From: Candidatus Woesearchaeota archaeon
GTDB taxonomy: Archaea > Nanobdellota > Nanobdellia > Woesearchaeales > JABGXB01
DNA: 64,000 nt
Reading direction: 5' to 3'
Assembly (NCBI GenBank): GCA_018675975.1
Contig: JABGXB010000003.1
Coordinates: 267,821-331,820, forward strand
Part shown: positions 1 to 64,000 of the stretch, one piece after another
How the letters are laid out: every line of letters begins with the position of its first letter
Position numbering within the stretch: position 1 is the stretch's first letter
Notes under the pieces: model-generated
What the model was told of the DNA's origin: nothing
What the model saw: only the letters and a program-made list of their open reading frames with translations
Database searches by the model: none
Program-made: the position numbers and the translations under genes

Positions 1-88
1 AATTAAAAAAGAAATATTGACTTTAAAAATAATTATATTCTTAAAACTAAATTAATAGAATTATTTGATTTTTAAAATATAAAAAAAA

Positions 89-98
89 CTTATAAATT
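89..98 (+). promoter_or_regulatory. Candidate archaeal TATA box (cttataaatt) upstream of the bolA-like gene
   Basis: The sequence cttataaatt lies about 20-25 nt upstream of the ATG at 118. The same cTTATAAAt word recurs at a similar distance before many other starts in this window. Confidence 0.4.
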
Positions 99-117
99 CC
101 ACACTAAATCAACAAAT

Positions 118-345
118 ATGATTACAATAGAAGAAATTAAAAATAAATTAGAAAACAGTATGCCTAATGCAATAATTGAAATAAGTAACCCACAAGAAGA
201 TGGAAGACATTTTTTTGCAAAAATAATATGGGATGAATTTGAAAACAAAACATTAGTTGAGCAACATCAATTTGTTTATGAAATTTTAAAAGAAGAAATG
301 AAAGAACAAATACACGCATTAGGATTGGACACTAAATCAAAATAA
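118..345 (+). CDS. bolA: BolA-like protein
   Basis: The 75 aa ORF has a BolA-type C-terminal pattern (HFFAKIIW...LVEQHQFVYEIL...IHALGLDT). It sits directly upstream of a monothiol glutaredoxin, the classic BolA partner. Confidence 0.7.
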   Translation: MITIEEIKNKLENSMPNAIIEISNPQEDGRHFFAKIIWDEFENKTLVEQHQFVYEILKEEMKEQIHALGLDTKSK

Positions 346-357
346 AAGGTTAAAAAA

Positions 358-666
358 ATGGATGAACAAGTTAAAACAAAAATTGAAGAATTAATTAAAT
401 CTAAAAAAGTATTTTTATTTATGAAAGGAACACCTGAAGAACCAGACTGTGGATTTTCAGCAAGAGTAATAGAAGTATTAAATCATTTTAATATAGAGTA
501 TTTAAGTTTTGATATATTAGAAAATGAAGAAATTAGACAAGGAATAAAAGAATATTCAAATTGGCCAACAATCCCACAATTATACATTGATGGAAAGTTT
601 GTAGGCGGTTGTGATATTATTGAAGAAATGGCAAGAAGTGGAGAATTATCTAAACTATTAAATTAA
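358..666 (+). CDS. grxD: Monothiol glutaredoxin (Grx4/GrxD family)
   Basis: CGFS active-site motif (PDCGFS), WPTIPQLYIDGKFVGGCDI glutathione-binding region, and about 100 aa in size. Confidence 0.9.
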   Translation: MDEQVKTKIEELIKSKKVFLFMKGTPEEPDCGFSARVIEVLNHFNIEYLSFDILENEEIRQGIKEYSNWPTIPQLYIDGKFVGGCDIIEEMARSGELSKLLN

Positions 667-715
667 TATTTTAAAGTCAATAAATCTTTATAATTAAATT
701 ATGTCTTAATTTCAT

Positions 716-1189
716 ATGGATATTCTTTGGAAAAACTTATTTAAAAAAAGAAACAATAATTCAATTAGTACAATTATAAAAAATGTCGATTTATTTAATG
801 AATTATCAAAAAAACAAATAAAAGAAATAATTAATTTAGGTCATGTTAGAAACTATAAAGAAAATGAAATCATATTTAATAAAAATGAACAAAGTTTTGG
901 AATGTTTATCATATTAAAAGGTCAAGTTGAGATTTATATAAATAAAAATAATAAAAAACAAATAATTGACAATTATAAACAATCAGAATATTTTGGAGAA
1001 ATCTCATTAATTGATAAAAATATAAGAAAAGTAAATGCAATAGCAAAAAAAGAAACAAAATTGTTTTATGTTTTTGGAGAAGATTTTAAAGAACTATTAA
1101 ACAAAAATAAAGATATTTCAATATTATTCTATAAAAATCTTACAAAAAATTTAATTGAAAAATTAAATTATCTGGAAAAATTATTATGA
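716..1189 (+). CDS. Stand-alone cyclic-nucleotide-binding (CNB/cNMP) domain protein
   Basis: CNB-domain pattern: LFNELSKKQIKEI, GMFIILKGQVEI, YFGEISLIDKNIRKVNAIA. Its stop overlaps the start of the next gene (ATGA). Confidence 0.7.
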   Translation: MDILWKNLFKKRNNNSISTIIKNVDLFNELSKKQIKEIINLGHVRNYKENEIIFNKNEQSFGMFIILKGQVEIYINKNNKKQIIDNYKQSEYFGEISLIDKNIRKVNAIAKKETKLFYVFGEDFKELLNKNKDISILFYKNLTKNLIEKLNYLEKLL

Positions 1190-2244
1190 ATCCTATAAAT
1201 TTAAATAAAAAAATATGGTTAAATTTATTTTTAATTTTAGTCTTTATAACAATATTAGGATATATTTTTTTTCAATTTATTTCAATATTTGGATATGTAT
1301 TAATAGGGGTAATATTAAGTTATATATTAAATCCAATTGTAAAAAAAGTTGAAGCATTAGGATTTTCTAAAAAACATGCATTTAGTATAATAATTACAAT
1401 AAGTTTAATATTCATAATTACTGCAATGACAATTGCAATTCCTTTAATAAATCAAGAAGTTAATTCTCTCTCTAATAAATGGCCAGAAATAAAATCCAAA
1501 ATTAATAATCAAATTCTAACTGAAAAAATAAATAATAAAAATGAATCTACATATTATTTTCCACTATTAAATATTGAAATTGCTAAAAGTAATATAGATG
1601 GATTTTTATTAGATTATTCTTCACAAATAAATATATTTGCAAAAAATTTAATTTCAGTAATATTTAAATTAATTTTAATAGTACCAATTGTAACATATTT
1701 TTTAATCATAAAAAGAAGAAAAATCAAAAAGAAAATATTTCAATTAATTCCAAATAAATATTTTGAAATTATTTTTGCAATGGTAAAAGAAATAAATAAA
1801 TCCATTGAAAATTATATTTCAGCAAAAATAATTCAAGCAGTTATAATTTCAGTTTCAGCTAGTATTGGTTTTATAATAATAAATTTAAATTTTCCAATAT
1901 TTTTAGGAATATTTGTAGGTCTTGCAAATATCATACCTTATATTGGACCATTAATTGGAGCTATACCAGCAATACTTATTGCATATTTATTTTTTGATAC
2001 AAAAATAATTATATTTGTCTTAATTTTATTATTAATCGTACAATTAATTGACAATTTTATAATTCAACCAATAATATTACCAAAATTAGTTAATGAACAT
2101 CCAATTGTAGTTATAGTTATTACATTAATTGGAGCAGAATTATTTGGCCCATTAGGGATGATTATGGCATTGCCAATTTTTATAATAATTAAAATAATAT
2201 TATTAAAAAGTTATATTGCTCTAGACTTCTTATATTCTAAATAA
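1186..2244 (+). CDS. AI-2E family transporter (PerM/UPF0118-like membrane protein)
   Basis: A 352 aa polytopic membrane protein with the typical AI-2E layout and the motif ANIIPYIGPLIGAIPA...DNFIIQPIILPK. Confidence 0.8.
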   Translation: MNPINLNKKIWLNLFLILVFITILGYIFFQFISIFGYVLIGVILSYILNPIVKKVEALGFSKKHAFSIIITISLIFIITAMTIAIPLINQEVNSLSNKWPEIKSKINNQILTEKINNKNESTYYFPLLNIEIAKSNIDGFLLDYSSQINIFAKNLISVIFKLILIVPIVTYFLIIKRRKIKKKIFQLIPNKYFEIIFAMVKEINKSIENYISAKIIQAVIISVSASIGFIIINLNFPIFLGIFVGLANIIPYIGPLIGAIPAILIAYLFFDTKIIIFVLILLLIVQLIDNFIIQPIILPKLVNEHPIVVIVITLIGAELFGPLGMIMALPIFIIIKIILLKSYIALDFLYSK

Positions 2245-2273
2245 TAAATTAAAAGTACTTGATTAAATAAAAA

Positions 2274-2283
2274 CTTATAAATA
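2274..2283 (+). promoter_or_regulatory. Candidate TATA box (cttataaata) for the inserted small ORF
   Basis: Consensus-like TATA word about 20-25 nt upstream of the ATG at 2304. Confidence 0.4.
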
Positions 2284-2303
2284 ATTTAACAATTAATTTT
2301 TAT

Positions 2304-2582
2304 ATGGGAGATAAATGGTATAATTCAGGCATTTCAAATTATATAAGTCAAGGCGTAGCATATTCTTTAATATTTGGAACTCTAATATTAGGAGGCGGTT
2401 CTTGTTACAGACAAAATGTAATTGCAGAAGCCGAGGCTGAAAGAATTAAAAGTGGAAGTTATATTATCCGTCAGGGTGACTTTAATAAAAACGGTAAAAG
2501 AGAAGAATTTATTGAAATAAGAAATAAAAAGTTTTTCTCAATGATTGATGGAATAGATTTAGAATCAAAATTAAAAGAATAA
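2304..2582 (+). CDS. Hypothetical small membrane-anchored protein (cassette between duplicated AI-2E 3' ends)
   Basis: The 92 aa ORF has one hydrophobic segment (VAYSLIFGTLILGGG) and its own TATA-like element. I recognise no family. Confidence 0.4.
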   Translation: MGDKWYNSGISNYISQGVAYSLIFGTLILGGGSCYRQNVIAEAEAERIKSGSYIIRQGDFNKNGKREEFIEIRNKKFFSMIDGIDLESKLKE

Positions 2583-2597
2583 AACTTTTAATTTTAC

Positions 2598-2671
2598 TGC
2601 CAATTTTTATAATAATTAAAATCATACTATTAAAAAGTTATATCGCCCTAGACTTCTTATATTCTAAATAA
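2598..2671 (+). pseudogene. Orphan duplicate of the last 24 codons plus stop of the AI-2E gene
   Basis: The 74 bp at 2598-2671 match 2171-2244 with 4 mismatches. All four are synonymous in the AI-2E frame (both read LPIFIIIKIILLKSYIALDFLYSK-stop). There is no upstream coding continuation. Confidence 0.8.
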
Positions 2672-2744
2672 AAAAATATTATTTTTTAATTGCTTCAAAA
2701 CTAATATCACATGGTTGTTCAAATCTATTAATTAAATAGGGATA

Positions 2745-3734
2745 CTATTCATCTAATGATTCAACATCAGAAATACGTTCAGTTTCTAAAAAAATACTAT
2801 GCTTATCTTTACCATATTTACCATAAAAACCTTTAGTATTTTTTATGAGTTCAAATGACATTGGGTCTGCATCATTTACTTTATTTTCCTTAAAAAACAC
2901 ATTTTTTTTATCTTTAGCAAAAAAACCACCCACAACTTGAAATGTTTCACTATCTGCTTCCGAAATTAAATTCGAATAACTATAAACATGATTTTTATCT
3001 TTTGCATACCCATATTCTAAAACTTCAAAAGTTTTTATATCTGCATTTGACAATATGTTATCATAATGATAAATTCCAAAATATTTTTTATTAAACCCTT
3101 CTGAAAGTTCAATACCAAAACTAAAATTTATATTTAAAAAATATATCACTATAAATAAAATAGTTAATCCAAAAATTATTTTTTTAATATTTTTTTCTTT
3201 AATTAAGATTTCACCTAGATTTTTGATAAAAAAAGATGATATTGCATTTGCAATTATAAATATAAGTAAAATAAAAATAGGTCCAAGAACAAGTATTATA
3301 GGTCCAAGAACAAACATTAAAGCACCAAGATTAATTAATGAAAGTTTAATTAATCTTTCAATTATCGTATTTTGAAAATAAATAGATAATATCATGGCCA
3401 TAATCATTATAAATAAAAAAAATATCATTACCCTAGAAAAAAATAATTTCAAAGATGTTTTGATTTTTTTTTTTTCATCAAAAGGAACATCTTGTAATCT
3501 ATATGCTTGGTATATACTAACAAAGATAATAATAAAAAATGCAATTCCAACAACTAAATTATGTAAACCCGCTTCATAAGGAGTTCCAAAAAAAGTCCCA
3601 TATAATAAATCAAAAAAAACAATAATAACTACAATTATTAATCCAACAATTAATCCTTGTGAAAAAATATTTAAATTTTTAAAATATATCAAATTAGAAT
3701 TTTTTTGTAATTTAGAATTATTAACTTGATCCAT
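2745..3734 (-). CDS. Membrane protein with C-terminal DKNYY-type repeats
   Basis: The N-terminal half has multiple TM segments. The C-terminal part repeats YAKDKNHVYSY / FAKDKKNVFF / YGKDKHSIFL, resembling the DKNYY family. Confidence 0.6.
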   Translation of the reverse strand: MDQVNNSKLQKNSNLIYFKNLNIFSQGLIVGLIIVVIIVFFDLLYGTFFGTPYEAGLHNLVVGIAFFIIIFVSIYQAYRLQDVPFDEKKKIKTSLKLFFSRVMIFFLFIMIMAMILSIYFQNTIIERLIKLSLINLGALMFVLGPIILVLGPIFILLIFIIANAISSFFIKNLGEILIKEKNIKKIIFGLTILFIVIYFLNINFSFGIELSEGFNKKYFGIYHYDNILSNADIKTFEVLEYGYAKDKNHVYSYSNLISEADSETFQVVGGFFAKDKKNVFFKENKVNDADPMSFELIKNTKGFYGKYGKDKHSIFLETERISDVESLDE

Positions 3735-3923
3735 AATATTAAAAACTAAATTAGATTATATAAAGCTAATCAAAAAAAATAGAGTATCACCCACAATAAT
3801 TAATAAATGGTTATTTTTTTTATGAATTCTTTTTAATTTTTTATTATTAAATAAATTACTATAAAAAGAAATATTGTTGATAAAATAAACCCACAATTAA
3901 ATAATCTGTTTTACAAATATTAA

Positions 3924-4442
3924 TTATAAATTATTAATTGGAACCTCTAATATGATGAGTTCTAATTTTTTATTCTCCGGTTGAGAATTTTTTCTATTAA
4001 AATGTACTAGAGTTTTCTTATTCGTAGTTTCTCGAAATCCCATTTTTTTAAAATAATTTAATGAAACTTCATTCCTAGAAGAAATTTGCTCATATATAGC
4101 CTTTAAATTTGAATATTTATTTTTTAAGTCATTAACAATTAAATCAATTACTTTTTTAGAAATACCTTTGTTTTGGTGTTCTGGTAATAAGCCATGAAAT
4201 CTAATCCCTGCGTTTTCAGTATCATCGATTTTAAACAAATAGTAACCCGTTATACCTATTACCTCGTGATTGTCTCTAATAAAATAATTCATACCATTTT
4301 TTTCTTTTATCCAAGTATCAAAAGATGCCTCAATATCTACATAATATTCTGGCTCAAAAATTTGTTTTGCTACATCCATATATTTATGTCTATTGCCAGA
4401 ATTAATCTCCTCGATATTAATTTTCATAATCTTATAATTCAA
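3924..4442 (-). CDS. GNAT family N-acetyltransferase
   Basis: Acetyl-CoA binding motif region HGLLPEHQNKGISKKVIDLIVNDL, followed by the C-terminal YFKKMGF pattern. Confidence 0.7.
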   Translation of the reverse strand: MNYKIMKINIEEINSGNRHKYMDVAKQIFEPEYYVDIEASFDTWIKEKNGMNYFIRDNHEVIGITGYYLFKIDDTENAGIRFHGLLPEHQNKGISKKVIDLIVNDLKNKYSNLKAIYEQISSRNEVSLNYFKKMGFRETTNKKTLVHFNRKNSQPENKKLELIILEVPINNL

Positions 4443-4558
4443 TATATTCTTATAAACATTAGCATAAATAAATAGACCTTCATTTATTGCTTTTTCTCCT
4501 TTTTAGAATTTAAATTTATCTATTATCTAAAACGAAAAATAAATAATTCTTGAAAAGC

Positions 4559-4568
4559 CTTATAAATA
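4559..4568 (+). promoter_or_regulatory. Candidate TATA box (cttataaata) for the HTH-suf operon
   Basis: Consensus-like TATA word about 20-25 nt upstream of the ATG at 4589. Confidence 0.4.
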
Positions 4569-4588
4569 ATAAGTAAACTATAGTTAAC

Positions 4589-4969
4589 ATGGAGCTATTA
4601 TTACCACAAGAAGTAGAAGTACATTATATTATTCCAACTATTAGAAAATATTTTGCACATTATTTAAATCAAAATGGAATGAACCAAACTGAAATTTCTA
4701 AAATTTTTGGAATTACAAAATCTGCAGTATCACAATATTTTAGTAAAAAACGTGGAAATAAAATTACATTTCAAAAAGATTTTGTAAAAGAAATAGAAAT
4801 TGCAACAAAACAAATCACAGATAAATATACTTTTATGTATCAAATGCAAAAATTATTATTAAAATTGAAAAATGATTATTCAATTTGTACAATTCATGAA
4901 CAAATTAATCCAAATTTAAATAATTGTAATCCAGAATTGGTTGGATGCCACTTTAGAAAAACAAAATGA
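4589..4969 (+). CDS. HTH transcriptional regulator with C-terminal Cys/His cluster, translationally coupled to sufB
   Basis: HTH segment NQTEISKIFGITKSAVSQYFSKKRG. The C-terminus reads CTIHEQINPNLNNCNPELVGCH (3 Cys plus His). Its stop overlaps the sufB start (ATGA). Confidence 0.65.
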   Translation: MELLLPQEVEVHYIIPTIRKYFAHYLNQNGMNQTEISKIFGITKSAVSQYFSKKRGNKITFQKDFVKEIEIATKQITDKYTFMYQMQKLLLKLKNDYSICTIHEQINPNLNNCNPELVGCHFRKTK

Positions 4970-6360
4970 GTAAATTAGATTTTGAACCGAATAGAGAAGT
5001 TTATGATAAAAAAGTAAATTTCAAAAAGAATATTGAAACTTCACCTGGACTAAGTGAAGATATTGTTAGATTAATCTCTAAACAAAAAGAAGAACCTGAA
5101 TGGATGTTAAAAAAAAGATTAGAAGCATTAGAATTATTTGAAAAAACAGAATTACCAAAATGGGGACCGAGTTTAGATATTCTAGATTTTGATCAAATTA
5201 AATTTTATGTTGATCCTAATACAAAAGAAACAAATTCTTGGGATGAAGTACCAGATGAAATAAAAGAAACATTTGAAAGATTAGGAATACCAGAAGCAGA
5301 AAGAAAAGGTTTAGCTGGAGTTGGTGCACAATTTGATAGTTCAATGGTTTATCATAATTTAGAAAAAGCATTAAAAGATAAAGGTGTGATTTTTGAAAAT
5401 ATGGATGTTGCAGTAAAAAAATATCCTGAATTAGTAAAAAAATATTTTATGAAACAATGTATTCCAATAAATGATCATAAGTTTATTATGTTACATGCAG
5501 CAGTATGGTCTGGTGGAACTTTTATTTATGTTCCAGAAAATACAAAAGTGGAATTACCATTACAAGCATATTTTAGAATGAATGAAATTATGGGTGGACA
5601 ATTTGAACATACTTTAATTATTTTAGAAAAAAATGCAGAATTACATTATATTGAAGGATGTAGTTCACCAAAATATTCAAAACAATCATTACATGCAGGT
5701 TGTGTTGAAATAATTGTAAATGAAGGAGCAAAGATGCGTTATTCATCAATAGAGAATTGGTCAAAAAATGTATACAACCTAAACACAAAAAGAGCAATTG
5801 TACATAAAAATGCAAAAATTAATTGGGTTAATGGAAATATGGGAAGTTGTAAAACAATGTTATACCCATGTAGTATATTAATTGGAGAAGGGGCAAGTTC
5901 AGATAATTTAGGAATTGCTTTCGCTGGTAAAAATCAAGATCAAGATACGGGAAGCAAAGTTATTCATGCTGCTAAAAATACAAGTTCTACAATAAAAGCA
6001 AAAAGTATTAGTAATTTTGGAGGAATTTCAAGTTATAGAGGACTAGTTGAAGTTAATAAAAATGCAATTAATACTAAAAGTAGTGTAGAGTGTGATGCGT
6101 TAATTATAGATGATAAATCAAGTTCAAACACATACCCGTTTATGAAAATTAATAATAATAAAATAAATATTTCTCACGAAGCAAGTGTTGGTAAAATAGG
6201 CGATGAACAAATTTATTATTTAATGTCAAGAGGATTATCTAAAGAACAAGCAATTCAATTAATTGTTGGTGGATTTATTGAACCGATTAGTAAACAATTA
6301 CCATTAGAATATGCAATTGAATTAAATAAATTAATTGAATTAGAAATTGAAGGTATGTAA
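4966..6360 (+). CDS. sufB: Fe-S cluster assembly scaffold SufB
   Basis: The 464 aa protein carries typical SufB blocks (GVGAQFDSSMVYH, AAVWSGGTFIYVP, HEASVGKIGDEQIYYLMSRGL). Confidence 0.95.
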   Translation: MSKLDFEPNREVYDKKVNFKKNIETSPGLSEDIVRLISKQKEEPEWMLKKRLEALELFEKTELPKWGPSLDILDFDQIKFYVDPNTKETNSWDEVPDEIKETFERLGIPEAERKGLAGVGAQFDSSMVYHNLEKALKDKGVIFENMDVAVKKYPELVKKYFMKQCIPINDHKFIMLHAAVWSGGTFIYVPENTKVELPLQAYFRMNEIMGGQFEHTLIILEKNAELHYIEGCSSPKYSKQSLHAGCVEIIVNEGAKMRYSSIENWSKNVYNLNTKRAIVHKNAKINWVNGNMGSCKTMLYPCSILIGEGASSDNLGIAFAGKNQDQDTGSKVIHAAKNTSSTIKAKSISNFGGISSYRGLVEVNKNAINTKSSVECDALIIDDKSSSNTYPFMKINNNKINISHEASVGKIGDEQIYYLMSRGLSKEQAIQLIVGGFIEPISKQLPLEYAIELNKLIELEIEGM

Positions 6361-7473
6361 ATGAAAGTAGATCAAATTAAATTAAATGCAGAAAATTATT
6401 ATAATAGCACTAAATTTGAAACTATAAAATATGGAATAGGAATTAATGTAAATTTAAATAAATTAAATATTGATAAATTAAAATTCAATAATAGTAAAAA
6501 TAAAATAGATATAATTGCAAATAAAAGTGTTAAAATAATAGATTTTTCTAAATTAAAAACAGAAATAAATTATATTAATAAATTAATAAAAGAAGATGAA
6601 AATAAAATAATCTCATTACATTTTTCTAGGTTTAATAGTGGAAAATTAATAATCATACCAAAAGACACAATCATAACTGAACCAATTATAATAAATTCTG
6701 ATTCACAAGATGAAACTGATTTATATAATATAATAATTATAGCCGAAGAATCTTCAAAAGCAAATATAATTGAAATATCAAAATCTAATAATAAAACTAA
6801 ATTAAAAAGTAATATAATACAAATATTTGCAAATAAAAATAGTAATATCAAATATAATTATATTAATTTAAATGATAAAAAAACTAATTGTTTTAATATA
6901 AAAAGATCAGAAATAAAAAAAGATGCAAATATTGATTTCTTAGACGTTAATTTAGGATCAAATTTTAATCAAAATAGTAATAAAACATATTTAAAAGAAA
7001 GTGGAGCAAATACAAATAATTATGCAATTTATTTTACAAATGAAAAACAAAATTATGATATTGATATAGAAAATATACATGATGGTTCAAATACTAATAG
7101 TAATATAATATCAAAAGCAATATTAGATGACGAATCCAAAATAATTTATAGAAGTAATATTAATGTAAATAAAAATTGTAAAAGATGTAATGGACATCAA
7201 AAAGAAAATACATTATTGATAAGTAAAGATTCAAAAATTGATGCAGTTCCTATGTTAGAAATAAATAATGAAGATGTTAATATTAGTCACGGTGTAACAA
7301 TTTCTGATATTGAAGAAGAAAAATTATATTATTTAAAATCTAGAGGATTAGATGAAGAACAATCTAAAGAAATAATTATTAGAGGATTTATTAATGAATT
7401 AATTGACAAAATTGAAGATAAAAACATTTTACAATTAGTTGAAAAAGAAATAAATAAAAAATTAAAAAAATGA
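6361..7473 (+). CDS. sufD: Fe-S cluster assembly protein SufD (divergent, Asn/Ile-rich)
   Basis: A SufB/D-family C-terminal beta-helix with ISHGVTISDIEEEKLYYLKSRGL. It lies immediately after sufB. Confidence 0.8.
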   Translation: MKVDQIKLNAENYYNSTKFETIKYGIGINVNLNKLNIDKLKFNNSKNKIDIIANKSVKIIDFSKLKTEINYINKLIKEDENKIISLHFSRFNSGKLIIIPKDTIITEPIIINSDSQDETDLYNIIIIAEESSKANIIEISKSNNKTKLKSNIIQIFANKNSNIKYNYINLNDKKTNCFNIKRSEIKKDANIDFLDVNLGSNFNQNSNKTYLKESGANTNNYAIYFTNEKQNYDIDIENIHDGSNTNSNIISKAILDDESKIIYRSNINVNKNCKRCNGHQKENTLLISKDSKIDAVPMLEINNEDVNISHGVTISDIEEEKLYYLKSRGLDEEQSKEIIIRGFINELIDKIEDKNILQLVEKEINKKLKK

Positions 7474-8663
7474 ATGAAAAAGATTTTCCAATATTAAAAA
7501 GAAAAATAAATGGACATAATTTGGTTTATTTAGATAATGCTGCAACTACACAAAAACCAAATCAAGTAATCGATAGTCAAATTGATTATTATAAAAATTA
7601 TAATTCAAATGTACATAGAGGAATACATCAGTTAAGTGAAGAATCAAGTAAAATGTATCATGATGCAAGACAGACAACGGCAGATTTTATTAATGCTAAA
7701 TTTAATGAAGTAGTTTTTACTGCTGGAACAACTGATGGAATAAATATGATTGCTAATAGTTTAAAATCACAATTAAAAAAAGGTGATGAAATCATTTTGA
7801 GCGAAATGGAACATCATTCCAATATTGCTCCTTGGATTAAAATTGCAAAAAAAAAAAAATTAATATTAAAATATATTCCATTAAAAGATTTTGAACTAGA
7901 TTATAAAAAAGCTAAAGATCTAATAAGCGAAAAAACAAAAATAATTGCAATTTCACATATATCAAATGTATTAGGTACTATAAACGATATATCAAAAATA
8001 AAAACAATGATAAAAAATAAAAATATTATTTTTATTTTAGATGCAGCACAAAGTGTTCCACATATAAAAATTGATGTGAAAAAATTAGATATAGATTTTT
8101 TGGTATTTTCTTCACATAAAATGTGCGGACCTACAGGTATTGGAGTTCTTTATGGAAAAGAAGAATTATTAGATAAATTAGAACCAAATCAATATGGTGG
8201 TGGTGCAGTTGAAATAGTAAATAAAGATAATTTTACTTTAACAGAATCACCATTTAAATTTGAAGCTGGAACTCCAAAAATTGCACAAGCCATTGGATTT
8301 GCAAGTGCTATTAAATATTTAAATCACATTGGAATGGATAAAATTGAAAAATATGAACATGAATTATATGAATATGCACATAAGAAAATAAAAGAAATTA
8401 AAAATATTACATTATATGCACCTAAAAAAAATAGAAGTTGTTTAATTTCATTCTCAATTAAAAACATTCACCCTCATGATATTAGTGAAATATTAAATCA
8501 AAAAGGTATTGCAGTTAGAAGTGGTAATCATTGTGCACAGCCATTAACACAAGCAATCAATGTTAATAATACAACAAGAGCATCATTTTATTTTTATAAT
8601 AATAAAAATGATGTAGACAAATTAATTGAAGGAATTAATTATGCAATAAAAATATTGAGTTAA
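7470..8663 (+). CDS. sufS: Cysteine desulfurase SufS (class V aminotransferase)
   Basis: Motifs YLDNAATTQKP, the PLP-lysine context FSSHKMCGPTGIGVLYG, and the catalytic Cys context RSGNHCAQP. Confidence 0.9.
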   Translation: MNEKDFPILKRKINGHNLVYLDNAATTQKPNQVIDSQIDYYKNYNSNVHRGIHQLSEESSKMYHDARQTTADFINAKFNEVVFTAGTTDGINMIANSLKSQLKKGDEIILSEMEHHSNIAPWIKIAKKKKLILKYIPLKDFELDYKKAKDLISEKTKIIAISHISNVLGTINDISKIKTMIKNKNIIFILDAAQSVPHIKIDVKKLDIDFLVFSSHKMCGPTGIGVLYGKEELLDKLEPNQYGGGAVEIVNKDNFTLTESPFKFEAGTPKIAQAIGFASAIKYLNHIGMDKIEKYEHELYEYAHKKIKEIKNITLYAPKKNRSCLISFSIKNIHPHDISEILNQKGIAVRSGNHCAQPLTQAINVNNTTRASFYFYNNKNDVDKLIEGINYAIKILS

Positions 8664-8664
8664 A

Positions 8665-9414
8665 ATGGATTTAGAAATTAAAAATTTATGTGTAGAAGTA
8701 GAAGGAAAAGAAGTATTAAAAAATATTAATATGAAGTTTGAAAAAGGTAAAACTTATGCTATCATGGGACCTAATGGAAGTGGTAAAAGTAGTTTAGCAA
8801 ATACTATTTGTGCAAACCCAAAATACAAAATTACTAAAGGGAAAATTATTTTAAATGGAAAAGACATTACAAAAACAACCCCGGATAAAAGAGCAAGATT
8901 AGGTTTATTTTTATCTTTTCAATATCCTGAAGAAATACCTGGAGCAAGCCTTACAAATTTTTTAAGAATGGCATATAATAATTTACATGAAGAAAAATTA
9001 AATCCAATGAAATTTTTAAAATTATTAAAAGAAAAAATGGCTGAATTAAAAATGGCAGATACATTTAGAAGAAGGTATTTAAATCAAGGTTTTAGTGGGG
9101 GAGAAAAAAAAAGATGTGAAATTTTACAATTAAGTATATTAGAACCAAAATTTGCAATTTTAGATGAAATTGATAGTGGATTAGATGTAGATGCTCTAAA
9201 AATAGTTTGTGATATGATAAATAAAATTAGAAATAACAAAAAAGAAATGACAACTACTCTTATTACACATTATAATAAAATATTACAATATATACATCCA
9301 GATAAAATTTATATTTTATATAATGGAAAAATAATAAAGGAAGGTCAAAAAGAATTAGCCATTGAAATTGAAAATAATGGTTTTGAAAATATAATAAAAG
9401 AAAATGATAAGTAA
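8665..9414 (+). CDS. sufC: Fe-S cluster assembly ATPase SufC
   Basis: Walker A GPNGSGKSS, ABC signature FSGGEKKRCEI, and Walker B AILDEIDSGLD. Confidence 0.95.
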   Translation: MDLEIKNLCVEVEGKEVLKNINMKFEKGKTYAIMGPNGSGKSSLANTICANPKYKITKGKIILNGKDITKTTPDKRARLGLFLSFQYPEEIPGASLTNFLRMAYNNLHEEKLNPMKFLKLLKEKMAELKMADTFRRRYLNQGFSGGEKKRCEILQLSILEPKFAILDEIDSGLDVDALKIVCDMINKIRNNKKEMTTTLITHYNKILQYIHPDKIYILYNGKIIKEGQKELAIEIENNGFENIIKENDK

Positions 9415-9694
9415 AAAAGAATTAATTGAAATTTTTGAAGATGTAATTGATCCAGAAATAAATATTGATATATGGACTATGGGATTAATTTATGATTATA
9501 AAATAGAAAAAGATAGAGTATGGATTAAAATGACCTTTACTACACCAACGTGTCCATTTGGTCCAGAATTAATTGAAGAAATTAAATCTAAAGTATTAAA
9601 CAAAGGATTAGAATTTTGTGATATTGATATAACTTTTGAACCACCTTGGAAACCAAGTGAAGATTTAAAAGAAATGTTAGGTATTGTAGATTAG
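9404..9694 (+). CDS. DUF59/MIP18-family Fe-S assembly protein (SufT-like)
   Basis: Motifs VIDPEINIDIWTMGLIY and TFTTPTCPFGPEL are typical of DUF59. It is the last gene of the suf cluster. Confidence 0.8.
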   Translation: MISKKELIEIFEDVIDPEINIDIWTMGLIYDYKIEKDRVWIKMTFTTPTCPFGPELIEEIKSKVLNKGLEFCDIDITFEPPWKPSEDLKEMLGIVD

Positions 9695-9873
9695 ACAAAT
9701 GTAGTGGTTAAATTTCAAATTTATGTTTAATTATTTAAACTGTCGTTGGTTAAATCAATAAATGTAGTGGTTAAAAATAAAATATATTTTTTATTAATGT
9801 AATTATCGTTAAATAAAGAAGTAAATATAGAAATTAAAAGAATATTTGAATCATCATAAATTTATATAATAAA

Positions 9874-9948
9874 TAGCGGAGGAAGGATTTGAACCTTCGA
9901 CCTTCGGGTTATGAGCCCGATGAGCACTCCAGACTGCTCCACCCCGCT
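9874..9948 (-). tRNA. Initiator tRNA-Met (CAT)
   Basis: The reverse complement folds as a 75 nt cloverleaf: acceptor AGCGGGG/CTCCGCT with A1:U72, anticodon loop CTCATAA flanked by three consecutive G:C pairs, and T-loop TTCAAAT. These are archaeal initiator hallmarks. Confidence 0.9.
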
Positions 9949-10148
9949 ATAATTCTCAGACTTATTAACTATTTATAAAGATTTCTTTGATATTATTTTT
10001 TTTCTATTAAATAATATTCATTCATATTAAAAGATTAAACTCCACACATAAAAAGATTTCAATAAAACAAAATAGAATTGAAAAGTTTTCAATTACATTG
10101 AAATGTTTTTTAACAAGTTTATTTTAAACTAAATGTGTATATGAATTT

Positions 10149-11102
10149 ATGAAAACAAAAAAAACTTTAACTAATTTAGTTTTATCAAGTTTAATTTCAC
10201 TAACGGCTTTTTCTTATAACCCAATGGATACTGGCTATATAGATAATTATAATTTTTATACAAAAAGTGATGCCAGAGAATATATTGTAAAAGAAGAAGC
10301 TGCACTATTAAAACATAGAGCTAAAACAACTAAGAATGAAAATTATAATTTAATTGCAGAAAAATTATTAGACAATATTGAATTAATGAGTAAACAAGCA
10401 TTTCGAGATTTTGAAAAAATACAATTACCTGGGGTACAAATAATTTTAAGTAGTAAAAATTTTGAATCTAGAGTTCAAAATGCATATTTAAAACTAAATG
10501 AAAATTTCCAATTAGATCCGGAATTAAATCAAGCAATAAATAATTTTAATACTTATGAAATAAAAAAATATATTGAAAATCAAAATTTATCAAAAAGAAA
10601 AGATTTAAATTCAGCACAATTAGAATTATTAAATAAATATTCAAAAACAATTAATTCATTTTTATCAGAAAATTATGAAACATTTTCACAAAAATCTTTA
10701 AGTTTACTTTCAAATTATGATTTTAATACACTTGAATTTAAACAATTTAATGATATTCAATATAATACAGTTGATTTAATGTATAAAAAATCAATTGGTG
10801 CATATAATGATACAATAGATAAATTATCTCAAAGCCCATTTGAATCAAAAATATTTAATCAAGTAATTGGTTTAAGTAATAGCATGTTCGGTTTTTTTAA
10901 TAAATTAGATAAAAAATATGGAGTAACAGATAATTTTAAATTTATAATAAATAAAATTGAAACTTATGTAAATGATCAAAATAAAAAAAGAAAAGAAAAA
11001 ATCCAATTAGAATTTATAGATGAAAAAGCACAGTATAATGGAGGAGATTTAAAATATAAATTTCATATCGATAGAGACTCTATATTTCAAAAAATGTTTT
11101 AG
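10149..11102 (+). CDS. Hypothetical secreted or anchored protein
   Basis: N-terminal signal-like segment (KKTLTNLVLSSLISLTAF), and the remainder is helical and Asn/Lys-rich. No recognised family. Confidence 0.5.
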   Translation: MKTKKTLTNLVLSSLISLTAFSYNPMDTGYIDNYNFYTKSDAREYIVKEEAALLKHRAKTTKNENYNLIAEKLLDNIELMSKQAFRDFEKIQLPGVQIILSSKNFESRVQNAYLKLNENFQLDPELNQAINNFNTYEIKKYIENQNLSKRKDLNSAQLELLNKYSKTINSFLSENYETFSQKSLSLLSNYDFNTLEFKQFNDIQYNTVDLMYKKSIGAYNDTIDKLSQSPFESKIFNQVIGLSNSMFGFFNKLDKKYGVTDNFKFIINKIETYVNDQNKKRKEKIQLEFIDEKAQYNGGDLKYKFHIDRDSIFQKMF

Positions 11103-11149
11103 CCATTAAATTTATAAAAGATTTGCCTACCTTAGTTGTATAAGTCTAA

Positions 11150-11232
11150 GCTGAGGTCGCATAGTCTGGTATTGCGCCGGATTGCTAATCCGGTTCCTTC
11201 GGGAAGCGTGGGTTCAAATCCCGCTCTCAGCG
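11150..11232 (+). tRNA. tRNA-Ser (GCT)
   Basis: An 83 nt cloverleaf: acceptor GCTGAGG/TCTCAGC, anticodon stem CCGGA/TCCGG with loop TTGCTAA, long variable arm TTCCTTCGGGAA, T-arm GTGGG-TTCAAAT-CCCGC, and discriminator G. Confidence 0.9.
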
Positions 11233-11271
11233 TTTTTTATTTATTTTATTATAGTCATCTATACTAAAAAA

Positions 11272-11356
11272 ATCCAAATATATATTATGGATTTGAACTA
11301 AAAGTTCACTTTCAAATGCTCTGCATTTGAAAGGTCGAAAATAAATATTTTCAGAC
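11272..11356 (+). other. Four back-to-back hairpins between tRNA-Ser(GCT) and the duplicate of its 3' end
   Basis: Hairpins read directly from the sequence: 11272-11292 (atcca/tggat), 11294-11308 (tgaac/gttca), 11309-11333 (11 bp perfect stem ctttcaaatgc/gcatttgaaag with a 3 nt loop) and 11334-11356 (gtcgaaaata/tattttcagac). Confidence 0.6.
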
Positions 11357-11374
11357 AATCCCGCTCTCAGCGTT
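11357..11374 (+). repeat. Direct repeat of the tRNA-Ser(GCT) 3' end (T-loop to discriminator plus 2 nt)
   Basis: The 18 bp aatcccgctctcagcgtt is identical at 11217-11234 and 11357-11374. Weaker similarity (ttca..aatc) continues just upstream. Both copies are followed by oligo-T. Confidence 0.75.
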
Positions 11375-11422
11375 CTTTTTTTAATAATAATATTTTATAA
11401 ATTAACAAATCATAAAAATAAT

Positions 11423-11695
11423 ATGAGAACTTCTTTATATAAAAATGCAATTGAATGTTCAAATGCTCTTGATGAAAAATTAAAAGAATTTGAATTAAAA
11501 TTAATAAATCCTAAAGATCATTTTGGAAGAGATTTAACTTCTTTTGAAAAAGGAAAATTAGCATATATAAGTCACCTTCCTAATCAAGAATTAAATATAT
11601 TAAATATGGGTCCTCCAAAAAAATTTTATGAAAGATTCAAATATAATTTAGGACAATTATTTGCATCTTTTGTAGATTCATATAATATAGATTAA
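11423..11695 (+). CDS. Hypothetical protein
   Basis: A 90 aa ORF with a TATA-like word upstream (tttataaatt at about 11394). No recognised family. Confidence 0.4.
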   Translation: MRTSLYKNAIECSNALDEKLKEFELKLINPKDHFGRDLTSFEKGKLAYISHLPNQELNILNMGPPKKFYERFKYNLGQLFASFVDSYNID

Positions 11696-11711
11696 AATTC
11701 TACAATATTTT

Positions 11712-13850
11712 TTAAAGATTTTTTTTATTATTATATTCTTTAATTTTACGAGACTGTTCTAAAAGAGTTTCTTCTTTTTCTTTTAATTTAAAATCAACAA
11801 AAGCAGATTTAAAATCCCTAACTAAATATTTATCATCTTTTGAATCAATATTATATTTAGAAATAATCATTTGTGATTGAGGCAAACCAATTTTATATGC
11901 TCTAGATAATTGTTGTTGAGTTAAATATGTTTCTTGAGAATTTATTTCTTTTATTCTTTCAATAATTTTATCTCTTTGTTCCCAATATTTATCTATAAAT
12001 TTTGCAGGATTAAAAAGAGGATCTGACATACCATTTAAAGGAATTAATGCACCCTCATAAGTAACTGCTTTTTTTGCTTTTTCTTCCTTTTTTTTACCAT
12101 GAACATCAATTACGGAATAAAATTCCTTTTCAGTTAAAATTGTATTTAATTCATCTTGATTATCTAAAATAAATTGTCCATATTCAGTAAGTGCATTTTT
12201 AATAGATTCTTGAGTTCCACCAGTAAATTTTGTTAATACAAGACCCGTATATCTTTGACCTTGTCTATATTTTTTTTGTCCTTCTAAAACCGTAAAAAAA
12301 CTAGACCAATTTAATGTTCCAAAATAAGTTTGAAGTACTAATAAATGTGTTTTCGAATGTGGCTCTTTTAAAAAATCCAAATAATCTTTATCAGTCAATA
12401 CATATTCATTACTATTAATTTCTTTATTTTCAGATTCAATTTCTTTTTGAGTAGCACCATCAAGAACAATTGCAGCTAAATCTTTGATTCCATTTTCAAT
12501 ATTATTATCTACAACTTCATCTGAAATAATAGAAACTAAACCTTTCTTTTTATTTTCTGATTCTACTTTATCTTTTAAAAATTGTTTTTGTCCATCTAAA
12601 ATTTTATCTCTATCATACCAAAAATAATCCATAAAATCTTTCAATACGTATTGTTCATTTTCATCAGGTTTAATATCAATACTTTCAAATATTCTATGAA
12701 ATTCTTTTCTTGTAATAGTGCTTTTCATCAGTAATATTGTTTTTAAATCTTCTTTTAAATAAGAATTATTTAATTGATCGTTATTTGTTTCATAAAAATT
12801 ATCTCTATTTTCTATGGAACTTAAAATTGCTTTTTCCTTTCCAACTAAATCAAAACATTCTCGTAAAGAAACACCAAAGTAATTTCCATCTTTTTTAAAT
12901 AAATTATCTAAATCAAAAGATTTAGTAAATTGTAATCTATCTTTATCTAAAATTTGATTATAAATTGCAAATAAAGTATACTTATTATGAGTTTGCTTAT
13001 AAAATTCATCTAATTTTTCAGATTCAAAAGTATTCTTTTCTAATGATTCAATAATAGCATGTCTTTTATCCCAATGATAATCAATAAAACCATGTAATGT
13101 AAAAACTCTTTGTTCGTATTCATCTTTAAAAATTTCTGACGAAATACTTTGAAAATGACTTTTAAAATTTCTTTCTGTAATATTAATTGCATCCATTACT
13201 ATTTTTCGAACATATCTTCGAGTTAATTTTTTACTTAAAACAGTTTCATATTCTTTTAAAAAAGTGTCTCTTCTTTCAATTGCTGCTTCAACATCTTTTT
13301 TCTTACCAGTTAAATCTCTATGTTTAAACAATAAACTTCCTAAATAATCACCCTCTTTATTTTTTTTCCCAAATCTAATTAATGGAGTAAAACTTGAAAT
13401 AGGTTTATCTGTAACTTCATTAAAAATTGCATATAATTCGTGTTTTGGATGATAAGTATTAAAAAATGTTTTTTCTTCTTCTTTTGGACTCTCTTTAACA
13501 ACTTCAGATTTTACATCCTTACTTTCGACTAAAGTCTCTAAAGCAATAGGAGCTTCAACAATAGGAATTTGAACAACAGGCTTAGATTTAATTTTTCTTT
13601 TCTCTTTTTTAACTTTGTCTTCAGTTTCAATATCTTTTTTTACATCATCTATATTTCTACTACTTGCCCTTAATAAAAAAGTCTCTAATGAAATTTTTGA
13701 TTGAGTTTCAACACTATCTTTTTCAACTGGTGTTTCTTTTCCCATTGTTTTATTTACAAAAAGAGTAAACGGACTGATTTCATTAGACTCGATCATTACT
13801 ATTGAGTTAAAAATAACAATTATAAACATTATACCAAATAAAAGATACAT
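11712..13850 (-). CDS. Hypothetical N-terminally anchored protein with three copies of a ~170 aa repeat module
   Basis: An N-terminal TM segment is followed by a Lys/Glu-rich linker. Three modules then each end in a conserved F(I/M)DY(H/F)W(D/Y)(K/D)R(H/D)xI-like motif (GFIDYHWDKRHAII, DFMDYFWYDRDKIL, KFIDKYWEQRDKII). Confidence 0.6.
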   Translation of the reverse strand: MYLLFGIMFIIVIFNSIVMIESNEISPFTLFVNKTMGKETPVEKDSVETQSKISLETFLLRASSRNIDDVKKDIETEDKVKKEKRKIKSKPVVQIPIVEAPIALETLVESKDVKSEVVKESPKEEEKTFFNTYHPKHELYAIFNEVTDKPISSFTPLIRFGKKNKEGDYLGSLLFKHRDLTGKKKDVEAAIERRDTFLKEYETVLSKKLTRRYVRKIVMDAINITERNFKSHFQSISSEIFKDEYEQRVFTLHGFIDYHWDKRHAIIESLEKNTFESEKLDEFYKQTHNKYTLFAIYNQILDKDRLQFTKSFDLDNLFKKDGNYFGVSLRECFDLVGKEKAILSSIENRDNFYETNNDQLNNSYLKEDLKTILLMKSTITRKEFHRIFESIDIKPDENEQYVLKDFMDYFWYDRDKILDGQKQFLKDKVESENKKKGLVSIISDEVVDNNIENGIKDLAAIVLDGATQKEIESENKEINSNEYVLTDKDYLDFLKEPHSKTHLLVLQTYFGTLNWSSFFTVLEGQKKYRQGQRYTGLVLTKFTGGTQESIKNALTEYGQFILDNQDELNTILTEKEFYSVIDVHGKKKEEKAKKAVTYEGALIPLNGMSDPLFNPAKFIDKYWEQRDKIIERIKEINSQETYLTQQQLSRAYKIGLPQSQMIISKYNIDSKDDKYLVRDFKSAFVDFKLKEKEETLLEQSRKIKEYNNKKNL

Positions 13851-13873
13851 ATTAAAAAATACACATTAAAAAA

Positions 13874-15754
13874 TTAATTAAATATTTTAGAAACTTCTTT
13901 TGAAACAATAGTTGGATTAACTTTACCTTTTAATTTGCCCATTAAAATACCCATTAATTTTCCACGATTAATATTAGAATCAGATTTCATTTCAAAATCA
14001 ATAATTTCTTTTATTTTTTTAATTGCTTCACCATCATCTAATAATTTATATTTTTTAGAAATAATTTCAATAGTAGAATTAGTATTTAAAAATTCTAAAA
14101 TAATATCATAAATACAAGCGTGATCAATTTTATTTTCATTCCACAACTCAAAAATAAATCTAGCCATATCTAAATCCCAATTAAACTCTAAATTATCTTT
14201 ACGTCTTAATTCTTTTGGAATGGATAAAAACTTTTCTGCAATACTTGATGATTTTAAATTTTTATTATCTTTAATTAATTCTTCAAAAATATTATTAGAA
14301 TAATCTTTAGAAATATCACGCGCAAGATCTTCACCTAAACCTAAAGATTTATATCGGTTAATTTTATCATCAATTAATTCAGGTAATTCTATATTACTAA
14401 TATCAGGAATAATACTTTTAACATCAGTTTCAGGATACATTCGAGAAGATCCTGGAATCGGTCTCATATAAACACTTGTAAACGTTTTCACTACAGCTCT
14501 AACTTCATCAATTACCCCAATTTTAATTGCCATTCTTGCACGTCTATATGCAGCAAATAAAGCTAAAATAACTTTTTCTTTTTTATCTGCACAAATTATG
14601 AATGCATCTTTTTCTTTACAATTTAATTCATCAATAATATGATTAACTTGAAAATTTTCAATTCCGTATTTTGGCAATTCATCACTATGAAAAATACCAC
14701 CAACACCAGATTCAACTTTTGCATAATCAGATAATTCAGAACCCAATCTACGATTATCTTGAATTTCACATCCTAAAAAACCTTTAAAACAATTTAATTT
14801 AATACCATAAACAACTCCATTATTATCTAAAGCAGAATTAATTACCTTGCTATCAGAGTTCTTAAAAATATCAGATAAATCAAAAATTTCTACATCTTCA
14901 AAATCATTTATATTATCATATTCAACTAATTCTTGATGACCATTAAACATTTTACTTAATTCATGTTTAATTTTATTAAGATTTATTTGTCTTAGAATTT
15001 CACTATCTATAATAATTTGTAAATTTTTTAAATCTTGAGCACCCTTTAACTCAACACGATTTCCACCATGAATTGAAATATTTAAATCTTGTCTAATTGT
15101 ACCAAGACCTCTTTTAACTTTATTCGTACTTCTAAGTAGCATTCCAATTTGGCTTGCAATTTGTTTTGCATGTTCAGGTGTTTTAATAGAAGCATCAGTT
15201 GAAATTTCAATTAAAGGAATACCTTGTCTATCTAATCTATAATCAATAGAATTATTATTTTTTGCTATATCCTTACAAGCATCTTCTTCTAATAAAATTG
15301 AATCAATATTTACATTTCCTATTTCATTTTTTAAAATACCATCACTTGCAATTAAACTAGTTCTTTGAAAACCACTAGTAACTGAACCATTAGCAATTAT
15401 TTTTCTCATTACTTCAATTCGTTTTACAATTTTTGCATTAACAAGTTTTGAAAAAACTAAAACAACATTTAATGCATCTTTATTTAAATCATGAGGAGGC
15501 TCCTCATCTAATTCCACAGAACAAGTTGTATCATAATAACCCTGATAATTATAAATTAAATTTTTTTGCATTTCAACTTTAGCTGCCACATCCATATCCC
15601 CTGACTCACCAGAACTAGCATGCATTTTTCTAGTTATTATAAAATCAGGCTCATCATCTCGCAATATAGAAGGACAATTACAAAACAATTTATTAGTATT
15701 TAATTGCTGATGAATTTCAATACCAATTTTTAAATTTAATTTATTATAATCCAT
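13874..15754 (-). CDS. gatE: Glutamyl-tRNA(Gln) amidotransferase subunit E
   Basis: The 626 aa protein starts with the GatB/E-type block GIEIHQQLNT..KLFCNC and ends in a YqeY-like tail. It lies directly downstream of gatD on the same strand. Confidence 0.95.
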   Translation of the reverse strand: MDYNKLNLKIGIEIHQQLNTNKLFCNCPSILRDDEPDFIITRKMHASSGESGDMDVAAKVEMQKNLIYNYQGYYDTTCSVELDEEPPHDLNKDALNVVLVFSKLVNAKIVKRIEVMRKIIANGSVTSGFQRTSLIASDGILKNEIGNVNIDSILLEEDACKDIAKNNNSIDYRLDRQGIPLIEISTDASIKTPEHAKQIASQIGMLLRSTNKVKRGLGTIRQDLNISIHGGNRVELKGAQDLKNLQIIIDSEILRQINLNKIKHELSKMFNGHQELVEYDNINDFEDVEIFDLSDIFKNSDSKVINSALDNNGVVYGIKLNCFKGFLGCEIQDNRRLGSELSDYAKVESGVGGIFHSDELPKYGIENFQVNHIIDELNCKEKDAFIICADKKEKVILALFAAYRRARMAIKIGVIDEVRAVVKTFTSVYMRPIPGSSRMYPETDVKSIIPDISNIELPELIDDKINRYKSLGLGEDLARDISKDYSNNIFEELIKDNKNLKSSSIAEKFLSIPKELRRKDNLEFNWDLDMARFIFELWNENKIDHACIYDIILEFLNTNSTIEIISKKYKLLDDGEAIKKIKEIIDFEMKSDSNINRGKLMGILMGKLKGKVNPTIVSKEVSKIFN

Positions 15755-15759
15755 TTTAA

Positions 15760-17058
15760 TTATCTTAAAAAAGAATCCTTATTTATATGATTATCAATTT
15801 CACCCTTTAAATTTTTATTATATAATTCAAGAATTTGACTCAAATCTATATTTTTACTCAATAAATAAGCAATTTTACAAAAAGCAGTTTCTATAGTTGT
15901 ATCCATTAAATGTCCAGCAATATTTAATTCGCTTAATTTTCTACCAGTAGAATAAACATTTTGATTAATTCTTCCATAAATAGTTTGTGCTGTAAAAATA
16001 ATTGGAATTTTTTGACTCATATTTTTTATCCAATCATAAAATTTATTATGATTTATTGTAAAGTTATCAATTTCATTAATTGGCATATTCCCAATACCAA
16101 CAGAACATATAATTAATGCATCAAAATTATTATACATTTCAAATTCATCTATATGCATATTGGGATGAATATATAAGATTCCAATTTTTAAATTAGAATT
16201 TAATTTAATTAATTTATTTTCAATTTTCTTATAATAATTATATTTTTCAAATTCATATGTTTTTGAAATTTTATCTTCAATCACATTTACACTTGCAAGT
16301 TCAATAGAATTAATTTGTCGAAACGCACCTCTAAAAGTTGTATGCATTTTTCTTACATTAACACCTTTTAAAATGTGACAAATATTATCTGATTCATTTT
16401 TATGCATACAAATAAAGATTCCTGATTTATCATATGTAGATAAAAATTTACTTGCTGCAGCCATATTAATATAAGCATCACTACTTCCCCTATCACTACT
16501 TCTTTGAGCACCAACAATTACAACTGGAATAGTTAAATCCTCAAACATAAAAGAAAGTGCCGCACTAGTATAATGTAAAGTATCCGTACCATGAGTAATT
16601 ATAACACCATCATAATGATTTTCAACTGCTAACTTTATTTCTTCTGCAATTAAATTATAATGATCAAATCTCATATCTTCAGACCACATTGCAGCTAATA
16701 ATTTAGTATCAAAATTACAATATTTATGCATTAAGCTAAACATATTTAATAATTCTTCAGGAGTTATTTTACTAATTACACCACCTGTTGCATAATCAAC
16801 CTTTGAAGCAATCGTTCCACCAGTATGTAATATTAAAATATTTTTCTTATCAGACGAATGAGAAAATAAATTTTCAATTTCTTTTGAATTATTTTGACTA
16901 TTTTTTTTTATAATTTCAAGTTTAGAACTTGCAGGTAAAGAAATATTATAACCTGAAGATAATTTTAAAACAATAAAATCTCCATCTTGTTTAATAAAAA
17001 TACCTTCATATAATTTACCATCATTTTCAATTTGTATAAAATCTTTAAATTCTGCCAT
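15760..17058 (-). CDS. gatD: Glutamyl-tRNA(Gln) amidotransferase subunit D (asparaginase-like)
   Basis: Asparaginase-type motifs HTGGTIAS and ITHGTDTL, with the archaeal GatD N-terminal domain. Confidence 0.95.
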   Translation of the reverse strand: MAEFKDFIQIENDGKLYEGIFIKQDGDFIVLKLSSGYNISLPASSKLEIIKKNSQNNSKEIENLFSHSSDKKNILILHTGGTIASKVDYATGGVISKITPEELLNMFSLMHKYCNFDTKLLAAMWSEDMRFDHYNLIAEEIKLAVENHYDGVIITHGTDTLHYTSAALSFMFEDLTIPVVIVGAQRSSDRGSSDAYINMAAASKFLSTYDKSGIFICMHKNESDNICHILKGVNVRKMHTTFRGAFRQINSIELASVNVIEDKISKTYEFEKYNYYKKIENKLIKLNSNLKIGILYIHPNMHIDEFEMYNNFDALIICSVGIGNMPINEIDNFTINHNKFYDWIKNMSQKIPIIFTAQTIYGRINQNVYSTGRKLSELNIAGHLMDTTIETAFCKIAYLLSKNIDLSQILELYNKNLKGEIDNHINKDSFLR

Positions 17059-17105
17059 AGAAATAGTTTTATTTAATGATTTTTAAATATTGTGACTATT
17101 AATAT

Positions 17106-18089
17106 TTAATTAAGCAATAAAGAAGTATCATATCCTGATAATTTATCCAAATCTAATAAATAATTATAAAAATCTTCAAAAGCAAGTCTTTGTGTAATAT
17201 CATCAGATTCAGCATATTTCTTACACCTATCAATCATATTTTTTAATCTATGATCTAAAAAATCCGTATTGGCACCAAAATCATTTTTATATAATACAGA
17301 ATGAATATCATACTTGGTATTCATCATACTGTAAAAACAACCAACAGCAAAATAAAATGTTCCATGTTCACTTAAATTATTATCTTCATAAAAATCCATT
17401 ATTAAATCAAATGTATCAGCATTAATCAATTCCATATTTGAATGACCAATCATTAAAGATCTAAAAGTGTGTTCCATTTTTGAAACAAGACAAGTGCCAT
17501 AATTTTCAGAATTATTATCTTGAATAAAATCATCAATATAATTTTTATCTGAAAATAAACCACCTTCAAATTTTTTTGTTAACTCAAATATAAATTTAGC
17601 ATGTTCAAAATTAATCCTAGAATCCTCTTTGTAAATCTGAGAGGCTTTTTCATAAAAATCATTACTTTCTCTTAAATGATTTGGAAACATATTTCCATCC
17701 AATTCCAAATAAGCCTTTCCTAAAGATAATAAAATATTTTTTTCTAATTCAGAATTTTTTTGGCCATGAAATATATAAGAAAGATGTAAATGTTTAATTT
17801 CACTCAATGGATCTTCATCATTAGAACATGATTTTGACCGTCTGTATAAATATAAAGCTTGTTCACCTCTTTGAAAAATAGGATATGTATATATTAAATC
17901 ATTAATTTCATTTTCTATATTAAATTTTAAATTCGTATGATAATCTTCACCATTAATTAATTCATGTTCAAGTACTTTGTAAAATGCACGAGAATAACAT
18001 TTTAATGAATCCTCAAAGTAACATTCAATCATAAATTCTCTGGCATGATTTAAAGTTGTAATTATTTGCTGTTTAATTCCTACTTCCAC
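17106..18089 (-). CDS. Hypothetical all-helical protein
   Basis: A 327 aa intact ORF with a repeat-helix (TPR-like) feel. No catalytic motif recognised. Confidence 0.5.
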   Translation of the reverse strand: MEVGIKQQIITTLNHAREFMIECYFEDSLKCYSRAFYKVLEHELINGEDYHTNLKFNIENEINDLIYTYPIFQRGEQALYLYRRSKSCSNDEDPLSEIKHLHLSYIFHGQKNSELEKNILLSLGKAYLELDGNMFPNHLRESNDFYEKASQIYKEDSRINFEHAKFIFELTKKFEGGLFSDKNYIDDFIQDNNSENYGTCLVSKMEHTFRSLMIGHSNMELINADTFDLIMDFYEDNNLSEHGTFYFAVGCFYSMMNTKYDIHSVLYKNDFGANTDFLDHRLKNMIDRCKKYAESDDITQRLAFEDFYNYLLDLDKLSGYDTSLLLN

Positions 18090-18111
18090 AACTCATACCA
18101 AAATCATGTAT

Positions 18112-18678
18112 TTATAAAGGTTTAGAAAATAATTTATTTTTAAATTCAGTCAATTTTTTATCATAATGTAATTTTAAAATATATTGTGATAAGTAATGAA
18201 ATCTAAATTTAAAATCAGTAACATATTTTAAAAATTCATTCCAATTACACTCAATTACTTTTATTTTTTCTCCATTATCTAATGATTGATCATATTTTTT
18301 AATACAATTTTTTGCAATATAAAAATGACAATTCCATTTAATTTTCCCATCTTTATTAAACACTTTAAACAATTTCCAATCATTTGAAACAAAACCACTC
18401 TCTTCTTTTAATTCTCTTTTTGCTGCTTGTAATGGAGTTTCTCCATTATCAATTCTACCACCAAAACAACCATGAACCCAATTATTCATACTAGGTTGAG
18501 TTTCATAAGGAATACATATTTTATTATCTTTTATTGCCAAAATTTGAACACCATCTGCTGTAACTGCAGTTTCAAAATATCCAACTTTACCATCATACAT
18601 TTTTTCTTTCCAAGAATAAATATCAATAAATTTACCAGAATATTTTTTTTTCAAATTATTTTTTTTATTAAAACTCAT
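18112..18678 (-). CDS. NUDIX hydrolase
   Basis: Nudix box GGRIDNGETPLQAAKRELKEESGF. Confidence 0.85.
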   Translation of the reverse strand: MSFNKKNNLKKKYSGKFIDIYSWKEKMYDGKVGYFETAVTADGVQILAIKDNKICIPYETQPSMNNWVHGCFGGRIDNGETPLQAAKRELKEESGFVSNDWKLFKVFNKDGKIKWNCHFYIAKNCIKKYDQSLDNGEKIKVIECNWNEFLKYVTDFKFRFHYLSQYILKLHYDKKLTEFKNKLFSKPL

Positions 18679-18711
18679 AAAATAAATTAGACTTTTGCAA
18701 TTATAAAATTA

Positions 18712-19335
18712 TTATTTTTTAAAATCTTTTAAAACCATTTCTAATAAATCAGAATTACAATTAAATTTTTTTATTAATTCATGCTCAATATGTCTATTCC
18801 ATTTATAATTTTTCAAATAAACAGGTATTCCTTCATTTGCACATTCTAATGCATACCTTTCTGAATCTTCAACTATAAAAAGTCCATTATTTATTTTAAT
18901 TAATTCTGGTTTAGTAGGTCCATATCCATGATAATATTTTGTTGCAAAAAGTACTTTTTCAACTGAAGGAAAATGTAAACGGATATAATTTTCAGTATCT
19001 CCATATGTATCCATTAATCGACTAGTTAAACATTGAATTCTAAAATATTCAGACAAATCATTAATACAATTTTGTGCATGTGCAATTGGTATTAAATTTG
19101 TATAAGCACCATTTTTGATATATTTCTGAAAAATACTTATTACATATTTAGAATCATGATTAGTGTGAGTAGTAATATCAGCAGATTTTAAATTTTCAAA
19201 TAAAAGTCTATCATTACCAACTAAACCATGATATTCATTCCAAAAATTACAAAAATCAGGTAATAAATGCACTAAAACTTCATCAATATCAAAAAAAATT
19301 AATTTTTTAGAATTATCATTTAAATCAAATTTCAT
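18712..19335 (-). CDS. HAD-superfamily 5'(3')-deoxyribonucleotidase-like phosphatase
   Basis: HAD motif I FFDIDEVLV, and a C-terminal FIVEDSERYA...YKWN pattern resembling the NT5C family. Confidence 0.6.
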   Translation of the reverse strand: MKFDLNDNSKKLIFFDIDEVLVHLLPDFCNFWNEYHGLVGNDRLLFENLKSADITTHTNHDSKYVISIFQKYIKNGAYTNLIPIAHAQNCINDLSEYFRIQCLTSRLMDTYGDTENYIRLHFPSVEKVLFATKYYHGYGPTKPELIKINNGLFIVEDSERYALECANEGIPVYLKNYKWNRHIEHELIKKFNCNSDLLEMVLKDFKK

Positions 19336-19402
19336 ATTTCAAAATAAAATAAGTTTTTTATAAAATTATGTTATTACTAATTAAATAATTAATATAAATT
19401 GA

Positions 19403-21691
19403 TTATCCAAAATAACTTTTAATATTATTTTTTATTTCTCTTGCATTAGAAAATTTAAATTTATCTTTAATTTCCTCATATGCTTTTTCAATTTCATCAT
19501 TACTACTAGGTCCAACCCTTTTTAATGCATCATTAAAATCATCCATTGTTACAGATTCCGAATCCATATTTTTTCTCAATGCACTAATTCCAGACTCCCT
19601 ACATAAACTTTGTAAATCTGCACCAACATAATATTCTGTTTCTGTTGCTATAAATTCTAAATCTACATCTTCAGATAATTTCATATTTTTTGTATGAACT
19701 TTTAAAATATTTAATCTTGCTTCATAATCAGGCGTCCCAACTAAAATAATTCTATCAAATCTTCCTGGACGTAATAAACCATTATCAATTATATCTGGTC
19801 TATTAGTTGCAGCAATAATCACAACATCATGTAATTCTTCTAAACCATCCATTTCAGTAAGTAAAGTATTTACAATTCTTTCTGTAACTTTTGAATCTGT
19901 TGTATTTGTTCTTTTTGGTGCAATTGCATCAATTTCATCAAAAAATAAAATACTCGGACTTGTTTCACGTGCCTTATTAAATAATTTTTTAATAGTTTTT
20001 TCAGACTCACCAACCCATTTACTAATTACATCACTACCTTTAACTAAAATAAAATTAGCTTTTGATTCATTAGCAACTGCTTTAGCAAGTAATGTTTTTC
20101 CAGTACCTGGAGATCCATAAAGTAAAATACCTCTTGGTGGATTAATTCCAATTCGTGAAAAACTTTTTGGATGTTTTAATGGCCATTCAACTGCTTCTTT
20201 CAAATCGTTTTTAACATCATTTAAACCACCAATATTTTCCCAACTAACTTTTGGAACTTCAATAAATATTTCTCTAAGTGCACTAGGTCTAACAACTTTT
20301 AATGCATCTTTTAAATCATCTTCACTAACAACTAATTTTTTTAATACACTTTCAGAAATTGGTTCATCTTCATTTAATTTAATTTCAGGAAGTAAACGCC
20401 TCAAAACAATCATTGCTGATTCTTTTACTAAACTACTCAAATCAGCACCAGTAAAACCATAAGTTTGATCTGCAATTGTTTTTAATATATCAGGATTTGT
20501 AAGTGGCATATTTCTTGTATGAATTTTTAAAATATGTAATCTACTATTTGCATTTGGTGCACCTATATGAATTTCACGATCAAATCTTCCAGGCCGTCTC
20601 AATGCAGGATCTAAAGAATTAACTAAATTACTTGCAGCAACTACAATAACTTTGCCTCTTTTATTTAATCCATCCATTAATGTTAATAATTGAGCTACTA
20701 CTCTTCTTTCAACTTCACCTTTACTTTCTTCTCTTTTAGTTGCAATTGCATCAATTTCATCAATAAAAATAATACTTGGGGCATTTTTTTCTGCTTCTTC
20801 AAAAATCCCTCTTAGATTTTTTTCACTTTCCCCATAAAACTTTGACATTATTTCTGGACCATTAATTAAATAAAAACTAGCATTTGTTTCAGCTGCAACA
20901 GCTCTTGCAAGTAATGTTTTACCAGTTCCAGGAGGACCATGTAATAAAACTGCTTTTGGTGCTTCAATACCTAAATGATCAAATAATTCAGGATGTTTTA
21001 GAGGAACTTCAACCATTTCTCTAATTTTTTTAACTTCATCTTCTAAGCCACCAATATCTTCATAACTAATATCATGAATATGTGAACTATCTTCAACTTC
21101 ATCAACACCTTGTGATTGAAATTCTATTATAGTATCATTTGTAATTATAACTGGCTTATTATTAGGTTTTGTAGATATAATAAAATATTTCATATCTGAA
21201 TGAAATAAAAATTTATTTTGCATATCATCAATCAATCTATAAATTTCATTATAATGTGGACTACCTGATAATGTTTTTCTTCTTCTTTTACTCCCACCAA
21301 TACTTACAACATCACCTTTGTAAATTGGTCTACCCAAAAGACCTTGTTTAAATAAATTTGCGGGAGCATCAATAATAATATTTTTTCTTGCAGGGGCAAT
21401 TACAACTTTTTCAGCAGATTTAACATCAGCCTTTCTAACTTTTACACTTTCACCTAAACTAGTTCTTGCATTACGCCTTACAATACCATCAATTCTAATT
21501 ACAGGCCTACCTATGTCCCCAGGATATGCCCTATCAACAATAGCAACTGTTTTTCTCGTACCCTCAATTTCAACAATATCGCCAACTTCAATATCAATTT
21601 GTTTCATTAAATTATAATCTATTCTAACTATACCCTTATTAACATCATCTTCAATTGATGCAATTACATCCAACTGTATTTCTTTTGACAT
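19403..21691 (-). CDS. cdc48: CDC48/VCP-type AAA+ ATPase
   Basis: The N-domain is followed by two AAA modules, each with a Walker A motif ([16 protein letters not shown]), Walker B motifs ([16 protein letters not shown]), and RPGRFDR second-region-of-homology motifs. Confidence 0.95.
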
Positions 21692-21848
21692 TTTATTATT
21701 TTTTTAATTTATTTTGTTTCACTTCTTATTTATTTTAATAAATTATATATTAATATTAATTATTATACTATTAAAAAAAGAAATTAAATTATAATATATA
21801 TTAAATTGAAATGTGTATATTTCAAAACACACATTTAATTACCTAATA

Positions 21849-22304
21849 TTATTTTTTTGTTGATTTTGGACTCTCACTTGCCTTATCATCACTTTCTTCT
21901 GGTTTATTAAATTTTAACTTCGGCATATTGATAGGCGATGGTAATCCAACTTGTTCACTTAAAAAAATTGATTTAACTAAACTTTTACTATTAATTAAAT
22001 TATAATATTGTTCTCTTAATTCAAGAGGCATTTCTTTATTTTTTTTATATTCATCCGCAACTTCTTTTGAATTATCTATAATATCAATAAAATTTCCTTC
22101 TAATCTTATTTTCCCAATGGAAGGCTTATAAGAAATTGTATAAGAAAATTCCACTAATAAACCATTATTAGTTTGACCATGACCTTGAACATTTGCATAT
22201 TTTAAATCTTCAATTTTAATATCATGATTAATTGTAATTTTTCCTTTCGGACTACTAAGTCTTGTTGCATCAAATTTTGTAAAAGCGAATCCCATAAGTG
22301 CCAT
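21849..22304 (-). CDS. Hypothetical protein (possible SecB-like fold)
   Basis: The 151 aa protein has a beta-rich N-terminal half, then a helix, then GLPSPINMPKLKF. This loosely recalls SecB-type chaperones. The tail is acidic and Ser-rich. Confidence 0.45.
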   Translation of the reverse strand: MALMGFAFTKFDATRLSSPKGKITINHDIKIEDLKYANVQGHGQTNNGLLVEFSYTISYKPSIGKIRLEGNFIDIIDNSKEVADEYKKNKEMPLELREQYYNLINSKSLVKSIFLSEQVGLPSPINMPKLKFNKPEESDDKASESPKSTKK

Positions 22305-22531
22305 TTTTATTACCTATTTTTATTTTTTTGTTTTTTTAATATATATTTTTATAATTTTTTATTATAATTTTTTTCTATATATCATTTATTTTTAATTATA
22401 TATCATTATAATTATTTAATTCAATTTGGAAAGATTTAACCGACTTTAAAAATATTATGTATAATAAAAAATATAGATAATTTTCCTTAAAACTTATAAA
22501 AGATTCATTTTCACTCAAATTAGGTGTAAAA

Positions 22532-23188
22532 GTGAAATTAAATGAAGGAGATTTTGTAAAATTAAATTATACGGGTTATTTAAAATCTAATAATTTTTGT
22601 ATTGATACAACTATAGAAGAAATTGCAAAAAAGCAAAATATTTTTTCAAAGGAATTTAAATATGGACCAGTTACAGTATGTATTGGAAAAAATAATATTC
22701 TGAATGGAATTGATAAAAATTTAAGTGATAAAGATGAAAAAGAATCTTTTGAATTAGAATTGGAACCAAAAGAGGCTTTTGGAGAAAAAAATAATAATTT
22801 GGCATCAGTTCCATTTAATCAATTTAAGGCAAATAAAGTTAATGTACAAATTGGAGATCAAATTATGTATAATGAAAAACCTGCATTTGTTAAATTTGTA
22901 AATAATAGAATTGTTATGTTAGATTTTAACCATCCTTATGCTGGTGAAATTATAAATTATAAAATAGAATTATTAGGAAAAGTGGAAGATAAAAAAAATC
23001 AATTTATTGCCTTGGTTATTAATAGATTAAATTTTAATGAAGAAATGTTTAGTGTGGAATTAAATGATAATATTATTAATTTTACAATAAATGAAAAAGA
23101 ACTTCCAAAACAATTTCAAGATGAATTTGAAAAATACGTAAAAGAATCCATTGAAATTGAAAAAATAAATTATAGTTTTAAAAAATAA
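22532..23188 (+). CDS. Long-type FKBP peptidyl-prolyl cis-trans isomerase (SlyD/archaeal FKBP26-like)
   Basis: Motifs GDFVKLNYTGYL and LDFNHPYAGEIINYKIELL. It uses a GTG start preceded by AGGTG at 22522-22526 and a TATA word at 22493-22502. Confidence 0.8.
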   Translation: MKLNEGDFVKLNYTGYLKSNNFCIDTTIEEIAKKQNIFSKEFKYGPVTVCIGKNNILNGIDKNLSDKDEKESFELELEPKEAFGEKNNNLASVPFNQFKANKVNVQIGDQIMYNEKPAFVKFVNNRIVMLDFNHPYAGEIINYKIELLGKVEDKKNQFIALVINRLNFNEEMFSVELNDNIINFTINEKELPKQFQDEFEKYVKESIEIEKINYSFKK

Positions 23189-23277
23189 TTATTTTTTAAC
23201 TATTTTTATTTTATTTATATTGTACACTTACAAAATATTTATTAATATGATAAAAACAAAATCTGTATTAAAAGAGG

Positions 23278-24441
23278 ATGGTAATGGATAGTTTTATTTC
23301 GTCGGCAAAAGCCCAGATTGAACAACAAGTAGAAGAAGATCAAAATCAGACTGAATTATTAAATAAATCAATTCAGACTGAACCTAAATATGATACTTCA
23401 ATTGATGATGAATTAGCTACAATTCTAAAAAGACAACAAGCTAAAATTAAAGTTGTTGGAATAGGTGGTGGTGGAAATAATACTATTAATAGAATTAGTG
23501 AAGTTGGTATTTATGGAATTCAAACTATTGCAATAAATACTGATGCTCAAGATTTATTATATACTACTGCAGAAAAAAAGATTTTAATTGGTAAAGAAAT
23601 TGCACGTGGTCTTGGTGCGGGTTCAGTTCCAAAAGTTGGTGAAGAAGCTGCACGTGAATCTGAAAACGAATTAAAAGAAATTACATCCGGATCAGATATG
23701 ATTTTTATTACATGTGGTATGGGTGGTGGTACTGGTACTGGTGCGGCACCTGTTATTGCAGAATTTGCTAAAAAAGCAGGAGCATTAACTGTTGGTGTTG
23801 TAACTGTTCCTTTTTTAATGGAAGGTTCAAGACGTCATGAAAATGCTATAATGGGCCTTGAAAAAATGGAACATTATGTTGATACTTTAATTGTTATTCC
23901 AAATAATAAATTATTAGAATTAGCTCCTGATTTACCTTTACAAACAGCATTTAAAGTTGCTGATGAAATTCTAACAAACTCAGTTAAAGGAATTGCTGAA
24001 TTAGTAACAAAAGCTGGTTTAGTTAATTTAGATTTTGCAGATATTCGAACAGTTATGGGTAATGGTGGTATTGCACTTATTGGTGTTGGAGAAAGTGATA
24101 ATGAAAACAGAGCTCAAGAAGCAGTAGATAAAGCAATAAATAATCCACTTTTAGATGTTGATATTAGTGGAGCAAGTGGTGCTTTAATTAATGTTAGCGG
24201 CGGTCCAGATATGACTTTAGATGAAGCTAGAAAAGTTGTTGAAACAATTTCACAAAAACTAGATGAAGATGCAAGAATTATTTGGGGAGCACAAATTAGT
24301 AAAGATTTAGAAAGTACATTAAGAGTAATGTTAATTGTAGTTGGTGTAAATAGTAGTCAAATATTTGGAAATAAAGTAAGAAAGTCAACAACTAAAAAAC
24401 ACGATATGGAAAAAGAATTAGGTATTGACTTTATTGAATAA
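23278..24441 (+). CDS. ftsZ: Cell division GTPase FtsZ
   Basis: Motifs GIGGGGNN and the tubulin signature [16 protein letters not shown], plus NTDAQ. There is an N-terminal extension of about 50 aa. Confidence 0.95.
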
Positions 24442-24455
24442 AATTTATTTTTTTA

Positions 24456-25112
24456 TTAAATATTATTTTTAGAATTATTATAAATATATTTTGCAGCATC
24501 CAAAAAATCTTTTGCAATAAAAATATCTCCTTTTAATTGTTCAACTTTTTGTCTATCTCCTAGTTCTCTTGTTTTATAACTTTCAACTAAAATTCCAGTT
24601 CCTCCAATATTTAAACCCATTTGAACGTCAGAAAAACGATCCCCAATCATATAAATTTTACAATCTTCTTTTTTTACATTTAAATCAGTTAATGCTTTTT
24701 CAATCATACCAATATTTGGTTTTAAATCAAGACAGTTTTCTCTAATATATTTTTGATCTACTCTTCTTCCTTTTTCTAGTGCTTTTTTTACATAATTAGA
24801 ATCAACAAATGGACATGCATAATAATGATCAACTAAAGCTTCTTCATCTCTTAATTTATCTAAAATATATCTATTTACTTCATGCATTCTCTCAAAGGTT
24901 AAATTATCAAAATTTCCTCCTTCAAGTGCAACTCCAGATTGATTAGTTAAAATAAAAAACCGTGAATTTGGAATCTGATTAATTAATTTAATTCCATCCA
25001 CAACACCATCTAAAAAACTAACTTGTTCACGCCAATTAGAACTACTACCTAAATAAAAATTTTTATCTAAATTTATAGTCCCATCCCTATCAGAAAAAAC
25101 TAAAGTATACAT
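24456..25112 (-). CDS. HAD-IIIA phosphatase (GmhB/HisB-N-like)
   Basis: Motif I FSDRDGTIN, motif II LTNQSG, motif III KPNIGM, and motif IV GDRFSD. Confidence 0.7.
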   Translation of the reverse strand: MYTLVFSDRDGTINLDKNFYLGSSSNWREQVSFLDGVVDGIKLINQIPNSRFFILTNQSGVALEGGNFDNLTFERMHEVNRYILDKLRDEEALVDHYYACPFVDSNYVKKALEKGRRVDQKYIRENCLDLKPNIGMIEKALTDLNVKKEDCKIYMIGDRFSDVQMGLNIGGTGILVESYKTRELGDRQKVEQLKGDIFIAKDFLDAAKYIYNNSKNNI

Positions 25113-25181
25113 AATTTCAAAAAAATTATTATATTTATAAAATTAATTAGAAAATAAAAATTTAAATAAAAAAAATAAAAA

Positions 25182-25856
25182 TTAATCTCGTCTTATTACA
25201 TTAATATCTTCTATTCTACGAGTCATTGGAATTGGAACTGCTGCATCCAGCAATTCAATTACAACTTCTTCTTTAAATAAATCTACTCTTGTAATTTTTG
25301 CTCTTTCCTTTTTGAAAGGACCAGCTATAATTTCTACTATATCTCCTTTTCTAATGTCAACTTCTTTTTTCTCAGTAGATATTAAATGTAAAACTTCTTT
25401 TTCAGAAATTGGTGTTGGCAATACATTTCTTGCATATGGTATTCTAAATGCAGCCTTATCAACTTCATATTTGTCAGAAGCTTCAATAAAAATAAAACTT
25501 TTAATTCCGTGTGGAATAATAATTGAAAAAATATTTAATTCTTTTCTCTTTGCATTTGCTGTTAAAAAATCAGCCACAGTTTCTTCTCTATTGGCAGTAC
25601 ATTTTAATGCAAAAATAGGATTATTAATTACATTTTCAACTTCTTTTGAATTGTTTTCATTATTTTGATTATTTGAATTATCTTTAGGTTCTTGATATAC
25701 TTCTTTACCTGCAAGTGGACCTTGAGGTTCACTTTTTTTTTCATTATTATTTTTAATTACTATAGTAGAAGACTTACCGTCACTATCTGCTTTATCTAAT
25801 TCATTAGATAAATCATCTACACTGAAATTTTCAAACTCATCATCATATCCTGACAT
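25182..25856 (-). CDS. spt5: Transcription elongation factor Spt5 (archaeal NusG) with acidic N-terminal extension
   Basis: The NGN domain starts near IFALKCTANRE and the KOW motif is GDIVEIIAGPFKKERAKITRVD. About 80 extra N-terminal residues are rich in Asp, Glu and Asn. Confidence 0.85.
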   Translation of the reverse strand: MSGYDDEFENFSVDDLSNELDKADSDGKSSTIVIKNNNEKKSEPQGPLAGKEVYQEPKDNSNNQNNENNSKEVENVINNPIFALKCTANREETVADFLTANAKRKELNIFSIIIPHGIKSFIFIEASDKYEVDKAAFRIPYARNVLPTPISEKEVLHLISTEKKEVDIRKGDIVEIIAGPFKKERAKITRVDLFKEEVVIELLDAAVPIPMTRRIEDINVIRRD

Positions 25857-25933
25857 TTTAAATCCTCTTAAGTCTAGTTTAAAGATTACCTAACTAGAAA
25901 TATAATAATAGGTATAGCTCATTCTTTATAAAT

Positions 25934-26161
25934 TTAATTCTTACTTACTTTTATTATATTAACTGGACATGATAATTCAGCATTTTTTGCTGATTCATAT
26001 TCATCTTCAGTTTCAACCTTATTAAAAAAATCTTTATTTTGTTTAGAATCAATTAAATTGCTTTTCCCATCCTTTTCATCAATAATAAACAAATTAGGAG
26101 CTTCTTCAACACATGCATTACAACCTATGCATTTTCGTCTTAAATGATTTATATTAATCAA
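25934..26161 (-). CDS. Small ferredoxin-like Fe-S protein
   Basis: The 75 aa protein has CIGCNAC near the N-terminus and a distal CP (LSCPVNI). It overlaps the end of the U32 gene by 8 bp. Confidence 0.7.
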   Translation of the reverse strand: MININHLRRKCIGCNACVEEAPNLFIIDEKDGKSNLIDSKQNKDFFNKVETEDEYESAKNAELSCPVNIIKVSKN

Positions 26162-27395
26162 TATTTATCACCTTGAATAATTTATCATTTGGTCTAATTA
26201 TTTCATTTATATGTGTAGTAAAAACATCTCCTTTATTTACAATATCAACAAATTTTTCATTTAACATTAATTCATTAACTTTATTTTCAATAACGCCAGT
26301 GGTCTGACCAGTTATCATAATATTATCATCTTTACTAATTGAATCAGAATGAATTTTAAATTCAGCTATATTGGTTTTTTTAAAATAATTTGTACAGATA
26401 CCGATTAATATTTTTTTTTTTGTCGCAATACTGCCTCTTTGATTATGCCATTGACCTAAATGACGTCCAAGATAATAACCATCCCAAAATCCTCTATTAT
26501 AAACACCAGATAATCTTTTTTTCCAATTATCTATTTTTTCTATATTAAATGTCCCATCCAATATAGAATTTAAAGCTTCTTTATAACATTCAGTTGTAAC
26601 TTTTACATAGTCTGCTGATTTTCCCCTGCCCTCTATTTTTAAAACAGTTACACCAGCATTAATTATTTTATCTAAAAAATCAATTGTACACAAATCTTTT
26701 GGAGACATTATATATTCATTATCAATTTTTAATTCATTTCCTTCTTCATCTTTAACAGTATATGTACGACGACAATTTTGTTTACAAGCACCACGATTAG
26801 CAGAAGAATTTGCAGTATGTAGACTTAAATAACATTTACCACTAACTGCCATACATAATGCACCATGAACAAAAATTTCAATTCCAACTAAATTTCCATT
26901 TGGCCCACATATATTTTCTTTTTTTATTAAATCACATATTTCTTTTACTTGTTTTATAGTACATTCTCTTGAAAGTACAATTACATCAGCAAATTTTGAA
27001 AAAAATTTAACTGTTTCAAAATTAGTAACATTTGCTTGAGTAGAAATATGTACAGATAATCCAATTTCATTTGCATAATTGATTACAGCTAAATCTGAAG
27101 CAATAACAGAATCAATCCCACTATTTTTTGCACAACTTACAATTTCTTTCATTAAAACTATATCGTGACTATATACTATTGTATTTAGAGTTAAATAGGT
27201 TTTTACATTTTTTATTTTACATTGTTGAGCAATTTTTTTTAAATCTTCAATAGTAAAATTAATTGAACTTCTAGCTCTCATATTTAACTGTTCAATTCCA
27301 AAATAAATTGAATCAGCACCTGCATTTAATGCAGCATTTAAATTCTCCCAACTCCCAACTGGAGCCATAATTTCATATTTCATATTATATTGCAA
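26154..27395 (-). CDS. Peptidase U32 family protein (RlhA/TrhP/UbiU-like)
   Basis: Typical U32 blocks: ELMAPVGS-like start (EIMAPVGSWENLNAALNAGADSIYFG), IFVHGALCMAVSGKCYLS, and a Cys-rich stretch SSANRGACKQNCRR. Confidence 0.85.
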   Translation of the reverse strand: MQYNMKYEIMAPVGSWENLNAALNAGADSIYFGIEQLNMRARSSINFTIEDLKKIAQQCKIKNVKTYLTLNTIVYSHDIVLMKEIVSCAKNSGIDSVIASDLAVINYANEIGLSVHISTQANVTNFETVKFFSKFADVIVLSRECTIKQVKEICDLIKKENICGPNGNLVGIEIFVHGALCMAVSGKCYLSLHTANSSANRGACKQNCRRTYTVKDEEGNELKIDNEYIMSPKDLCTIDFLDKIINAGVTVLKIEGRGKSADYVKVTTECYKEALNSILDGTFNIEKIDNWKKRLSGVYNRGFWDGYYLGRHLGQWHNQRGSIATKKKILIGICTNYFKKTNIAEFKIHSDSISKDDNIMITGQTTGVIENKVNELMLNEKFVDIVNKGDVFTTHINEIIRPNDKLFKVINID

Positions 27396-27425
27396 AAATA
27401 GTTTATTATAAAATTAGTGTTTTAA

Positions 27426-27707
27426 TTAATTTTGTCCAAGACCAAAATTCTCTAAAAAACTTAAAACAACTTTATATTCAGTTAAATATTTATATCCCTT
27501 ATCTGTTAAAATATAGTTTTTACCACGTTTTTGAAATTCTTCTGATATAAATCCCTTAGACATTAATTCATTCAAATATTCTTTCATCATCGTATGACTT
27601 AAATTACTTTTATACATTAAATGAGTAGGCTTAATTTTTCCACCCTTATCCATGATGGATTTTAATATATCAAAGATTACTTGTAACTTTTCTCTCTTCT
27701 TACTCAT
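27426..27707 (-). CDS. Small winged-helix DNA-binding protein
   Basis: A 93 aa protein with the pattern IKPTHLMYKSNLSHTMMKEYLNELMSKGFI...YILTDKGYKYL, typical of archaeal wHTH regulators. Confidence 0.6.
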   Translation of the reverse strand: MSKKREKLQVIFDILKSIMDKGGKIKPTHLMYKSNLSHTMMKEYLNELMSKGFISEEFQKRGKNYILTDKGYKYLTEYKVVLSFLENFGLGQN

Positions 27708-28001
27708 ATTTTAACACGTTTTTCTTTCTTTTTAAATATTTATATTATAATTTTATACAATAGTGGCAAAATATTAAATATAATCTCTGATATTACCCAA
27801 ATTCTTAATCATTTCTAATAAAAAATAAAAGAAAAAAAAAGAAAGAGAGAAAAGGGTTTTTTTTGGAGGCTTAAGATATTTAAAATCTTAATATTAAGTA
27901 ATATATTATAATTTATAAAAGCTATAAAGAAAACATAGTTAATAAAAAACTAGACAAATATTGCATAAAGCTTAAAAATAAAAATCGAAAAATCAGTATA
28001 A

Positions 28002-28658
28002 ATGGTATATACTAGTTTAGGTCCTGCTTGGTTTGAAACATATGGAATTATATTTGAAATCATATTTATTCTAATTACAGGTTTAATTGCTTTAAGATCA
28101 TATCGAGCATATAAATTAATTAAAAAGAAAGAATTATTAACATTTACATTATCATTTGGACTTTTTTGTTTAGCATTTTTTACACAATTTATAATTAATT
28201 TATTAATTGTATTAAATAAACAATCAAAAGATCATTTACTTTCTCCATTAAATACTTTAAATACAGTAATTACATCGAATTTTCAATTAAGTAGCATGTG
28301 TTATTTTTTCTTTTCATTATTTACAATATGTGGTTTATTATTATTCATATATTTAACATTTGAAATTAGAAATAGAAGATTATTATTACTATTATTTGTA
28401 TTAGTAGTATTAGCACAAATAACTGCAATAAATAAAATTGTTTTATTTTATGTATTCTCCACAATTTTTTATGGATTTATAGTTGAATTTTATTATAGAA
28501 AAAAAATAAAAGTTGCATTTTTAGGTTTTGTATTTTTATTAATTAGCAATATATCATTTTTATTTATACCACTTAGTGAATTTGCATTTGTAATTGGAAA
28601 TTTTTTAACACTAGTTGGTTATTTAATTCTAGCAAAATTATTGAAAAAAAATAATTAA
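28002..28658 (+). CDS. Hypothetical polytopic membrane protein
   Basis: A 218 aa protein with about 6 hydrophobic segments. No recognised family. Confidence 0.5.
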   Translation: MVYTSLGPAWFETYGIIFEIIFILITGLIALRSYRAYKLIKKKELLTFTLSFGLFCLAFFTQFIINLLIVLNKQSKDHLLSPLNTLNTVITSNFQLSSMCYFFFSLFTICGLLLFIYLTFEIRNRRLLLLLFVLVVLAQITAINKIVLFYVFSTIFYGFIVEFYYRKKIKVAFLGFVFLLISNISFLFIPLSEFAFVIGNFLTLVGYLILAKLLKKNN

Positions 28659-28736
28659 TAATTATAGTATATGATTTTATCTATATAATTTATTACATAA
28701 AATAACTTTATATAATAATTAACCAAAATAAATAGT

Positions 28737-29189
28737 ATGGATGAAAATATAATTAAACAAAGAATAATTCAACATACCTTATCACACGCTGATGAATATA
28801 GAGGTTATTTAACTCATTCAGGATTATTTCATTTAACAAATAATTTAGAATTAATTGGAAAATATCCTAGTGGAAGATTATTTCAAGGATTTTTAGTTGA
28901 TATTCTTGCTAATGAAATTAAACCTATATCTAATACAAACAAATCTCCTTTTTTGTCTTATCAAGTTAAAAAATTAAAACCAAATAATTTTGAATCTTTA
29001 ATTCTATCAGGAAAATATACTTTATCATATGACCCTGAAAAAAAAATGGTTTATTTAAAATCTAGAGAAATTGAAAAAGTAGAAAATATGAATGCATTAA
29101 GAAATGAAGAATTTTATAGATTATCTGCAGGAATGATGGGTTATAAAAATGACATTAATCCAATGATTAAAATATTATTTGAAGAATAA
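28737..29189 (+). CDS. Hypothetical protein (first gene of the ThyX/ParB-like/kinase cluster)
   Basis: A 150 aa intact ORF with a TATA-like ctttatataat at 28706-28716. No recognised family. Confidence 0.5.
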   Translation: MDENIIKQRIIQHTLSHADEYRGYLTHSGLFHLTNNLELIGKYPSGRLFQGFLVDILANEIKPISNTNKSPFLSYQVKKLKPNNFESLILSGKYTLSYDPEKKMVYLKSREIEKVENMNALRNEEFYRLSAGMMGYKNDINPMIKILFEE

Positions 29190-29273
29190 AAAATTAAATT
29201 TAAAATATAGATTTTAAAATTACAAAATACTTATAATAAATTTGAACTCATTTAAAATAAAAAAGGTGTATAT

Positions 29274-31034
29274 ATGAATTATCAAATGAAGAATTTTTCC
29301 ACTGAGCAAACTGAATTATTAAGATCATTTCTTTTTACAGCTCCACATAGTAATGTAAGTTTAATTTATCCACAACAATTAGTTGCAGGTGAAGAACTAG
29401 CCCCATTAATTTCAGCATATTCAAGAAGCAATCAACCACTTCAAGAAAGAGTATTAGAATTTGTTGATAAACAAAAAAATACAGAAGCTAAAGCACTATT
29501 ACCACATTTACCAGAATTAATGAAAACATTTAGAAATGAAGATGGTTCATTAAAAATTAGTAAAAAAACAAGAAACTTTTCTAAAAAATGGGTTCTTGCG
29601 CACGGTCACAGTTCAATAAAAGAAATGAATTCTATTTTTGGATGTGTTGAAGGAATTTCAGACATTTGTGGAAAATTAATTACTGGACATCCTTTAGCCC
29701 ACCCTCAAGTTAAGTCATCAAGATATATTTCTTTTGAAGATACATTAGATATGGCATTAGTAGATCCAGACATTCAAAACTTATCTTGTTCAAATGAAAT
29801 TATAGAACATTTAAAAGAATTAAATACAGAATATCTTAATGCAACTAAATATTTAGCAAATGCAGTATTTAAATCTGAAGAAACTGATCAAATAAGAGAA
29901 TTTTTAACTCGAGACTCAGTATTAGATATGCATGGTGAAAAATTATTTAATCGTGCTAAAAAAAAAGATCCAGAATTAGTAAAAACTGACACATTAATAG
30001 AAGAATTAAAATCACAGGCTTATGAAAATATAAATAGTGATGAGTATGTAATGGGACAACTTGAAAAATTTGTTCTTGATAGAAGTAGAGTATATTTACC
30101 TGGTTCAACTAGAACAAGTTTAGGTTTTATGATTGATGGTAGAACATGTGAAGAAATCATTACAACATTATTAACTAGTCCTTTAATAGAAGCCCAAAGT
30201 TTTGGTAATCAAATTTGGACTGAAACAAAAAAAATCTCACCTGTTTTATTAGGAGATCAATCCCATATTAAAAAAGATGAATGGAAATATGAGTTAGATA
30301 CGGACTTTAGAAAAGAATTAGCTACACGATTAGATTATATTGTCATGCACTCTGAACAAAAATTTGGAAGAGTTTATTCACCAAGCTTTGTACATTCAAG
30401 AGGAGAAGATACAAGATCTGCAGTTATGGCTGCATATAAATATAGTGATTTTTCTTTTGATGATTTAATAGAACAATTAAAAGAAAAAGATGTTAAATGG
30501 ATTTTAGATAGAACTCACGAACATAGAAATAAATTTGATCAATTACATGAAAGTGGTGGTCATGGTGGTATGCTTACTGAAATGACTATGCCATATCATG
30601 GTTATAGAGATATGTTTAGACATAGAAAAGGAGCAAGATCTAATCAATTATATACAACAGTTCACGGTTTTGAAAATGTTGAAATTTTTAATCATTTTGA
30701 TATAAATTCAAGATATGAATTATTAATGAATAAAAATAATGAATTATTTAGAAAAGCAGCAAAAGAAAATCCCCATGCTGCACAAAAAGTTGTTGCCTTT
30801 GGTCAATTATGTAGAGCAGCACACAGTTGGTCATTAGAACAAATTGGATATATTGCAAGAATAAGAGCGAATATTGAAACCGGAAATATTAGTTATGTAA
30901 AAACTGTTCATCAAATTGTAGATGGTGTAAAAAGATTATCACCACAATTAGCATCAAAAATAAATTATAATCAAGAAATGTTTCCAGAACATATTTGGAA
31001 AGAAGGTTATGATTTATTTAGAAGTAAAAAATAA
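29274..31034 (+). CDS. thyX: Long-form (tandem-fold) ThyX-like flavin-dependent thymidylate synthase
   Basis: Motifs YSRS and HGHSSIKE (compare ThyX HGHxxxxEH) in the first half. The first half reads GHPLAHPQVKSSRY (SxRY kept, RHR lost). The second half reads FRHRKGARSNQ (RHR kept) and AHSWSLEQIGYIARIR. An AGGTG Shine-Dalgarno lies at 29264-29268. Confidence 0.7.
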   Translation: MNYQMKNFSTEQTELLRSFLFTAPHSNVSLIYPQQLVAGEELAPLISAYSRSNQPLQERVLEFVDKQKNTEAKALLPHLPELMKTFRNEDGSLKISKKTRNFSKKWVLAHGHSSIKEMNSIFGCVEGISDICGKLITGHPLAHPQVKSSRYISFEDTLDMALVDPDIQNLSCSNEIIEHLKELNTEYLNATKYLANAVFKSEETDQIREFLTRDSVLDMHGEKLFNRAKKKDPELVKTDTLIEELKSQAYENINSDEYVMGQLEKFVLDRSRVYLPGSTRTSLGFMIDGRTCEEIITTLLTSPLIEAQSFGNQIWTETKKISPVLLGDQSHIKKDEWKYELDTDFRKELATRLDYIVMHSEQKFGRVYSPSFVHSRGEDTRSAVMAAYKYSDFSFDDLIEQLKEKDVKWILDRTHEHRNKFDQLHESGGHGGMLTEMTMPYHGYRDMFRHRKGARSNQLYTTVHGFENVEIFNHFDINSRYELLMNKNNELFRKAAKENPHAAQKVVAFGQLCRAAHSWSLEQIGYIARIRANIETGNISYVKTVHQIVDGVKRLSPQLASKINYNQEMFPEHIWKEGYDLFRSKK

Positions 31035-31066
31035 AAAAAAAAGAATAATAAAAAAGAGGTTAGTAA

Positions 31067-31696
31067 ATGAATTTAAGTATATATAGTGAGATTCCAATGC
31101 ATCAAGTTATTGAAGAAGTTAGAAAATCCCCTATGTTAAAATCTGATACTCAATTTCCTTACAAAAATGCAAATATTAGTTTACGTAATGTCGGTATGGG
31201 TGAAATTAATCCAACAAGTTTATATGCATTAAAAGCTAATTTGGATTTTCAAAAAAACTTAAGAGAATATATATTAAATAGATTTGGTTTTGATACATTA
31301 AGATTAAGTTCTGGTCTTATATTAGAAAATAAAGATGGGGAGCGTCAAACATTAATACCTCCTATAGTTGAAGTATCAGAAAGAGAAGTTAAGTTCATTC
31401 CACAAAAAGATGAATTATCATATGAAAATTCATATAAAATAAAAATACCGTGTTTACTTGATGGTATTCATCGCGCACTATGTGCAAAAGAATTAGGTAT
31501 AGATTTAAATGTAATTTTTATTTATGATTCAGATACCAATTATCCTGTTTATGCACATCCAAATGAATGGGATTTAGTTAAAATTTGTGATAGTATACCA
31601 AAAGAAAAAAGTCAAAAAAAAATGTATTTAAGAGATGATCATTCTAGTTTGTATAAATCATTTGCACACTTAGGTTCAAGTGGTCTTAGAAAATGA
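31067..31696 (+). CDS. ParB/sulfiredoxin-fold (ParB N-terminal domain-like) protein
   Basis: Signature LIPPIVEV...IPCLLDGIHRALCAKELGIDLNVIFI, matching the DGxHR core of ParB-NTD-like domains. Its stop overlaps the next start (ATGA). Confidence 0.6.
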   Translation: MNLSIYSEIPMHQVIEEVRKSPMLKSDTQFPYKNANISLRNVGMGEINPTSLYALKANLDFQKNLREYILNRFGFDTLRLSSGLILENKDGERQTLIPPIVEVSEREVKFIPQKDELSYENSYKIKIPCLLDGIHRALCAKELGIDLNVIFIYDSDTNYPVYAHPNEWDLVKICDSIPKEKSQKKMYLRDDHSSLYKSFAHLGSSGLRK

Positions 31697-32850
31697 GTAA
31701 TTTAGTTTTAGTTGAAGGAATAAGTGGAGCTGGTAAAAGTACAGCAATTAATTTTATTCAATCTTATCTTTCAACATTCAATATTCAAAGTCACACATTT
31801 AATGAACCCGGTCATATGCGAGATGAAATTAAAAAATATCATAATAGAGAAGACAGAGATCTTCAATTAGAATTTGATCATTATGTTTTATCCAGAAAAG
31901 TTGATTTACATCATAAAGTAATGCCAACTATAAAAAATCACCCAAAGGATACTATCCTCATTGATCGAAGTTGGATTTCTACAATGGTTTATCAACAAAC
32001 AGAACAATGTCCAATGATAAATATTCGTGATTATCATTCCTTTTATCCCAAACACAATTTAGCATTACTCTTAATTTGTGATCCTGAAACTGCATATCAA
32101 AGAATTTTAAAAAGAAAAGAAACTCAAGGAATAGAATTAAGTACATCTGAAAATCCAAAAAGAATTGCTGAACTTAGAAAAAGTTATATTGAAGCATTTG
32201 ATTTAGTAGATTATTCTGTAATTATTAATACTGATGGAAGTGAAAATGCAGTTAATTGTATTTTAAAATCTTATATGAATAAATTATTAGGAATTAAAGA
32301 AAAAAAAATTGTTTTTTTAGATAAAGATGGTACTTTAGTTGACAATTCTAAATATCCAGAAGTAATTCCAACGGATGAAATTCTTTTTGCAGATACATTA
32401 GAAGGATTATATAAATTAAAAAGTGCAGGATATGAATTTCATATGATTTCTTCTCAACCATGGGTTGCTAAAGGTCAATTAAGTTTAGATCAAACAAATG
32501 AAATTTTTGAAAGTGTTATAGAACAATATAAAAAATATGGAATTGAATTTACTGGATATGGTTTTTGTGAACATCATAGAAGTGATAATTGTCCAGATAA
32601 AAAACCAAATACAGGTTTATTAGAACAAATAGCAACTCAACAAAATATTGATATTTCTCAAAGCTTTTTTATAGGAGATATGGAATCGGATATTGAATGC
32701 GGTTATAATTTTGGATTACAAACTGGATTAGTAACTAAATATTCAAATGCAAAAACAATAGATAATTTATCTCAACAAAGATTTAAAAGAACTCCAAATT
32801 ATACTGCAATTAATTTGAATGAAATTGCAAATCAAATAATTGAAAATTAA
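31693..32850 (+). CDS. Fusion protein: thymidylate-kinase-like P-loop kinase (N-terminal) plus HAD-IIIA phosphatase (C-terminal)
   Basis: The N-terminal half has VEGISGAGKST, NEPG and LIDRSWISTMVYQQ (Tmk-like). From about residue 205 it has FLDKDGTLV, ISSQP, CEHHRSDNCPDKKPNTG and IGDMESD (GmhB/PNK-3'-phosphatase-type HAD). Confidence 0.75.
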   Translation: MSNLVLVEGISGAGKSTAINFIQSYLSTFNIQSHTFNEPGHMRDEIKKYHNREDRDLQLEFDHYVLSRKVDLHHKVMPTIKNHPKDTILIDRSWISTMVYQQTEQCPMINIRDYHSFYPKHNLALLLICDPETAYQRILKRKETQGIELSTSENPKRIAELRKSYIEAFDLVDYSVIINTDGSENAVNCILKSYMNKLLGIKEKKIVFLDKDGTLVDNSKYPEVIPTDEILFADTLEGLYKLKSAGYEFHMISSQPWVAKGQLSLDQTNEIFESVIEQYKKYGIEFTGYGFCEHHRSDNCPDKKPNTGLLEQIATQQNIDISQSFFIGDMESDIECGYNFGLQTGLVTKYSNAKTIDNLSQQRFKRTPNYTAINLNEIANQIIEN

Positions 32851-33025
32851 TATTTGTTAATTATATTAATTAAAAAAACTAAATTGTTTTTTTTTTGTAA
32901 AAAGAGTTCGAACGTTAATTCCTTACATTTGAATTTAATGAATATATAAAAACAAAAAAACAATATAATTCACTAAGCAGATAAAACAAAACATTATAAA
33001 GCAAATGTATCTATAAAAATAATAC

Positions 33026-33041
33026 ACACTAGGAATAGTGT
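33026..33041 (+). promoter_or_regulatory. Candidate NrdR box 1 (palindrome acactaggaatagtgt)
   Basis: A 16 bp site with perfect inverted ACACTA/TAGTGT arms that resembles the NrdR-box consensus as I remember it (acaCwAtATaTwGtgt). It lies just downstream of a TATA-like ctataaaa (33011-33018) in the 304 bp region upstream of nrdR. Confidence 0.5.
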
Positions 33042-33058
33042 CACAGCAAATATTAATA

Positions 33059-33074
33059 ACACAATATACGGGGA
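33059..33074 (+). promoter_or_regulatory. Candidate NrdR box 2 (weaker: acacaatatacgggga)
   Basis: The left arm and AT core match the remembered consensus and the right arm is degenerate. It starts 33 bp after box 1, about three helical turns, as in tandem NrdR boxes. Confidence 0.3.
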
Positions 33075-33154
33075 GTTAATAAATTTTTAAACCAGAAAAA
33101 AATACTAAATTAGCTTTAGCTCTGTAAAATAAAAAACAAATAAAAAATAAAAAA

Positions 33155-33604
33155 ATGAAATGCCCACATTGTAATTCAGATGATTTGAAAGTAAATGAAA
33201 CAAGAGAAACAGAATCAAATAGTTTTAGAAGAAGAAGAGAATGCAATAATTGTGAAGAAAGATTTACTACATATGAAAAAATTCAAGAATTATTAATTAG
33301 TGTAAAAAAAGAAAGTGGAAAATTAGAAAATTATACTAAAGAAAAATTAGAAAAAAGTTTTTTGATTGCTTGTAATAAAAGACCAATAACAAGAATTCAA
33401 ATATTAAAAATTATTGAAAACATTGAAAATAAAATAAGAAATAATTTTAAAAATGAAATTTCATCTAAGACATTAGGTGAATATGTAATGGAAGAATTAA
33501 AAATTTTAGATCCAATATCATATATTAGATATGCTTCAGTATACAAAGATTTTGATGATTTAGATAAATTTAATCAAGAATTAATATTATTAAAGGTGAA
33601 TTGA
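33155..33604 (+). CDS. nrdR: Transcriptional repressor NrdR
   Basis: N-terminal zinc ribbon CPHC...CNNC with ERFTTYE, followed by an ATP-cone. About 150 aa. It sits immediately upstream of the RNR gene. Confidence 0.9.
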   Translation: MKCPHCNSDDLKVNETRETESNSFRRRRECNNCEERFTTYEKIQELLISVKKESGKLENYTKEKLEKSFLIACNKRPITRIQILKIIENIENKIRNNFKNEISSKTLGEYVMEELKILDPISYIRYASVYKDFDDLDKFNQELILLKVN

Positions 33605-36600
33605 ATGGAACAAAGTATTGAAACAAAACGAACTGGTATAAAAGTTAAAAAAGTTTTTTGTAGTGATAATATAAGCCCATTTGAAACTGTTGAATTTGAA
33701 AACAGATCAAGTGTGATAAAAAATAGAGATGGTTCTATATTATTTGAAATAAATAATATTCATGCTCCAAAAAAATGGTCGCAAGTTGCCGTAGATATAA
33801 TGGCACAAAAATATTTTAGAAAAAGTGGAGTTCCACAATATGATGAAAATCAAAATGAAATTAAAGATGAATTTTCAAATATAATTACAGGTTCAGAAAC
33901 AGATATTACTCAACCAATAAAAAGATTAACTGGATGTTGGAGACATTGGGGAGAAAAATATAATTATTTTGATACGCAACAAGATGCAATTAATTTTGAA
34001 CAAGAAATACAATATATGTTATTACATCAAATCGCTGCACCAAATAGTCCACAATGGTTTAATACGGGACTTAAATGGGCATATAATATTTCTGGAAGTG
34101 CACAAGGACATTATTATGCTGAACATGAAACAGGTGAAATTAAATTATCTGAGGATGCATATTCAAGACCTCAACCGCATGCATGTGCGGATTATTATAC
34201 ACAAGTGTATACTGATAAGGGTACAATGTATATTGGAGATATAGTTGAAAATAATTTAACTAATATAAAAGTATTTGATGGAGAAAAATATGTAAAAGTT
34301 CTTGCAATCAAAAACAATGGAAAAAAAGAAGTGTTTAAAATTCAATTAAAAAATGGAAATTATATTAAATTAACTCAAGATCATTTAGTGCTATCATCAC
34401 AAAAAAGAAAAAAAAATGGTGGAAATTATAACTGGAATTATGTAAAAGATGTAAAATTAGGTCACAAATTACAACAACCATTAATTCTAGATATTAAAGA
34501 AAAAAATGTATTTAGTGATGATTTAGCAAAAGCAAGATTAGCCGGTTGGATAGTTGGAGACGGATCAGTTGGAATTTATGAAAATGTAATGAGATTGGAA
34601 ATTATTTCTATTAAAGAAGAAGAATTTGAATCAATAATAAATGATATTCAAGAAGTATTTGGACAAGAAGTTAATTTTTGGATTAGTAAATTTAAAACAA
34701 AAAACGAAAATTTAGATGGTAAAAGAATTCATTTAGCAGGTAAAAAAATACATAAATTAATTGAAGACTATGATTTACTAAAATCTTCATTTAATGCAGA
34801 AGTACCTCAAAAAATAATTAATGGGTCACCACAAGAAAAAAGAGAATTTTTAAAAGCCTTATTTCAAGCAGATGGTTGTGTCAGAATTAGAAAAGATGAA
34901 AATAGAAATTCAGGAGATGTGTGTTTAACTACAATTTCAGAAAATCTTTCATTTGGAGTTTTACAATTATTAAATTCATTAGGTATTTATTGTAGAATTA
35001 ATAAATATAGTGATAAAAGAGAAAATCGAAAAGATGTTAATCAAGTTATAGTATCTTATGGTAGTGCAAGAGAACAATTTCAAGAACAAATTTCTTTTAT
35101 ATGTTCTCAAAAAACCGAAAAATTAGAATTATTAAATAAAATTATAACAAAATCAAAAACACTTCCATTAATAAGAGAAGAAACAATTATTTCAATTGAA
35201 TCTGAAGGCATTAAAGATGTTTATGATATTCAAACAGAATCTTCAAAATTTCTTGGAAATGGAATTGTAATACATAATTGTTTTATTCAATCAGTTAAAG
35301 ATGATTTAGTTAATCAAGGTGGAATATTTGACCTTTGTACAAGAGAGGCAAGAATATTTAAATATGGTTCTGGAACTGGTTCAAATTTTTCACAATTAAG
35401 AGGTCAGTCTGAAAAATTATCAGGTGGTGGAAGATCTTCAGGTATGATGTCATTTTTAAAAATATTTGATGTGGCAGCTGGAGCAATTAAATCAGGTGGT
35501 ACAACAAGACGTGCAGCAAAAATGGTTTGTCTTGATTTGGATCATCCAGAAATTATTGAATTTATTGATTGGAAAGCAAATGAAGAAAAAAAAGTTGCTA
35601 ATTTAATTACTGGTTCAAAAAATTCAAAATATCATTTACAAAAAATATTAAAAGAAGCAAGTTCAAATTCAAATATAGAAAAAAATCCAAAATTAAAATC
35701 AGCAATTAAAGAAGCTATTGAACAAAATATTTCTTTAAATTATATTGATAGAGTTTTAAAACTTGCAAATCAAGGAATAACTGAATTTGAAACTCCCGAG
35801 TTTGATAATCATTTTGAAGGTGAAGCATATTCTACAGTTAGTGGACAAAATTCAAATAATTCAATAAGAATACCAAATTCATTTTATGAAGCTGTTCATA
35901 AAGACTTAGATTGGAATTTAAAAAATAGAACTGATGGAAAAATTTCAAAAACTGTAAGAGCAAAATGGCTTTATGATAAAATTGGACAAGCTGCTTGGGC
36001 TTGTGCAGATCCTGGTGTTCAATTTGATACGACAATTAATGAATGGCATACATGTCCAAAAGATGGAAGAATTAATGCAAGTAATCCTTGTTCTGAATAT
36101 ATGTTTTTAGATGATACTGCATGTAATTTAGCTAGTATTAATTTAATTCATTTTATTAATGATAGTGGACATTTTAATGAAGAAAAATTTGCTCATGCAT
36201 GTGAACTTATGACAATTGTTTTGGAAATTTCAGTTACTATGGCTCAATTTCCAAGTGATGAAATTGCAAAAAGAAGTTGGGAATATAGAACATTAGGTTT
36301 AGGTTTTGCAAATTTAGGGACATTACTCATGGTTAAAGGAATTTCTTATGATAGTGATGAAGCTAGAAGTATAGCTGGAGGAATTAGTGCCATAATGTGT
36401 GGAACTGCTTATGAAACATCTGCTAAACTCGCAAAACATCTAGGACCTTTTAACAGATATGAACATAATAAAGATGACATGTTAAGAGTTATTAGAAATC
36501 ATAGACGTGCTGCATATAATGTTTCAAATGAAGAGTATGAAAAATTAGAAATTACTCCAGTTGGCATTGATGAAAATTTATGTCCAAATAATATTTTACA

Positions 36601-38146
36601 AAAAGCTAGAAATTCATGGGATAATGCACTTGAACTTGGACAAGAATATGGATTTAGAAATGCACAAGTAACTGTTATTGCACCAACCGGAACTATTGGA
36701 CTTTTAATGGATTGTGATACTACAGGAGTTGAGCCAGACTTTGCAATTGTTAAATATAAAAAACTTGCAGGCGGTGGTTATTTTAAAATTGTAAATCATT
36801 CAGTTATTAAAGCATTGAGAACTTTAGGTTATGAAAAAGATCAAATTATTGATATTAAAAAATATTGTATAGGTCATCAAACATTAGTGGGTTGTCCAAC
36901 CATAAATCATAAAATTTTAAAAGATAAAGGATTTGATGAAGAAAAATTAGAACTTATTGAAAAACAATTAGAAACTGCATTTGATTTGAGTTTTGTTATG
37001 AATAAAAATATTTTAAGTGAAGAATTTTTAAAAAAATTAGGATTTAGTGATGAACAATTAAATTCTGAAATGTTTGATTTACTAGAAGAATTAAAATTTA
37101 CAAAAGAACAAGTTGATATTGCAAATGAATATGTTTTTGGAACAATGACAGTTGAAGATGCTCCATACTTATTAGAAGAACATTATTCAGTTTTTGATTG
37201 TGCAAATAAATGTGGAAAAAAAGGTAATAGATATATTGACACTTATGGACATATTAATATGATGGCAGCAGTTCAACCTTTTATTTCTGGTGCAATTAGT
37301 AAAACAATTAATATGGATTCAGAAGTTAGTGTTAAAGATATTTTAGATGCTTATGAAGCTAGTTGGAAATTAATGCTTAAAGCAAATGCATTATATAGAG
37401 ATGGATGTAAATTAAGTCAACCATTAAATACTGCTGTTTTTGAAAGTGAATACAATTTAAATTTATCTGAAGAAGATATTGATGAAACAGTTGATTCAGC
37501 AGCAATTCAACAACAAATTCAAACAATGAAAGCAAATCAGTTGCCGAGAAAAAGAGGTGGTTTTGTTCAAGAAGCAACTGTTGCAGGTCACAAAATATAT
37601 TTAAGAACTGGTGAATATAATGACGGAAAATTAGGTGAAATTTTTATTGACATGTATAAGGAAGGTGCTGCCTTTAAAGCACTAATAAATTGTTTTGCAG
37701 TTGCAATAAGTAAATCTCTACAATTTGGTGTTCCTTTAGAAGAATTTGTTGAACAGTTTACATTTACTAGATTTGAACCGGCAGGTTTAGTAACTGGACA
37801 TGAATATATTAAAAATTCTACGTCAATATTAGATTATGTATTTCGTGTTCTAGGCTATGAATATTTAGGTAGAGATGATTTAATTCATGTAAAACCTAAA
37901 AGAAAACCACTAGACATTATAGAACATGAAGATGATCCAAGAGATAAACATAAAACACTAGATAGTTTTTCTAATAGAAAAAATGTAGAAGAGACTAGAA
38001 ACGAAATGCTTTTTAAAAAAATTAATACTGCCAAATCAAGAGGATATACTGGAGAAGCATGTGGTTCTTGTGGTAGTATGAGAGTAAAAAGAAATGGAAG
38101 TTGTACACTTTGTGAAGATTGTGGTTCTACTAGTGGTTGCAGTTAG
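33605..38146 (+). CDS. nrdJ: Class II (adenosylcobalamin-dependent) ribonucleotide reductase, interrupted in frame by one intein
   Basis: Blocks [24 protein letters not shown] active-site region, [27 protein letters not shown], and a C-terminal Cys-rich tail CGSCGS...CTLCEDCG. The protein is 1513 aa including the 365 aa intein. Confidence 0.9.
34184..35278 (+). mobile_element. Intein with LAGLIDADG homing-endonuclease domain inside nrdJ
   Basis: It begins with Cys (PQPHA|CADYY) and ends with HN followed by Cys (GIVIHN|CFIQSV). The two LAGLIDADG blocks are [11 protein letters not shown] (34538-34570) and [11 protein letters not shown] (34850-34882). Removing the insert restores the conserved HACFIQSV extein sequence. 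Confidence 0.85.
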
Positions 38147-38248
38147 AAATTAATTTTTTTATTAAAATTTTATATTTAATTAATTATTAATTTTTTTATA
38201 TATTTTATAATATAAAAATTTATAAAAAAAAAATGATACGATAAATAT

Positions 38249-38572
38249 ATGTCAAAATACTTATCTATAGAAATGATATTTGATTCAATAAATAAAACAT
38301 ATAAAATGCGTTCTGAAGTAAAAGATGAAATGATAGAAGAATTCATTTCAGATTTCATGAGATCTGGTATAGTTGAATCTACACCTAACGGAGATGTAAT
38401 TGAAAGAAACGAATACAAAGTAATTTTACAATTACATTTTGGACCTGTTGACGACTATAGAATTCAAACAAATACAAATAATAGAGATTTAACTATGGGA
38501 ATAATATGTGGTGCATTAGGATACTTAAAGAGTAACCCAAAAATTGATACTAAATTATATAAGTTAAATTAA
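38249..38572 (+). CDS. Hypothetical protein
   Basis: A 107 aa ORF with a normal-looking composition. I prefer it over the overlapping low-complexity reverse ORF at 38176-38418. Confidence 0.4.
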   Translation: MSKYLSIEMIFDSINKTYKMRSEVKDEMIEEFISDFMRSGIVESTPNGDVIERNEYKVILQLHFGPVDDYRIQTNTNNRDLTMGIICGALGYLKSNPKIDTKLYKLN

Positions 38573-38590
38573 TAAAATAATATCAAAAAA

Positions 38591-39103
38591 TTAATTCAAT
38601 TTATTACATAAATAATTAAATTCAGTACAGAAAAGTTCCAATCTTTCAATTATTTGATCATTAATAATTTCACTACCACTAATATCATTATATGTTGAAT
38701 AAACAAATCTTGGTAAAATAATACATCTAAAATCTAACATTAAGCTATTTACAAATGATAATGGTGCCATATAAGAACTTGAACCACCTGCAGAACATAA
38801 AATGCCAATTAATTTTTCACTTAAAGATTTTCCTGCAAGTTCAATTACATTTTTTGCTGAGCTATTAATATTATAATTATAAATTGGAAGTGCAAAAATC
38901 ACCCCATCTGCATTTTCAATTTGTTTTTTTAATTCAATTACATTAGTAAATTCATAACATTTCCCTGCATCACACATTGGCAAATCAAAATGAAATAAAT
39001 CGATAAATTCAATATCACAATCTAATCGAGATTTAACATATTTTGCAAGAATTCTACTTTTACTATCTTTATTTAAGCTTGTAGATATAATTAAAACTTT
39101 CAT
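38591..39103 (-). CDS. NAD(P)H-dependent FMN reductase (flavodoxin-like fold)
   Basis: Pattern MKVLIISTSLNKDSKSR...ADGVIFALPIYNYNINSSAKNVIE, typical of the FMN_red family. Confidence 0.7.
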   Translation of the reverse strand: MKVLIISTSLNKDSKSRILAKYVKSRLDCDIEFIDLFHFDLPMCDAGKCYEFTNVIELKKQIENADGVIFALPIYNYNINSSAKNVIELAGKSLSEKLIGILCSAGGSSSYMAPLSFVNSLMLDFRCIILPRFVYSTYNDISGSEIINDQIIERLELFCTEFNYLCNKLN

Positions 39104-39132
39104 AAAATTAGGATATAAATGAAATTTAAAAA

Positions 39133-39915
39133 TTATTTGTTTTTGTAAATTAATTCTTTCATTACTTTTTGAAATTCAATAGCATTTGCTTTGATATTTT
39201 CATAATCATGCCCTGAAATATTATCAATTTCGCCTTTTTCTAATTTCTTTGTAATATCATATAAATGAGAAAAAAAATGTACATGTTTTCCATCAAGTTT
39301 ATTCAAATTTACAAATCTGACTTGTAATAAATCAGGAATTAATTGTGGAAGTCCTGGCATTTCACCAATTTTCATTAAAGCTGCCTGAGATGAATCATAA
39401 CAAGCCCAATATAAATCTACAACTGCATTTATAATTTTTATTGAACTATTATGCATTGCTGCACAACTTTTTTTATAAAATTCGTTTATCATTTCTTCAG
39501 TTCCTTTTATTTTACCATCTTCTAAAAGATATTGTAAAGTCTCAAACATACCTAAATCATAAACTGGATAACCTGTTCTTAATATATTTACTAAAATTGG
39601 ATGACCTTTTTTTGCATAATCCCAAAAATTTGATAATTTTAAGGTTTGTAAATGAATTTTAAAATTAAGTTTTCTCAATATATTTGCAACTACAACCCTA
39701 TATGTTTGTATAAATTCCGCAGTTAATGCATATTTAACATCATCAACAACAATTAAAATATCTATATCACTTTGAGAATCATGATTAATACTCCAATTAT
39801 TTTCAGATATTTTTTTAACATCATATTTTGAATAAGATCCAAAAACTACAATTGTTTTAATAAAATTCTCAAGTTCAGGCAATATTTCTTTAGAAAACGA
39901 AATAGCATAATCCAC
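39133..39915 (-). CDS. Pol-beta-superfamily nucleotidyltransferase with helical (HEPN-like) C-terminal domain
   Basis: NTase motif FGSYSK...SDIDILIVVDD. The C-terminal ~120 aa are predicted helical, but no clear Rx4-6H motif was seen. Confidence 0.65.
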   Translation of the reverse strand: MDYAISFSKEILPELENFIKTIVVFGSYSKYDVKKISENNWSINHDSQSDIDILIVVDDVKYALTAEFIQTYRVVVANILRKLNFKIHLQTLKLSNFWDYAKKGHPILVNILRTGYPVYDLGMFETLQYLLEDGKIKGTEEMINEFYKKSCAAMHNSSIKIINAVVDLYWACYDSSQAALMKIGEMPGLPQLIPDLLQVRFVNLNKLDGKHVHFFSHLYDITKKLEKGEIDNISGHDYENIKANAIEFQKVMKELIYKNK

Positions 39916-40023
39916 TTGCTTATCCGCATAAAATTTTTTATTAGGATGAGAATTTATATCGTATTTGAACTTAATTGGTACACCTCTGATTAAAAAATAG
40001 AATTGTGATTTATAAAATTAAGC

Positions 40024-41961
40024 TTAATTGTTATATTTATTAAAAATAAAAATACCAGAACCTAAAATAAATATACTAAAAAAGATAAAAATATACCAAA
40101 TTATATTAACCATTTTACTATTTGTACTATTTTGAATTTCATTTACAATAATATTGCTATTTAATGAATCTTCATTTGAATTGATATTAATATTATTTAA
40201 TTCTAAATTTAAATTTAATAATTTTTTTTCCATTTCATTTCTTTTTGATTCCATTTCTAAATTAATTTTATCAATCTTATTTTTTAATTCATTATTCATA
40301 TTATTAACATCCTTTGAATTATCAACAATATTTGAATTATCATTTAAGCATTTAATTACATTAATTGAAATTGATTTTTTCAATAATTCATTATTATTTT
40401 TATTAAATGCTTGTAAAATAATATCACGTTCCCCTAATTTATTATTAATATTATAATTAAAACTAAAAGATTGATCATCTCCTTCATCTAAACTAAATTC
40501 TTTATTTAATTCAATATCATCATCAGTTAATTGTAAAGTTAAGTCTTCAATATCTCTACTACCAACATTTACTAAATCTCCATTTATTTTTATACCATTA
40601 AATGAACATAAATCTATTTCTTTTGTATAAAATAAATTATCAATAATTAATTCTTCTCTATCTTTTTTTATTTTTACTCTGATAGTAAAATTTGCTTCAT
40701 GAAAATAACTCTCATTATCCAATACACTAGCATATAAATTGAAATTTGATCTTTCTTCTTTATTATCAAATGGTATTATTGATTCATCAAAATCAATATC
40801 AATAGTTTCACAATCATTTTTTACAATATCTAATTCTTCTTCATCAATATCAATTCTAAACATTTCACCATATAATCTTATATTTTCTAAATCTGTATTT
40901 TTTACATTACAAATTTTAACTTCAGCTGATATTTGATCCCCTACTTTAAAATCATCATCATAGGCTCTACCTGAATTATCAAAACGTTCTTTTTTATCAT
41001 TTCTATGTAATTTTACAAATTCAAATTCAAGTGGATTTTTAGGATTTACATTAATTTTTCCATCAATTGTAATTACTTCATTTAAAACATTTGTTAATTC
41101 TAATTGAAAACTATTTTCACCATAATTTAATTGAGGATTAAAAATAATATCATTAACTTCCAGTCCATTAAATTTCCATTTATAATTTACAATAAAATTA
41201 CTATTTGTTAAATCTAAAAATTGTTCATATAAGTTAAATGAACTTAAATCCTCTTCATTTAAATTAATAGTAATATTATTATTTAATGATAAAAAATCAC
41301 TATGTGTTTTATTTGTTACAATAGTATATATTTTCCCATTAGGAATATTATTACTATCATTTTTTTGAAATAAAACATGCAAATAAAGATTCTTATTTTG
41401 ATAATTAATTAAATCACCATCATTTAAAATAATTGTAAGTTTTTTATCACCGCCTTGATAAAAAGGATAAACATTCCAATCATCTTTATTTAAACCAAAT
41501 TTTTCATAAGTAAAATCATCATTTGAATTTAAAATTAAAGCATTCCATAAAAAATTCATTCCACTATTAATATATCTACTAATCAATTCTGAATATATTA
41601 TTTCATTTGAATCATTAGGTCTATCAATTACATTTATAGTTTCTTGTTTAATTTTATATTGACCTAAACTATTTTTTAAAATAAATGTAATATTATGAAT
41701 TCCACTATTATGATATACATGATTTATATTATTTAAATTATAATGTTTTAATTCATTTGTACCAAAATCAACTATTGAATAATCTAAATTAAAACCGCTT
41801 TGAGTTAAAGTATTTAATGTAAAATTAAAAGGCTCATTTACATAAATAGTTGTAGGTAATTCCACAGTATAATCCATACCATTTTCAAATACACCATTTA
41901 CAGAAATTAAACTAATTGATATAAAAAATATTAAAACTAATAATTTATTTATTATTTTCAT
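40024..41961 (-). CDS. Large surface protein (signal peptide, beta-rich ectodomain, coiled coil, C-terminal TM anchor)
   Basis: N-terminal signal segment LLVLIFFISISLISVNG and C-terminal TM segment IIWYIFIFFSIFILGSGIFIF. It shares a ~150 aa module with the upstream paralog. Confidence 0.6.
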   Translation of the reverse strand: MKIINKLLVLIFFISISLISVNGVFENGMDYTVELPTTIYVNEPFNFTLNTLTQSGFNLDYSIVDFGTNELKHYNLNNINHVYHNSGIHNITFILKNSLGQYKIKQETINVIDRPNDSNEIIYSELISRYINSGMNFLWNALILNSNDDFTYEKFGLNKDDWNVYPFYQGGDKKLTIILNDGDLINYQNKNLYLHVLFQKNDSNNIPNGKIYTIVTNKTHSDFLSLNNNITINLNEEDLSSFNLYEQFLDLTNSNFIVNYKWKFNGLEVNDIIFNPQLNYGENSFQLELTNVLNEVITIDGKINVNPKNPLEFEFVKLHRNDKKERFDNSGRAYDDDFKVGDQISAEVKICNVKNTDLENIRLYGEMFRIDIDEEELDIVKNDCETIDIDFDESIIPFDNKEERSNFNLYASVLDNESYFHEANFTIRVKIKKDREELIIDNLFYTKEIDLCSFNGIKINGDLVNVGSRDIEDLTLQLTDDDIELNKEFSLDEGDDQSFSFNYNINNKLGERDIILQAFNKNNNELLKKSISINVIKCLNDNSNIVDNSKDVNNMNNELKNKIDKINLEMESKRNEMEKKLLNLNLELNNININSNEDSLNSNIIVNEIQNSTNSKMVNIIWYIFIFFSIFILGSGIFIFNKYNN

Positions 41962-41972
41962 TGTACCTCAAT

Positions 41973-44039
41973 TTAAATATAAACTAATAAAATAAGTCCA
42001 AATATTAACATCAATACAACACCAATTGCTATAATTAATAATATTGTTTGTTTTTTTTGTTCTGATTTATTTAAATTATCTTGTAAATCATTATCTAAAT
42101 TTATGTTTTGATTTTCTAATAATAATTTTTTATATTCACTAATAAAATCATCATTATTATTTTCAACACCATTTAATTCATTTAATAATTTTAAATTCTT
42201 TTCATATAAATCTTGATCAGTTTGAATATTATTTGAACAATCATTTAATGAAATATCTAATTCTTTATAGTCAACTATATAATTATCCCTATATACTTCT
42301 GCAAAAAATTTATACTGTCCAATGGATGCAGAATTTGGAAAATTAAAATTTGTGAAAGCACTAAATTCATTATCATTTTTATAATCAATATCGAAATCTT
42401 TTATTGATTCAAAATTGAATTGCTCTGAATAAAATCTAACATGCCCATTTTCATCATTATCACCAATATTAAATATTAATGCAGATAATGAAATTGCTTT
42501 ATTATCAAAACAATTTTGTACTACAGTTGGAGTTACTAAAAATTTTTTGAATAATAAATCATGATTTTTTCTATCTACTTTTAATTTAACTGTAAAATTA
42601 TCTTCTTGAAAATAATCTAAATCATCTCTACCTTCAATATTAATAAACATATTAAATGTTTTATCTTCAGCATCATAAGGAATGTGATCTTTATCAAATT
42701 TAACTGAACGTACTTCACACTCATCTTCTGATAATGTAAAATCTGATTTCTCATCATCATCTAAATCACTACCATCATCAATATCTTTTATTATAGCACT
42801 AATTGCAATATCTTCAATATTAATATCTGAATTACTATCATAATCATTACATACTTTAATTTCTACACTAAAATCTTGACCTGGCTTAATATCTTTTGAA
42901 TATCTTTCTCCACTATTTCTAATTCTATCTGATTTGTCATTAACAATTACTTTTACTCTATCAATTCTTAACATTTTTCTTTGAATCGGTTTAATATCTG
43001 CTTCAATCACTTTACCATTAAAAGATAATTTAATTTCACCCAATAAATCAATATCTATTGGACGACTTGAACTTGCATGAATATTAAATGTTTTATTTTC
43101 TAATTCATTTAATGCAAAATTAGTTTCAAAATTACTATATTCAATAAATGAATCAAAAGAACTAATATCTAAACCAATATTTTCTAAATTTGATTCACCA
43201 GTATTTTTAACAGTGAAATTAAAATCAAATTCAGATTCTAATCCACTAATATTAATTTGAATTTCATTAGGTATAATTGTTAATTCCTGTATTTTTTCTC
43301 TTACTTCAATATTTGAAATTTGATAATTTTTATTAAAATTAAATTCTGACTGATCTACATTTAAATCGTATTTATACAAACCGCTAACTAAATCATTACT
43401 AATAAAAACTTCAAAACTTAAATTTTTCACTTCAGATTTATTTAATAAAATTATTTTCTTTTCAACATCTAAAGGAAAAAAACTTGATGTTTTTAATAAA
43501 TTATTAAAATTAATTTCAACTTGAGTATCATAATTTGATTGACTAATAAATTCAAATTCAATAGTATTTGTTTTACCCTTTACTATTTTTTTTGTTATTG
43601 CCTTTACATCAAATTGTGTATTTCTAGAAATATCTAAACTAATTGGCAATAATGTTTGTTCAGATTTACTATCTGTTGCAATTATTGTCCCATTATATTT
43701 ACCATAAGTAGGATTATTTGATAAATCAATAAAAAAATCAACTGATTTTTGTCCATTAGCATCAAAATTTCCTAATTGTGCATTTACACCATTTAATTCA
43801 ATAGCTAAAAATTCACCATTAGCATTTGATAAAACAAGTCCACTAAGTGCAATATTTACATTTGTTGAATCTAAATTTGTAATTTTAAACTGACTATTAA
43901 CTTTAGATGTTCTAAGTCCATTACTTAAATCACTTAATTCTATACTTTCTTTGTCAAAATTAGGTACTGCATTACTAAATGCTGAAACTAATGTTGCAAA
44001 TATAATCAAAAATGCAAATAAATGCGTTAATTTTTTCAT
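41973..44039 (-). CDS. Large surface protein, paralog of 40024-41961
   Basis: N-terminal signal segment LTHLFAFLIIFATLVSAFS and C-terminal TM segment ILLIIAIGVVLMLIFGLILLVYI. The shared module aligns as KPGQDFSVEIKVCN... against KVGDQISAEVKICN... Confidence 0.6.
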   Translation of the reverse strand: MKKLTHLFAFLIIFATLVSAFSNAVPNFDKESIELSDLSNGLRTSKVNSQFKITNLDSTNVNIALSGLVLSNANGEFLAIELNGVNAQLGNFDANGQKSVDFFIDLSNNPTYGKYNGTIIATDSKSEQTLLPISLDISRNTQFDVKAITKKIVKGKTNTIEFEFISQSNYDTQVEINFNNLLKTSSFFPLDVEKKIILLNKSEVKNLSFEVFISNDLVSGLYKYDLNVDQSEFNFNKNYQISNIEVREKIQELTIIPNEIQINISGLESEFDFNFTVKNTGESNLENIGLDISSFDSFIEYSNFETNFALNELENKTFNIHASSSRPIDIDLLGEIKLSFNGKVIEADIKPIQRKMLRIDRVKVIVNDKSDRIRNSGERYSKDIKPGQDFSVEIKVCNDYDSNSDINIEDIAISAIIKDIDDGSDLDDDEKSDFTLSEDECEVRSVKFDKDHIPYDAEDKTFNMFINIEGRDDLDYFQEDNFTVKLKVDRKNHDLLFKKFLVTPTVVQNCFDNKAISLSALIFNIGDNDENGHVRFYSEQFNFESIKDFDIDYKNDNEFSAFTNFNFPNSASIGQYKFFAEVYRDNYIVDYKELDISLNDCSNNIQTDQDLYEKNLKLLNELNGVENNNDDFISEYKKLLLENQNINLDNDLQDNLNKSEQKKQTILLIIAIGVVLMLIFGLILLVYI

Positions 44040-44191
44040 TCATATCCTCTTATATACATATTTTAAATAATATTACCACAAAGCGGTGACATTTTATAAA
44101 TGTTATCAATTTTAACAAACATTGTTTATAAATGTCAAAAAAGATAAAAAAAGACTAAATTGTTTATAAATAAAATTAAAATAAATTATAT

Positions 44192-44701
44192 TTATTGGGG
44201 CAATTGGTTTAGTTTTTCCATAATAGATGAAAGTTCAGGCTTTTTTTCATAAAATGTATAATTTGCCATTTTCATAAAACTTCTAAAAACATCTAAATTT
44301 TCTATATTTGGACTTCCTAAACTAAAATTATAAATATAATCACTATCCAGTTTTGCGGGTGTTATTACACTTTTGTCATCAATAGAAACTAAATCCAAAT
44401 CATAAGCTCTTGCAACCCCCTGCATATCTCCAATATATTGTTTTAAATCCTCAAAAAAACTATTAACAGAAACTACATTATCAAAAGAATCTAATCTAAC
44501 TTTCGCTGATAAATTCAATCGTAAATTCAATTGATTTCCAAAAAATAATTTATATGCTAATCCACCATTAAACCCAACAAATATCCTTTCAGAAAAATCT
44601 TTGCACTCTTCTTCATCTGCAAATGACGTTTGGTTTAATGCTTGTACAAAATAACCATTTAATATTTCACGTTTATTAAAATCTAATTTTAATTTTTTCA
44701 T
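44192..44701 (-). CDS. Hypothetical protein
   Basis: A 169 aa intact ORF with no recognised family. Confidence 0.5.
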   Translation of the reverse strand: MKKLKLDFNKREILNGYFVQALNQTSFADEEECKDFSERIFVGFNGGLAYKLFFGNQLNLRLNLSAKVRLDSFDNVVSVNSFFEDLKQYIGDMQGVARAYDLDLVSIDDKSVITPAKLDSDYIYNFSLGSPNIENLDVFRSFMKMANYTFYEKKPELSSIMEKLNQLPQ

Positions 44702-44763
44702 TTTAAAAAAAGATTCAATAATTAACTTAAAAATATTGTTCTATATTTGATATACATATTTAA

Positions 44764-45111
44764 TTACATCAAACTAAGTCCTTTTATTACCCTATCAATA
44801 TTTTCTTCAGTATCTGGGCCAAGCCCCATACAAGTCACCGTTCCAGGTTCAACTACAGTTCTTCCTGCATCTGTTATAATTGCAGTTTTAATACCATATT
44901 CATCTGCTGTTGCTTTTAATCGATACAAATCTTTTTCATCATTTACTTTTACAACTACTTTTTTCATACCACTTTGTCTCCATGGTTTTACAATTTTATC
45001 ATTAGATCTCAAAACTGCTTCAACTGCACCATGAGCTACTTGGGCTGCTAATTTACCTTTAGGTAATTTCAAACTTGATATCACTATAATTGCTTGTTTA
45101 TATTCAGTCAT
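44764..45111 (-). CDS. pth2: Peptidyl-tRNA hydrolase, archaeal/eukaryotic type
   Basis: A 115 aa protein with the motifs KLPKGKLAAQVAHGAVEA and TDAGRTVVEPGTVTCMGLGP, characteristic of PTH2. Confidence 0.9.
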   Translation of the reverse strand: MTEYKQAIIVISSLKLPKGKLAAQVAHGAVEAVLRSNDKIVKPWRQSGMKKVVVKVNDEKDLYRLKATADEYGIKTAIITDAGRTVVEPGTVTCMGLGPDTEENIDRVIKGLSLM

Positions 45112-45154
45112 AATAGAAATAATAATTATCTTAATATAAATTTAACCAATTATT

Positions 45155-46759
45155 TTAATGAATTTTAACTACTTCACCAGTTAAAGATCTTAATTGATGT
45201 TTTGTAATTTTCACATCCACTTTTTTATTTAATGGAATTCTTCCTTTAATTCCAACAATTAATGGATACGTACCTAAATGTCTTGCAAAAGTTATATTTC
45301 CATCATAAATTTCAGTAATTAAATTTTTTAAAATTAAACCCTCTGGAGCAATTCGTTTTAACATAGGATTATCAATATTTTGACGAATATCATTTCTCCA
45401 TTTCCAATAATATTTTTGATTACGCTTTGTTTTTGACATTTCTTTTTTCATTTCACTTAATTTTGTCCCACCATAATCTACTACGCGTCTAATATTAATT
45501 CTTCTCAACATTAAACCATCATCATATATTTTTTTTAAACATTTCATATTAATTTCATGTGTTTTTTTAGTTTCACCAGGAAGACCAAATAAAAGATTAA
45601 GTCCAGGCAATAATTTTGGCATACCATTTGGACCTCTTTCAGACCCATATTCATTCACAATTTCAATAGCTTTCATTGTAATTTTTTGTTCACTATTTAA
45701 ATTATTTATTTCAATTATTTTTGGATCAAATGTTTCTGCACCAAATGCTGTTATATTACCCTCTGTAAAATATTTAACTGCAAGTTTTGTAATATCACGA
45801 CCCCATTTATGTTTTACAATAGTCCTTGGACTTACATTATCAATATGAAAATTTTCAATATCAGGACATGCACTCCAAATATCTTTTAATAATGATTCAA
45901 TTTCATCTTTATTTCCACCTTGATACATAAAAAAATCACTTTGTTTTCCTAAACGAAAACTTCTAATACCTAATTTATAAAATTCAACAACTTCATCATA
46001 AATATCTTTTTTTACCCTATGTTCAGTTCTATTTTTTAATGGTTCAGTACAAAAACTACATTTACCTGTTGAACAACCTTTTCCAGTTTCAATTTCAACT
46101 ATAACACGTTTAGGAAAAAGAGGATGTTGTTCTACTATTTTCGAACCTAATAAGCTAACTTCTCTATAATCATCAAAATTATATCTTTGTAAAAATTGAT
46201 CTCCATTATTTATATCTCCATTCGATTCAATTTTTTTAATTAATTCAATTAAATATGGTTCTTTATTTACATGTAAAACAAAATCAAATGAATCAATAAA
46301 ATCATATATTTTTTTATCAATTTTTTTTCCACCCTCGAGTTGAGTACCATGTTCACTTGCAGCAGGACCTGCAAAAATTTTAAAACAATTAAAATAAGAA
46401 GCTAATCTTTCAACTTCATGAATATTTCCAGGTATTGCACTTAAATATTTTCCAGGTACATGAATTCCACAAATAATAATTAATACCTTAGTATTTTTTA
46501 TTATTTTTTCAATTTCATCCAAACTTCTTGTTCTATTATAAATTGAAATATCAGTTTTATGATTTTTTTTTTCCTCACTAATTTCTTTTTTTAATTCAAT
46601 AGTTTTTTTATAATATCTTAAATCATCAACAGTTAAATAATTAGGATTAATTTTATTTTTTATAATTGCACCAGCAATATATCTAGGATAAGTGCCTAAA
46701 AAAGGAGGAACTCCTAAACCCGCCGGTTCATCGGTGTAAAAATCTAATATCGTATACAT
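45155..46759 (-). CDS. Radical SAM protein with N-terminal Rossmann-like domain and C-terminal TRAM-like tail
   Basis: The Cys cluster is GCSTGKCSFC in a radical-SAM core context, followed by LLFGLPGET and the C-terminal VDVKITKHQLRSLTGEVV. I placed the start at the Met of MYTILDFY (46759). The ORF track's alternative start at 46825 would overlap the upstream gene by 32 bp. Confidence 0.8.
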   Translation of the reverse strand: MYTILDFYTDEPAGLGVPPFLGTYPRYIAGAIIKNKINPNYLTVDDLRYYKKTIELKKEISEEKKNHKTDISIYNRTRSLDEIEKIIKNTKVLIIICGIHVPGKYLSAIPGNIHEVERLASYFNCFKIFAGPAASEHGTQLEGGKKIDKKIYDFIDSFDFVLHVNKEPYLIELIKKIESNGDINNGDQFLQRYNFDDYREVSLLGSKIVEQHPLFPKRVIVEIETGKGCSTGKCSFCTEPLKNRTEHRVKKDIYDEVVEFYKLGIRSFRLGKQSDFFMYQGGNKDEIESLLKDIWSACPDIENFHIDNVSPRTIVKHKWGRDITKLAVKYFTEGNITAFGAETFDPKIIEINNLNSEQKITMKAIEIVNEYGSERGPNGMPKLLPGLNLLFGLPGETKKTHEINMKCLKKIYDDGLMLRRINIRRVVDYGGTKLSEMKKEMSKTKRNQKYYWKWRNDIRQNIDNPMLKRIAPEGLILKNLITEIYDGNITFARHLGTYPLIVGIKGRIPLNKKVDVKITKHQLRSLTGEVVKIH

Positions 46760-46793
46760 AAAAGAGTGAAAAATTAAAAGTTTATAAAAATAC

Positions 46794-47003
46794 TCAATAC
46801 CATTTTTTAATATCTTTACATGCAAAAGTCCTATCTGCTTGCTTATTTAAATCATATGCCAGAATACACCATTGTTCTTCTTTATGCCATTCATTAGATA
46901 TAAAAACTATTTTTTTTGGTATTATATTTCTAATCGAAGTTTCACCTCTATAATTAGTATATAATAATTTAACTTTTTTATTTAAATCTATATCTTCCAT
47001 CAT
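46794..47003 (-). CDS. Small protein with WYL-like beta-barrel signature
   Basis: The pattern YRGETSIRNIIPKKIVFISNEWHKEEQWCILAYDLNKQADRTFACKDIKKW follows the WYL-domain layout (R.i.P....W.l.a.D....R.F....I). I moved the start to MMEDID (47003) because a TATA element lies 47015-47031. The ORF track start is 47051. Confidence 0.4.
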   Translation of the reverse strand: MMEDIDLNKKVKLLYTNYRGETSIRNIIPKKIVFISNEWHKEEQWCILAYDLNKQADRTFACKDIKKWY

Positions 47004-47014
47004 AAAAAATAATC

Positions 47015-47031
47015 CTTTATAATTTATAAAG
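47015..47031. promoter_or_regulatory. Palindromic double TATA element (ctttataatttataaag) between divergent genes
   Basis: A 17 bp perfect palindrome made of two back-to-back TATA words. It lies about 20 nt from the minus-strand ATG at 47003 and about 29 nt from the plus-strand ATG at 47052. Confidence 0.45.
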
Positions 47032-47051
47032 TTAAAATACTCAAAAAACAT

Positions 47052-47651
47052 ATGACATATATTGATAATATGATAAGAATTACAAATGAAATCACATTAG
47101 AATTTGAAAAAAATATAATCAAAAAAAAAATCAATTATAATAATATTAATACTGAAAAATTATTAATTTTGTCAAATGAAATGATTCATGATTCAAGTAT
47201 ATATCAAAAAAATATAATTTTAAAATTTTCTACACTAATATATTGTATTGCAAAAATGATTAAAGAACAAAAAAATAAAAAATCAAATAATTTAGAAACC
47301 ATATTTTGTAAATATTATAATAATTTAAAATTAATGTACACTTATTTAAAAAAAAATAATATCAATAAATTTGAAAATAAAATAGTTGAAATTTTTAATT
47401 TAATTTTAAAAAATAATAATAAATTTAATATTTATATTCAAGACATAATTAATTCAACGACAATAAAAAAAGGCTCTAAATTAGTTGATCATGGAATAAG
47501 TATTGAAACAGTTAGTAAAATGACTGGTTTAAATCAATGGGAATTATATAATTATTTAGGTAAAACTAATTTTGAAATAGTATTAGATGAAAAAATACAA
47601 AAAACTCAAAAAAGGCTAGATCATGCTAAAAAAATATTTAATATAAAATGA
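47052..47651 (+). CDS. Protein with C-terminal UPF0175-like HTH (antitoxin-like) and a ~140 aa N-terminal extension
   Basis: The C-terminal segment ISIETVSKMTGLNQWELYNYLGK resembles UPF0175. Its stop overlaps the start of the PIN-like gene (ATGA). Confidence 0.45.
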   Translation: MTYIDNMIRITNEITLEFEKNIIKKKINYNNINTEKLLILSNEMIHDSSIYQKNIILKFSTLIYCIAKMIKEQKNKKSNNLETIFCKYYNNLKLMYTYLKKNNINKFENKIVEIFNLILKNNNKFNIYIQDIINSTTIKKGSKLVDHGISIETVSKMTGLNQWELYNYLGKTNFEIVLDEKIQKTQKRLDHAKKIFNIK

Positions 47652-48346
47652 AACAATTAATATTTGATGCAGGTATAATTATTAATTTATCATTAAATAA
47701 TTTACTTTGGATTTTACCAAAATTAAAAAAACAATTTAATGGAGAATTTATTATACCAAATGCAGTTGAATATGAAATAATAACAAAACCATTACAAATA
47801 AAAAGATTTAAATTAGAGGCAATACAAGTTTTTAATCAAGTACAAAATAAAACTTTAACTATTTCAAATGATAAAAATATAAAACAAATTTATGATCAAA
47901 TAGATCAATTAGCAAATACATCTTTTTCTTGTAATGGACAAATAATTAAAATTATACATAGTGGTGAAATTAGTGTTATTGCCCATGCAATTAATCAAAA
48001 TGCTACTGCAGCAATTGATGAAAGAGCTATGAGAGAATTATTAGAAAATCCAAATGGTTTCTTAAAACATCTTAAAAAAAAATTAAAAAGAAATATACAA
48101 ATGGATAAAGAAAAAATTAAAAAATTAAAATCTTTAACTAAAAATATACAAATAATAAGAAGCAGTGAAATTGTTACAATTGCATATGATTTAGGATTAT
48201 TTAATTTTTATATTGAAAAAGGAATTGAAAAAATATTAAAACAACCAAAAAAACAATTATTAGACTCTTTATTATGGGGAACTAAATTAAGAGGATGTAG
48301 TATAACTGATAAAGAAATAGAATATATTGAAAAAAAAGAAGTATAA
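47648..48346 (+). CDS. PIN-like (DUF3368-type) nucleic-acid-binding protein
   Basis: N-terminal LIFDAGIIINL...FIIPNAVEYEI, then HSGEISVIAHAINQNATAAIDERAMREL. This follows the DUF3368/PIN pattern (D-[AS]-G...iP..V..E...GE...i.lA......D). Confidence 0.55.
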   Translation: MKQLIFDAGIIINLSLNNLLWILPKLKKQFNGEFIIPNAVEYEIITKPLQIKRFKLEAIQVFNQVQNKTLTISNDKNIKQIYDQIDQLANTSFSCNGQIIKIIHSGEISVIAHAINQNATAAIDERAMRELLENPNGFLKHLKKKLKRNIQMDKEKIKKLKSLTKNIQIIRSSEIVTIAYDLGLFNFYIEKGIEKILKQPKKQLLDSLLWGTKLRGCSITDKEIEYIEKKEV

Positions 48347-48347
48347 A

Positions 48348-49298
48348 TTAAATATCAGGTCTATCGAATTTCTTAGTTTTTGGTTTTTTTTCATTAAATT
48401 GAAATCTCTCAATTATATTTTCACCATCATTAGTATTCTTCATAACACCCCAGCCCGGAAATTTATTATCTTGATTGGCAGTATACATTTCTTTAATTTT
48501 AGGAATACCAAAACTCGGTGAATCCCCTTCAGCATTATCATATATATTTTTTAATTTATTTGCACTATACATAAAACTATTTTCTTGGCTTGAATTGTAA
48601 AAACCTTTTTTTAAATCTATTGAACCCGAAGATTCATATTCAGATTTTGAAACAAAATTATTAACTAAATTTTTATCTATTCCAGAATCAGTTAATTTTT
48701 TTATAATATCACTACGTAAATGTATATCCTCACCCACTTCATTAACTTGAACAACTTCATCAATATTAGGTTTAAAACCATCCATATCAATTTTAATTAG
48801 TTTAATAGGAGCATCTACTTCAATATTTTTTTGTTTAATTTCCTCATGTTCTATACTTTCTTCTTTTAAAATTTCAATACTATCTATATTTTTATTTTTT
48901 TCAAAATTTTTATTTTTATTTTCAACTATTTCATTATCCTTATATTTTTTTTTGAAAATAAACCTTTTTGCCTTTTCAATTAAATTAAATTTTTTATTAT
49001 AATCAATATAATTAGATTTATGTTCATTTTCACTTTGAGTTTTAAAATCAAACTCATAGTTAGGTTGATTTTGATTATTTGAATTAGAATTACTTGAAAA
49101 TATATTTAATAAATCCATTAAATTACCTATTTTTAATAATTTTTTAGGTTTATTTTCTTTAATATTGGAATTTTCATTTACTAAATCATCATTAAATTCA
49201 TTTTTACTATTTTTAATTAATTTTTTACTTTCTTTTACATTTTTTGTATTATTTTTTAATACTTTTTTTGATTTTTTTTTAATTAACATTTTTTCCAA
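48348..49298 (-). CDS. Hypothetical Lys/Asn-rich protein
   Basis: A 316 aa ORF. The N-terminal two thirds are low-complexity and the C-terminal ~120 aa look globular. No recognised family. Confidence 0.45.
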   Translation of the reverse strand: MEKMLIKKKSKKVLKNNTKNVKESKKLIKNSKNEFNDDLVNENSNIKENKPKKLLKIGNLMDLLNIFSSNSNSNNQNQPNYEFDFKTQSENEHKSNYIDYNKKFNLIEKAKRFIFKKKYKDNEIVENKNKNFEKNKNIDSIEILKEESIEHEEIKQKNIEVDAPIKLIKIDMDGFKPNIDEVVQVNEVGEDIHLRSDIIKKLTDSGIDKNLVNNFVSKSEYESSGSIDLKKGFYNSSQENSFMYSANKLKNIYDNAEGDSPSFGIPKIKEMYTANQDNKFPGWGVMKNTNDGENIIERFQFNEKKPKTKKFDRPDI

Positions 49299-49346
49299 AA
49301 TATAATAAAACCATTATTATTTAAATAATTAAGCATACGTTTATAA

Positions 49347-52064
49347 ATGAAAAATCTAATTTTATTAATATTGACAGGCCAAAAAAACATAATTAAAGTA
49401 GTGATAATACTAGCATTTTTGATGAGTATAGTGATTTTTTTAAATTACAGTCCATCATTAACAGGAAATTTAGTATATGACTCTAAAGCTTTGTTTAATG
49501 AATTTTTAGATGTTGAAATTTTAATTGGAGATAAAATAAATAAATTAACAGATCATATTGAAATAATTTTTGATGATGATATAGTGTTTAAAGGCAGTGT
49601 TCAAAATTTATTTGATGTTAAAGTAATTGTTGGAAGTAATAATTTATCAAGTTTTGAAGAAATAAAAGATTATACATTTAAAAATAATTTAAAAGGAAAT
49701 ATTTTAATTAAACCAGACTTAATAATTACATTAAATATCACAGGAAACAAAACTACAGCTCTTGATCAAAACAATTTAACTCTAACAAACATTACTTATT
49801 TTTTAAATTATAATGGAAGTCAATTAAATTTAGAGGAAAATGAATTTCAAATCATTGAAAATTATAAAAATCTTAATTCAAATTTAACTATTAATGAATA
49901 TTTAAATCAAACGAATAATACATTAAACGAACAAATATTAAATATAGTAAATCAAAATGAATTTAGTTTATCTAATCAAAGTAATTCTTTTAATATTATA
50001 GTACCAGCATCAATTATACAACAAAAATATAATAATATAATAAATATAAGTGAAAATAGTAATTTAAACAATTTAGTAAATGTAAGTATTGATGAATATG
50101 ATTGGAATATAACAAAATTATCGCATACAATTGAATCTAATAATGATAATATTATTTTAGGTAACTTAAAAATACAAGAAATTTATTTTGATTCAGTAAA
50201 TCCATCAATTGTATTTAATAATAATACAATCAATATAAATGAAAATAAAATTAGTGCAGAGTTTATACTAACTTTAGATGACGTTCAATTAAAATTTGCA
50301 AATTTAAAAAATATTGAAAATACAGTGAATTATTCTAATGATATAATAAGTAATTTATTAGAAAACAATTTGAACTGGTATGAAATTAGTCAAATTAATG
50401 GTGAATTTATTTCAGAGGATACAAATTTAGATTATGAAGTTCAAAAAATAAATGATTTTGATTATATAATTAATGGAACTAAAGACACATTATTTTTTGA
50501 TTTTTCAAATTTAAGTATTAATACAAGAGAATTTGACTATAAAAGTAATTCAGACACATTAGGTAAAAAGAATTTCACATTAAAAGTTACTATTGATAAA
50601 AATACTAAACAATATGATTATACAATTGACTTAGCCACATCATGTCAAGAAAATTGGGTTTGCAAACCAGGAACTTGTTTAGCTGACAATACACAAAAGA
50701 ATAATTGTATTGACGAGAATGGATGCGGTACACAATTTTTAAAACCAGTTGAAACCAAAGCCTGTGTTTATAGTTGTACTCAAAATTGGAATTGTACTGA
50801 ATTTAGTCAATGTAATGAATTAAATTTTCAATTTAGAGTTTGTACTGATAAAAATAATTGTCAAAAATATAATAATACTGCAACTAAACTAATTGAAAAA
50901 GAAAAATTAAGTGAAATTCAAAGTTGTAAAGATAATTGTAATGAAGACTGGAGATGTACATCTTGGTCTTCCTGTTCTAAAGATCAAATATATAGAAGTT
51001 GTACTGATAAAAATACATGTGGAAGTGAAATATTAAAACCCAAAGTCGAAGCAAGTTGTAATGAAATAGTCGATGATCAATATTTAAAAATTTATGAAAA
51101 ATTCTTAGAATCTGAAAATTATGTTAATTTATTAAATCCAAAAAAAAATGAAAAAACAGCAAAAAATACATTGATTGAAAAAAAAGAAGAAAAAAAAGAA
51201 ACGAAAACAGAAAATAGATTAGTTGGTTTTTCAATAAAAGAAGAAGATAATTCAACATCTAGCGGAAAAATTATTATTTTTGTATTAATTGCAATGGGAG
51301 TATTATCATTTACATTTAATGAAAGGGGAAATATAAAACAATTTGTTGGTGAAAGTAATAAAAAAGAATATTTTAAAAATTATTTGAATATTAAAAAACA
51401 AAAAGTTTTACAATTATTTAATAGAAATAATGATGAAAATAATCAAAACAATCAAGAGAATAATCAATTTAATAATTTAAGTTATAATTATTCAAACAAT
51501 ATACAAAGTTCTAATATGGATAATAATGTTAATAATAATGATACAAATAACAATTCAGACAATCAAAATAATTTTAATCAAAATATAAAAATTAATAATT
51601 ATAATCCGAATAATCAATCTCAACAATTAAATTCATACTTAAATTATTATCAAAAATTAGGATATAATGATTATCAAATTAAAAGTTTTTTAATGCAAAA
51701 AGGATACAATTTAAGTCAAATAAATGGTTCATTTAATAGTCAATTAGGTCAAAATAATAATGAGAATAATAATATAAAAAAAGAATTTCATTTTGCAACA
51801 GCCGAGAGTAATAAAAAAACTCATCAAATTACAGTTAATAAAAATATATTTAATAATGCATTAGGGCTATTAAAAAATGATTTTGGAATTGCAAAAGCAC
51901 CAACATCTTTAGTTGCAAAAAGAAATTTTTCATTTACTATATCTCTTATTGAAAAAAATGTAGATGAAAATACTATAATTGAAATATTAAAAAAAAAAGA
52001 CATTAGTGAATCAAATGCATTAGAATTAATTGATAGAGCTAAAGAAAAATTAAATAAATTCTAA
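49347..52064 (+). CDS. Large membrane-spanning protein: ectodomain with three Cys-rich repeats, TM segment, Asn/Gln-rich cytoplasmic tail
   Basis: There is an N-terminal TM segment. Three Cys-rich repeats follow: CQENWVCKPGTC...C...C, CTQNWNCTEFSQC...C...C and CNEDWRCTSWSSC...C...C. A second TM segment (IIIFVLIAMGVLSF) is followed by a long N/Q-rich tract. Confidence 0.6.
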   Translation: MKNLILLILTGQKNIIKVVIILAFLMSIVIFLNYSPSLTGNLVYDSKALFNEFLDVEILIGDKINKLTDHIEIIFDDDIVFKGSVQNLFDVKVIVGSNNLSSFEEIKDYTFKNNLKGNILIKPDLIITLNITGNKTTALDQNNLTLTNITYFLNYNGSQLNLEENEFQIIENYKNLNSNLTINEYLNQTNNTLNEQILNIVNQNEFSLSNQSNSFNIIVPASIIQQKYNNIINISENSNLNNLVNVSIDEYDWNITKLSHTIESNNDNIILGNLKIQEIYFDSVNPSIVFNNNTININENKISAEFILTLDDVQLKFANLKNIENTVNYSNDIISNLLENNLNWYEISQINGEFISEDTNLDYEVQKINDFDYIINGTKDTLFFDFSNLSINTREFDYKSNSDTLGKKNFTLKVTIDKNTKQYDYTIDLATSCQENWVCKPGTCLADNTQKNNCIDENGCGTQFLKPVETKACVYSCTQNWNCTEFSQCNELNFQFRVCTDKNNCQKYNNTATKLIEKEKLSEIQSCKDNCNEDWRCTSWSSCSKDQIYRSCTDKNTCGSEILKPKVEASCNEIVDDQYLKIYEKFLESENYVNLLNPKKNEKTAKNTLIEKKEEKKETKTENRLVGFSIKEEDNSTSSGKIIIFVLIAMGVLSFTFNERGNIKQFVGESNKKEYFKNYLNIKKQKVLQLFNRNNDENNQNNQENNQFNNLSYNYSNNIQSSNMDNNVNNNDTNNNSDNQNNFNQNIKINNYNPNNQSQQLNSYLNYYQKLGYNDYQIKSFLMQKGYNLSQINGSFNSQLGQNNNENNNIKKEFHFATAESNKKTHQITVNKNIFNNALGLLKNDFGIAKAPTSLVAKRNFSFTISLIEKNVDENTIIEILKKKDISESNALELIDRAKEKLNKF

Positions 52065-52777
52065 TTCCATATTGCAATCAAACAAACATTTTTATTAAGA
52101 AATATTTTTTTACTATTTTTAAATTGCTTTAAATTATTAACTTCAATTTCAAAATCAAACATTGATAATTTTTTGGAATTTAAAATATATATCAAACCTC
52201 TATATCCTGGATTTGTAACAATAGAATTTTTTAATTGATCATGTAATTCTTCACCTTCATGAATATGTCCAGAAAATGATATTTCAATATTATTATTTGA
52301 TATAAAATTTGAAAAATCTTTATTACCAACATAATTTGTAATTTTAATATCAAGTAATGTACCAAATGGAGGTCCATGTATCATTAATACTTCATATAAT
52401 TTTTTTTTATTTTTTTTTATTTCTAAATTCGCAAATTTTAAAAATTCAGCATCTTTTTGTGCAAACCCACCACCACCATAACCAATAATAAACAAATCTT
52501 TGAATATTACTGATTTTTTATGAATAAAAATTAAATTTTTAAAATCTTTAATATCATTTTTAGCAGTATTTAACATTTCATGATTACCATGAATAATATA
52601 AGTTTTAACACTATAATCATTTAAAATTTTTAATGATTCTTTGCTTCCTTGACCAAACCAAGAATAGTCCCCACAACATAAACAAACTTCAGCACCATAT
52701 TTTTTAATTAATTTCCCTGCCGTTTTCATTGCATCAATTTCTACATGCATATCAGTTATTGCATAAATAATTCTCAT
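52061..52777 (-). CDS. Calcineurin-like metallophosphoesterase
   Basis: Motifs TDMH, GDYSW, GNHE and GHIHE, in the canonical order. Confidence 0.8.
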   Translation of the reverse strand: MRIIYAITDMHVEIDAMKTAGKLIKKYGAEVCLCCGDYSWFGQGSKESLKILNDYSVKTYIIHGNHEMLNTAKNDIKDFKNLIFIHKKSVIFKDLFIIGYGGGGFAQKDAEFLKFANLEIKKNKKKLYEVLMIHGPPFGTLLDIKITNYVGNKDFSNFISNNNIEISFSGHIHEGEELHDQLKNSIVTNPGYRGLIYILNSKKLSMFDFEIEVNNLKQFKNSKKIFLNKNVCLIAIWN

Positions 52778-52795
52778 ATCACTATTATAATAAAA

Positions 52796-53125
52796 TTATT
52801 TATAAGGTTTATCCGAATAATAAGAAAAATCATTATTCGTACTATTTTTACTTTTCACATTTGAATAATGATCCAATATTTCATTTAATGATTTATTTAA
52901 ATCACTATTATTACTTTCTTGATTTAATTTTTTAGATTCAATTAAATCATTAATACTAATATCATTTTTTTTATATTCTATAATTTCTTTTATTGAGTAA
53001 ACAATAGTTTTTTCTACTAGTTTATATATAAAATCCTCAATTAAATAATTAAAAGTTAGATGAGTAAAAATAGATGCTGATATTAAACCAGTAACTATTT
53101 TTACCTTTTTACCATTTAACTTCAT
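52796..53125 (-). CDS. Hypothetical small membrane-anchored protein
   Basis: A 109 aa protein with one N-terminal hydrophobic segment. It overlaps the upstream Lrp gene by 17 bp. Confidence 0.4.
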   Translation of the reverse strand: MKLNGKKVKIVTGLISASIFTHLTFNYLIEDFIYKLVEKTIVYSIKEIIEYKKNDISINDLIESKKLNQESNNSDLNKSLNEILDHYSNVKSKNSTNNDFSYYSDKPYK

Positions 53126-53600
53126 TTTCTATCAATAATCCAGATATTAAATCAGGATTTGAAAAAAAATCTTCCTTTTTTATATCACCCATTAAATAAA
53201 ATACTTCTTTTTTTTTTATTTTTGTATTTAATTCTAATTTTTCTATAAAATCCTCTAATGCATTCATATCCTTACAAATAATTTCTAATGTAACATCATA
53301 TCCATTATTTATTCTAGATAAAGAATTTACAAAAATGCTTTTAGTCAAATAATTCAAACCTTCATTTTTATTTTCAGGCTTAAATTTAATTAATAGCATT
53401 GCCTTAATATTAAAGCCTATATAAGAGAAATCTACTATACAGGTATGTTTTAGTATAAATTTACTAAAATTATTACGTAAAGACTCAAAAATGGTTGATA
53501 CAGGCACATGAGTCTTCCTAGATAGATTAGTTAATTTCTCTCTATTGTTTTTCCTCAATAAAGCTAATAGTTTTAGTTTTTTTTGATCCATTGTTATCAC
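53109..53600 (-). CDS. Lrp/AsnC family transcriptional regulator
   Basis: An N-terminal HTH (LLALLRKNNREKLTNLSRKTHVPVSTIFESL) is followed by a RAM-like ligand domain. About 160 aa. Confidence 0.75.
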   Translation of the reverse strand: MITMDQKKLKLLALLRKNNREKLTNLSRKTHVPVSTIFESLRNNFSKFILKHTCIVDFSYIGFNIKAMLLIKFKPENKNEGLNYLTKSIFVNSLSRINNGYDVTLEIICKDMNALEDFIEKLELNTKIKKKEVFYLMGDIKKEDFFSNPDLISGLLIENEVKW

Positions 53601-53706
53601 AATATCCCTTAAGCAATACTTTGCTATATATTTAGGTAAATAAAGAATTCTTATAATAATTTAATCAGCTGAATTTATTTTCAGCAAAATATTTAAACTA
53701 GATTTA

Positions 53707-54375
53707 TTGACTAAAATTATGTTAGAAGAATTTAATGATCAAATACCGTTTTATAATTATTTAGATATAATAAAAGAATATTATGATAATGATTTTGAAA
53801 AAGAATTTGTAAATAAAAAATCTAAAGAATTAAATAAATTATATGGAACTAAAAAAATTGAATTACCTTTAAATTTAATTAAGCAAAATAAACTTTATAT
53901 TTTTCAAAATAGTAATTTAGAATTAATATTTTTAGAATTATTAAAAAATCATTTAAACAAAGTAAAAATTGTAGTTGAAATTAATAAACAAGAAATTGCA
54001 TATTTACAAGGATTTTTATCTAATTATTCTATTGAAAAAATATGTAAAATATTATCATTTGGAGATGAACTACAATATTCAAGAGTATTAGATTTAGCAA
54101 AATATGGACATTTCCCTCAAATTAATTTAGTTATTGATTTAGATTATTCAAAAGTAGTAGATTTTTTTAAAATAATAAATTTACTATATTTATTAGGTGC
54201 AAATACATCTTTTGGTTTTTACGAGGATAAAAAGAAAATTGCTATTATAGACTACTCTTATACATTAATATTTAATACAGATTTTTTTAATAAAAATATT
54301 TTAAATAAAGTAATTAATAATATAAAAAATAAAATACCAAAATTTCCAATAAATTTATTTGGACATGAAGAATAA
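53707..54375 (+). CDS. Hypothetical protein
   Basis: A 222 aa ORF with a TTG start in the track; ATG at 53719 is an alternative. No recognised family. Confidence 0.45.
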   Translation: MTKIMLEEFNDQIPFYNYLDIIKEYYDNDFEKEFVNKKSKELNKLYGTKKIELPLNLIKQNKLYIFQNSNLELIFLELLKNHLNKVKIVVEINKQEIAYLQGFLSNYSIEKICKILSFGDELQYSRVLDLAKYGHFPQINLVIDLDYSKVVDFFKIINLLYLLGANTSFGFYEDKKKIAIIDYSYTLIFNTDFFNKNILNKVINNIKNKIPKFPINLFGHEE

Positions 54376-55006
54376 AATGAAAATCCATATTGGAAGTAAT
54401 AATAATAATTTAGCAAAAGATTTTATTGAAATAGATTCAACATTTGAAAGATTAAGCCCAATTAATTATTATAAAAAAATAATAAATTCCAATCCTAATA
54501 AAAAATTTATAATAAAAGCAAATAAAGAAATAACACATTTTAATTTTATAAAAAATTTATCATTTGTAGATTCTCAAGAAGAAATCATATTAGATAAAAA
54601 AGGACCAAGTTCAATATTATTACATAAATTTAAACAAATATGTGATTTATTTAATGACAAATTATTATTTATATTATTTAAATTCCCTTATGGTTTTAAA
54701 AACACATTTCAAAATAGAGAGTTTTTATTTAAATTAAATAAAATATTCAATACACCAATAGCATTTGAATTTGAAAATAAAGAATTTGAAAATTATTATA
54801 ATGAATTTAATCAACTCAATATAATAATAGTAAATAAAAATTCAAACATTTGTGGAAATTTTATTCAAAATTTAGATATCCATAATATGAATTATAAAAC
54901 TAATTTAAATAATCTATATTTGATGATAAATAGTCAAGAAGAATTAAATATTGCCACAAAAATAATTGAAAAATACAAAAATCAAAGCACTATTAGCAAT
55001 TTTTGA
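54359..55006 (+). CDS. Possible DUF72 (UPF0759) family protein
   Basis: The segment FIEIDSTFERLSPINYYKK...KFIIKANKEITH resembles the DUF72 pattern (F..vE.N.tFY..p.....F.F.vKa...iTH). It is shorter than typical members. Confidence 0.45.
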   Translation: MDMKNKMKIHIGSNNNNLAKDFIEIDSTFERLSPINYYKKIINSNPNKKFIIKANKEITHFNFIKNLSFVDSQEEIILDKKGPSSILLHKFKQICDLFNDKLLFILFKFPYGFKNTFQNREFLFKLNKIFNTPIAFEFENKEFENYYNEFNQLNIIIVNKNSNICGNFIQNLDIHNMNYKTNLNNLYLMINSQEELNIATKIIEKYKNQSTISNF

Positions 55007-55064
55007 TTTAAAAAAATAAAAATAATCAAAACACTTAAAAACCACATAATTTTTTGTCAATTAA

Positions 55065-55137
55065 AGTCCCGTAGTGTAGTGGCCTATCATCGTGCCCTTT
55101 GGAGGCGCGGACCCCGGTTCAAATCCGGGCGGGACTA
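55065..55137 (+). tRNA. tRNA-Gln (TTG)
   Basis: A 73 nt cloverleaf: acceptor AGTCCCG/CGGGACT with A1:U72, anticodon stem GTGCC/GGCGC with loop CTTTGGA, T-arm CCCGG-TTCAAAT-CCGGG, and discriminator A. Confidence 0.9.
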
Positions 55138-55179
55138 CTTTTTATTCTCAAATAATTTTCCAGAAACATATTGGAAATA

Positions 55180-55189
55180 CTTATAAATA
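55180..55189 (+). promoter_or_regulatory. Candidate TATA box (cttataaata) for the 499 aa orphan gene
   Basis: The consensus TATA word lies about 75-80 nt upstream of the ATG at 55264. That implies an unusually long leader for this genome. Confidence 0.4.
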
Positions 55190-55206
55190 AAAAATTATTT
55201 CAAATA

Positions 55207-55216
55207 GTGATATCAC
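55207..55216. promoter_or_regulatory. Perfect 10 bp palindrome gtgatatcac at the predicted transcription start
   Basis: It lies about 20-25 nt downstream of the TATA word, where archaeal repressors typically bind. Confidence 0.35.
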
Positions 55217-55263
55217 CACTAAATGGGTACGATATGATGGAAACAATAAACTTGAATTAAAAA

Positions 55264-56763
55264 ATGAATAAATTATACTCAGCAATATTTGCAGTGTCCA
55301 GATCTACAAATTTGGATACTATTTTAGATTCTACTAGAAGATGGATTGCAAACAGTCCACACAATAATATTACAATTGATAGATTAAAAGATTTAGGAAG
55401 AGACGACTTTTTTGTAGAAGATGAAATAGATGATAGAACAATAACTATAACATCACAAAATATTATGAGCGATCAAGAATATTACACTTCATCCAAGCAA
55501 AGAGTTGCAAATAGTGTTGGTACATATACATCAGAATTAACACTTAAAGAATCTTATGGATTAGACACTATTGTTTCTTTACAAATTTATTTTGAAGGAA
55601 ATGTTATAAAACCATTTTTCAAACCAAGTCTATTGCCTTATTTTATCCTTAAGGATTCAAAAAAAGCATTTGATGGTAAAATTCTTAATATTCAAGGTGA
55701 ATATCATTTGTCTAAAAAAGGAAGTGAAAAATTTTTAGCCGAAGTATTAAATAATGAAAGTGAAAATAAATTGCCAGTGATATATGTTAGTAAAAATGAT
55801 CAAAATGAATGGGAACTAAATCCAACTTATTTAGCAAAAACTTTATCTGGTTTAGCACATGTAATTTGTGAAGATGATAAAGACTCAAAATTTATTTTAA
55901 AAGAATTATGTGATGGAAATAATTGTTATGATGGTGCTGTTGGAGTTTATAATCCAAACGGTATGCGTTTATTTTTTTTAAAAGATAATGATTACAGTCA
56001 CATTCTTGGAGACGTAACAAAAGAATTAAATTTTGAAGATAAAATTATTCACTATATTAATTCATTATCCAAATATAAAACAACACCAACTAATTTAACA
56101 TATTCAGCAGTTAATAGAATACAACAAGCAGAAAGAATAAATTTTTTAAAAAATGAACTCGCCAATAGAAAAGGTAATGAAAAAAATGAAAATATATTTG
56201 AAGAATTGTGTGTTTTATTAGAAAAAGATAAAGAAGTTTTAATCAGAGATAATGATGCAACATTAGATGAACTTCAAGAAAGATTAGATGAATGTCAATC
56301 TTTAAGATCTAAAATTGAATTTCTATCACAACAACAAAATCAAAATGGAACTCCATCTGAATTTTTTGGTAATATGAGTGATATTCAAAGACTTCACCCT
56401 GAAGAATTTAATGACTATATAATTAGTTTAGTAAAAAAAGATTATGAAAGTATTAAAACTCAAGATGACACAAGAAAAATACAATTTACTAAAAGATTTT
56501 TAGAAGAAAACCCAAGATCTGGTAATACCCCATTAGAAGAAATAAGAAAAAGTTTATCTCAAATTAATGGTAAAACTATTGCTAAAAGTGATTTAAATTT
56601 TTTAAATCAATTTGGATTTATTGTTGGTCAAGGATCAAATCATTATAAAATAACCATCCCAGGTTATAGTGGTTTTTGGACAATGCCAAGTACTCCAAGT
56701 GATAAAAGATCATTAAAAAATAATTTATCTGGTTTTATTAATAAATTCTTTTTATCTAAATAA
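55264..56763 (+). CDS. Hypothetical multidomain protein (N-terminal beta-rich domain, Rossmann-like segment, coiled coil, C-terminal small alpha/beta domain)
   Basis: A 499 aa intact ORF with a LPVIYVS...LAHVICEDD beta-alpha-beta segment and a coiled coil at about residues 285-365. The C-terminus GQGSNHYKITIPGYSGFWTMPSTPSDKRSLKNNLSGFINKF faintly recalls the HicA/YcfA layout. No family assigned. Confidence 0.6.
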   Translation: MNKLYSAIFAVSRSTNLDTILDSTRRWIANSPHNNITIDRLKDLGRDDFFVEDEIDDRTITITSQNIMSDQEYYTSSKQRVANSVGTYTSELTLKESYGLDTIVSLQIYFEGNVIKPFFKPSLLPYFILKDSKKAFDGKILNIQGEYHLSKKGSEKFLAEVLNNESENKLPVIYVSKNDQNEWELNPTYLAKTLSGLAHVICEDDKDSKFILKELCDGNNCYDGAVGVYNPNGMRLFFLKDNDYSHILGDVTKELNFEDKIIHYINSLSKYKTTPTNLTYSAVNRIQQAERINFLKNELANRKGNEKNENIFEELCVLLEKDKEVLIRDNDATLDELQERLDECQSLRSKIEFLSQQQNQNGTPSEFFGNMSDIQRLHPEEFNDYIISLVKKDYESIKTQDDTRKIQFTKRFLEENPRSGNTPLEEIRKSLSQINGKTIAKSDLNFLNQFGFIVGQGSNHYKITIPGYSGFWTMPSTPSDKRSLKNNLSGFINKFFLSK

Positions 56764-56783
56764 ACAAAAAAATAAATAAAAAA

Positions 56784-57479
56784 TTAATCATTGTTTTTTA
56801 TAATTTCAAAATCTCTCAAATTCTTATCATAAAAAATTGAAGATCCTTTAGCAAGTGCATGATAAGGAAAACTACACCCTCCTAAAAATGAAACCTCTAA
56901 ATCTCCTTCAGTTCCTTTTTCCATTATTTCGTTTAAACCAGAATTATTGCAAACACCAGTAAAAACAGGATTAACATCTTTACGCATATTTGATCTATAA
57001 GTATTTAATATTTCAATTGCAGCAGTACTTTTTTTAACACTTTTTGCTAAACTAAATAATAATTGACCACCTTCTGTAGAAACTAAATAAATATCACCCG
57101 GAGTGGATCTATATTTTAATGATCCTAATACAAAATGTTCATTTAAAATAGCAGAAGAATCCAAACCTGGAAAATTCATCATAAAAGAATCAATTTCTTG
57201 TTCTCCTAACAAGTCATCAAAATCTTTAACATTTTTAGTCTTCCCAACTAAAGAGTAAGAATTCAATCCATTATGTGAACTTAATAATTGTAAATTATTT
57301 CTTTCTAAAGTTTCATCAGTAATTCCTTTTATTACTAAATCTTTAGCTATTCTTGCACAAGGAGTTATGTATTTTTCAACACTTCCATCTAGTTTTGGCA
57401 CCATAACCAAGGAATCAACCATCATTCCTACTGTCTCATCCTCAAACCTATGACTATATAATATTAAATCTCTTTTCAT
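56784..57479 (-). CDS. Hypothetical protein
   Basis: A 231 aa intact ORF, convergent with the 499 aa gene (20 bp gap). It looks globular and not low-complexity. No recognised motif. Confidence 0.55.
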   Translation of the reverse strand: MKRDLILYSHRFEDETVGMMVDSLVMVPKLDGSVEKYITPCARIAKDLVIKGITDETLERNNLQLLSSHNGLNSYSLVGKTKNVKDFDDLLGEQEIDSFMMNFPGLDSSAILNEHFVLGSLKYRSTPGDIYLVSTEGGQLLFSLAKSVKKSTAAIEILNTYRSNMRKDVNPVFTGVCNNSGLNEIMEKGTEGDLEVSFLGGCSFPYHALAKGSSIFYDKNLRDFEIIKNND

Positions 57480-57618
57480 TGTAAAAAAAATAAAGATATC
57501 TCATTGATAAAATAAATCGATTTTTTAATATAAATTAATTCAAAAATACCAATTAAAACTATAGTTTACAAAATATATTCATTTATAAAACAAAAAAATC
57601 ACTAAAAAGTGGTTACAA

Positions 57619-59049
57619 ATGATAAAAACTAATATTGGAATAAGCACATTTAATGATATGGATATTAGTCTTGAATCTAAAGAAACAAGAGAAAATAGTA
57701 ATTTAGAAGCAACCTTAGAACAAGTAGAAGTTAATGAACTTGATTCTCAAAAAGAAATTGAAGAATATAAACAAGAAATTACTAATTTTTTACCACAATT
57801 ATATGAAATTTTATTTGAAAATGGTAGAATTAAAGATAGTATGAAATCATTTAATGAAATAGAATTAAGTGATTTAGAAAATGAATTAAATTCACGTGAA
57901 ATTGATCCACAAAAAGAATCAAGAAGATCATTGACATTGAAACAATTAGTTAATTACACTAGGTCAAATTTAAAAGTTGATTATAAAGATGAATATAATC
58001 AAAAAAATGTTATTATTATTGACTATTTCGGAACTAAAATTGCATTAGATGATTCATTTTTAAAAATATTTCAAAAAAATAAAAGCAAATTAAAAATTAA
58101 AGATCTTAATCAAAAGAATATAGAAGACTTAAAAAAACAAATTAGTGAAATAGAAAAAAAATATGAACATCTTAAACCAGAAAGTAAAAAAAAAGAAAGT
58201 AAAATAAATTTTAAAAAATTGGCAACTATTGCAGCTACAACAGCAACAATATGTATGGGATCATATTTAACATTATATGGAATAATACATTATAATAGTA
58301 TAAATGAAGAACAAAGAATTATTAGTCAAAATGAATTATTCTTAAGCCCACGTAAAAACTTTCAAAGAAGTATAAAAAATAAAAAAACTAAAATTGATAA
58401 TTTTTTATTATATGAAACTACCGATTTTGGACAATTATCAAATTCTAAATTGCGTGAGTTAGATAATATAGATTTTAATCAAATGTTTTCAATTGATAAA
58501 AATAAATATCAAAATATACCTGAAAGATTATTAGAAAAAAAAATCAAAGAATTTTCACAATATGAAAATGAATTTGTTTTAGCTATAAAAAATATTTGTA
58601 AAAAAATTGCAAAGTCTATTGATGAATTTAATAATCAATATAAAAATAATACATTTAAAATAGAAAAACAATTAGCTCAAAAAATATCAGAAGATGTTAA
58701 ACAAAATAATAGATCATTACCAAGTATAATGTACACATTTTTAACAGAAAAAAATGTTTCTTTGTATATTAAAAATAGAGTTAAGAACAAAAATTCCGAA
58801 ATATTAAATTATAAAAGAGTAACCAACCCAAATAAATTACAAATTAATTATCTAATGGAAATGACTTTAAATTCTTATTTTACTAATGGAATTGAAACTG
58901 CAATAAAAACACAACTTGGAGTGGATTCATATTTGGATTATTTAGATAGTAAAAATCAAGATGAAATAAAATTAAAGGCACCAAAAACATTAACTCATTT
59001 AATTCAAAAAATAAATCAATTTATAATACATAAAAACAAAAATTTTTAA
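57619..59049 (+). CDS. Hypothetical protein with a central TM segment and coiled-coil N-terminal half
   Basis: A 476 aa protein with a single hydrophobic segment (LATIAATTATICMGSYLTLYGII). A TATA word lies at 57582-57590. Confidence 0.5.
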   Translation: MIKTNIGISTFNDMDISLESKETRENSNLEATLEQVEVNELDSQKEIEEYKQEITNFLPQLYEILFENGRIKDSMKSFNEIELSDLENELNSREIDPQKESRRSLTLKQLVNYTRSNLKVDYKDEYNQKNVIIIDYFGTKIALDDSFLKIFQKNKSKLKIKDLNQKNIEDLKKQISEIEKKYEHLKPESKKKESKINFKKLATIAATTATICMGSYLTLYGIIHYNSINEEQRIISQNELFLSPRKNFQRSIKNKKTKIDNFLLYETTDFGQLSNSKLRELDNIDFNQMFSIDKNKYQNIPERLLEKKIKEFSQYENEFVLAIKNICKKIAKSIDEFNNQYKNNTFKIEKQLAQKISEDVKQNNRSLPSIMYTFLTEKNVSLYIKNRVKNKNSEILNYKRVTNPNKLQINYLMEMTLNSYFTNGIETAIKTQLGVDSYLDYLDSKNQDEIKLKAPKTLTHLIQKINQFIIHKNKNF

Positions 59050-59071
59050 AAAAACTTAATTTTAAAATAAT

Positions 59072-60133
59072 ATGAAAATTTGTCCAAAATGTCAAAAAAA
59101 TGAAACAAATAATAAATTTTGTAATTTTTGTTATTCGAATCTATTAAATATAATATTAAAAGAAAAATATGATTTAGAAAAATGTAATGATTGTAAATCT
59201 ATTTTTATTACAAATAAACAATATAAACAAATAAATGAAAAAACTTTTATTGAATTATTATTGGGCCAAATTAGATTTAATAATCAATATAATTTAGATG
59301 TTGAAAATGTAGATGCGGCATATTATAATTATGATAGAAAAGATATTGAATTTGAAATAGAAAATATAAAATTTGTAATCTTAGATATTGATTTAATCAT
59401 AGACATAAAAGAATTTGAAAATATAGAACAAAAAATTAATTTGAAAAAGAAAATTGAATATAAAATAGTTAATAATAAATGTAAAGAATGTCAGAAATTT
59501 GATTCAGAATATTTTGAAGGAATATTACAAGTTAGATTTGATAAAAAAGAATTTAATAATGATTATCAAAATATTAAAGAAAAAATTAAAGAAATTATAA
59601 TTGACTATAGAGCTCAAATTAATAAAATGGTGGAATTAGAAAATGGAATCGATTTTTATGTCCTTAATAAAAAATTATTGCCAAATATGGGTAATTTAAT
59701 ATTAAATAAAATTGTTGGTGAAGAAAAAATTTCAGCAACTTTGTTTTCAAGAAATAATCAAACAAGTAAAGATATATATAGATTAAAATATTTGACAAAA
59801 TTAAAAAATTTATTTTTATTTGATTATATTGAATATAATGGTGAAGTTTATCAAATAATTAAAATTAAGAAAAAGAATTTAATTGCAAAAAATATTATTA
59901 ATAATCAAAATACAAATTTATATAATAATATAGCAGATATAAATAAAATAAATGAATTTTTAGAAGCAGAAGTAATTAGAATACAACCTAATATTCAAAT
60001 ACTCGATCCAATAGATTTTTCTGTTAAAAATATTATTAATGAATCTGAACAAATAAAACAAAAATTAAATTATGATAGTAAAGTAAATATCATTAGATTA
60101 GAAGATAAAATATATATAGTTGACCAAAATTAA
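59072..60133 (+). CDS. NMD3-family protein (archaeal homolog of the 60S export adaptor, COG1499-like)
   Basis: Four CxxC pairs (CPKC, CNFC, CNDC, CKEC) and the FEGILQVR motif, at about 350 aa. Confidence 0.7.
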   Translation: MKICPKCQKNETNNKFCNFCYSNLLNIILKEKYDLEKCNDCKSIFITNKQYKQINEKTFIELLLGQIRFNNQYNLDVENVDAAYYNYDRKDIEFEIENIKFVILDIDLIIDIKEFENIEQKINLKKKIEYKIVNNKCKECQKFDSEYFEGILQVRFDKKEFNNDYQNIKEKIKEIIIDYRAQINKMVELENGIDFYVLNKKLLPNMGNLILNKIVGEEKISATLFSRNNQTSKDIYRLKYLTKLKNLFLFDYIEYNGEVYQIIKIKKKNLIAKNIINNQNTNLYNNIADINKINEFLEAEVIRIQPNIQILDPIDFSVKNIINESEQIKQKLNYDSKVNIIRLEDKIYIVDQN

Positions 60134-60225
60134 CCAAAGTCAAAAGAGATAATTTTACAATCAATAGGAATTATATATATTGAATTGGAACAAAGTTTTA
60201 TATACATATTTAAAAAAATAAAAAT

Positions 60226-60387
60226 ATGGAAAAATATGGTATTTTTTATGATCAAATTAAAATTGATAGAATAAAAAATATGAAACAAGAAGAAAATCAT
60301 AATTTTAAAATTCCATTAAGTAAATATTTTATTTATATTTTAATATATATTATCCTAATAATATTAATAAATATTTTATTTAAATGA
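60226..60387 (+). CDS. Possible small tail-anchored membrane protein (below the ORF-track cutoff)
   Basis: I translate 53 codons as MEKYGIFYDQIKIDRIKNMKQEENHNFKIPLSKYFIYILIYIILIILINILFK. It lies in an otherwise empty 240 bp gap, and its end overlaps the convergent 3' end of the AMP phosphorylase gene by 12 bp. Confidence 0.25.
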   Translation: MEKYGIFYDQIKIDRIKNMKQEENHNFKIPLSKYFIYILIYIILIILINILFK

Positions 60388-61878
60388 ATAAGGATCAGCT
60401 AATTTTAAAAAATTATTAATTTGATTTAATTTAATGTTTGTATATGAATATACTCTAAATAGAATTTCATTTTTTTTAACTTTATCATTTTGTTTTTTTA
60501 ATAAATAAACACCACATCCTTTATGACTTGGAGCTCCAGCCATTTTTGCAATTTTACTTATAATTTTATTATCAATTTGTTTTACAATACCAGATTTATT
60601 TGATTTAACTTCATATATACATTTTGATAATTTATTTTTTAAATTATTAGTGCCATTTATTTTTTTCCCACCTTGTGCCACAATTATTTCATTAAATTTA
60701 TCAAATGCTTTATTAGAATATAAAATGTCACGAGCTACAATTTCACCTTGACCTTTTTTATATAAACCACCAAGCTCTAACATATTACCAGCTAATTTAA
60801 TACTTTTATCAATTAAATCTTTTAAATGATCATGTTGATTTTTTAATACATCATAAACATCGATTGCCTCTAAAACGGGACCCAAACCACAACCAATTGG
60901 ATTTTTTCCATCAGTTAAAACAGCATGAACATTTAGTCCAATTGAATGTCCTACTTTTTCAAAATCAGATTTTAATGAAAGTGCGTCTTTTTTTGAGCTT
61001 ATTTTAGAACCCATCCCATAAGGAATATCAATTAATACTTTATTACTACTAACACTTCTTTTTTTGGATAAAACTGAAGCTATTAATTGACCTCTTGGAT
61101 CTAAAGAAAGAGGATGTTCAACATTAATTATTATATCATCTGCAGGAGCTAAATCTAAAGCCCCACCCCATGTAATACATGCACCAGTTTTTTTTACAAC
61201 TTTTTTCATTTTAGAAATATCTAAATCTACATTAGTAAAAACTTCAAATGTATCTGCAGTACCAGCAGGAGATGTAATTGAACGTGAAGAAGTTTTAGGA
61301 ACTACATAACCTGCAACTGCTAATATTGGAACAACAATCATTGTAGTTCTATTTCCAGCAACACCACCTATACAATGCTTATCAATCACATTTTTAGAAC
61401 CAAATTTAATTATTTTACCAGTTTCAACCATGGATTTAGTTAATGCAATTGTTTCATCTAAATTTAAAGGATTACAATAACAAGCACTAACAAAATATGT
61501 AATTTCAACTTCAGTTAATATATTGTCTTTTATATCATTAATAATTTTTGTAAATTGATCTTTATTTAATCTTTCACCTTGTAATTTCTTTTTAATATAA
61601 TTTAATGTAATAGGTTCATTAATGTGAAATAATCTAACAATATCATTATGTTTTAAATTTAATTTTTCTCTTACTTCATCTAATACACCAACTTGGCCAT
61701 TTTTTAAAAAATCCGAATCAATTATATCAACCATAGCAATAAGTTCTTTTTTATTAAATCTAATACCCATTCTACTTTTTGGAGGAATATTTAATTTTGC
61801 ACAATCATATTTAGTTAAATATACTACTAAAGGACCACCAGTTTTAATTTTAATTTTTTTTATTTTAAAGTACATCAT
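60376..61878 (-). CDS. deoA: AMP phosphorylase (archaeal thymidine-phosphorylase family, DeoA-type)
   Basis: A ~500 aa protein with the extra N-terminal domain and the motifs IDKHCIGGVAGNRTT and PKTSSRSITSPAGTADTFE. Confidence 0.85.
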   Translation of the reverse strand: MMYFKIKKIKIKTGGPLVVYLTKYDCAKLNIPPKSRMGIRFNKKELIAMVDIIDSDFLKNGQVGVLDEVREKLNLKHNDIVRLFHINEPITLNYIKKKLQGERLNKDQFTKIINDIKDNILTEVEITYFVSACYCNPLNLDETIALTKSMVETGKIIKFGSKNVIDKHCIGGVAGNRTTMIVVPILAVAGYVVPKTSSRSITSPAGTADTFEVFTNVDLDISKMKKVVKKTGACITWGGALDLAPADDIIINVEHPLSLDPRGQLIASVLSKKRSVSSNKVLIDIPYGMGSKISSKKDALSLKSDFEKVGHSIGLNVHAVLTDGKNPIGCGLGPVLEAIDVYDVLKNQHDHLKDLIDKSIKLAGNMLELGGLYKKGQGEIVARDILYSNKAFDKFNEIIVAQGGKKINGTNNLKNKLSKCIYEVKSNKSGIVKQIDNKIISKIAKMAGAPSHKGCGVYLLKKQNDKVKKNEILFRVYSYTNIKLNQINNFLKLADPYSFK

Positions 61879-62942
61879 TTTCCATTTGCTTTATTCATTT
61901 TAAAATAAATTTTCATTAAGTTATAGGTAATAATTACAATAAACGGACCTATTATCAAACCACTTAGTCCAAAAATTGAAAGACCACCTAATACACCTAA
62001 AATAATAAAGTATACATCAATTAAAACTAAGTTTGCCATTACTTTTGGTTTTATTATATTATCAATAGAACCAACAATAACACCACCTATGAAAATAATG
62101 ATTGCATCTGAAAAATATGGAATTCCTGTTGACATACCAAATAAAACTTTAAAAATTAAAAGTGGCATCCAAATAAGACCCGTACCCAAAAAAGGAATTG
62201 ATCCTAAAAGACCAGTTAAAATACCAAACACTATGGGGTATTCTATATTTGCTAAATAATAAGCAAAACCTGCAATAATTGCCTGTATAAATGCAGTTAA
62301 TAAAAATCCAAATGTAAAACCTTTTAATAAATTATGAAATTCCTTAAACAAGTTTTTAGTATCTTTTGAATTTAATGGACTCAATTTACATATTGCCTTA
62401 TAAATTTCTAATTTTTTTGATAAAAAATACCACATTGATAAAAATGTTAAAAATAAAAATAACATTAAATCTGGAAGTAATAATATAAATTTTGAAAATA
62501 TATTAAATGAATTTTCTAAAAATCCTGAACCACTTTTATTTTTTGAATTAAATATATCAGACAAATACCTTTGTGCAGTAATATCATCTCTTAAAGCATC
62601 AAATTTAATAACAATATCACATAAAAAATCTCCTTCACAAGTTGTTATTTCCCCTCTAGCATATTTTTGAATTGTATTAATTGAATTATCAATTTTAAAA
62701 AAAAATGATTGTGTAATAAAATAAATTATTAATAATATAATAAAAATTGTTAAAAATGTAATAAATGCAGATCTATAATCTTTATCTTTAATGAAAGTAA
62801 ATCTATCTTGAAGTGGACTAAAAATAAAAGTTAAAAATGCACCAAAAACTATAGCAGCTAAAAAACTTGAAAATAGCCAAATTGAAAGAACTAAAAATAC
62901 AATCAAAAGTAAATTTACAGATTTTTTTCTATCGATATTCAC
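61875..62942 (-). CDS. AI-2E family transporter (second paralog)
   Basis: A polytopic membrane protein with the motif LLGSIPFLGTGLIWMP...DNIIKPKVMA. It uses a GTG start 12 nt downstream of the tRNA-Val 3' end, and its stop overlaps the deoA start. Confidence 0.8.
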   Translation of the reverse strand: MNIDRKKSVNLLLIVFLVLSIWLFSSFLAAIVFGAFLTFIFSPLQDRFTFIKDKDYRSAFITFLTIFIILLIIYFITQSFFFKIDNSINTIQKYARGEITTCEGDFLCDIVIKFDALRDDITAQRYLSDIFNSKNKSGSGFLENSFNIFSKFILLLPDLMLFLFLTFLSMWYFLSKKLEIYKAICKLSPLNSKDTKNLFKEFHNLLKGFTFGFLLTAFIQAIIAGFAYYLANIEYPIVFGILTGLLGSIPFLGTGLIWMPLLIFKVLFGMSTGIPYFSDAIIIFIGGVIVGSIDNIIKPKVMANLVLIDVYFIILGVLGGLSIFGLSGLIIGPFIVIITYNLMKIYFKMNKANGK

Positions 62943-62954
62943 ACCTCTTTCAAC

Positions 62955-63026
62955 ATGGACCTAGCCGGGATCGAACCGGCGATCTTTACTAAGTCAAAGT
63001 AACGTCATACCACTAGACCATAGGTC
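62955..63026 (-). tRNA. tRNA-Val (GAC)
   Basis: The reverse complement gives a 72 nt cloverleaf: acceptor GGACCTA/TAGGTCC, anticodon stem TTACT/AGTAA with loop TTGACTT, T-arm GCCGG-TTCGATC-CCGGC, and discriminator A. Position 37 is U, which is unusual. Confidence 0.85.
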
Positions 63027-63048
63027 CTTAATTATATTCTAATATATT

Positions 63049-63057
63049 TGTTTATAA
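63049..63057 (-). promoter_or_regulatory. Candidate TATA box (cttataaac on the minus strand) for tRNA-Val
   Basis: It lies about 25 nt upstream of tRNA-Val position 1 and downstream of the oligo-T that follows tRNA-Ser(TGA). Confidence 0.45.
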
Positions 63058-63077
63058 GAATATCGAATAAAATAAAA

Positions 63078-63160
63078 ACGCCGAGACTGAGATTCGAACT
63101 CAGAATCCCTTACGGGACAAGCTTTCAAGGCTTGCGCAATACCAGATTATGCGATCTCGG
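63078..63160 (-). tRNA. tRNA-Ser (TGA)
   Basis: The reverse complement gives an 83 nt cloverleaf: acceptor GCCGAGA/TCTCGGC, anticodon stem CAAGC/GCTTG with loop CTTGAAA, long variable arm TCCCGTAAGGGAT, T-arm CTGAG-TTCGAAT-CTCAG, and discriminator G. Confidence 0.9.
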
Positions 63161-63201
63161 CAACGTTTTTGACGAATCGCGACCATTAATGAAATTAATG
63201 A

Positions 63202-63216
63202 CATGCGATCTCGGCA
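63202..63216 (-). repeat. Direct repeat of the tRNA-Ser(TGA) 5' end (2 nt of leader plus positions 1-13)
   Basis: The 15 bp atgcgatctcggcaa is identical at 63148-63162 and 63202-63216 (plus-strand coordinates). The spacer contains the palindrome cattaatgaaattaatg at 63183-63199. Confidence 0.65.
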
Positions 63217-63255
63217 ATCTTAAATACATTCTCAAAAATTATTGTTTTTATAAAA

Positions 63256-64000
63256 TTAATGACTTTTTGCAATATAAACCACATGTTTTGCAGGTTTACC
63301 ACAAACAATACAATTACAAAATACTTCCTCATTTTTATTAAACCAAACACCTCTTACTTCAGCTTTTGTTTCTTTTTCAATTACTCCAGCACATTCCGCA
63401 CCATCCATATCAATTGAACAAAATGAAGTTCTTATCATTTTACCATCATCAATATTTTTTTTAATATCATTTTTATTTTGAACATCTATTACAGTTTTAT
63501 CAAATACTTCATCTGCTTGAGAAATCATATTTTGAGTAAAAGTTTCTTTAATTGAATTAATATGAGGAATTAAATCATTCATTGAAACAGTATTTTTTTC
63601 AGATATGTCTCTTCTAAAAATAATAATTTGATTATTTTCAACATCACGCGGACCAACTTCAATTCTTATAGGAACACCTTTTAATTCCCAATGATTATAT
63701 TTGTAACCCGGGCTAAATTCTTTTCTATCATCAATTTTAACAGAATAATTTAATTTTTCTAATTGATTTTTTATTAACTCCACTCTAGAATCTACAATAT
63801 CAAATTTATTTTTAAAATAAATTGGAATAATTATTATTTGTAATGGAGCTATATCCCAAGGTAATTTTAAACCAGTATCATCACCATGAAATGTTATTAA
63901 AGCACCATAATTTCTAGAATGACATGGACCATAACAAGTAATCCAACCTAATTTTTCACTTTCATCCTTATCTTTAAATTTAACATTAAATGCCTCACTA
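63256..64000 (-). CDS. proS: Prolyl-tRNA synthetase, archaeal/eukaryotic type (3' part; 5' end lies beyond the window)
   Basis: The reading frame stays open from 63999 down to the stop at 63256. It encodes FHGDDTGLKLPWDIAPLQIIIIPI (class II motif-3 / anticodon-domain junction) and a C-terminal Zn-type tail CNCIVCGKPAKH. The track's Met at 63783 is an internal GTG. Confidence 0.85.
   Translation of the reverse strand, partial: SEAFNVKFKDKDESEKLGWITCYGPCHSRNYGALITFHGDDTGLKLPWDIAPLQIIIIPIYFKNKFDIVDSRVELIKNQLEKLNYSVKIDDRKEFSPGYKYNHWELKGVPIRIEVGPRDVENNQIIIFRRDISEKNTVSMNDLIPHINSIKETFTQNMISQADEVFDKTVIDVQNKNDIKKNIDDGKMIRTSFCSIDMDGAECAGVIEKETKAEVRGVWFNKNEEVFCNCIVCGKPAKHVVYIAKSH

Follow-up and report, generated by a model that had tools for sequence, protein, structure and literature searches.

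A duplicated AI-2E transporter gene end brackets a single small gene at a possible recombination scar in a woesearchaeal genome

In the genome of a Woesearchaeota archaeon, the 3' end of a gene for an AI-2E family transporter is present twice as a direct repeat, and one gene for a 92-aa protein lies between the copies. The reading that we tentatively prefer is that the locus is a recombination scar, left by the Campbell-type single-crossover insertion of DNA that carried a diverged version of the gene end and the 92-aa gene. DPANN archaea have tiny genomes with few recognisable mobile elements; to our knowledge, no genetic tools exist for them, and the routes by which they gain genes are poorly documented. 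The locus would provide a cleanly resolved example, at the level of single bases, of how recombination at the 3' end of a membrane-transporter gene can add one accessory gene behind an intact operon. We analysed it within a window of 64,000 nucleotides, the whole stretch of DNA under study; positions are counted from the first letter of this window and are collected in Table 1.

Table 1. Features of the locus, with positions in the 64,000-nt window.
Feature	Position	Strand	Remarks
Unit A, older and decayed third copy of AI-2E tail, flank and TATA box	1..97	+	First 26 nt lie left of the window; right end 20 nt short of the BolA ATG (118)
cNMP-binding protein gene	716..1189	+	Pfam PF00027, E=5e-20; overlaps AI-2E gene by 4 nt
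AI-2E family transporter gene, intact, 352 aa	1186..2244	+	Pfam PF01594, E=1e-57, residues 16-339 of 352
Palindrome TGGCA-T-TGCCA	2165..2175	.	Dyad coincides with left boundary of repeated unit
Copy 1 (unit B tail)	2171..2244	+	Functional last 24 codons and stop; host-like codon usage, C-ending 2/25
Flank and TATA box 3' of copy 1	2245..2282	+	Homologous to 2672-2706 (63% in register); closer to BolA upstream region
Inverted repeat AAATTAAAAGT, perfect 11 nt, at ends of 353-bp insert	2246..2256 / 2584-2594	.	P=1.5e-4 to 9e-4 against genomic nulls
92-aa gene; N-terminal membrane helix and small beta domain with FG-GAP-like DxNxNG loop	2304..2582	+	Small conserved family
AU-only hairpin, 11-bp stem, 7-nt loop	2567..2595	+	Spans stop codon of 92-aa ORF; ends 2 nt before copy 2
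Copy 2 (unit C tail)	2598..2671	+	Orphan last 24 codons and stop, non-coding, C-rich at silent sites
Flank 3' of copy 2	2672..2706	+	22/35 in register with 2245-2279; holds decayed TATA-like AAAACTAATATCA and a T6 run (2681-2686), predicted 3' end of the 92-aa mRNA
DKNYY-domain gene	2745-3734	-	Pfam match
GNAT acetyltransferase gene	3924-4442	-	Pfam match

The 74-nt repeat lies exactly where the original prediction had placed it, with 70 of 74 positions identical and an offset of 427 nt from start to start. All four mismatches are silent in the AI-2E frame: 2196/2623 (A>C, ATA/ATC, Ile), 2200/2627 (T>C, TTA/CTA, Leu), 2217/2644 (T>C, ATT/ATC, Ile), and 2220/2647 (T>C, GCT/GCC, Ala). The position just left of the repeat (2170 T, 2597 C) would be silent as well if coding (TTG/CTG). 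The longest block of identity, 25 nt, is at the left end of the repeat. A 25-mer common to both copies has only two sites in the 64 kb (shuffled sequences give an expectation of 0), and no other substantial repeat occurs within the window. Alignment bore out the abrupt loss of similarity at the left edge. At the right edge, in-register similarity runs about 35 nt beyond the stop codon (22/35 matches, 63%; P about 4e-4 against random pairs, for a length picked after the fact), and the extended alignment of repeat and weaker flank comprises about 109 nt in all. As had also been described, the copies bracket a one-gene segment of 353 bp whose ORF starts with a hydrophobic helix. This segment is single-copy, with no second copy within the window and none further downstream. 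Because it is not present twice head to tail, a simple tandem duplication is ruled out.

Statistics on the differences between the copies draw on 4 substitutions, 25 codons, and 35 flank bases, several of the tests having been picked after the data were seen. The probability that all four mismatches are silent is 0.002-0.007 across several substitution models and about 0.01 under the most favourable AT-biased model. Divergence is 4/74 (5%) in the tail vs 13/35 (37%) in the in-register flank (Fisher P=6e-5), and the silent sites of the tail (4 of 15.3 sites) have diverged to the same degree as the flank (P=0.53). A neutrally evolving copy 2 would carry about 14 differences (probability of 4 or fewer, 0.002). 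This contrast between tail and flank is an argument that each tail was coding DNA, within a functional gene, while it evolved, in keeping with the coding selection that had been proposed for both copies. It is the signature expected when coding selection acts on two gene ends during their divergence. That they did so in two genomes or elements, the other half of the proposal, is likely although not proven.

Codon composition distinguishes the two copies. Copy 2 has C in the third position of 5/25 codons, vs a genome-wide mean of 3.3% (binomial P=0.001), a value reached by only 0.10% of 25-codon windows and by none of 56 ORF ends. The third-position C content (C3) of the 92-aa ORF is the highest among 56 ORFs (P=0.003), and most of the C3-rich stretches of the window fall in the GNAT gene. 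These figures suggest that the compositionally foreign parts are the downstream copy and the 92-aa ORF, with copy 1 appearing host-like. The standard orientation on which the original prediction drew, with an element as the source of the upstream copy and the displaced host end downstream, may well be reversed here, on a comparison of few sites. Together with the silent-only divergence, codon composition suggests that the DNA came from another lineage. Translation of copy 2 as a mini-ORF was rejected (no ATG, GTG, or TTG in frame), as was its use as a frameshift extension of the 92-aa protein (no slippery site seen on reading the sequence). The second AI-2E paralogue (61875-62942, minus strand), where a search for the 74-bp sequence had been suggested, was discarded as the source of copy 2, as it has 29% protein identity and no DNA similarity.

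The repeated unit occurs a third time, upstream of BolA, in an older and decayed form (unit A). Comparison by blastn of 2172-2282 with the region from -25 to 97 gave 69.6% identity over 125 columns (E=3e-7). The tail of unit A matches ungapped and in register at 44/74 positions, where the best of 200,000 random 74-mers reached 43, and the score of its right part, 64, exceeds the highest value under the null, 59. The unit includes TGCCAATTTTTATAATAATTAAAAT and a TATA-like box, AAAACTTATAAAT, which at 2270-2282 lies 21 nt before the ATG of the 92-aa ORF; the exact 13-mer occurs only there and at 85-97. The consensus TATA that had been attributed to the cassette is therefore present but is not the cassette's own, since it belongs to the repeated unit and also stands before BolA. 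The flank and TATA box of copy 1 are closer to unit A than to the flank of copy 2 (about 90% of aligned columns, by our own count from the alignment). No tail-like sequence was found upstream of BolA in the nearest relative, and no third copy, as an accretion array predicts, was found between the GNAT and HTH genes. Unit A was not retained as an outgroup for inferring the direction of the four differences, as the answer varies with the alignment.

Unit A and the unit of copy 2 (unit C) lose similarity at one shared left boundary, within 2 nt. Homology of unit A to the AI-2E gene left of this boundary was rejected for want of similarity there, as was a left arm common to units A and C. The boundary falls on the dyad of TGGCA-T-TGCCA, which has no other match in the 64 kb, even with 1 mismatch allowed. 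A boundary common to both units, on a unique palindrome, speaks for a defined unit and against breakpoints at random. The third, older tail copy also means that the locus has seen more than one such event, and mechanisms of local duplication deserve more weight accordingly. The shared palindrome boundary and the older copy may reflect a sequence-specific process. If so, the locus would represent a new and very small kind of module for integration, which genetic work on DPANN archaea could perhaps exploit; if not, it would be an instructive scar of homologous or illegitimate recombination.

The transporter gene at the left of the insert has a full-length PF01594 match and an intact C-terminal helix, placing its product in the AI-2E family. 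It is paired with the cNMP-binding protein gene in an operon that is kept in all close homologues. Its C-terminal tail, ending in LPIFIIIKIILLKSYIALDFLYSK, is conserved in homologues of 36-49% identity. The closest homologues are 48-49% identical, and a profile scan of the genome collection returned only homologues of at most 33% identity. The downstream neighbour of the AI-2E gene differs in every homologue. In the nearest relative (48% amino-acid identity) the gene is followed directly by HTH and SufB, and the whole region 2245-4588 is missing; in our genome, the gap between AI-2E and HTH-SufB is filled by the 92-aa gene, copy 2, and the DKNYY and GNAT genes. The region is thus a variable spot.

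The 92-aa ORF initially appeared to be an orphan (a word-based search returned only itself, and there was no Pfam match), a view overturned by an exhaustive HMMER search against 1.84e9 representatives. This recovered 14 small proteins (84-112 aa) with 32-48% identity over the full length, and a profile search extended the family to about 20 clusters of archaeal-type proteins. The cargo is thus a real gene, and members of its family are scattered over unrelated contexts in genomes of 27-32% GC. A search for relatives on plasmids or viruses had been suggested; none was found in plasmids, phages, or viral contigs. An AlphaFold2 model comprises a helix (residues 10-49) and strands (55-81), with pLDDT of 80-91 in the C-terminal part, and there are weak repeat matches to FG-GAP proteins. 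A fold search of the model against PDB gave nothing significant. The aligned family members varied too much to allow a pattern scan, and conservation of the promoter of the 92-aa ORF across genomes was not significant.

The same structure was recovered from two Logan assemblies, two ENA assemblies, and one JGI contig, which derive from different samples and match without a single mismatch (0 mismatches over 1.4-8.6 kb); NCBI MAG proteins also match the locus. Its presence in five independent assemblies shows that it is not an assembly artefact, an outcome that would have undone the original prediction. A collapsed or chimeric repeat is highly improbable, since at least five assemblies from different pipelines and samples have the same sequence over the whole region. 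Moreover, typical reads are longer than the repeat, whose copies can be told apart by 4 mismatches. Each sample contains a clonal population, all sampled contigs being identical, and exact-protein look-ups returned clonal copies only. No empty site or excision variant was seen among the sampled contigs, and a claim of mobility is therefore unsupported.

Genes for mobile-element functions were sought by Pfam among the ORFs of at least 90 aa in the 64-kb window, and no integrase, recombinase, transposase, or other such gene was detected. The 25-mer shared by the copies had no match in viral contigs and one further contig in metagenomes, with the same structure. No repeats flank the 92-aa homologues in other genomes, and no related autonomous element was found in viral, plasmid, or phage collections. 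Of the integration-type event originally proposed, insertion by recombination stands as the best reading; nothing identifies a dedicated integrative element, as there is no integrase, no viral or plasmid kin, and no flanking repeat elsewhere.

In the single-crossover insertion that we tentatively favour, the incoming DNA would have been a small piece on which the 92-aa gene and a TATA box were preceded by a diverged, formerly functional AI-2E gene end (24 codons) and about 35 nt of its 3' flank. This piece would have undergone one crossover with the end of the resident gene, within the 24 identical nucleotides around the stop codon (2221 to about 2245). The resident AI-2E gene would have kept its own tail (copy 1) and an unchanged protein, and the TATA-driven gene for a small membrane protein would have come to lie downstream of it. 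The incoming tail (copy 2) would have been stranded further downstream as a non-coding orphan, ahead of the original flank. The tail unit would be discrete, beginning at the palindrome dyad and occurring again, older and decayed, before BolA. The C-richness of copy 2 and host-like composition of copy 1 put the crossover to the right of 2220. The greater closeness of the copy 1 flank and TATA box to unit A would make the unit of copy 1 a hybrid with its junction at the stop codon, which is what a crossover in that place predicts. We infer that the incoming DNA was circular and came from a less AT-biased relative; the position of the crossover is likewise deduced, and the acting enzyme may have been the host's homologous recombination machinery or a recombinase in trans.

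Campbell integration predicts the arrangement seen here, homology-insert-homology with each copy a hybrid and the insert unduplicated. Such insertion-duplication is known mostly from laboratory suicide vectors and plasmids; in contrast, a natural 427-bp circle and its origin are hypothetical in our case. Several observations weigh against single-crossover insertion. A circle of 427 bp is an unusual substrate, there is no mobile-element gene in the 64 kb, and the donor is unsampled. The third copy implies that the unit has also been duplicated locally, which raises the prior for in-situ mechanisms, and the older unit upstream of BolA is left unexplained.

An unlikely but serious alternative is that homology-facilitated illegitimate recombination, in which one end of the incoming fragment pairs with a conserved neighbour and the other joins illegitimately, brought in chromosomal DNA of a related woesearchaeon. 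Here, the silent-only differences and the tail/flank contrast would reflect divergence between orthologues, the absence of the whole stretch 2245-4588 from the nearest relative is accounted for, and no recombinase is needed, which fits the lack of one. We know of no demonstration of this process in archaea of this group. In bacteria, the mechanism and the orphaned 3' ends that it leaves are documented: in rhs, CDI, and T6SS effector loci, orphan 3' fragments lie downstream of the functional gene (PMC5361080). Like our locus, these loci have an orphan 3' gene fragment placed 3' of a functional gene, from foreign DNA anchored on conserved sequence; unlike them, it shows no toxin-immunity logic, the conserved extreme 3' end rather than the variable tip is duplicated, and one orphan lies upstream of the operon. 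The import has two variants. In the first, the imported block comprises tail, flank, DKNYY, and GNAT, with its anchor at the conserved HTH-SufB side and copy 2 at its left edge, and the 92-aa gene is native. The GNAT gene, C3-rich like copy 2, favours this variant, which leaves the extreme C3 of the 92-aa ORF unexplained. In the second, a fragment with AI-2E, flank, and 92-aa gene had its anchor upstream, and the native tail was displaced downstream by it, in the way known for orphan ends of rhs and T6SS effector genes; the C-rich copy 2 would then be native, against host codon usage. Both variants lead one to expect no preferred position for the illegitimate junction, whereas the start of copy 2 and that of the much older unit A agree to within 2 nt, on a unique palindrome.

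A purely local history is about equally doubtful. The tail unit would have been duplicated in situ, by template switching in replication or by unequal crossover with unit A, gene conversion would have kept copy 2 similar, and the silent differences and C-richness would be due to chance. The third local copy proves an earlier duplication of the unit within the locus. The mosaic is also what unequal crossover of the gene end with unit A could produce, as the tail of copy 1 is 95% like copy 2 and its flank and TATA box are like unit A, and neither donor, element, nor recombinase has been found. Chance is a poor match, however, for the silent-only pattern and for a codon composition in copy 2 that is an outlier at the 0.1% level for the genome. 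Moreover, gene conversion does not enrich silent differences, and the 353-bp insert is not duplicated. An unequal crossover would yield a second full operon, which would need to be precisely replaced by the foreign-looking 92-aa gene.

Somewhat less probable still is the reading of the original prediction, a classical site-specific integrative element of the type of e14 or phage 21 at icd, with a crossover at the left boundary, copy 1 as the element's end, and copy 2 as the displaced host end, since decayed to an att-flanked remnant without an integrase. When e14 integrates at the icd 3' end in E. coli, a 163-bp pseudo-icd is left behind (PMC6379469). The geometry at our locus is alike, with the gene 3' end present twice as a direct repeat around an insert, the target ORF intact, a 3' remnant downstream, and ends that differ mainly by changes that conserve the protein. 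The longest identity block at the left end and a boundary on a palindrome that would suit a recombinase core also point this way. Unlike e14 and phage 21, the insert is a 353-bp segment that holds the 92-aa gene only, with no integrase beside the att site or elsewhere in the 64 kb, and it is found in a DPANN archaeon. Composition suggests that the downstream copy, not the upstream one, is incoming, and a third, older copy lies upstream of the operon. The stop codon of the 92-aa ORF is followed by only 15 nt before copy 2, so that decay must have deleted exactly up to the att site, and the 1-nt spacer of the palindrome is unfit for a tyrosine-recombinase core. There are no viral or plasmid relatives, and the cargo homologues are without flanking repeats. 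CIMEs, remnants of ICEs or IMEs at 3' ends such as those of fda and tRNA genes, are by definition att-flanked elements that have lost their integration genes (PMC5704250). Structurally, our locus agrees with this definition, a permissive one, in being a short segment between two att-like repeats of a gene 3' end (attL/attR) that lacks genes for integration and transfer. It differs in that no related autonomous element is known, in the length of its repeats (74 nt plus about 35 nt weaker, about 109 nt, rather than a short core), and in being archaeal.

A more speculative idea, to which we give little credence, is that the locus belongs to a minimal, non-autonomous DPANN gene-cassette system. 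An attachment unit of about 110 nt (the last 24 host-gene codons, flank, and TATA) would serve as substrate for a recombinase, of the host or acting in trans, that cuts or exchanges it at the TGGCA-T-TGCCA dyad, promoter-less single genes would be slotted behind the resident gene without damage to it, and the unit before BolA would be the trace of an earlier round. Integron gene cassettes are similar in being one-gene units placed beside a recombination site, with the promoter that expresses them belonging to the site, as the TATA box here belongs to the repeated unit. They are unlike our locus in that it has no IntI and no attC, an 11-bp AU hairpin being the only candidate and far too small, and in that the repeat is a piece of the neighbouring gene.

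A hidden RNA gene in the GC-richer part of the insert was rejected, as there was no Rfam match in the insert and no significant fold, and the fold z-score of the hairpin region was likewise not significant. Neither a short identical target-site duplication nor multiple copies, as in TIR transposons and MITEs, was found; the flanking repeats are 74 nt long with silent-only differences, and the insert occurs once in the window. Like such elements, the insert does carry terminal inverted repeats, perfect over 11 nt.

The 3' end of the AI-2E transporter gene recurs beyond a 353-bp insert. As the original prediction claimed, 2171-2244 (copy 1, the functional gene end) and the orphan tail downstream (copy 2) are 74-nt direct repeats with four mismatches (2196, 2200, 2217 and 2220), all synonymous in the transporter frame. 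At each of these sites an A or T in copy 1 stands opposite a C in copy 2. The probability that four of four random substitutions are silent is 0.002-0.007, varying with the substitution model. Copy 2 is non-coding, since it has no in-frame start codon. A 25-mer common to both copies has no further occurrence in the 64 kb, and the window contains no second repeat of comparable quality. An assembly artefact was ruled out because two Logan assemblies, two ENA assemblies and one JGI contig have the same structure base for base; a sixth contig departs from it at two positions within the insert region. Among all sampled contigs, sequence variants are confined to the insert or the position just past copy 2, and the surrounding 4-8 kb are invariant. 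These variants (2452, S50N in the 92-aa protein, carried by the cluster representative P0001; 2464 T>G, I54S, and 2672 A>T, both from one low-coverage ENA contig) could be sequencing errors or reflect relaxed constraint.

Features around the duplicated AI-2E gene end (window coordinates)
Feature	Position	Strand
BolA	118-345	+
Glutaredoxin	358-666	+
cNMP-binding protein	716-1189	+
AI-2E transporter	1186-2244	+
92-aa ORF	2304-2582	+
Copy 2 of AI-2E tail	2598-2671	+
DKNYY protein	2745-3734	minus
GNAT acetyltransferase	3924-4442	minus
HTH regulator	4589-4969	+
SufB, SufD, SufS, SufC	after HTH regulator	+

The similarity extends past the two stop codons, where 22 of 35 bases match in the repeat register (P about 4e-4, for a flank length picked post hoc). 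Beyond this, identity is at chance level, so the homologous block spans ~109 nt. Its coding part is 95% identical and its flank 63% (Fisher P=6e-5), and silent sites (4 of 15.3 diverged, dS ~0.32) are indistinguishable from the flank in divergence (P=0.53). Under neutral drift for the time implied by the flank, copy 2 would be expected to show ~14 differences (P=0.002 for four or fewer). These results support the proposal that both copies had been under coding selection.

Codon composition separates the two copies. In this genome segment (23.4% GC), C at third codon positions is very rare, averaging 3.3% across 56 ORFs. Of the 25 codons of copy 2, 5 end in C, a level reached by just 0.10% of all 25-codon windows and by none of the 56 ORF ends, whereas copy 1 has an ordinary 2 of 25. 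The 92-aa ORF has the highest third-position C content of the 56 ORFs (9.7%, P=0.003); by composition it and copy 2 therefore look like one foreign piece, and copy 1 looks like host DNA. This would be the opposite of the textbook polarity, in which the downstream copy is the displaced original end. The contrast would put the exchange downstream of 2220, in the 24-base identical stretch spanning the stop codon. The insert is present only once, which excludes a simple tandem duplication; the silent-only differences, the contrast between tail and flank and the codon usage are hard to reconcile with a fresh duplication that then decayed neutrally.

The 92-aa ORF is a genuine gene. Its protein matched only itself in a word-based search; HMMER, run exhaustively against 1.84 billion representatives, recovered 14 small proteins (84-112 aa, 32-48% identity, full length), which share, in order, KWYNS, a hydrophobic helix, a Cys and DLNxNGxxEEFxEIxGxKYFSxIDGKNLE. 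A profile search placed ~20 clusters in the family, none of them named. In the AlphaFold2 model a long N-terminal helix is combined with a confident C-terminal domain of three strands, and a PDB fold search gave no significant neighbour; the DxNxNG loop weakly matches FG-GAP protein repeats. The homologues occur in three unrelated genomic contexts, none with a flanking duplication, in genomes of 27-32% GC. Plasmid or viral relatives, which the original prediction proposed to look for, were absent from phage, plasmid and viral collections. Two independent assemblies of one genome (L103 1-150 and L104 1-131) both break 130-150 nt upstream of the homologue, a possible sign of a repeat or of strain variation at that point. 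At the two ends of the insert sits an 11-nt perfect inverted repeat (2246-2256 / 2584-2594), unusual against genomic nulls (P=1.5e-4 to 9e-4). The copy 2/insert region has no Rfam match and its RNA fold is not significant.

Just upstream of BolA, the tail, flank and TATA box occur once more in an older, decayed form (unit A), which begins 26 nt ahead of the window and reaches position 97 (blastn E=3e-7). Its tail matches at 44 of 74 ungapped positions, above all 200,000 random 74-mers from the window. The exact TATA 13-mer AAAACTTATAAAT occurs at 85-97 and 2270-2282 and at no other site, 20 nt from the start codon of BolA and 21 nt from that of the 92-aa ORF; among 57 upstream regions tested in the window, that of BolA is the best match to the region before this ORF. 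To the left of the boundary, unit A shows no resemblance to AI-2E (P=0.95) or to the sequence preceding copy 2, so unit A and copy 2 start at the same nucleotide (within 2 nt). That start coincides with the dyad of TGGCA-T-TGCCA (2165-2175), a palindrome that the window contains only once even if one mismatch is tolerated. In the tail, copy 1 groups with copy 2 (95%, against 55-59% for unit A), and the flank and TATA box of copy 1 group with unit A; this mosaic gives the copy-1 unit the look of a hybrid whose two parts meet at the stop codon.

The minus strand of the 58 nt before window position 1 (4758-4815 of L001, a contig extending past the window start) holds the beginning of an annotated 197-aa ORF that runs antisense to unit A's decayed tail. 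Unless the ORF truly starts further in, its initial ~9 codons (26 nt) are read from the strand opposite to what was once an AI-2E 3' end. Just upstream of the GNAT start, 4443-4497 (TATATTCTTATAAAC...TAAATAAATAGA...ATTTATTGCTTTTT) bears a loose likeness to the tail end and flank of unit A; the alignment falls short of significance (P=0.23). A genuine match would add a fourth trace of the unit, as a border of the DKNYY-GNAT block.

The best single account, which we favour tentatively, is a single-crossover (Campbell-type) insertion. The incoming DNA would have carried a diverged, once-functional tail, its flank, a TATA box and the 92-aa gene, probably from a less AT-biased relative, with the crossover at the stop codon. 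Import by homology-facilitated illegitimate recombination would account for the divergence pattern and needs no enzyme, yet it leaves the common left boundary unexplained and seems unlikely. We regard local duplication with gene conversion as equally doubtful: the third copy, unit A, backs it, but the statistics are against it. A classical integrase-borne element, since decayed, is improbable, as geometry and palindrome agree with it but polarity and the missing integrase do not. The observation behind the original prediction stands; its interpretation does so in part, for coding selection but not for a dedicated integrative element. The closest known parallels to the locus are e14 in icd (PMC6379469), att-flanked CIMEs (PMC5704250) and orphaned 3' ends at rhs and T6SS loci (PMC5361080); such recombination scars are barely documented in this lineage. 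The palindrome boundary, the older second copy and the terminal inverted repeats sustain a more novel reading, at low probability.

No ORF of at least 90 aa in the 64 kb matched integrase, recombinase or transposase families. The only selfish element recognised in the window, which also encodes the archaeal markers NMD3, Spt5, Cdc48 and GatD/E, is an intein with a LAGLIDADG homing-endonuclease domain (Pfam Intein_splicing, LAGLIDADG_3) in a class II ribonucleotide reductase gene (33605-38146, +; 1513 aa).

Because the population is clonal, all informative relatives are distant, the closest AI-2E homologues being 48-49% identical. All of these keep the cNMP-binding/AI-2E pair, each with a different downstream neighbour, and none of the relatives compared has a duplicated AI-2E 3' end. 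In the nearest, AI-2E directly adjoins the HTH regulator and SufB, so 2245-4588 is absent there. Within this missing stretch the GNAT gene is a compositional outlier (GC3 21%), holding 13 of the 18 25-codon windows in the 64 kb with at least five C-ending codons. The 16-nt AACTATAGTTAACATG, with the palindrome GTTAAC..., overlaps the HTH regulator start ahead of SufB (window 4571-4591; 4468-4487 and 1656-1676 in the nearest relative's contigs L090 and L094). It is conserved between this genome and a relative whose AI-2E is just 48% identical, and probably serves as operator for the regulator itself.

The cNMP-binding and AI-2E genes overlap by 1-4 nt in a two-gene operon conserved in this woesearchaeal clade (716-2244, L090-L101), which suggests a cyclic-nucleotide-regulated transporter; BolA and glutaredoxin lie upstream in two lineages. 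A second AI-2E paralogue (61875-62942, minus; 29% identical) has nothing in common with the 74-nt repeat, a link also raised by the original prediction; its start codon (62942) is 14 nt from a tRNA-Val gene (62956-63027). Two tandem copies of a 63-nt unit (73% identity, 9697-9822) lie between the Suf cluster and tRNA-Met (9873-9949).

Follow-up and report, generated by a model that had tools for sequence, protein, structure and literature searches.

Introduction

The att cores reported for archaea are about 40–50 nt long. Casposons target the 3' ends of tRNA genes, generate long duplications, and form tandem insertions that have a repeat in common. Fragments of tRNA genes are left behind by integrated elements (PMC9897764), and a model has been put forward that ties the integration of mobile elements to the gain of tRNA introns and the scattering of tRNA fragments (PMC3293823). 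Broad-specificity splicing endonucleases occur in DPANN-type archaea (PMC3239211, PMC5829648). A partial copy of a tRNA is commonly written off as an integration scar; the copy described here accompanies a conserved structure with compensating changes.

The locus lies in a 64-kb stretch of DNA (the window), in which the tRNA-Ser(GCT) gene's 3' end is present twice. It resembles the attL/attR pairs of archaeal SSV-type and pNOB8-type integrases in that the 3' part of a tRNA is repeated from the T-arm onward with an intact tRNA on one side, and related module loci carry repeat arrays and a displaced older tRNA fragment, as archaeal att loci do. It differs from archaeal att elements in having an insert of 122 bp, no integrase nearby, and a conserved structured module in place of a decaying gene island, and its repeat of 18 nt is short beside archaeal att cores. 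The module also departs from casposons, since it has neither Cas1 nor clear terminal inverted repeats, its repeat is variable where theirs measures 14–15 bp, and it spans about 100 bp as opposed to several kilobases.

We observe an exact repeat, a structured insert, homologous modules with compensatory changes, gain, loss and replacement among related loci, arrays, and a clustering of repeat boundaries in the T-loop. Modules that repeat a tRNA end accompany about 1/8 of the tRNA-Ser genes sampled in DPANN-type archaea, at both gene ends and sometimes in arrays. If mobile, they would represent a new site-specific element of extremely small size, residing in genomes regarded as poor in mobile DNA; if functional RNAs, they would represent a new kind of tRNA-end mimic tied to one isotype.

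Results and Discussion

The host is a globally clonal marine archaeon

The window is about 23% G+C and coding-dense. Its genes include GatD/GatE, a Suf cluster, an intein-containing class II ribonucleotide reductase, FtsZ and Cdc48, a content that identifies the host as an archaeon, along with other housekeeping genes. Public copies are labeled "Candidatus Woesearchaeota archaeon," originate from Saanich Inlet, Hawaii and other marine samples, and include a 1.03-Mb contig (JGI 3300072015); the clone is abundant in samples of Saanich Inlet and Station ALOHA. Seventeen independent contigs of the same species from different oceans are 99.94–100% identical to the window, and positions 11103–11422 are 100% identical in all 12 contigs covering this region; because these contigs are nearly identical, the population is uninformative. 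The nearest SufC is at 65% identity, with homologs falling from 100% straight to 65%, and the contigs carrying these homologs have no synteny with the window. Among GTDB representatives the nearest GatE is at 47% identity, and there was no tRNA-Ser synteny at this best match. The host is thus a marine DPANN archaeon that is globally clonal and without close relatives. Of the genes around tRNA-Ser(GCT), the 317-aa ORF upstream is an orphan, and for the ORFs of 90 and 712 aa searches of Pfam, PHROG and PDB gave no match.

The 3' end of tRNA-Ser(GCT) is repeated exactly around a 122-bp insert

The tRNA-Ser(GCT) gene (11150..11232, plus strand) is intact, with no intron and no encoded CCA (ARAGORN; Rfam RF00005, 55.6 bits). 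Read from the sequence, a putative TATA box, TTTATAAAA, lies 30 nt before position 1 of the tRNA (11112..11120, plus strand), and the same motif precedes the other tRNA genes of the window. A first-pass annotation of this DNA had reported an 18-bp repeat of the tRNA 3' end with oligo-T after each copy and an inverted copy of a T-loop word between them, and all three observations hold. The proximal copy (11217..11234, plus strand) covers tRNA positions 58–73 and two trailer nucleotides, and the distal copy (11357..11374, plus strand) is an exact match 140 bp downstream, leaving an insert of 122 bp between the two. Runs of T6 (11233–11238, plus strand) and T7 (11376–11382, plus strand) follow the tRNA and the distal copy, respectively. 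As in an att-type duplication, a part of the tRNA is repeated (18/18) and the tRNA itself is left intact. Within the window the 18-mer, AATCCCGCTCTCAGCGTT, is present as these two copies only, with no further one even at 3 mismatches, and its chance expectation is 0 (0 matches in 100 shuffles, up to 3 mismatches). The repeat extends imperfectly to 27 nt at 25/27 identity, T-runs included, and the similarity stops there, which argues against a tandem duplication. The repeat reaches past the mature tRNA into the trailer, which points to an origin from DNA or from the primary transcript rather than from mature tRNA. For this locus, an empty site would have the junction sequence GGGTTCAAATCCCGCTCTCAGCGTTC, and a circle or attP form would have TTTCAGACAATCCCGCTCTCAGCGTTTTTTA.

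All features of the insert are given on the plus strand. An AT-rich spacer (11235..11288), which includes the 5' arm of the first hairpin proposed by the first-pass annotation, leads to an antisense segment, GGATTTGAAC (11289..11298), the exact complement of the T-arm sequence GTTCAAATCC at 11212–11221. It is followed by GTTCA (11304..11308), which repeats the final base of the T-stem and positions 54–57 of the T-loop. Next come hairpin A (11309..11333), whose perfect 11-bp stem and 3-nt loop read CTTTCAAATGC TCT GCATTTGAAAG, and hairpin B (11334..11356; GTC-GAAAATA-AA-TATTTTC-A-GAC), which abuts the distal copy. GTTCA at 11304–11308 and the first five bases of the distal copy (11357–11361) reconstitute GTTCA-AATCC around a two-hairpin insert. 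Hairpins A and B thus lie exactly between GTTCA and AATCC. Both pieces are potential pairing partners of the antisense segment upstream. A 12-nt match, TTCAAATGCTCT, exists between hairpin A and the 90-aa ORF and may be due to chance.

The insert has a strong predicted secondary structure

RNAfold arranged positions 11268–11374 into four adjacent hairpins with a free energy of -29.8 kcal/mol, against -12.3 ± 3.0 for shuffled sequences (z = -5.85; 0/200 shuffles as good), so that the block is far more stable than the shuffled AT-rich controls against which the earlier annotation had proposed to judge it. When all windows of 107 nt were scanned on both strands, this segment was the most stable non-tRNA fold of the 64 kb, with a coding stretch near 23.7 kb about equal to it. 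Perfect hairpins with stems of at least 9 bp were found in 18 stem-loop combinations at 16 sites, compared with about 13 in shuffles; AT-only perfect hairpins are as frequent in the window as in shuffles, and hairpin A, its perfect 11-bp stem confirmed at 11309–11333, has the highest G+C count (4/11) of the 16 sites. The four hairpins previously described thus fold as stated, but homologous inserts do not conserve the first of them (AAATCCA...TGGATTT). What they conserve instead is a closing stem with three hairpins: GGATT (11289–11293) is predicted to pair with AATCC (11357–11361) of the distal repeat as the closing stem, and TGAAC of the antisense segment with GTTCA at 11304–11308.

Similar modules recur at tRNA-Ser genes of other archaea

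The query for a metagenome scan was the D-arm common to both tRNA-Ser genes of the window, TCGCATARTCTGGTATTGCGC. The scan yielded 120 loci with anticodons GCT, TGA, GGA and CGA, their samples having come from groundwater, sediment, lake and marine settings; fetched loci are labeled with L-numbers (L125, for example). Outside the species of the window, the last 9 nt of the gene recur exactly within 300 nt downstream at 12/92 distinct tRNA-Ser loci (expected about 0.1), and an exact copy of the gene's own first 11 nt within 300 nt upstream was present in 8/94 distinct tRNA-Ser loci (expected about 0.007). Allowing one mismatch added several further tRNA-Ser loci with end copies. No own-end copies were found in about 43 non-Ser tRNAs of all the fetched loci, a control drawn largely from other lineages. 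An additional case, L223, was come upon by accident.

The sequence of the repeat always matches the acceptor stem of the local tRNA. Its length varies between 9 and 24 nt across loci, and its left end, as read off the listed repeats, in most cases lies in the T-loop (positions 56–60); in L205 the repeat runs 8 nt beyond the discriminator. Multiple copies occur as well, with three 3' copies in each of L125 and L179 and four 5' copies at a period of about 57 nt in L140. Similar inserts recur, then, at the tRNA-Ser genes of many related archaea, and the feature is more than one worn-down insertion remnant.

Many of the scanned tRNA-Ser genes bear introns, including introns in the T-loop. Those of L133, L118, L109 and L166 fold as textbook bulge-helix-bulge (BHB) motifs with splice sites at 59/60, in which the T-stem forms the outer helix, UUCA/UGAA the 4-bp helix, and two 3-nt bulges flank it; T-loop introns were also recognized by eye in L206, L210 and L218.

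Homologous modules carry compensatory stem changes

The first-pass annotation had proposed a search for other copies of the hairpin block and a covariance analysis across homologs. No further copy of the module or of any of its hairpins exists in the 64-kb window, but homologous modules were found in the metagenome loci, and they show compensatory changes in their stems. The window insert is homologous to those of L125 and L179, both at tRNA-Ser(GGA) genes, and the three have a common plan: GGATTTGAAC(C), a loop of 3–5 nt, (G)GTTCA, hairpin A, hairpin B, and (C)AAATCC continuing into the tRNA 3' end. The same antisense motif, GGATTTGAAC, is common to L125, L179, L108, L205, L151 and L190, and homologs of hairpin B with compensatory changes are present in L125, L179, L129, L141 and L153.

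The ten modules together could not be aligned automatically well enough for covariation analysis, and subfamilies were therefore analyzed separately. For the window, L125 and L179, RNAalifold gave a closing stem (GGAUUU-AAAUCC) and three hairpins, with two-sided changes in 6/25 pairs. The consensus of L129, L141 and L153 has 22 pairs, of which 5 are compensatory and 0 broken. In the set formed by L108, L205 and the distal copy of L125, two-sided changes affect 4/21 pairs and include a change from G-C to A-U in the closing stem of the old degenerate copy. L212, L215 and L223 represent a minimal one-hairpin form with two-sided changes in 2/13 pairs. In L109, where the repeat begins after a T-loop intron, the antisense segment matches the T-stem and part of the acceptor instead, over 10 bp.

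When the window, L125 and L179 were used to build a covariance model, it matched L129, L108, L190, L141, L205 and L151 at E values of 0.001–0.02; window positions 11289–11372, themselves one of the three building sequences, score 83.4 bits. The model also matched a hairpin A/B element in L108, at a distance of about 7 kb from its tRNA-Ser gene. This element is intergenic, has a different closing stem, and has no tRNA by ARAGORN. L190 has a module in which the acceptor copy is absent. Compared with shuffles, the modules show more structure on average (mean z -2.7), and a shuffle test of antisense-to-repeat pairing across 21 modules gave a borderline combined p of 0.056. The window insert has the components of this family, namely a distal copy of the tRNA-Ser 3' end preceded by hairpins and by an antisense to the start of the copy.

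Modules are gained, lost and replaced

L125, L205, L108 and L198 have the adjacent upstream gene in common at 75–80% nucleotide identity. Within this syntenic group L198 is module-free, L108 and L205 have one module type, and L125 has an array. The array begins with the tRNA, followed by a window-type module, a copy of the tRNA end, a second, shorter module, another copy, a 329-aa orphan ORF and a tRNA fragment; it closes with a third module of the L205 type and a degenerate copy. The older tRNA fragment reaches into the variable arm and, judged by eye, is closer to the allele of L144 than to L125's own tRNA. This is the picture expected from successive insertions in which older 3' ends are displaced downstream. 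The 329-aa ORF has no family match, and two homologs of it lie outside repeats, one about 0.7 kb from another module-bearing tRNA-Ser. Between L125 and L179 only the tRNA and the module are common (76% over 203 nt), with no similarity in the flanks. L144, like most of the tRNA-Ser genes scanned, has no module. L129, L141 and L153, on the other hand, form a syntenic group in which every member has kept the module and its stems intact at 67–74% identity of their coding regions, a retention that fits selection at the level of the host as well as it fits mobility.

Neither an empty site in this species nor a recombinase beside a module was found. A check of relatives for an empty tRNA-Ser site, proposed in the first-pass annotation, found none for this species, as the empty-site junction had 0 matches in JGI metagenomes and no syntenic tRNA-Ser locus was found; a module-free orthologous site exists in other lineages (L198). 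With no empty site for the species, and contigs at least 99.94% identical, mobility is read from other lineages only. No recombinase, integrase or transposase was found adjacent to any of the modules or within the annotated stretches of the window, and no integrase was found among the ORFs beside modules in other loci. The 122-bp insert contains no ORF with a family match, and the flanking ORFs are without Pfam or PHROG match. Two matches to a 16-nt core of the repeat in IMG/VR were set aside as chance, both being in G+C-rich contexts, and the hairpin A pattern had no match there. A phage and plasmid BLAST of 11200–11390 gave weak AT-rich noise only. In Rfam 15 the tRNA alone scores at or near the gathering threshold; permissive thresholds added nothing, and the top match within the block is SNORA68 (E 3.9). 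A C/D box sRNA was rejected by eye on both strands of 11268–11374, where there is no UGAUGA and CUGA is confined to the minus strand, with no C box to accompany it. Judged from the sequence, the defining features of H/ACA RNAs, primer-binding sites, TnpB guide RNAs, IS110 bridge RNAs and casposons are likewise absent. A full-text literature search found no description of end-repeat modules at tRNA-Ser, although absence there is no proof of novelty.

A small structured element is the preferred reading

A chance repeat or a simple slippage tandem duplication is hardly credible: AT-rich genomes are rich in short repeats and AT-only hairpins, but the 18-mer has 0 expected matches and the pattern recurs across lineages, and the shuffle test and the recurrence together effectively refute this reading. 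We regard as unlikely an inert scar, in which a conventional virus or plasmid with an integrase inserted at the tRNA-Ser 3' end, giving rise to attL and attR, and subsequent deletion left only 122 bp, with the hairpins as roleless leftovers of its arms. Repeats of tRNA ends around integrated DNA are well known in archaea (PMC9897764, PMC3293823), the 1.2-kb ORF-bearing segment and displaced tRNA fragment of L125 demonstrate that larger insertions do happen, and orphan genes flank the tRNA-Ser of the window. The geometry of the repeat thus fits the att-type duplication that led the first-pass annotation to suggest the scar of a deleted element, but the recurrent compact module with compensatory changes is left unexplained. 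Independent decay would not repeat the same architecture across lineages, a useless G+C-rich 13-nt copy and perfect stems should erode at 23% G+C whereas the repeat is 18/18, and in IMG/VR the core matches are chance and hairpin A is unmatched. Still less probable, in our judgment, is a relation to introns or split genes, with the distal copy as an alternative 3' exon, the 3' half of a trans-splicing pair, or a nascent or decaying T-loop intron. The T-loop of tRNA-Ser is interrupted in both cases, by the insert at 57/58 and by the BHB introns of the same organism group at 59/60, and both have a two-hairpin interior. The true introns of relatives therefore adjoin the repeat boundary, one hairpin of the L133 intron resembles hairpin B, and the extra unit of L109 resembles a tandem copy of an intron hairpin and 3' exon. 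The window insert, however, cannot form the motif: none of 24 splice pairs 140 nt apart gives a BHB, as no pair combines a 4/4 helix with flanking helices, where the L133 control gives 4/5/5; a 4-bp helix at 59/60 would set TTCA opposite AGAC, with 2/4 pairs and no inner helix. The locus is also like the split tRNA 3' halves of Nanoarchaeum equitans and Caldivirga maquilingensis in having a separate 3'-part stretch with a leader complementary to tRNA sequence, yet this leader complements the T-arm and not the trailer of a 5' half. The tRNA-Ser(GCT) upstream has the same 3' end and is complete without splicing, and the window has no orphan 5'-half gene lacking its 3' end, which together argue against a split tRNA half.

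The module could also be a structured RNA with a function for the host, a trailer or small RNA made with or beside tRNA-Ser, a reading that we consider less probable than a mobile element but still a serious contender. Its stem-closed, three-hairpin body would be cloverleaf-like and its single-stranded 3' tail would copy the 3' strand of the acceptor; potential partners of the tail would then be the 5' acceptor strand of tRNA-Ser and the leader copies present at other tRNA-Ser genes, with a possible role in processing, quality control or regulation. Consistent with this are the strong predicted structure (mean z of the modules -2.7), the compensatory stem changes, and the intact stems kept in the syntenic loci L129, L141 and L153 at 67–74% coding identity. 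In L151, L168, L177 and L172 the acceptor part of the repeat appears by eye more faithful than the T-stem part, many lineages have no T-run between tRNA and module, so that co-transcription is likely there, and non-Watson-Crick pairs on the plus strand are G-U in about 9 cases against A-C in about 3 (our own count from three-row consensus tables). In the minimum-free-energy fold of L131, a leader copy pairs with the distal 3' copy. The co-transcribed non-coding RNA that had been suggested for the window is structurally plausible, but T6 directly follows the tRNA, which argues that the module here is mostly not co-transcribed, and no consensus TATA box is seen before the insert. Moreover, the module is dispensable, being absent from L198, L144 and most tRNA-Ser genes, module types are swapped among close relatives, the module of L190 has no acceptor copy, and there is no Rfam match.

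At about even probability, the reading we consider best is that of a small structured, non-autonomous element or cassette, mobile or formerly mobile, that duplicates its T-loop-to-3'-end target. Of the possibilities raised earlier for this locus, the small non-autonomous structured element is also the best supported, on account of the recurrence, presence and absence, replacement of types, arrays, and the one hairpin A/B copy away from a tRNA. Insertion of the module at the level of DNA is supported by the exact repeat, the recurrence, the match to the local tRNA, the homology, the turnover and the same A/B copy. The mobile-element and functional-RNA readings are not mutually exclusive. As to mechanism, we infer the mode of insertion, a mobilization in trans, and an action of the hairpins as DNA or as RNA. 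Insertion would be site-specific, into the T-loop-to-3'-end segment of tRNA-Ser(GCT), with a recombinase acting in trans to place the module, and the repeat would be the duplicated target, an att-like core. The proximal copy would keep the tRNA intact, and a second copy of positions 58–73 with two trailer nucleotides would be left 140 bp downstream. The plan of the family comprises a T-arm antisense, a short sense piece of the T-arm, one to three hairpins and the repeat, in which the start of the distal copy is predicted to pair with the antisense as a closing stem, leaving the 3' strand of the acceptor free as a tail. In this clonal genome the module would be a fixed single copy.

Such an element would have known counterparts in part. 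The module is small, hairpin-rich, non-coding, recurrent and variably present, with one copy off a tRNA, as are miniature inverted-repeat transposable elements (MITEs), att-flanked cis-mobilizable elements that lack an integrase, and palindrome-associated derivatives of IS200/IS605. Unlike in MITEs, there are no terminal inverted repeats flush with the repeat, the only inverted match near the ends of the insert being a 10-nt, AT-only one located 3 and 9 nt inside them, and the repeat is of variable length (9–24 nt) rather than fixed; the module is therefore not a classical MITE. It also differs from miniature elements in that all modules but one were seen at tRNA-Ser and the copy number per genome is apparently very low. 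By analogy only, it is like an integron cassette: the inverted sequences GGATTTGAAC and GTTCAAATCC enclose a variable structured region, arrays form at a fixed site, and ORF-bearing units lie beside ORF-less ones. The host, however, is an archaeon, no IntI-like recombinase was found, and the boxes depart from the attC consensus of bacterial integrons.

A related feature lies at the 5' end of tRNA-Ser(TGA)

The other tRNA-Ser gene of the window, tRNA-Ser(TGA) (63078–63162, minus strand), has its own 5' end repeated. A 15-nt repeat, TTGCCGAGATCGCAT, composed of two leader nucleotides and tRNA positions 1–13, is present at 63149–63163 and 63203–63217 (minus strand), the copies at and upstream of the gene being 54 nt apart. 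Within the insert of 39 nt there is a hairpin, along with GGTCGCGATTCG, a G+C-rich stretch that is antisense to the tRNA 5' end present in the repeat. In the same genome, the tRNA genes for Met, Gln, Val and Gly have no end copies.

A wider proposal, which we put forward tentatively and rate as rather doubtful, is that DPANN archaea harbor a class of tiny structured cassettes, not described before, that insert specifically at the D-loop (5') and T-loop (3') sides of tRNA-Ser, duplicate the tRNA end, and fold by their antisense onto the duplicate; they could seed introns at 59/60 or be co-opted as leader and trailer RNAs that mimic the tRNA ends. Cassettes of this kind would be functionally reminiscent of integron attC cassettes or of guide-carrying transposon ends. 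Since the repeat boundary at 57/58 is two bases from the 59/60 introns of relatives, the long-debated link between mobile DNA and the disruption of archaeal tRNA genes, modeled previously (PMC3293823), becomes directly testable. Programs for tRNA prediction and island finding will misread such loci.

The architecture of the tRNA-Ser(TGA) feature is also found in L109, L113, L131, L140 and L162. In the window, the upstream orphan 5' copy is itself preceded, at 30 nt, by a consensus TATA box, a spacing equal to that of tRNA-Ser(GCT).

Hairpin and tRNA-Ser 3'-End Copies at Other Loci

An element of the hairpin A/B type, like that of the module (the small hairpin-rich insert beside tRNA-Ser), lies between convergent genes at positions 474-554 of the fetched locus L108, with no tRNA near it. 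This copy has another closing stem, GTCGAAG ... CTCTCGAC, and a T-run comes after it. Within the window, the 12-mer TTCAAATGCTCT from the left arm and loop of hairpin A (11311-11322) recurs at 11458-11469, inside the downstream 90-aa orphan ORF, and this match may be due to chance.

At a further locus, L125, five copies of the tRNA-Ser 3' end form an array that spans +1 to +1700 relative to the tRNA, in the tRNA's orientation. Three different modules, a displaced older tRNA fragment and a 329-aa orphan ORF lie in this array; a search of 5.8 billion proteins gave just two homologues of the ORF. The arrangement resembles a small cassette array or an integration hotspot. The full 18-nt repeat of the main locus was also found in a viral contig of moderate G+C (L094, 500-540; IMG/VR UViG 2519899664_000001), inside GCGGGTTGCGGCTAAAATCCCGCTCTCAGCGTT, which has the look of a T-arm with an enlarged loop; we treated this match as chance or as an unrelated tRNA fragment. 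Separately, the class II ribonucleotide reductase encoded at window 33605-38146 contains an intein that has a homing endonuclease domain of the LAGLIDADG type.

Host Population and tRNA-Ser Genes of Related Archaea

The archaeon appears to be globally clonal, with 99.94-100% identity across oceans (the window and L001-L012 and L095-L099). Judged by SufC, no relative exceeded 65% identity in the collection of 5.8 billion proteins. Because the best GatE match among the GTDB species representatives scanned reached only 47% identity, the species is suggested to be unrepresented among them.

In related archaea, the T-arm regions of tRNA-Ser genes carry 59/60 T-loop introns (L133, L118, L109, L166, L206, L210 and L218). 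Folding of the first four gave a canonical bulge-helix-bulge on the T-stem and UUCA:UGAA, and to the eye the other three have the same appearance. Introns in the anticodon loop and anticodon stem are likewise present in many of these genes, and they escape ARAGORN.

The tRNA-Ser(TGA) Leader and tRNA Promoter Spacing

The 15-nt 5' end of tRNA-Ser(TGA) has a second copy 54 nt upstream (region 63149-63263, minus strand), and this orphan copy is preceded by the consensus TATA box. The leader insert opens with GTCATTAATTTCATTAA, which shows 15/17 identity to the ProRS stop and TATA region 61 nt further upstream, and contains GGTCGCGATTCG, antisense to the 5'-end repeat. The motif GGTCGCGA, 3' of a variable hairpin, is found again in the leaders of L109, L113, L131, L140 and L162.

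TTTATAAA-like TATA boxes of tRNA genes lie within window 9950-9975, 11112-11150, 55030-55065 and 63028-63050 and within L098 1500-1535. The end of the box is 30 nt ahead of both tRNA-Ser genes, and in the Met, Gln, Val and Gly genes it is 22-23 nt ahead of position 1, a spacing that suggests leaderless transcription of these four tRNAs, as in Nanoarchaeum. An RNase P protein subunit (Rpp14) is encoded in the related genome L225.

What the first reader, a model, noticed from the sequence alone, without database searches (positions are those of the whole stretch)
28737..32850. ThyX-long / ParB-Srx-fold / kinase-phosphatase operon: candidate uncharacterised thymidylate- or DNA-linked system
Seen in sequence: four same-strand genes sit with gaps of 84, 32 and -4 bp. 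TATA-like words lie at 28706-28716 and 29230-29239, and an AGGTG Shine-Dalgarno at 29264-29268. The genes are a 150 aa orphan, a 586 aa tandem ThyX-like protein, a 209 aa protein with the ParB-NTD/sulfiredoxin signature (LIPPIVEV ... LLDGIHRALCAKELG), and a 385 aa fusion of a Tmk-like P-loop kinase to a HAD-IIIA phosphatase.

Established knowledge: ThyX and Tmk are consecutive steps toward dTTP. ParB-NTD-fold proteins are nucleotide-binding, nuclease or DNA-associated modules that recur in DNA-modification and defence loci (for example DndB-type proteins). Phage thymidine hypermodification pathways combine a thymidylate-synthase homologue with a P-loop nucleotide or DNA kinase.

Inference: plain dTTP supply does not explain a ParB-like gene translationally coupled (ATGA) to a kinase-phosphatase, or the conserved-looking orphan in front. 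The module might act on DNA or on a modified pyrimidine nucleotide. Together with the adjacent nrdR-nrdJ it forms a ~10 kb deoxynucleotide supercluster of the kind viruses carry.
Basis: partly seen in the sequence, partly recalled or inferred. Interest (0 to 1): 0.7.

Follow-up and report, generated by a model that had tools for sequence, protein, structure and literature searches.

The report
Thymidylate operon with uncharacterised ParB-fold enzyme
A tiny symbiotic archaeon keeps its thymidine-building genes (a double-length ThyX and a thymidylate kinase fused to a phosphatase) in one operon with an uncharacterised ParB/sulfiredoxin-fold protein; the same partnership recurs across related archaea, bacteria and some phages, pointing to an unrecognised enzyme of DNA-precursor metabolism rather than a DNA-binding or defence protein.

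Summary
They are a tandem ThyX, a ParB/Srx-fold protein (Pfam ParB-CE, PF24392) and a Tmk::HAD-IIIA fusion.

Of 17 informative DPANN loci that carry the long ThyX, 15 have thyX-parB-tmk in this order, and 14 of those 15 also carry a HAD phosphatase. That HAD is either fused to Tmk or supplied as a separate gene from an unrelated HAD subfamily.

Bacterial and phage relatives of the ParB-like protein sit beside dCMP deaminase, HAD and a methanogen-type ThyA fused to a pterin-binding domain. Elsewhere the domain is fused to HAD, HD or NUDIX hydrolases. The conserved unit is therefore a pyrimidine-deoxynucleotide module built around a catalytic, nucleotide-directed ParB-fold protein.

Not supported:
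- The 150-aa orphan is species-specific.
- The nrdR-nrdJ adjacency is mostly not conserved.
- The TATA words are no more frequent than chance.
- There is no sign of DNA-directed, defence or viral origin.

My best model is that HAD plus ParB-CE set the phosphorylation state of dC/dU nucleotides to feed dUMP to ThyX, and Tmk then makes dTDP. A kinase or a regulator role remains open.

The parts
28737..29189 (+). 150-aa lineage-specific ORF upstream of thyX. Probably a real gene, but not part of the conserved module.
   Evidence: ORF. No Pfam, NCBIfam, PHROG, PADLOC or PDB hit. Singleton 90% cluster found only in this Woesearchaeota species. No homologue in 19 related loci.
29274..31034 (+). thyX-long: a 586-aa tandem (pseudo-dimeric) flavin-dependent thymidylate synthase homologue. 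The N half keeps H..S.RY (H139, S148, R150, Y151). The C half keeps RHR (R449, H450, R451).
31055..31059 (+). GAGGT Shine-Dalgarno-like word 8 nt before the parB-like start codon.
   Evidence: Read directly from the sequence. Not tested statistically.
31067..31696 (+). 209-aa ParB/sulfiredoxin-fold protein of the ParB-CE ('catalytic effector') family. Single domain, with no detected HTH. Conserved PPIVE and DGxHR motifs.
31693..32850 (+). tmk::HAD-IIIA fusion. Residues ~1-195 are a thymidylate-kinase domain (P-loop GISGAGKST, DRSW..S..VYQ). Residues ~203-385 are a HAD-IIIA phosphatase (DKDGT, GDMESD). The start overlaps the parB stop (ATGA).
   Evidence: PF02223 3.3e-17, TIGR00041 69.6 bits, TIGR01662 82.4 bits and TIGR01656 86.7 bits. 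PDB hits are Tmk 2pbr and HisB-N/GmhB. The same fusion occurs in L009, L010, L013, L019, L021, L022 and L118. Eight other loci have Tmk plus a separate, unrelated HAD.
32887..32896 (+). Run of 10 T located 37 nt after the tmk::HAD stop. Likely end of the transcription unit (archaeal oligo-T terminator; inference).
   Evidence: Read directly from the sequence. The following gap to nrdR is 304 bp.
33026..33041 (+). Perfect palindrome ACACTAGGAATAGTGT (NrdR-box-like) upstream of nrdR. It marks the neighbouring nrdR-nrdJ unit as separately regulated.
   Evidence: The only zero-mismatch match in the window, and none lies upstream of thyX.
33155..38146 (+). nrdR (33155-33604) and intein-containing class II ribonucleotide reductase nrdJ (33605-38146). 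A functionally related neighbour but a separate unit, and the adjacency is not conserved in most relatives.
   Evidence: Pfam hits. Absent from L006-L024 neighbourhoods. An RNR lies divergently next to the module in L118.

Best explanation
This is a chromosomal housekeeping operon for the thymidylate branch of DNA-precursor synthesis in a DPANN (Woesearchaeota) archaeon. Its conserved core is four functions: tandem ThyX, a ParB-CE-family ParB/Srx-fold protein, Tmk and a HAD phosphatase.

**Shown**
- The gene identities.
- The conservation of the linkage.
- The ParB/Srx fold with an intact nucleotide-phosphate motif.
- The family's exclusive association with enzymes of free pyrimidine deoxynucleotides.

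**Inferred mechanism**
- The ParB-like protein is a catalytic enzyme acting on free nucleotides, not on DNA.
- Together with the HAD phosphatase it strips the terminal phosphates from ribonucleotide-reductase products (dUTP/dUDP, dCTP/dCDP) to give the 5'-monophosphate.
- ThyX, or dCMP deaminase in other lineages, needs that monophosphate.
- ThyX then methylates dUMP to dTMP, and the Tmk domain phosphorylates dTMP to dTDP.
- Gene overlaps and the alternative fusions (Tmk::HAD, ParB-CE::HAD) suggest the enzymes work as a complex that channels intermediates, much as the T4 dNTP-synthesis enzymes are thought to.

**Probabilities**
- ParB-CE acts catalytically on free pyrimidine deoxynucleotides around the dCMP/dUMP/dTMP node: about 0.7.
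- The specific phosphoanhydride-hydrolase-with-HAD version: about 0.4.
For: 1. **Linkage in archaea.** 15 of 17 informative DPANN loci have thyX-long, then parB-CE, then tmk on one strand, often overlapping. ThyX identity is only 28-45%. L118 and L025 add further cases.
2. **A phosphatase is selected for, not inherited.** 14 of 15 loci have a HAD. It is either HAD-IIIA fused to Tmk or a stand-alone HAD with no BLASTP similarity to it. In L025 the HAD is fused to a second ParB-CE copy instead.
3. **Same logic with non-homologous enzymes in bacteria and phage contigs.** ParB-CE sits next to dCMP deaminase in 47 of 80 metagenome loci, next to HAD in 17, and next to methanogen-type ThyA::DUF4346 in 8. 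Several gene orders occur. dCMP deaminase also flanks the archaeal module in L009 and L019.
4. **Domain fusions.** ParB-CE is fused to HAD, HD or NUDIX phosphohydrolases. HD::ParB-CE sits next to HD::Tmk and NUDIX.
5. **Fold.** A high-confidence ParB/Srx model has its closest PDB matches among enzymes that transfer a nucleotide's terminal phosphate (SbnI, Srx, SerK). The family conserves DGxHR and an acidic PPIVE.
6. **Precedent.** In the PUA-Calcineurin-CE-HAD system, HAD converts dNTP to dNDP and the 'CE' partner converts dNDP to dNMP (bioRxiv 10.64898/2026.01.15.699771). UniRef calls the family 'ParB-like catalytic effector domain'. From memory, Nicastro et al. 2023 predicted nucleotide degradation for it.
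7. **No mobile or defence context.** Neighbours are FtsZ, Spt5, CDC48 and SRP54. There are no PADLOC hits for ThyX or ParB-CE.
Against: - No biochemical data exist for any member of this clade, and hydrolase cannot be separated from kinase by sequence.
- L011 carries a canonical dUTPase (PF00692, 4.6e-25) right next to thyX-parB-tmk. ParB-CE is therefore not simply a dUTPase replacement there. That locus is also the only one without a HAD.
- L016 keeps thyX-HAD-tmk without ParB-CE, so the protein is dispensable in at least one lineage or is encoded elsewhere.
- A phosphatase fused to a kinase of the same pathway risks a futile cycle unless specificities are tight.
- The 80 bacterial loci are phylogenetically clustered, so the counts overstate the number of independent events.
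- I could not check whole genomes for dut, dcd, tdk or ndk.
Confidence: 0.4

Rival explanations
1. ParB-CE is a phosphotransferase. It would be either a pyrimidine deoxynucleoside kinase (dC/dU to dCMP/dUMP, a salvage entry for nucleotide-auxotrophic DPANN) or an NDP-kinase-like enzyme (dTDP to dTTP). The HAD would be the opposing 5'-nucleotidase of a pool-regulating substrate cycle.
For: - A dC/dU kinase would explain adjacency to dCMP deaminase, thymidylate synthases and Tmk equally well.
- Both stand-alone HADs weakly resemble pyrimidine 5'-nucleotidases (YjjG, PynA and Pyr-5-nucltdase models).
- The same operons contain kinase-phosphohydrolase fusions (Tmk::HAD, HD::Tmk).
- Coexistence with a canonical dUTPase in L011 fits a non-redundant kinase role.
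Against: - Similarity to the kinases is at fold level only (10-20% identity, ~95 aligned residues).
- The NDP-kinase version does not explain the two-gene dCMP deaminase-ParB-CE operons.
- Fusions to NUDIX and HD are easier to read as consecutive hydrolytic steps.
- The family was named and predicted as a nucleotide-degrading effector (Nicastro et al. 2023, from memory).
Confidence: 0.25
2. ParB-CE is a non-metabolic NTP-binding switch. It would be a dCTP/dTTP sensor that activates or inhibits the neighbouring enzyme (ThyX, ThyA-like protein, dCMP deaminase), in the way a phage ParB-like protein activates its T-dioxygenase.
For: - ParB folds are CTP, ATP or GTP switches (PMC12704722).
- Phage ParB-like proteins are obligate activators of 5mYOX thymine dioxygenases (PMC13229309).
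- dCMP deaminase is classically regulated by dCTP and dTTP (textbook knowledge).
- The genes overlap tightly with their partners.
Against: - The partners belong to three unrelated folds (ThyX, ThyA-like, deaminase), which argues against a specific protein-protein regulator.
- Fusions to hydrolases, and strong conservation of acidic and basic catalytic-type residues (E102, D132, H135, R136), fit an enzyme better.
Confidence: 0.12
3. One reading: the module acts on DNA or makes a modified pyrimidine. For example, ThyX-long would be a hydroxymethylase, the ParB-fold protein would phosphorylate or target the modified base, and the kinase-phosphatase would act on polynucleotide ends like PNKP.
For: - The enzyme set (TS homologue, nucleotide phosphohydrolase, dNMP kinase, phosphatase, sometimes dCMP deaminase) mirrors that of phages with hypermodified pyrimidines (textbook knowledge of T4, SPO1 and PBS2).
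- The bacterial-type module occurs on some viral contigs.
- Kinase followed by HAD is the T4 Pnkp domain order, and there is a borderline PNK3P hit of 24.6 bits against a cut-off of 22.
- SerK and SbnI phosphorylate a -CH2OH group.
Against: - ThyX-long is the thymidylate synthase homologue found broadly across DPANN and retains the ThyX motif residues split over its two halves.
- The kinase domain has Tmk motifs and best matches Tmk in PDB and NCBIfam. The PNK-3'Pase model scores 25 against a cut-off of 502.8.
- No canonical ParB DNA-binding domains were detected by Pfam in the 209-aa single-domain model.
- No glycosyltransferase, aminotransferase, nuclease, methylase or dnd genes are linked.
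Confidence: 0.06
4. The cluster is a defence island or a virus-derived cassette in which ParB-CE is a nucleotide-depleting immune effector.
For: - PF24392 was defined from immune-system effectors (name; Nicastro et al. 2023, from memory).
- The Tmk domain weakly matches PADLOC candidates PDC-M51B and VakA.
- Patatin-like genes precede many bacterial dCMP deaminase-ParB-CE pairs.
Against: - The housekeeping flanks, lack of a composition anomaly, and near-universal presence next to the ThyX homologue of these genomes argue against it.
- No sensor, STAND, CARF or effector partners occur in the window.
- ThyX-long is absent from IMG/VR, and the ParB-like protein is absent from GenBank phages and BFVD.
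Confidence: 0.03

Closest known systems
ParB-CE ('ParB-like catalytic effector') domain, Pfam PF24392 (Nicastro, Burroughs, Iyer & Aravind, NAR 2023; paper not readable here)
   Same: The 209-aa protein scores 54 bits against a cut-off of 23. It shares the PPIVE and DGxHR core with bacterial members. It has the same predicted substrate class, free nucleotides.
   Different: Here it is not in an immune system. It is a single-domain protein inside a conserved housekeeping thyX-tmk operon of DPANN archaea. Whether the 2023 paper already noted this housekeeping context could not be checked.
PUA-Calcineurin-CE-HAD anti-phage system (bioRxiv 10.64898/2026.01.15.699771)
   Same: A 'CE' phosphoesterase is paired with a HAD phosphatase. 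There, HAD converts dNTP to dNDP and the CE converts dNDP to dNMP. That is the reaction scheme proposed here for HAD plus ParB-CE.
   Different: The catalytic fold differs (calcineurin-like rather than ParB/Srx). That system is sensor-gated and destructive. This one has no sensor, and its product would be used constructively by ThyX and Tmk.
Free serine kinases SerK and SbnI, and sulfiredoxin (ParB/Srx-fold phosphotransferases)
   Different: Identity is only 10-20% over ~95 residues. There is no sequence-level family match. The gene context is nucleotide metabolism, not cysteine, siderophore or peroxiredoxin metabolism.
Canonical ParB, Noc and KorB CTP-dependent DNA clamps
   Different: No PF02195 hit. 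No HTH or C-terminal dimerisation domain detected by Pfam. No parA or parS context.
Standard dut/dcd-thyX-tmk route to dTTP, and the T4 set gp56 dCTPase/dUTPase, cd, gp42/td and gp1 (textbook knowledge)
   Same: The same pathway logic: make the pyrimidine dNMP, convert it at C5, then re-phosphorylate it.
   Different: The dNMP-supplying step would be done by a ParB-fold protein plus a HAD instead of a dUTPase-fold enzyme. One relative (L011) has both.
Tandem ThyX of Tunturiibacter jumbo phage Tunturi_5 (gp50, PP885688.1)
   Same: It is collinear with ThyX-long over both halves (E 1e-15). It shows the same split of motifs, S.RY in the N half and RHR in the C half. A dCMP deaminase lies upstream.
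   Different: Identity is only 22% over the BLASTP alignment. There is no ParB-CE, Tmk or HAD next to it, and a canonical dUTPase lies nearby.
Phage ParB-like activators of thymine dioxygenases (PNAS 2026, PMC13229309)
   Same: A ParB-fold protein genetically coupled to an enzyme that acts on the thymine C5 position.
   Different: Those act on DNA after replication, with Fe/2OG dioxygenases. Here all partners act on free nucleotides before replication.
T4 Pnkp and mammalian PNKP (P-loop kinase plus HAD 3'-phosphatase)
   Same: The 385-aa protein has a P-loop kinase followed by a HAD-IIIA phosphatase in one chain. There is a borderline PF08645 hit.
   Different: The kinase domain is Tmk-like (DRx motif, Tmk PDB hits). 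The PNK-3'Pase equivalog scores 25 against a cut-off of 502.8.

Membership tests
ThyX (flavin-dependent thymidylate synthase) | Pfam Thy1 domain above the gathering threshold | tested here: met
   PF02511: 40 bits against a cut-off of 24.8, residues 96-324.
ThyX (flavin-dependent thymidylate synthase) | NCBIfam equivalog TIGR02170 above its cut-off | tested here: not met
   26.9 bits against a cut-off of 87.9. The family is too divergent or too long for the equivalog model.
ThyX (flavin-dependent thymidylate synthase) | ThyX fold | tested here: met
ThyX (flavin-dependent thymidylate synthase) | RHRxxS...S.RY signature (motif recalled from the literature) | tested here: inconclusive
   The motif is split. 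GHP...S148-x-R150-Y151 lies in the N half and R449-H450-R451 in the C half. Both parts are invariant in 57 sequences. This is compatible with a pseudo-dimer, but activity is untested.
ThyX (flavin-dependent thymidylate synthase) | dUMP to dTMP activity with FAD, NADPH and CH2-THF | not testable with these tools
   Needs an enzyme assay or thyA complementation.
ParB/Srx superfamily | ParB/Srx alpha+beta fold | tested here: met
ParB/Srx superfamily | Phosphate-binding (D)GxHR/GxxR motif | tested here: met
   D132-G133-I-H135-R136. R136 is invariant and the other three are at least 90% conserved in 81 sequences.
Canonical ParB (chromosome or plasmid partition CTPase clamp) | ParBc (PF02195) match plus HTH DNA-binding and C-terminal dimerisation domains, with a parA/parS context | tested here: not met
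   The only Pfam hit is PF24392. The protein is a 209-aa single-domain model. No parA lies in the neighbourhood.
ParB-CE (PF24392) | Profile match above the gathering threshold | tested here: met
   54.4 bits against a cut-off of 23, profile positions 2-144 of 147. The precomputed annotation gives the same hit.
ParB-CE (PF24392) | Effector position in an immune or conflict system | tested here: not met
   Housekeeping operon. No PADLOC hit. No sensor or NTPase partners.
ParB-CE (PF24392) | Nucleotide-degrading activity | not testable with these tools
   A prediction only. No assay data were found in the searchable literature.
Thymidylate kinase (Tmk) | Pfam Thymidylate_kin domain with P-loop and DR(Y/x) motif | tested here: met
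   PF02223: 63.2 bits against a cut-off of 27. GISGAGKST and IDRSWISTMVYQ are read from the translation. PDB hits are Tmk 2pbr and 5xbh.
Thymidylate kinase (Tmk) | NCBIfam equivalog TIGR00041 above its cut-off | tested here: not met
   69.6 bits against a cut-off of 83.25. The unfused orthologue in L007 scores the same, 69.8.
HAD-IIIA phosphatase | TIGR01662 / TIGR01656 domain above cut-off, with DxDxT and GDxxxD motifs | tested here: met
   82.4 bits against 44.6, and 86.7 against 84.15. LDKDGTL and GDMESD are in the translation.
GmhB / HisB-N (specific HAD-IIIA enzymes; the NCBI and JGI names of this protein) | Equivalog score | tested here: not met
   GmhB NF006506 scores 89.7 against 178. 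hisB_Nterm scores 75.9 against 140. The public annotation 'heptose 1,7-bisphosphate phosphatase' is not supported by context.
Polynucleotide kinase-phosphatase (PNKP / T4 Pnkp) | PNK-3'Pase equivalog; a kinase domain of the PNK type | tested here: not met
   TIGR01663 scores 25 against a cut-off of 502.8. The kinase domain is Tmk-like.
Phage thymidine-hypermodification / Dnd-type DNA modification loci | Linked DNA-modifying enzymes (5-HMUDK plus transferases, or dndACDE and restriction partners) | tested here: not met
   None among the neighbours in the window or in 19 related loci. ThyX-long is absent from IMG/VR.

The most novel reading that the evidence does not exclude
The ParB/Srx-fold protein is the founding housekeeping member of a new enzyme class in pyrimidine deoxynucleotide metabolism. 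It has been recruited independently next to both non-homologous thymidylate synthase types (ThyX in DPANN, methanogen-type ThyA::pterin-binding in bacteria and phages). In the most radical version the module does not simply make dTTP. It would produce or process a non-canonical C5-substituted pyrimidine nucleotide (for example a 5-hydroxymethyl-dU derivative phosphorylated on its CH2OH by a SerK-like ParB-fold kinase), so that these DPANN archaea and the related phages carry modified thymidine. The radical (modified-base) version has probability ~0.06. The milder 'new housekeeping enzyme class' version is ~0.6 and would deserve ~0.65.
Probability: 0.06. Interest if true: 0.9.

Novelty: new variant of a known kind. 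Interest (0 to 1): 0.6.

Why it matters
- **Archaeal metabolism.** DPANN archaea have minimal genomes and depend on hosts for nucleotides. How they balance their dTTP supply in ~23% GC genomes is unknown.
- **A possible missing step.** A strictly conserved, uncharacterised catalytic protein sits between ThyX and Tmk. This suggests the textbook dUMP to dTMP to dTDP route has an unrecognised step or control point in these organisms.
- **A general link.** Relatives of the same protein sit next to dCMP deaminase and an unrelated thymidylate-synthase type in bacteria and phages, so the functional link is general.
- **Origin of an immune effector.** The result would give the ParB/sulfiredoxin fold a housekeeping role in free-nucleotide metabolism. 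That would explain where the 'ParB-CE' immune effectors came from.
- **Annotation.** The fusion protein is currently named a heptose-bisphosphate phosphatase, which the context does not support.
- **Testability.** The hypothesis can be tested directly with four small soluble proteins.

Tried and rejected
- The word-indexed homology search with the ParB-like protein found nothing. Only the exhaustive HMMER search recovered the family.
- Sequence searches against PDB with the ParB-like protein, its 81-sequence profile, ThyX-long and its profile gave no meaningful hits. Only fold comparison worked.
- PHROGs and PADLOC gave nothing for the orphan or for ParB-CE. PADLOC also gave nothing for ThyX-long, which had one weak PHROG thymidylate-synthase hit (E 0.0011). 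The Tmk domain gave only weak PADLOC hits.
- hhalign of the N half against the C half of ThyX-long was not significant. The tandem nature rests instead on the phage homologue with two Thy1 stretches.
- The AFDB50 fold library was unavailable. BFVD gave no hit at E<=1e-3.
- The viral scan with the full ParB alignment failed for lack of a conserved stretch.
- ThyX-long is absent from IMG/VR. ParB-CE is absent from GenBank phages by tblastn.
- Literature: 'ParB-CE' retrieved only ParB-Cerulean and ParB-centromere papers. Searches for PRTase-CE, Calcineurin-CE with ParB, DUF4346, and ThyX with ParB returned nothing. Nicastro et al. 2023 is not held. The 2025 ParB-CTPase survey does not mention thymidylate, deaminase or NUDIX contexts.
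- Promoter and terminator scans are uninformative for an archaeon, and sigma-70-like hits are at the chance level. The TATA word is not enriched.
- I considered ParB-CE as a straight dUTPase replacement and rejected it, because L011 has a canonical dUTPase beside the operon.
- I considered the orphan as a module member and rejected it.
- I considered co-regulation of thyX by NrdR. No box lies upstream of thyX.

Full report
**Origin and setting.** The window matches contigs of a marine Candidatus Woesearchaeota MAG (GCA_018653045.1 and others). GC content is about 23% throughout, with no composition break at the locus. The flanking genes are housekeeping: CDC48, FKBP, FtsZ, Spt5, a ferredoxin, peptidase U32 and a wHTH protein.

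**Observation.**
- The four + strand ORFs are at 28737-29189, 29274-31034, 31067-31696 and 31693-32850, with spacings of 84, 32 and -4 bp.
- The A/T-rich 'TATA' words and the AGGTG are present. A GAGGT precedes the third gene.
- TTTATATA is under-represented rather than enriched in the window, 19 against 35 expected. The promoter assignment is therefore unverifiable.
- A run of ten T follows the last gene.
- Domain calls are confirmed. The second protein hits Pfam Thy1, the third hits only PF24392 'ParB-CE', and the fourth hits Tmk plus HAD-IIIA. The first protein matches nothing.

**ThyX-long.**
- The 586-aa protein belongs to a family of ~560-615-aa proteins found in Woese-, Pace-, Nano- and Micrarchaeota MAGs.
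- The two halves are not detectably similar to each other.
- The only GenBank-phage hit, Tunturiibacter jumbo phage Tunturi_5 gp50 (518 aa), has two Pfam Thy1 stretches. It aligns collinearly with residues 96-563 (E 1e-15).
- The N-half profile hits gp50 residues 43-226, and the C-half profile hits 313-504 (E 1.5e-34).
- The invariant residues are split. H139, S148, R150 and Y151 are in the N half, and R449, H450 and R451 are in the C half.
- By my recollection of the ThyX signature (RHRxxS...S.RY), this is what a fused pseudo-dimer with complementary degeneration would look like. That interpretation is an inference.

**The ParB-like protein.**
- A word-indexed search found nothing. An exhaustive HMMER search found 392 cluster representatives (117 at E<=1e-10), mostly ~200 aa.
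- With 81 of them as an alignment, AlphaFold gives pLDDT 97.4.
- Conserved columns are Y32, Y53, D76, P98-P99-x-x-E102, D132-G133-x-H135-R136, W168 and a basic residue at 197.
- No HTH or other second domain was detected by Pfam.
- UniRef names the family 'ParB-like catalytic effector domain'.
- From memory, the name comes from Nicastro et al. 2023, who predicted nucleotide-degrading immune effectors. That paper could not be read here.

**Is the linkage conserved?** Yes.
- A scan of one genome per GTDB species with the ThyX-long profile returned 19 loci with 28-45% ThyX identity. My ORF calling plus phmmer gave the neighbourhoods.
- Two loci are truncated. Of the other 17, 15 have thyX, then the parB-like gene, then tmk on one strand, frequently with overlapping stop and start codons.
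- One locus (L023) has the parB-like gene nearby on the other strand. One (L016) has thyX-HAD-tmk without it.
- In six of the loci Tmk is fused to HAD-IIIA, as in the window. In eight loci Tmk is ~210 aa and is followed by a separate ~215-aa HAD hydrolase. That HAD has no BLASTP similarity to the HAD-IIIA domain.
- In L025 a second ParB-CE copy is itself fused to a HAD and is followed by Tmk. L118 repeats thyX-long, ParB-CE and Tmk::HAD next to a divergently transcribed RNR.
- A phosphatase has therefore been recruited in at least three ways into the same operon. The conserved unit is ThyX + ParB-CE + Tmk + HAD.
- The orphan, nrdR and nrdJ have no counterparts in the 19 loci. The orphan is a singleton cluster.

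**Wider context of the family.**
- Fused forms combine ParB-CE with HAD, HD or NUDIX domains.
- One locus has HD::ParB-CE, HD::Tmk, an unknown gene and a NUDIX gene in a row.
- In bacteria, ParB-CE lies beside enzymes of the same metabolic node that are non-homologous to the archaeal ones:
  - In Catellatospora the order is ThyA-like::DUF4346, HAD, ParB-CE, a 1003-aa ParB-CE protein, ThyA, DHFR and HIT, with a dCMP deaminase opposite.
  - In a 4.7-Mb genome ParB-CE is followed by ThyA-like::DUF4346.
  - In Desulfomonilaceae a dCMP deaminase overlaps ParB-CE.
- The ThyA-like protein best matches the methanogen-type thymidylate synthase model TIGR03283. It also carries an MtrA-like pterin-binding C-terminus.
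- A metagenome scan found 431 relatives. In the best 80 loci, ParB-CE is adjacent to dCMP deaminase in 47, HAD in 17 and ThyA-like::DUF4346 in 8, in at least four different gene orders.
- These loci are phylogenetically clustered, so the counts are not independent events.
- The same four-gene set occurs on a 286-kb IMG/VR contig. A lone ParB-CE occurs on a contig with a phage portal gene.
- Around the archaeal operon, some relatives add a P-loop-kinase::dCMP deaminase (L009, L019), a NUDIX-like gene (L010, L020), a CARF/Csa3-like wHTH regulator (L013, L023) or a canonical dUTPase (L011).

**Mechanism.**
- Every partner consumes or produces a pyrimidine deoxynucleoside 5'-monophosphate: dCMP deaminase, two unrelated thymidylate-synthase types and Tmk.
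- Every fusion partner is a phosphohydrolase of small phosphoesters or anhydrides.
- The ParB/Srx fold's known chemistry is transfer of a nucleotide's terminal phosphate to water or to an acceptor (PMC12704722; PMC5512222).
- I therefore infer that ParB-CE acts catalytically on free pyrimidine deoxynucleotides at the dCMP/dUMP/dTMP node (probability ~0.7).
- The favoured specific version (~0.4) is that it works with the HAD phosphatase to dephosphorylate reductase products to dUMP or dCMP.
- This follows the experimentally shown division of labour in PUA-Calcineurin-CE-HAD, where HAD converts dNTP to dNDP and the CE domain converts dNDP to dNMP.
- The main rival (~0.25) is a phosphotransferase, such as a deoxynucleoside kinase. 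This is favoured slightly by the SbnI/SerK/Srx structural neighbours, by weak similarity of the stand-alone HADs to pyrimidine 5'-nucleotidases, and by coexistence with a canonical dUTPase in L011.
- L011 is also the only locus without a HAD. That is a single observation and remains unexplained.
- An NTP-switch regulator, like the phage ParB-like activators of thymine dioxygenases, is possible (~0.12). It fits poorly with three unrelated partner folds.

**What it is not.**
- It is not a canonical ParB. There is no PF02195 hit, no HTH and no parA.
- It is not a Dnd or restriction locus, and not a recognisable defence system.
- It is not virus-like.
- The fusion protein is not a PNKP. By context it is not the heptose-bisphosphate phosphatase its public name suggests.
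- The nrdR-nrdJ unit is a functionally related neighbour. It is separated by a T-run and a 304-bp spacer carrying a perfect NrdR-box-like palindrome, which is absent upstream of thyX.

**Novelty and verdict.**
- The components belong to known families, and ParB-CE already has a Pfam entry.
- No experimental characterisation, and no description of the thyX-ParB-CE-tmk-HAD operon, was found in the searchable literature.
- The one paper likely to mention it could not be read.
- I rate this a new variant of a known kind: a thymidylate operon with an uncharacterised, conserved ParB-fold enzyme. Interest is 0.6.
The link to thymidylate metabolism is real and conserved, while the DNA-directed, viral and orphan-gene elements are not supported.

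Noticed in passing
window 33605-38146 (intein roughly 34180-35300): The class II ribonucleotide reductase NrdJ is interrupted by an intein with a LAGLIDADG homing-endonuclease domain (precomputed Pfam: Intein_splicing, LAGLIDADG_3). The RNR beside the module in L118 also carries an intein.
   Followed up: partly
window 33026-33041 and 33155-33604: A bacterial-type NrdR repressor (Zn-ribbon plus ATP-cone) is encoded in this archaeon. A perfect 16-bp palindrome ACACTAGGAATAGTGT lies 114 nt upstream of it. This is the only zero-mismatch match in 64 kb, and none lies upstream of thyX.
   Followed up: partly
L028 3684-5258; L030 6615-8066; L070, L073, L089-L091, L108, L113, L114, L116: Bacterial and phage-contig proteins of 480-525 aa combine a methanogen-type thymidylate synthase core (TIGR03283) with a C-terminal MtrA-like pterin-binding DUF4346 domain and an unassigned ~200-270-aa N-terminus. 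They are always near ParB-CE. No literature on DUF4346 was found.
   Followed up: partly
L033-L069 (e.g. L059 1424-2503): A ~359-aa protein with a sub-threshold patatin-like phospholipase match is conserved directly upstream of the dCMP deaminase-ParB-CE pair in 27 metagenome loci. This might indicate a different, possibly conflict-related, use of the pair in that bacterial lineage.
   Followed up: partly
L013 2632-3336; L023 2259-2984: A CARF/Csa3-like Rossmann domain plus wHTH protein (HFX_2341_N, Csa3_N) is inserted between thyX and the parB-like gene in L013 and sits next to the parB-like gene in L023. It is a candidate nucleotide-sensing regulator of the operon.
   Followed up: no
L009 6771-7907 (-); L019 11978-13232: A P-loop kinase fused to (L009) or followed by (L019) a dCMP deaminase flanks the archaeal thyX-parB-tmk::HAD operon. 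The architecture is reminiscent of AvcD-type kinase-deaminase proteins.
   Followed up: no
L011 7400-7837 (-): A canonical trimeric dUTPase lies divergently next to thyX-parB-tmk in the only related locus that lacks any HAD gene. This is a single case and is unexplained.
   Followed up: partly
L028 6655-9666: A 1003-aa Catellatospora protein has a ParB-CE domain only at residues ~824-937 and an unassigned 820-aa N-terminal region. It lies next to a stand-alone ParB-CE, HAD, two ThyA-type genes, DHFR and HIT.
   Followed up: no
window 24456-25112 (-): A second, stand-alone HAD-IIIA-type hydrolase (218 aa) lies 4 kb upstream. It is a paralogue of the HAD domain in the Tmk fusion (phmmer E 8.8e-10).
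   Followed up: no
L120 (Tunturiibacter phage Tunturi_5, PP885688.1 46471-48027): A 309-kb jumbo phage encodes a 518-aa tandem ThyX preceded by a 320-aa dCMP deaminase carrying a carbohydrate-binding CBM_5_12 module, with a dUTPase nearby. Tandem ThyX proteins therefore exist in phages, although the DPANN-type profile found none in IMG/VR.
   Followed up: partly
window 31693-32850: Public annotation of the fusion protein as 'D-glycero-D-manno-heptose 1,7-bisphosphate phosphatase' or 'HAD-IIIA family hydrolase' ignores the N-terminal Tmk domain. It is probably a mis-annotation by domain transfer.
   Followed up: yes

Follow-up and report, generated by a model that had tools for sequence, protein, structure and literature searches.

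We found that a 586-aa protein encoded in a 64-kb window of Candidatus Woesearchaeota archaeon DNA (the window being the whole stretch that was analysed, 64,000 nt) carries two ThyX folds in tandem, an architecture that is established by sequence comparison. The protein is a divergent new member of an already documented and annotated family of domain-duplicated ThyX proteins. It is quite probably a functional flavin-dependent thymidylate synthase of this long type, in which two chains would form a pseudo-tetramer with two live and two dead sites. It would thus be a largely ordinary housekeeping enzyme; it overturns nothing known, and the half-site reading is a sensible one that should not surprise a specialist.

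Two ThyX folds in one chain

The thyX open reading frame (Table 1) is preceded by the ribosome-binding site GGTG, 7 nt 5′ of its ATG, in a window with a G+C content of 18-29%. The Pfam Thy1 profile (PF02511) matched only the N half (aa 96-324), with 40 bits against a gathering score of 24.8 (E 4.6e-10). The C half gave no direct Pfam Thy1 match in this protein, and the more typical relatives show two Thy1 stretches each. The protein did not reach the cut-off of the NCBIfam thyX equivalog TIGR02170 (26.9 bits against 87.9), and the match to it was limited to aa 105-157.

Table 1. Features of thyX, of its surroundings in the window and of related loci
Feature	Position	Strand	Observation
150-aa ORF just upstream of thyX	28737..29189	+	no family match
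thyX, tandem (two-domain) flavin-dependent thymidylate synthase, 586 aa	29274..31034	+	ORF ends coincide exactly with the stretch named in the original prediction
N-terminal ThyX domain, aa 1-335	29274..30278	+	hhalign to TM0449, 94% probability; conservation table
HGHSSIKE, aa 110-117	29601..29624	+	H112 = Tm His53, S114 = Tm Thr55, E117 = Tm Glu58; H112 95% and S114 98% conserved
GHPLAHPQVKSSRY, aa 138-151	29685..29726	+	GHP in place of RHR; S148/R150/Y151 = Tm Ser88/Arg90/Tyr91
Helical insertion, aa ~202-245	29877..30008	+	gap analysis of the 182-sequence alignment; helices in the model
R272 (= Tm Arg147) to R290 (= Tm Arg165)	30087..30143	+	N-half nucleotide/FAD-phosphate binders kept; R272 100%, R290 94-97% conserved
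C-terminal ThyX domain, aa 336-586	30279..31031	+	hhalign to TM0449, 95.5% probability
YRDMFRHRKGARSNQL, aa 444-459	30603..30650	+	R445/D446 = Tm Arg74/Gln75; R449/H450/R451 = RHR; L459 replaces Ser88
R531 = Tm Arg174 (uracil-binding arginine)	30864..30866	+	C half only; 98-99% conserved
ParB-CE domain protein (ParB/Srx-like, DGxHR motif)	31067..31696	+	Pfam PF24392, E 1.8e-14
Thymidylate kinase (Tmk) fused to HAD-IIIA phosphatase	31693..32850	+	Pfam and NCBIfam; 4-nt overlap with the ParB-CE stop
NrdR-type repressor, zinc ribbon and ATP-cone	33155..33604	+	
Class II ribonucleotide reductase, 1,513 aa, TSCPD domain	33605..38146	+	directly downstream of NrdR
NADPH-dependent FMN reductase (PF03358)	38591..39103	-	
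ParB-CE directly downstream of clade thyX, related loci	L001 7782-8435; L002 7733-8383; L084 6767-7417; L085 6763-7431; L086 6770-7435; L087 6692-7330		
Second gene for thymidylate kinase, broken into two ORFs (119 and 110 aa)	L085 4209-4884	-	immediately upstream of the thyX module
Chlamydiae-type long ThyX	L070 3962-5587	+	N-half HGH replaced by YGDDS

The halves were compared with ThyX by hhalign, using a family alignment of 182 sequences and, as the reference, the TM0449 sequence, which was checked against PDB 1KQ4. The N half (aa 61-333) aligned with TM0449 residues 3-210 at 94% probability (E 9e-8), and the C half (aa 363-577) with residues 10-217 at 95.5% probability (E 1.4e-8), while the N half aligned with the C half at 93% probability (E 3e-7). 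The 182-sequence profile was required for this result, as a shallow profile of 36 DPANN sequences gave only 0.5-4.5% probability. Because the halves align with TM0449 and with each other, and because the Pfam Thy1 stretches are paired in relatives, the protein is assigned a two-domain fold. The ThyX alpha/beta fold is present in both halves, which places the protein in the ThyX/FDTS superfamily, and the separate alignments of the halves to TM0449 upheld the original prediction in showing that both are homologous to ThyX and that neither has a complete catalytic set. A BLASTP match of half against half (E 1e-5) was dropped as evidence for duplication, since its register (N-half aa 162-271 with aa 299-414) disagrees with that of the fold, and it was taken as compositional.

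Searches of the PDB by phmmer with the protein and by hmmsearch with the 36-sequence DPANN profile gave no ThyX match. The PDB also held no tandem ThyX structure, and the best coverage of the model by any solved chain was a TM of ~0.24. The only full-length structural match that was found is the thymidylate synthase of Microcystis phage LMM01 (491 aa, BFVD A0A7D4), another tandem ThyX, with a Foldseek E of 3e-13 and a TM of 0.56/0.65 over 594 alignment columns. Compared with the protein studied here, the LMM01 enzyme is viral, shorter and 15% identical, and its existence shows that the duplicated form circulates in viruses too.

The duplicated form is widespread. A profile search of 1.84 billion representative proteins returned 2,589 clusters at E <= 1e-3 and 1,369 at E <= 1e-10, and the best 150 of the matches are mostly 470-570 aa long with two matched stretches. 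In a genome scan, long ThyX was found in bacteria (Sorangium, Chloroflexus, Roseiflexus, Fischerella, Westiellopsis, Calothrix, Prochloron, Chlamydiae, Armatimonadota, Binatia and Acidimicrobiia) and in archaea (Methanosarcinales and many DPANN lineages), and the named long relatives are annotated as FAD-dependent thymidylate synthase. The long proteins of Chlamydiae, Chloroflexi, cyanobacteria, Myxococcota, Armatimonadota and other DPANN (~480-560 aa) are homologous to it from end to end and have two Thy1 domains; their identity to the present protein is only 20-24%. All 64 close homologues are ~560-600 aa long and divide their motif in the way described below. Those with a source name come almost throughout from DPANN archaea, with one labelled Patescibacteria. 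This DPANN clade of ~590 aa is longer than other long ThyX (median 590 vs 524 aa), and a 42-aa helical insertion is peculiar to it, being absent from long ThyX of ~524 aa.

The relatives found in Chlamydiia/Chlamydiales (Chlamydiae) have ThyX of the long form, and we take C. trachomatis ThyX, at ~529 aa, to be of the long type. The C. trachomatis protein was assayed as an NADPH oxidase (PMC3498832), and chlamydial ThyX sequences were omitted from early phylogenies because they share too little identity (PMC6171736). Valas and Bourne (2009) noted that most Chloroflexi ThyX have a domain duplication that 'has not been characterized' (PMC3224940), and our search of the literature on tandem ThyX found nothing beyond this remark. 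Domain-duplicated ThyX is hence already in the literature, a point that the original prediction missed.

Division of the catalytic residues between the halves

A complete RHRx7S(xRY) motif is absent from either domain and is obtained only across both halves, and all the other residues of known function are partitioned as well (Table 2). The claim that the first half keeps HGHSSIKE and the SxRY end of the motif and has lost RHR was borne out, as was the claim that the second half keeps RHR and has lost the distal Ser and RY. RHR is found once in the whole protein (aa 449-451), within FRHRKGARSNQL at aa 448-459. A 2004 paper by Liu and Yang on 'distinctive ThyX motifs' may have described split motifs before.

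Table 2. Equivalents of T. maritima (Tm) ThyX residues in the two halves, in T. maritima numbering and taken from the hhalign alignments
Tm residue	N half	C half
His53	H112	F421
Thr55	S114	not conserved
Arg74	K134	R445
Gln75	not conserved	D446
Arg78/His79/Arg80	G138/H139/P140	R449/H450/R451
Ser88/Arg90/Tyr91	S148/R150/Y151	L459/Y460/T461
Arg147	R272	Q504
Arg165	R290	E522
Arg174	T298	R531

Conservation was tabulated for 182 long ThyX, made up of 67 from the DPANN clade and 115 others. In the N half, the equivalents of Ser88, Arg90 and Tyr91 are conserved at 99-100% (Tyr at 99% in non-DPANN sequences), Arg147 at 100% and Arg165 at 94-97%, and within HGHxS the equivalents of residues 53 (His) and 55 (Ser) at 87-95% and 98%. 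In the C half, Arg78 and Arg80 are conserved at 98-100%, His79 at 91-92%, Arg74 at 94-100% and Arg174 at 98-99%. The reciprocal positions are substituted in the DPANN clade and in other long ThyX alike, so that the long ThyX of other lineages, with which a comparison had been proposed, show the same partition between halves in the 115 non-clade sequences. Since the split is fixed in the DPANN clade and in the other long ThyX, the division of the motif therefore appears, from these alignments, to be ancestral to the whole long ThyX family and to be maintained by purifying selection. It is thus not peculiar to this gene and belongs to a very large annotated family, which had been overlooked, and the term 'decay' used originally is misleading for a pattern that is fixed and under purifying selection across the family. 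Recent decay or a pseudogene was ruled out by the intact ORF and by the fixation of the pattern across domains of life.

The segment that replaces RHR in the N half is itself conserved in the DPANN clade (G138 97%, H139 91%, P140 94% and Q145 100%). The C half of this clade, unlike that of most other long ThyX, has further lost the equivalents of Asn163 and Arg165 (aa 520 and 522 of the window protein), which are kept by 58% and 71%, respectively, of non-DPANN long ThyX. As these two C-half residues of the non-DPANN proteins would point into a site that is predicted to be dead, the 'dead' site of bacterial proteins may be less dead. In Chlamydiae-type long ThyX (L070, P0099, P0164, P0184 and P0201) the N-half HGH is changed as given in Table 1, so that the equivalent of His53, the folate-stacking histidine, is Asp, as it is in 12% of non-DPANN long forms.

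The lack of a complete ThyX motif in either half alone would also be expected of a pseudo-enzyme that has no catalytic activity and acts in regulation or as a scaffold, for example one that binds nucleotides or serves as a partner of ParB-CE. This explanation is extremely improbable, however, because the complementary residues are 94-100% conserved across bacteria, archaea and a phage, as selection on a composite catalytic site predicts.

A predicted half-site enzyme

Canonical ThyX/FDTS proteins (TM0449, M. tuberculosis Rv2754c and those of H. pylori and PBCV-1) have one domain of ~220-250 aa that holds the whole RHRx7SxRY motif, and their tetramers have four identical sites. In contrast, the protein studied here has two diverged domains per chain, and two sites per dimer are predicted. 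PolB (PDB 4P5A), a UMP/dUMP C5-methylase of polyoxin biosynthesis, is likewise a single-domain homotetramer with a complete motif and was a poorer match than true ThyX.

In the M. tuberculosis and H. pylori enzymes, subunit A of a site provides RHR and Arg199 (Tm Arg174), subunit B provides Ser71 (Tm Thr55) and Arg190 (Tm Arg165), and subunit C provides Gln103 (a backbone contact), Ser105, Arg107 and Tyr108 (Tm Glu86, Ser88, Arg90 and Tyr91) (PMC6514825). In PBCV-1 ThyX, Gln75 and Arg182 (equivalent to Arg174) are on one monomer and Ser88, Gln89 and Arg90 are on the other (PMC3498832). In the present protein and its 181 relatives, the residues with the A role are conserved in the C half only, and those with the B and C roles in the N half only.

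On this basis, the two ThyX folds of one chain would act as a pseudo-dimer, and two chains would form a pseudo-tetramer equivalent to the canonical homotetramer. The C half would supply Arg74, Gln75 (here Asp), RHR and Arg174 to a live site, the N half of one chain would supply His53, Ser55 and Arg165, and the N half of the other chain would supply Ser88, Arg90 and Tyr91. Arg147 is kept in the N half only, and no source was found for its subunit role. A dimer would then have two complete sites for FAD, dUMP and folate, or one per chain, which would convert dUMP, CH2-H4folate and NADPH to dTMP, and two reciprocal sites that would be without all of the assigned residues and would be dead. The assignment was derived from 222 symmetry with the sites written as (A;B;C), (B;A;D), (C;D;A) and (D;C;B), where A and D are C halves and B and C are N halves; sites 1 and 4 would be complete, and sites 2 and 3 empty. 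The original idea that a fused pseudo-dimer keeps a subset of the composite sites is supported by this subunit-by-subunit mapping. The partition argument rests on ~5 independent segments with roles known from the literature, for which the chance of self-consistency is ~1 in 16, and it is supportive rather than conclusive. We infer the oligomeric state, the stoichiometry of two sites and the catalytic activity from homology and symmetry.

Another possibility is activity at each of the four pseudo-sites, where N-half GHP and C-half L/Y/T would take over the function of the canonical residues. The high conservation of the replaced segments in the DPANN clade is in its favour, as it argues against neutral drift, but the conservation of GHP...PQ is explained by its place directly before the Ser/Arg/Tyr loop of the live site. 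Moreover, the second type of site would be without RHR, Arg174, His53, Arg165 (in this clade), Ser88, Arg90, Tyr91 and Arg147 together, and Ser88 and Tyr91 are reported to be critical for activity by mutagenesis (PMC11940539). We therefore regard four active sites as very unlikely.

The half-site reading explains why long ThyX proteins have a complete motif in neither half, and on this view they would work as obligate half-site enzymes, each chain carrying a single FAD site and a single dUMP site. Since ThyX serves as a target for antibacterial agents and the enzyme of Chlamydia seems to belong to the long type, the asymmetric architecture has some practical relevance.

A conserved gene module in the DPANN clade

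The surroundings of thyX are concerned with dNTP supply, which fits a genuine thymidylate synthase: thymidylate kinase lies two genes downstream, beyond ParB-CE, and is followed by NrdR and ribonucleotide reductase, as would suit an ordinary dTMP synthase (Table 1). No second ThyX was found in the 64-kb window. The ribonucleotide reductase contains an intein with a LAGLIDADG homing endonuclease (aa ~208-558). The 150-aa ORF just upstream of thyX had no tblastn match in 83 related loci; it is probably either confined to its lineage or not a true gene.

The order ThyX, ParB-CE, Tmk and HAD was found in 7/7 examined loci of the ~590-aa clade, with Tmk and HAD fused or as separate adjacent genes (the latter in L001, L085 and L087). 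It is kept even in clade members that are 28-32% identical and have unrelated flanks. In contrast, none of 80 loci with ordinary long ThyX of ~520 aa, other Woesearchaeota included, has the module; thyX of this clade thus always precedes these genes, and other long thyX does not. The HAD-IIIA part of the Tmk fusion is HisB-N/GmhB-like with a Cys/His zinc-motif, and the pairing of a kinase with a phosphatase hints at a dTMP substrate cycle or some step not yet known. In this DPANN clade, dTDP synthesis appears to be organised as a compact conserved module that includes one uncharacterised component of ParB/Srx fold.

An alignment of seven ParB-CE sequences showed the conserved motifs PPIVE, DGxHR, YAHPNxW and LYRDFGxLGCGAPR, of which PPIVE...DGxHR is a ParB/Srx-like signature. 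Searches of the PDB with the single protein and with the 7-sequence profile gave no sequence match, and neither a PHROG nor a phage match was found. A homologue search with ParB-CE returned no match, not even the protein itself, despite homologues of 35-40% identity in the related loci, which reflects a limit of the search and not rarity. A single-sequence AlphaFold model of ParB-CE was unusable, with a pLDDT of 33.7, and no paper was found in which a ParB-like protein is connected to the ThyX or Tmk of DPANN archaea.

The invariant partnership with ParB-CE, Tmk and HAD leaves room for a re-purposed or partner-dependent pathway. It is conceivable, though fairly unlikely, that the ThyX of this clade works only within the four-function module with ParB-CE as a new enzymatic or regulatory partner, or that the product of the module is something other than plain dTDP. 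ParB-CE might then be a nucleotide kinase or an NTP hydrolase that feeds dUMP, or might dock on the insertion or on the dead sites.

A related proposal, which we consider unlikely, is that the ~590-aa DPANN clade is a re-purposed ThyX paralogue whose pathway, shared with ParB-CE, the Tmk-like kinase and the HAD phosphatase, would serve another pyrimidine nucleotide instead of plain dTMP synthesis. Examples would be another C5 modification, a salvage route or a ribo-substrate as in PolB, whose extra loop tyrosines are said in the PolB structure paper to recognise the ribose 2′-OH. Consistent with re-purposing are the invariance of the module in all seven clade loci despite their unrelated flanks, its absence from the 80 ordinary long ThyX loci, the insertion that only this clade has, the score below the thyX equivalog cut-off and the additional split Tmk gene beside the module in L085; furthermore, phages that replace a base classically do so with just such a set of synthase homologue, kinase and nucleotidase. 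Against it, the predicted live site keeps, as in other long ThyX, all the residues through which canonical ThyX contacts uracil, FAD and the phosphate of dUMP, the NrdR and ribonucleotide reductase neighbours point to housekeeping dNTP supply, and small DPANN genomes need a thymidylate synthase, of which no other was seen in the window. Re-purposing, which had been offered originally as an alternative, is thus not needed, since the substrate contacts of the live site are unchanged relative to other long ThyX and the gene lies among dNTP-synthesis genes; a functional half-site thymidylate synthase remains our preferred reading.

Two observations on neighbouring genes were also made. The split thymidylate-kinase gene beside the module in L085 indicates that this genome has or had two Tmk copies. 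The FMN reductase gene of the window is close to the dNTP cluster but is read from the other strand; its product is a conceivable flavin-reducing partner.
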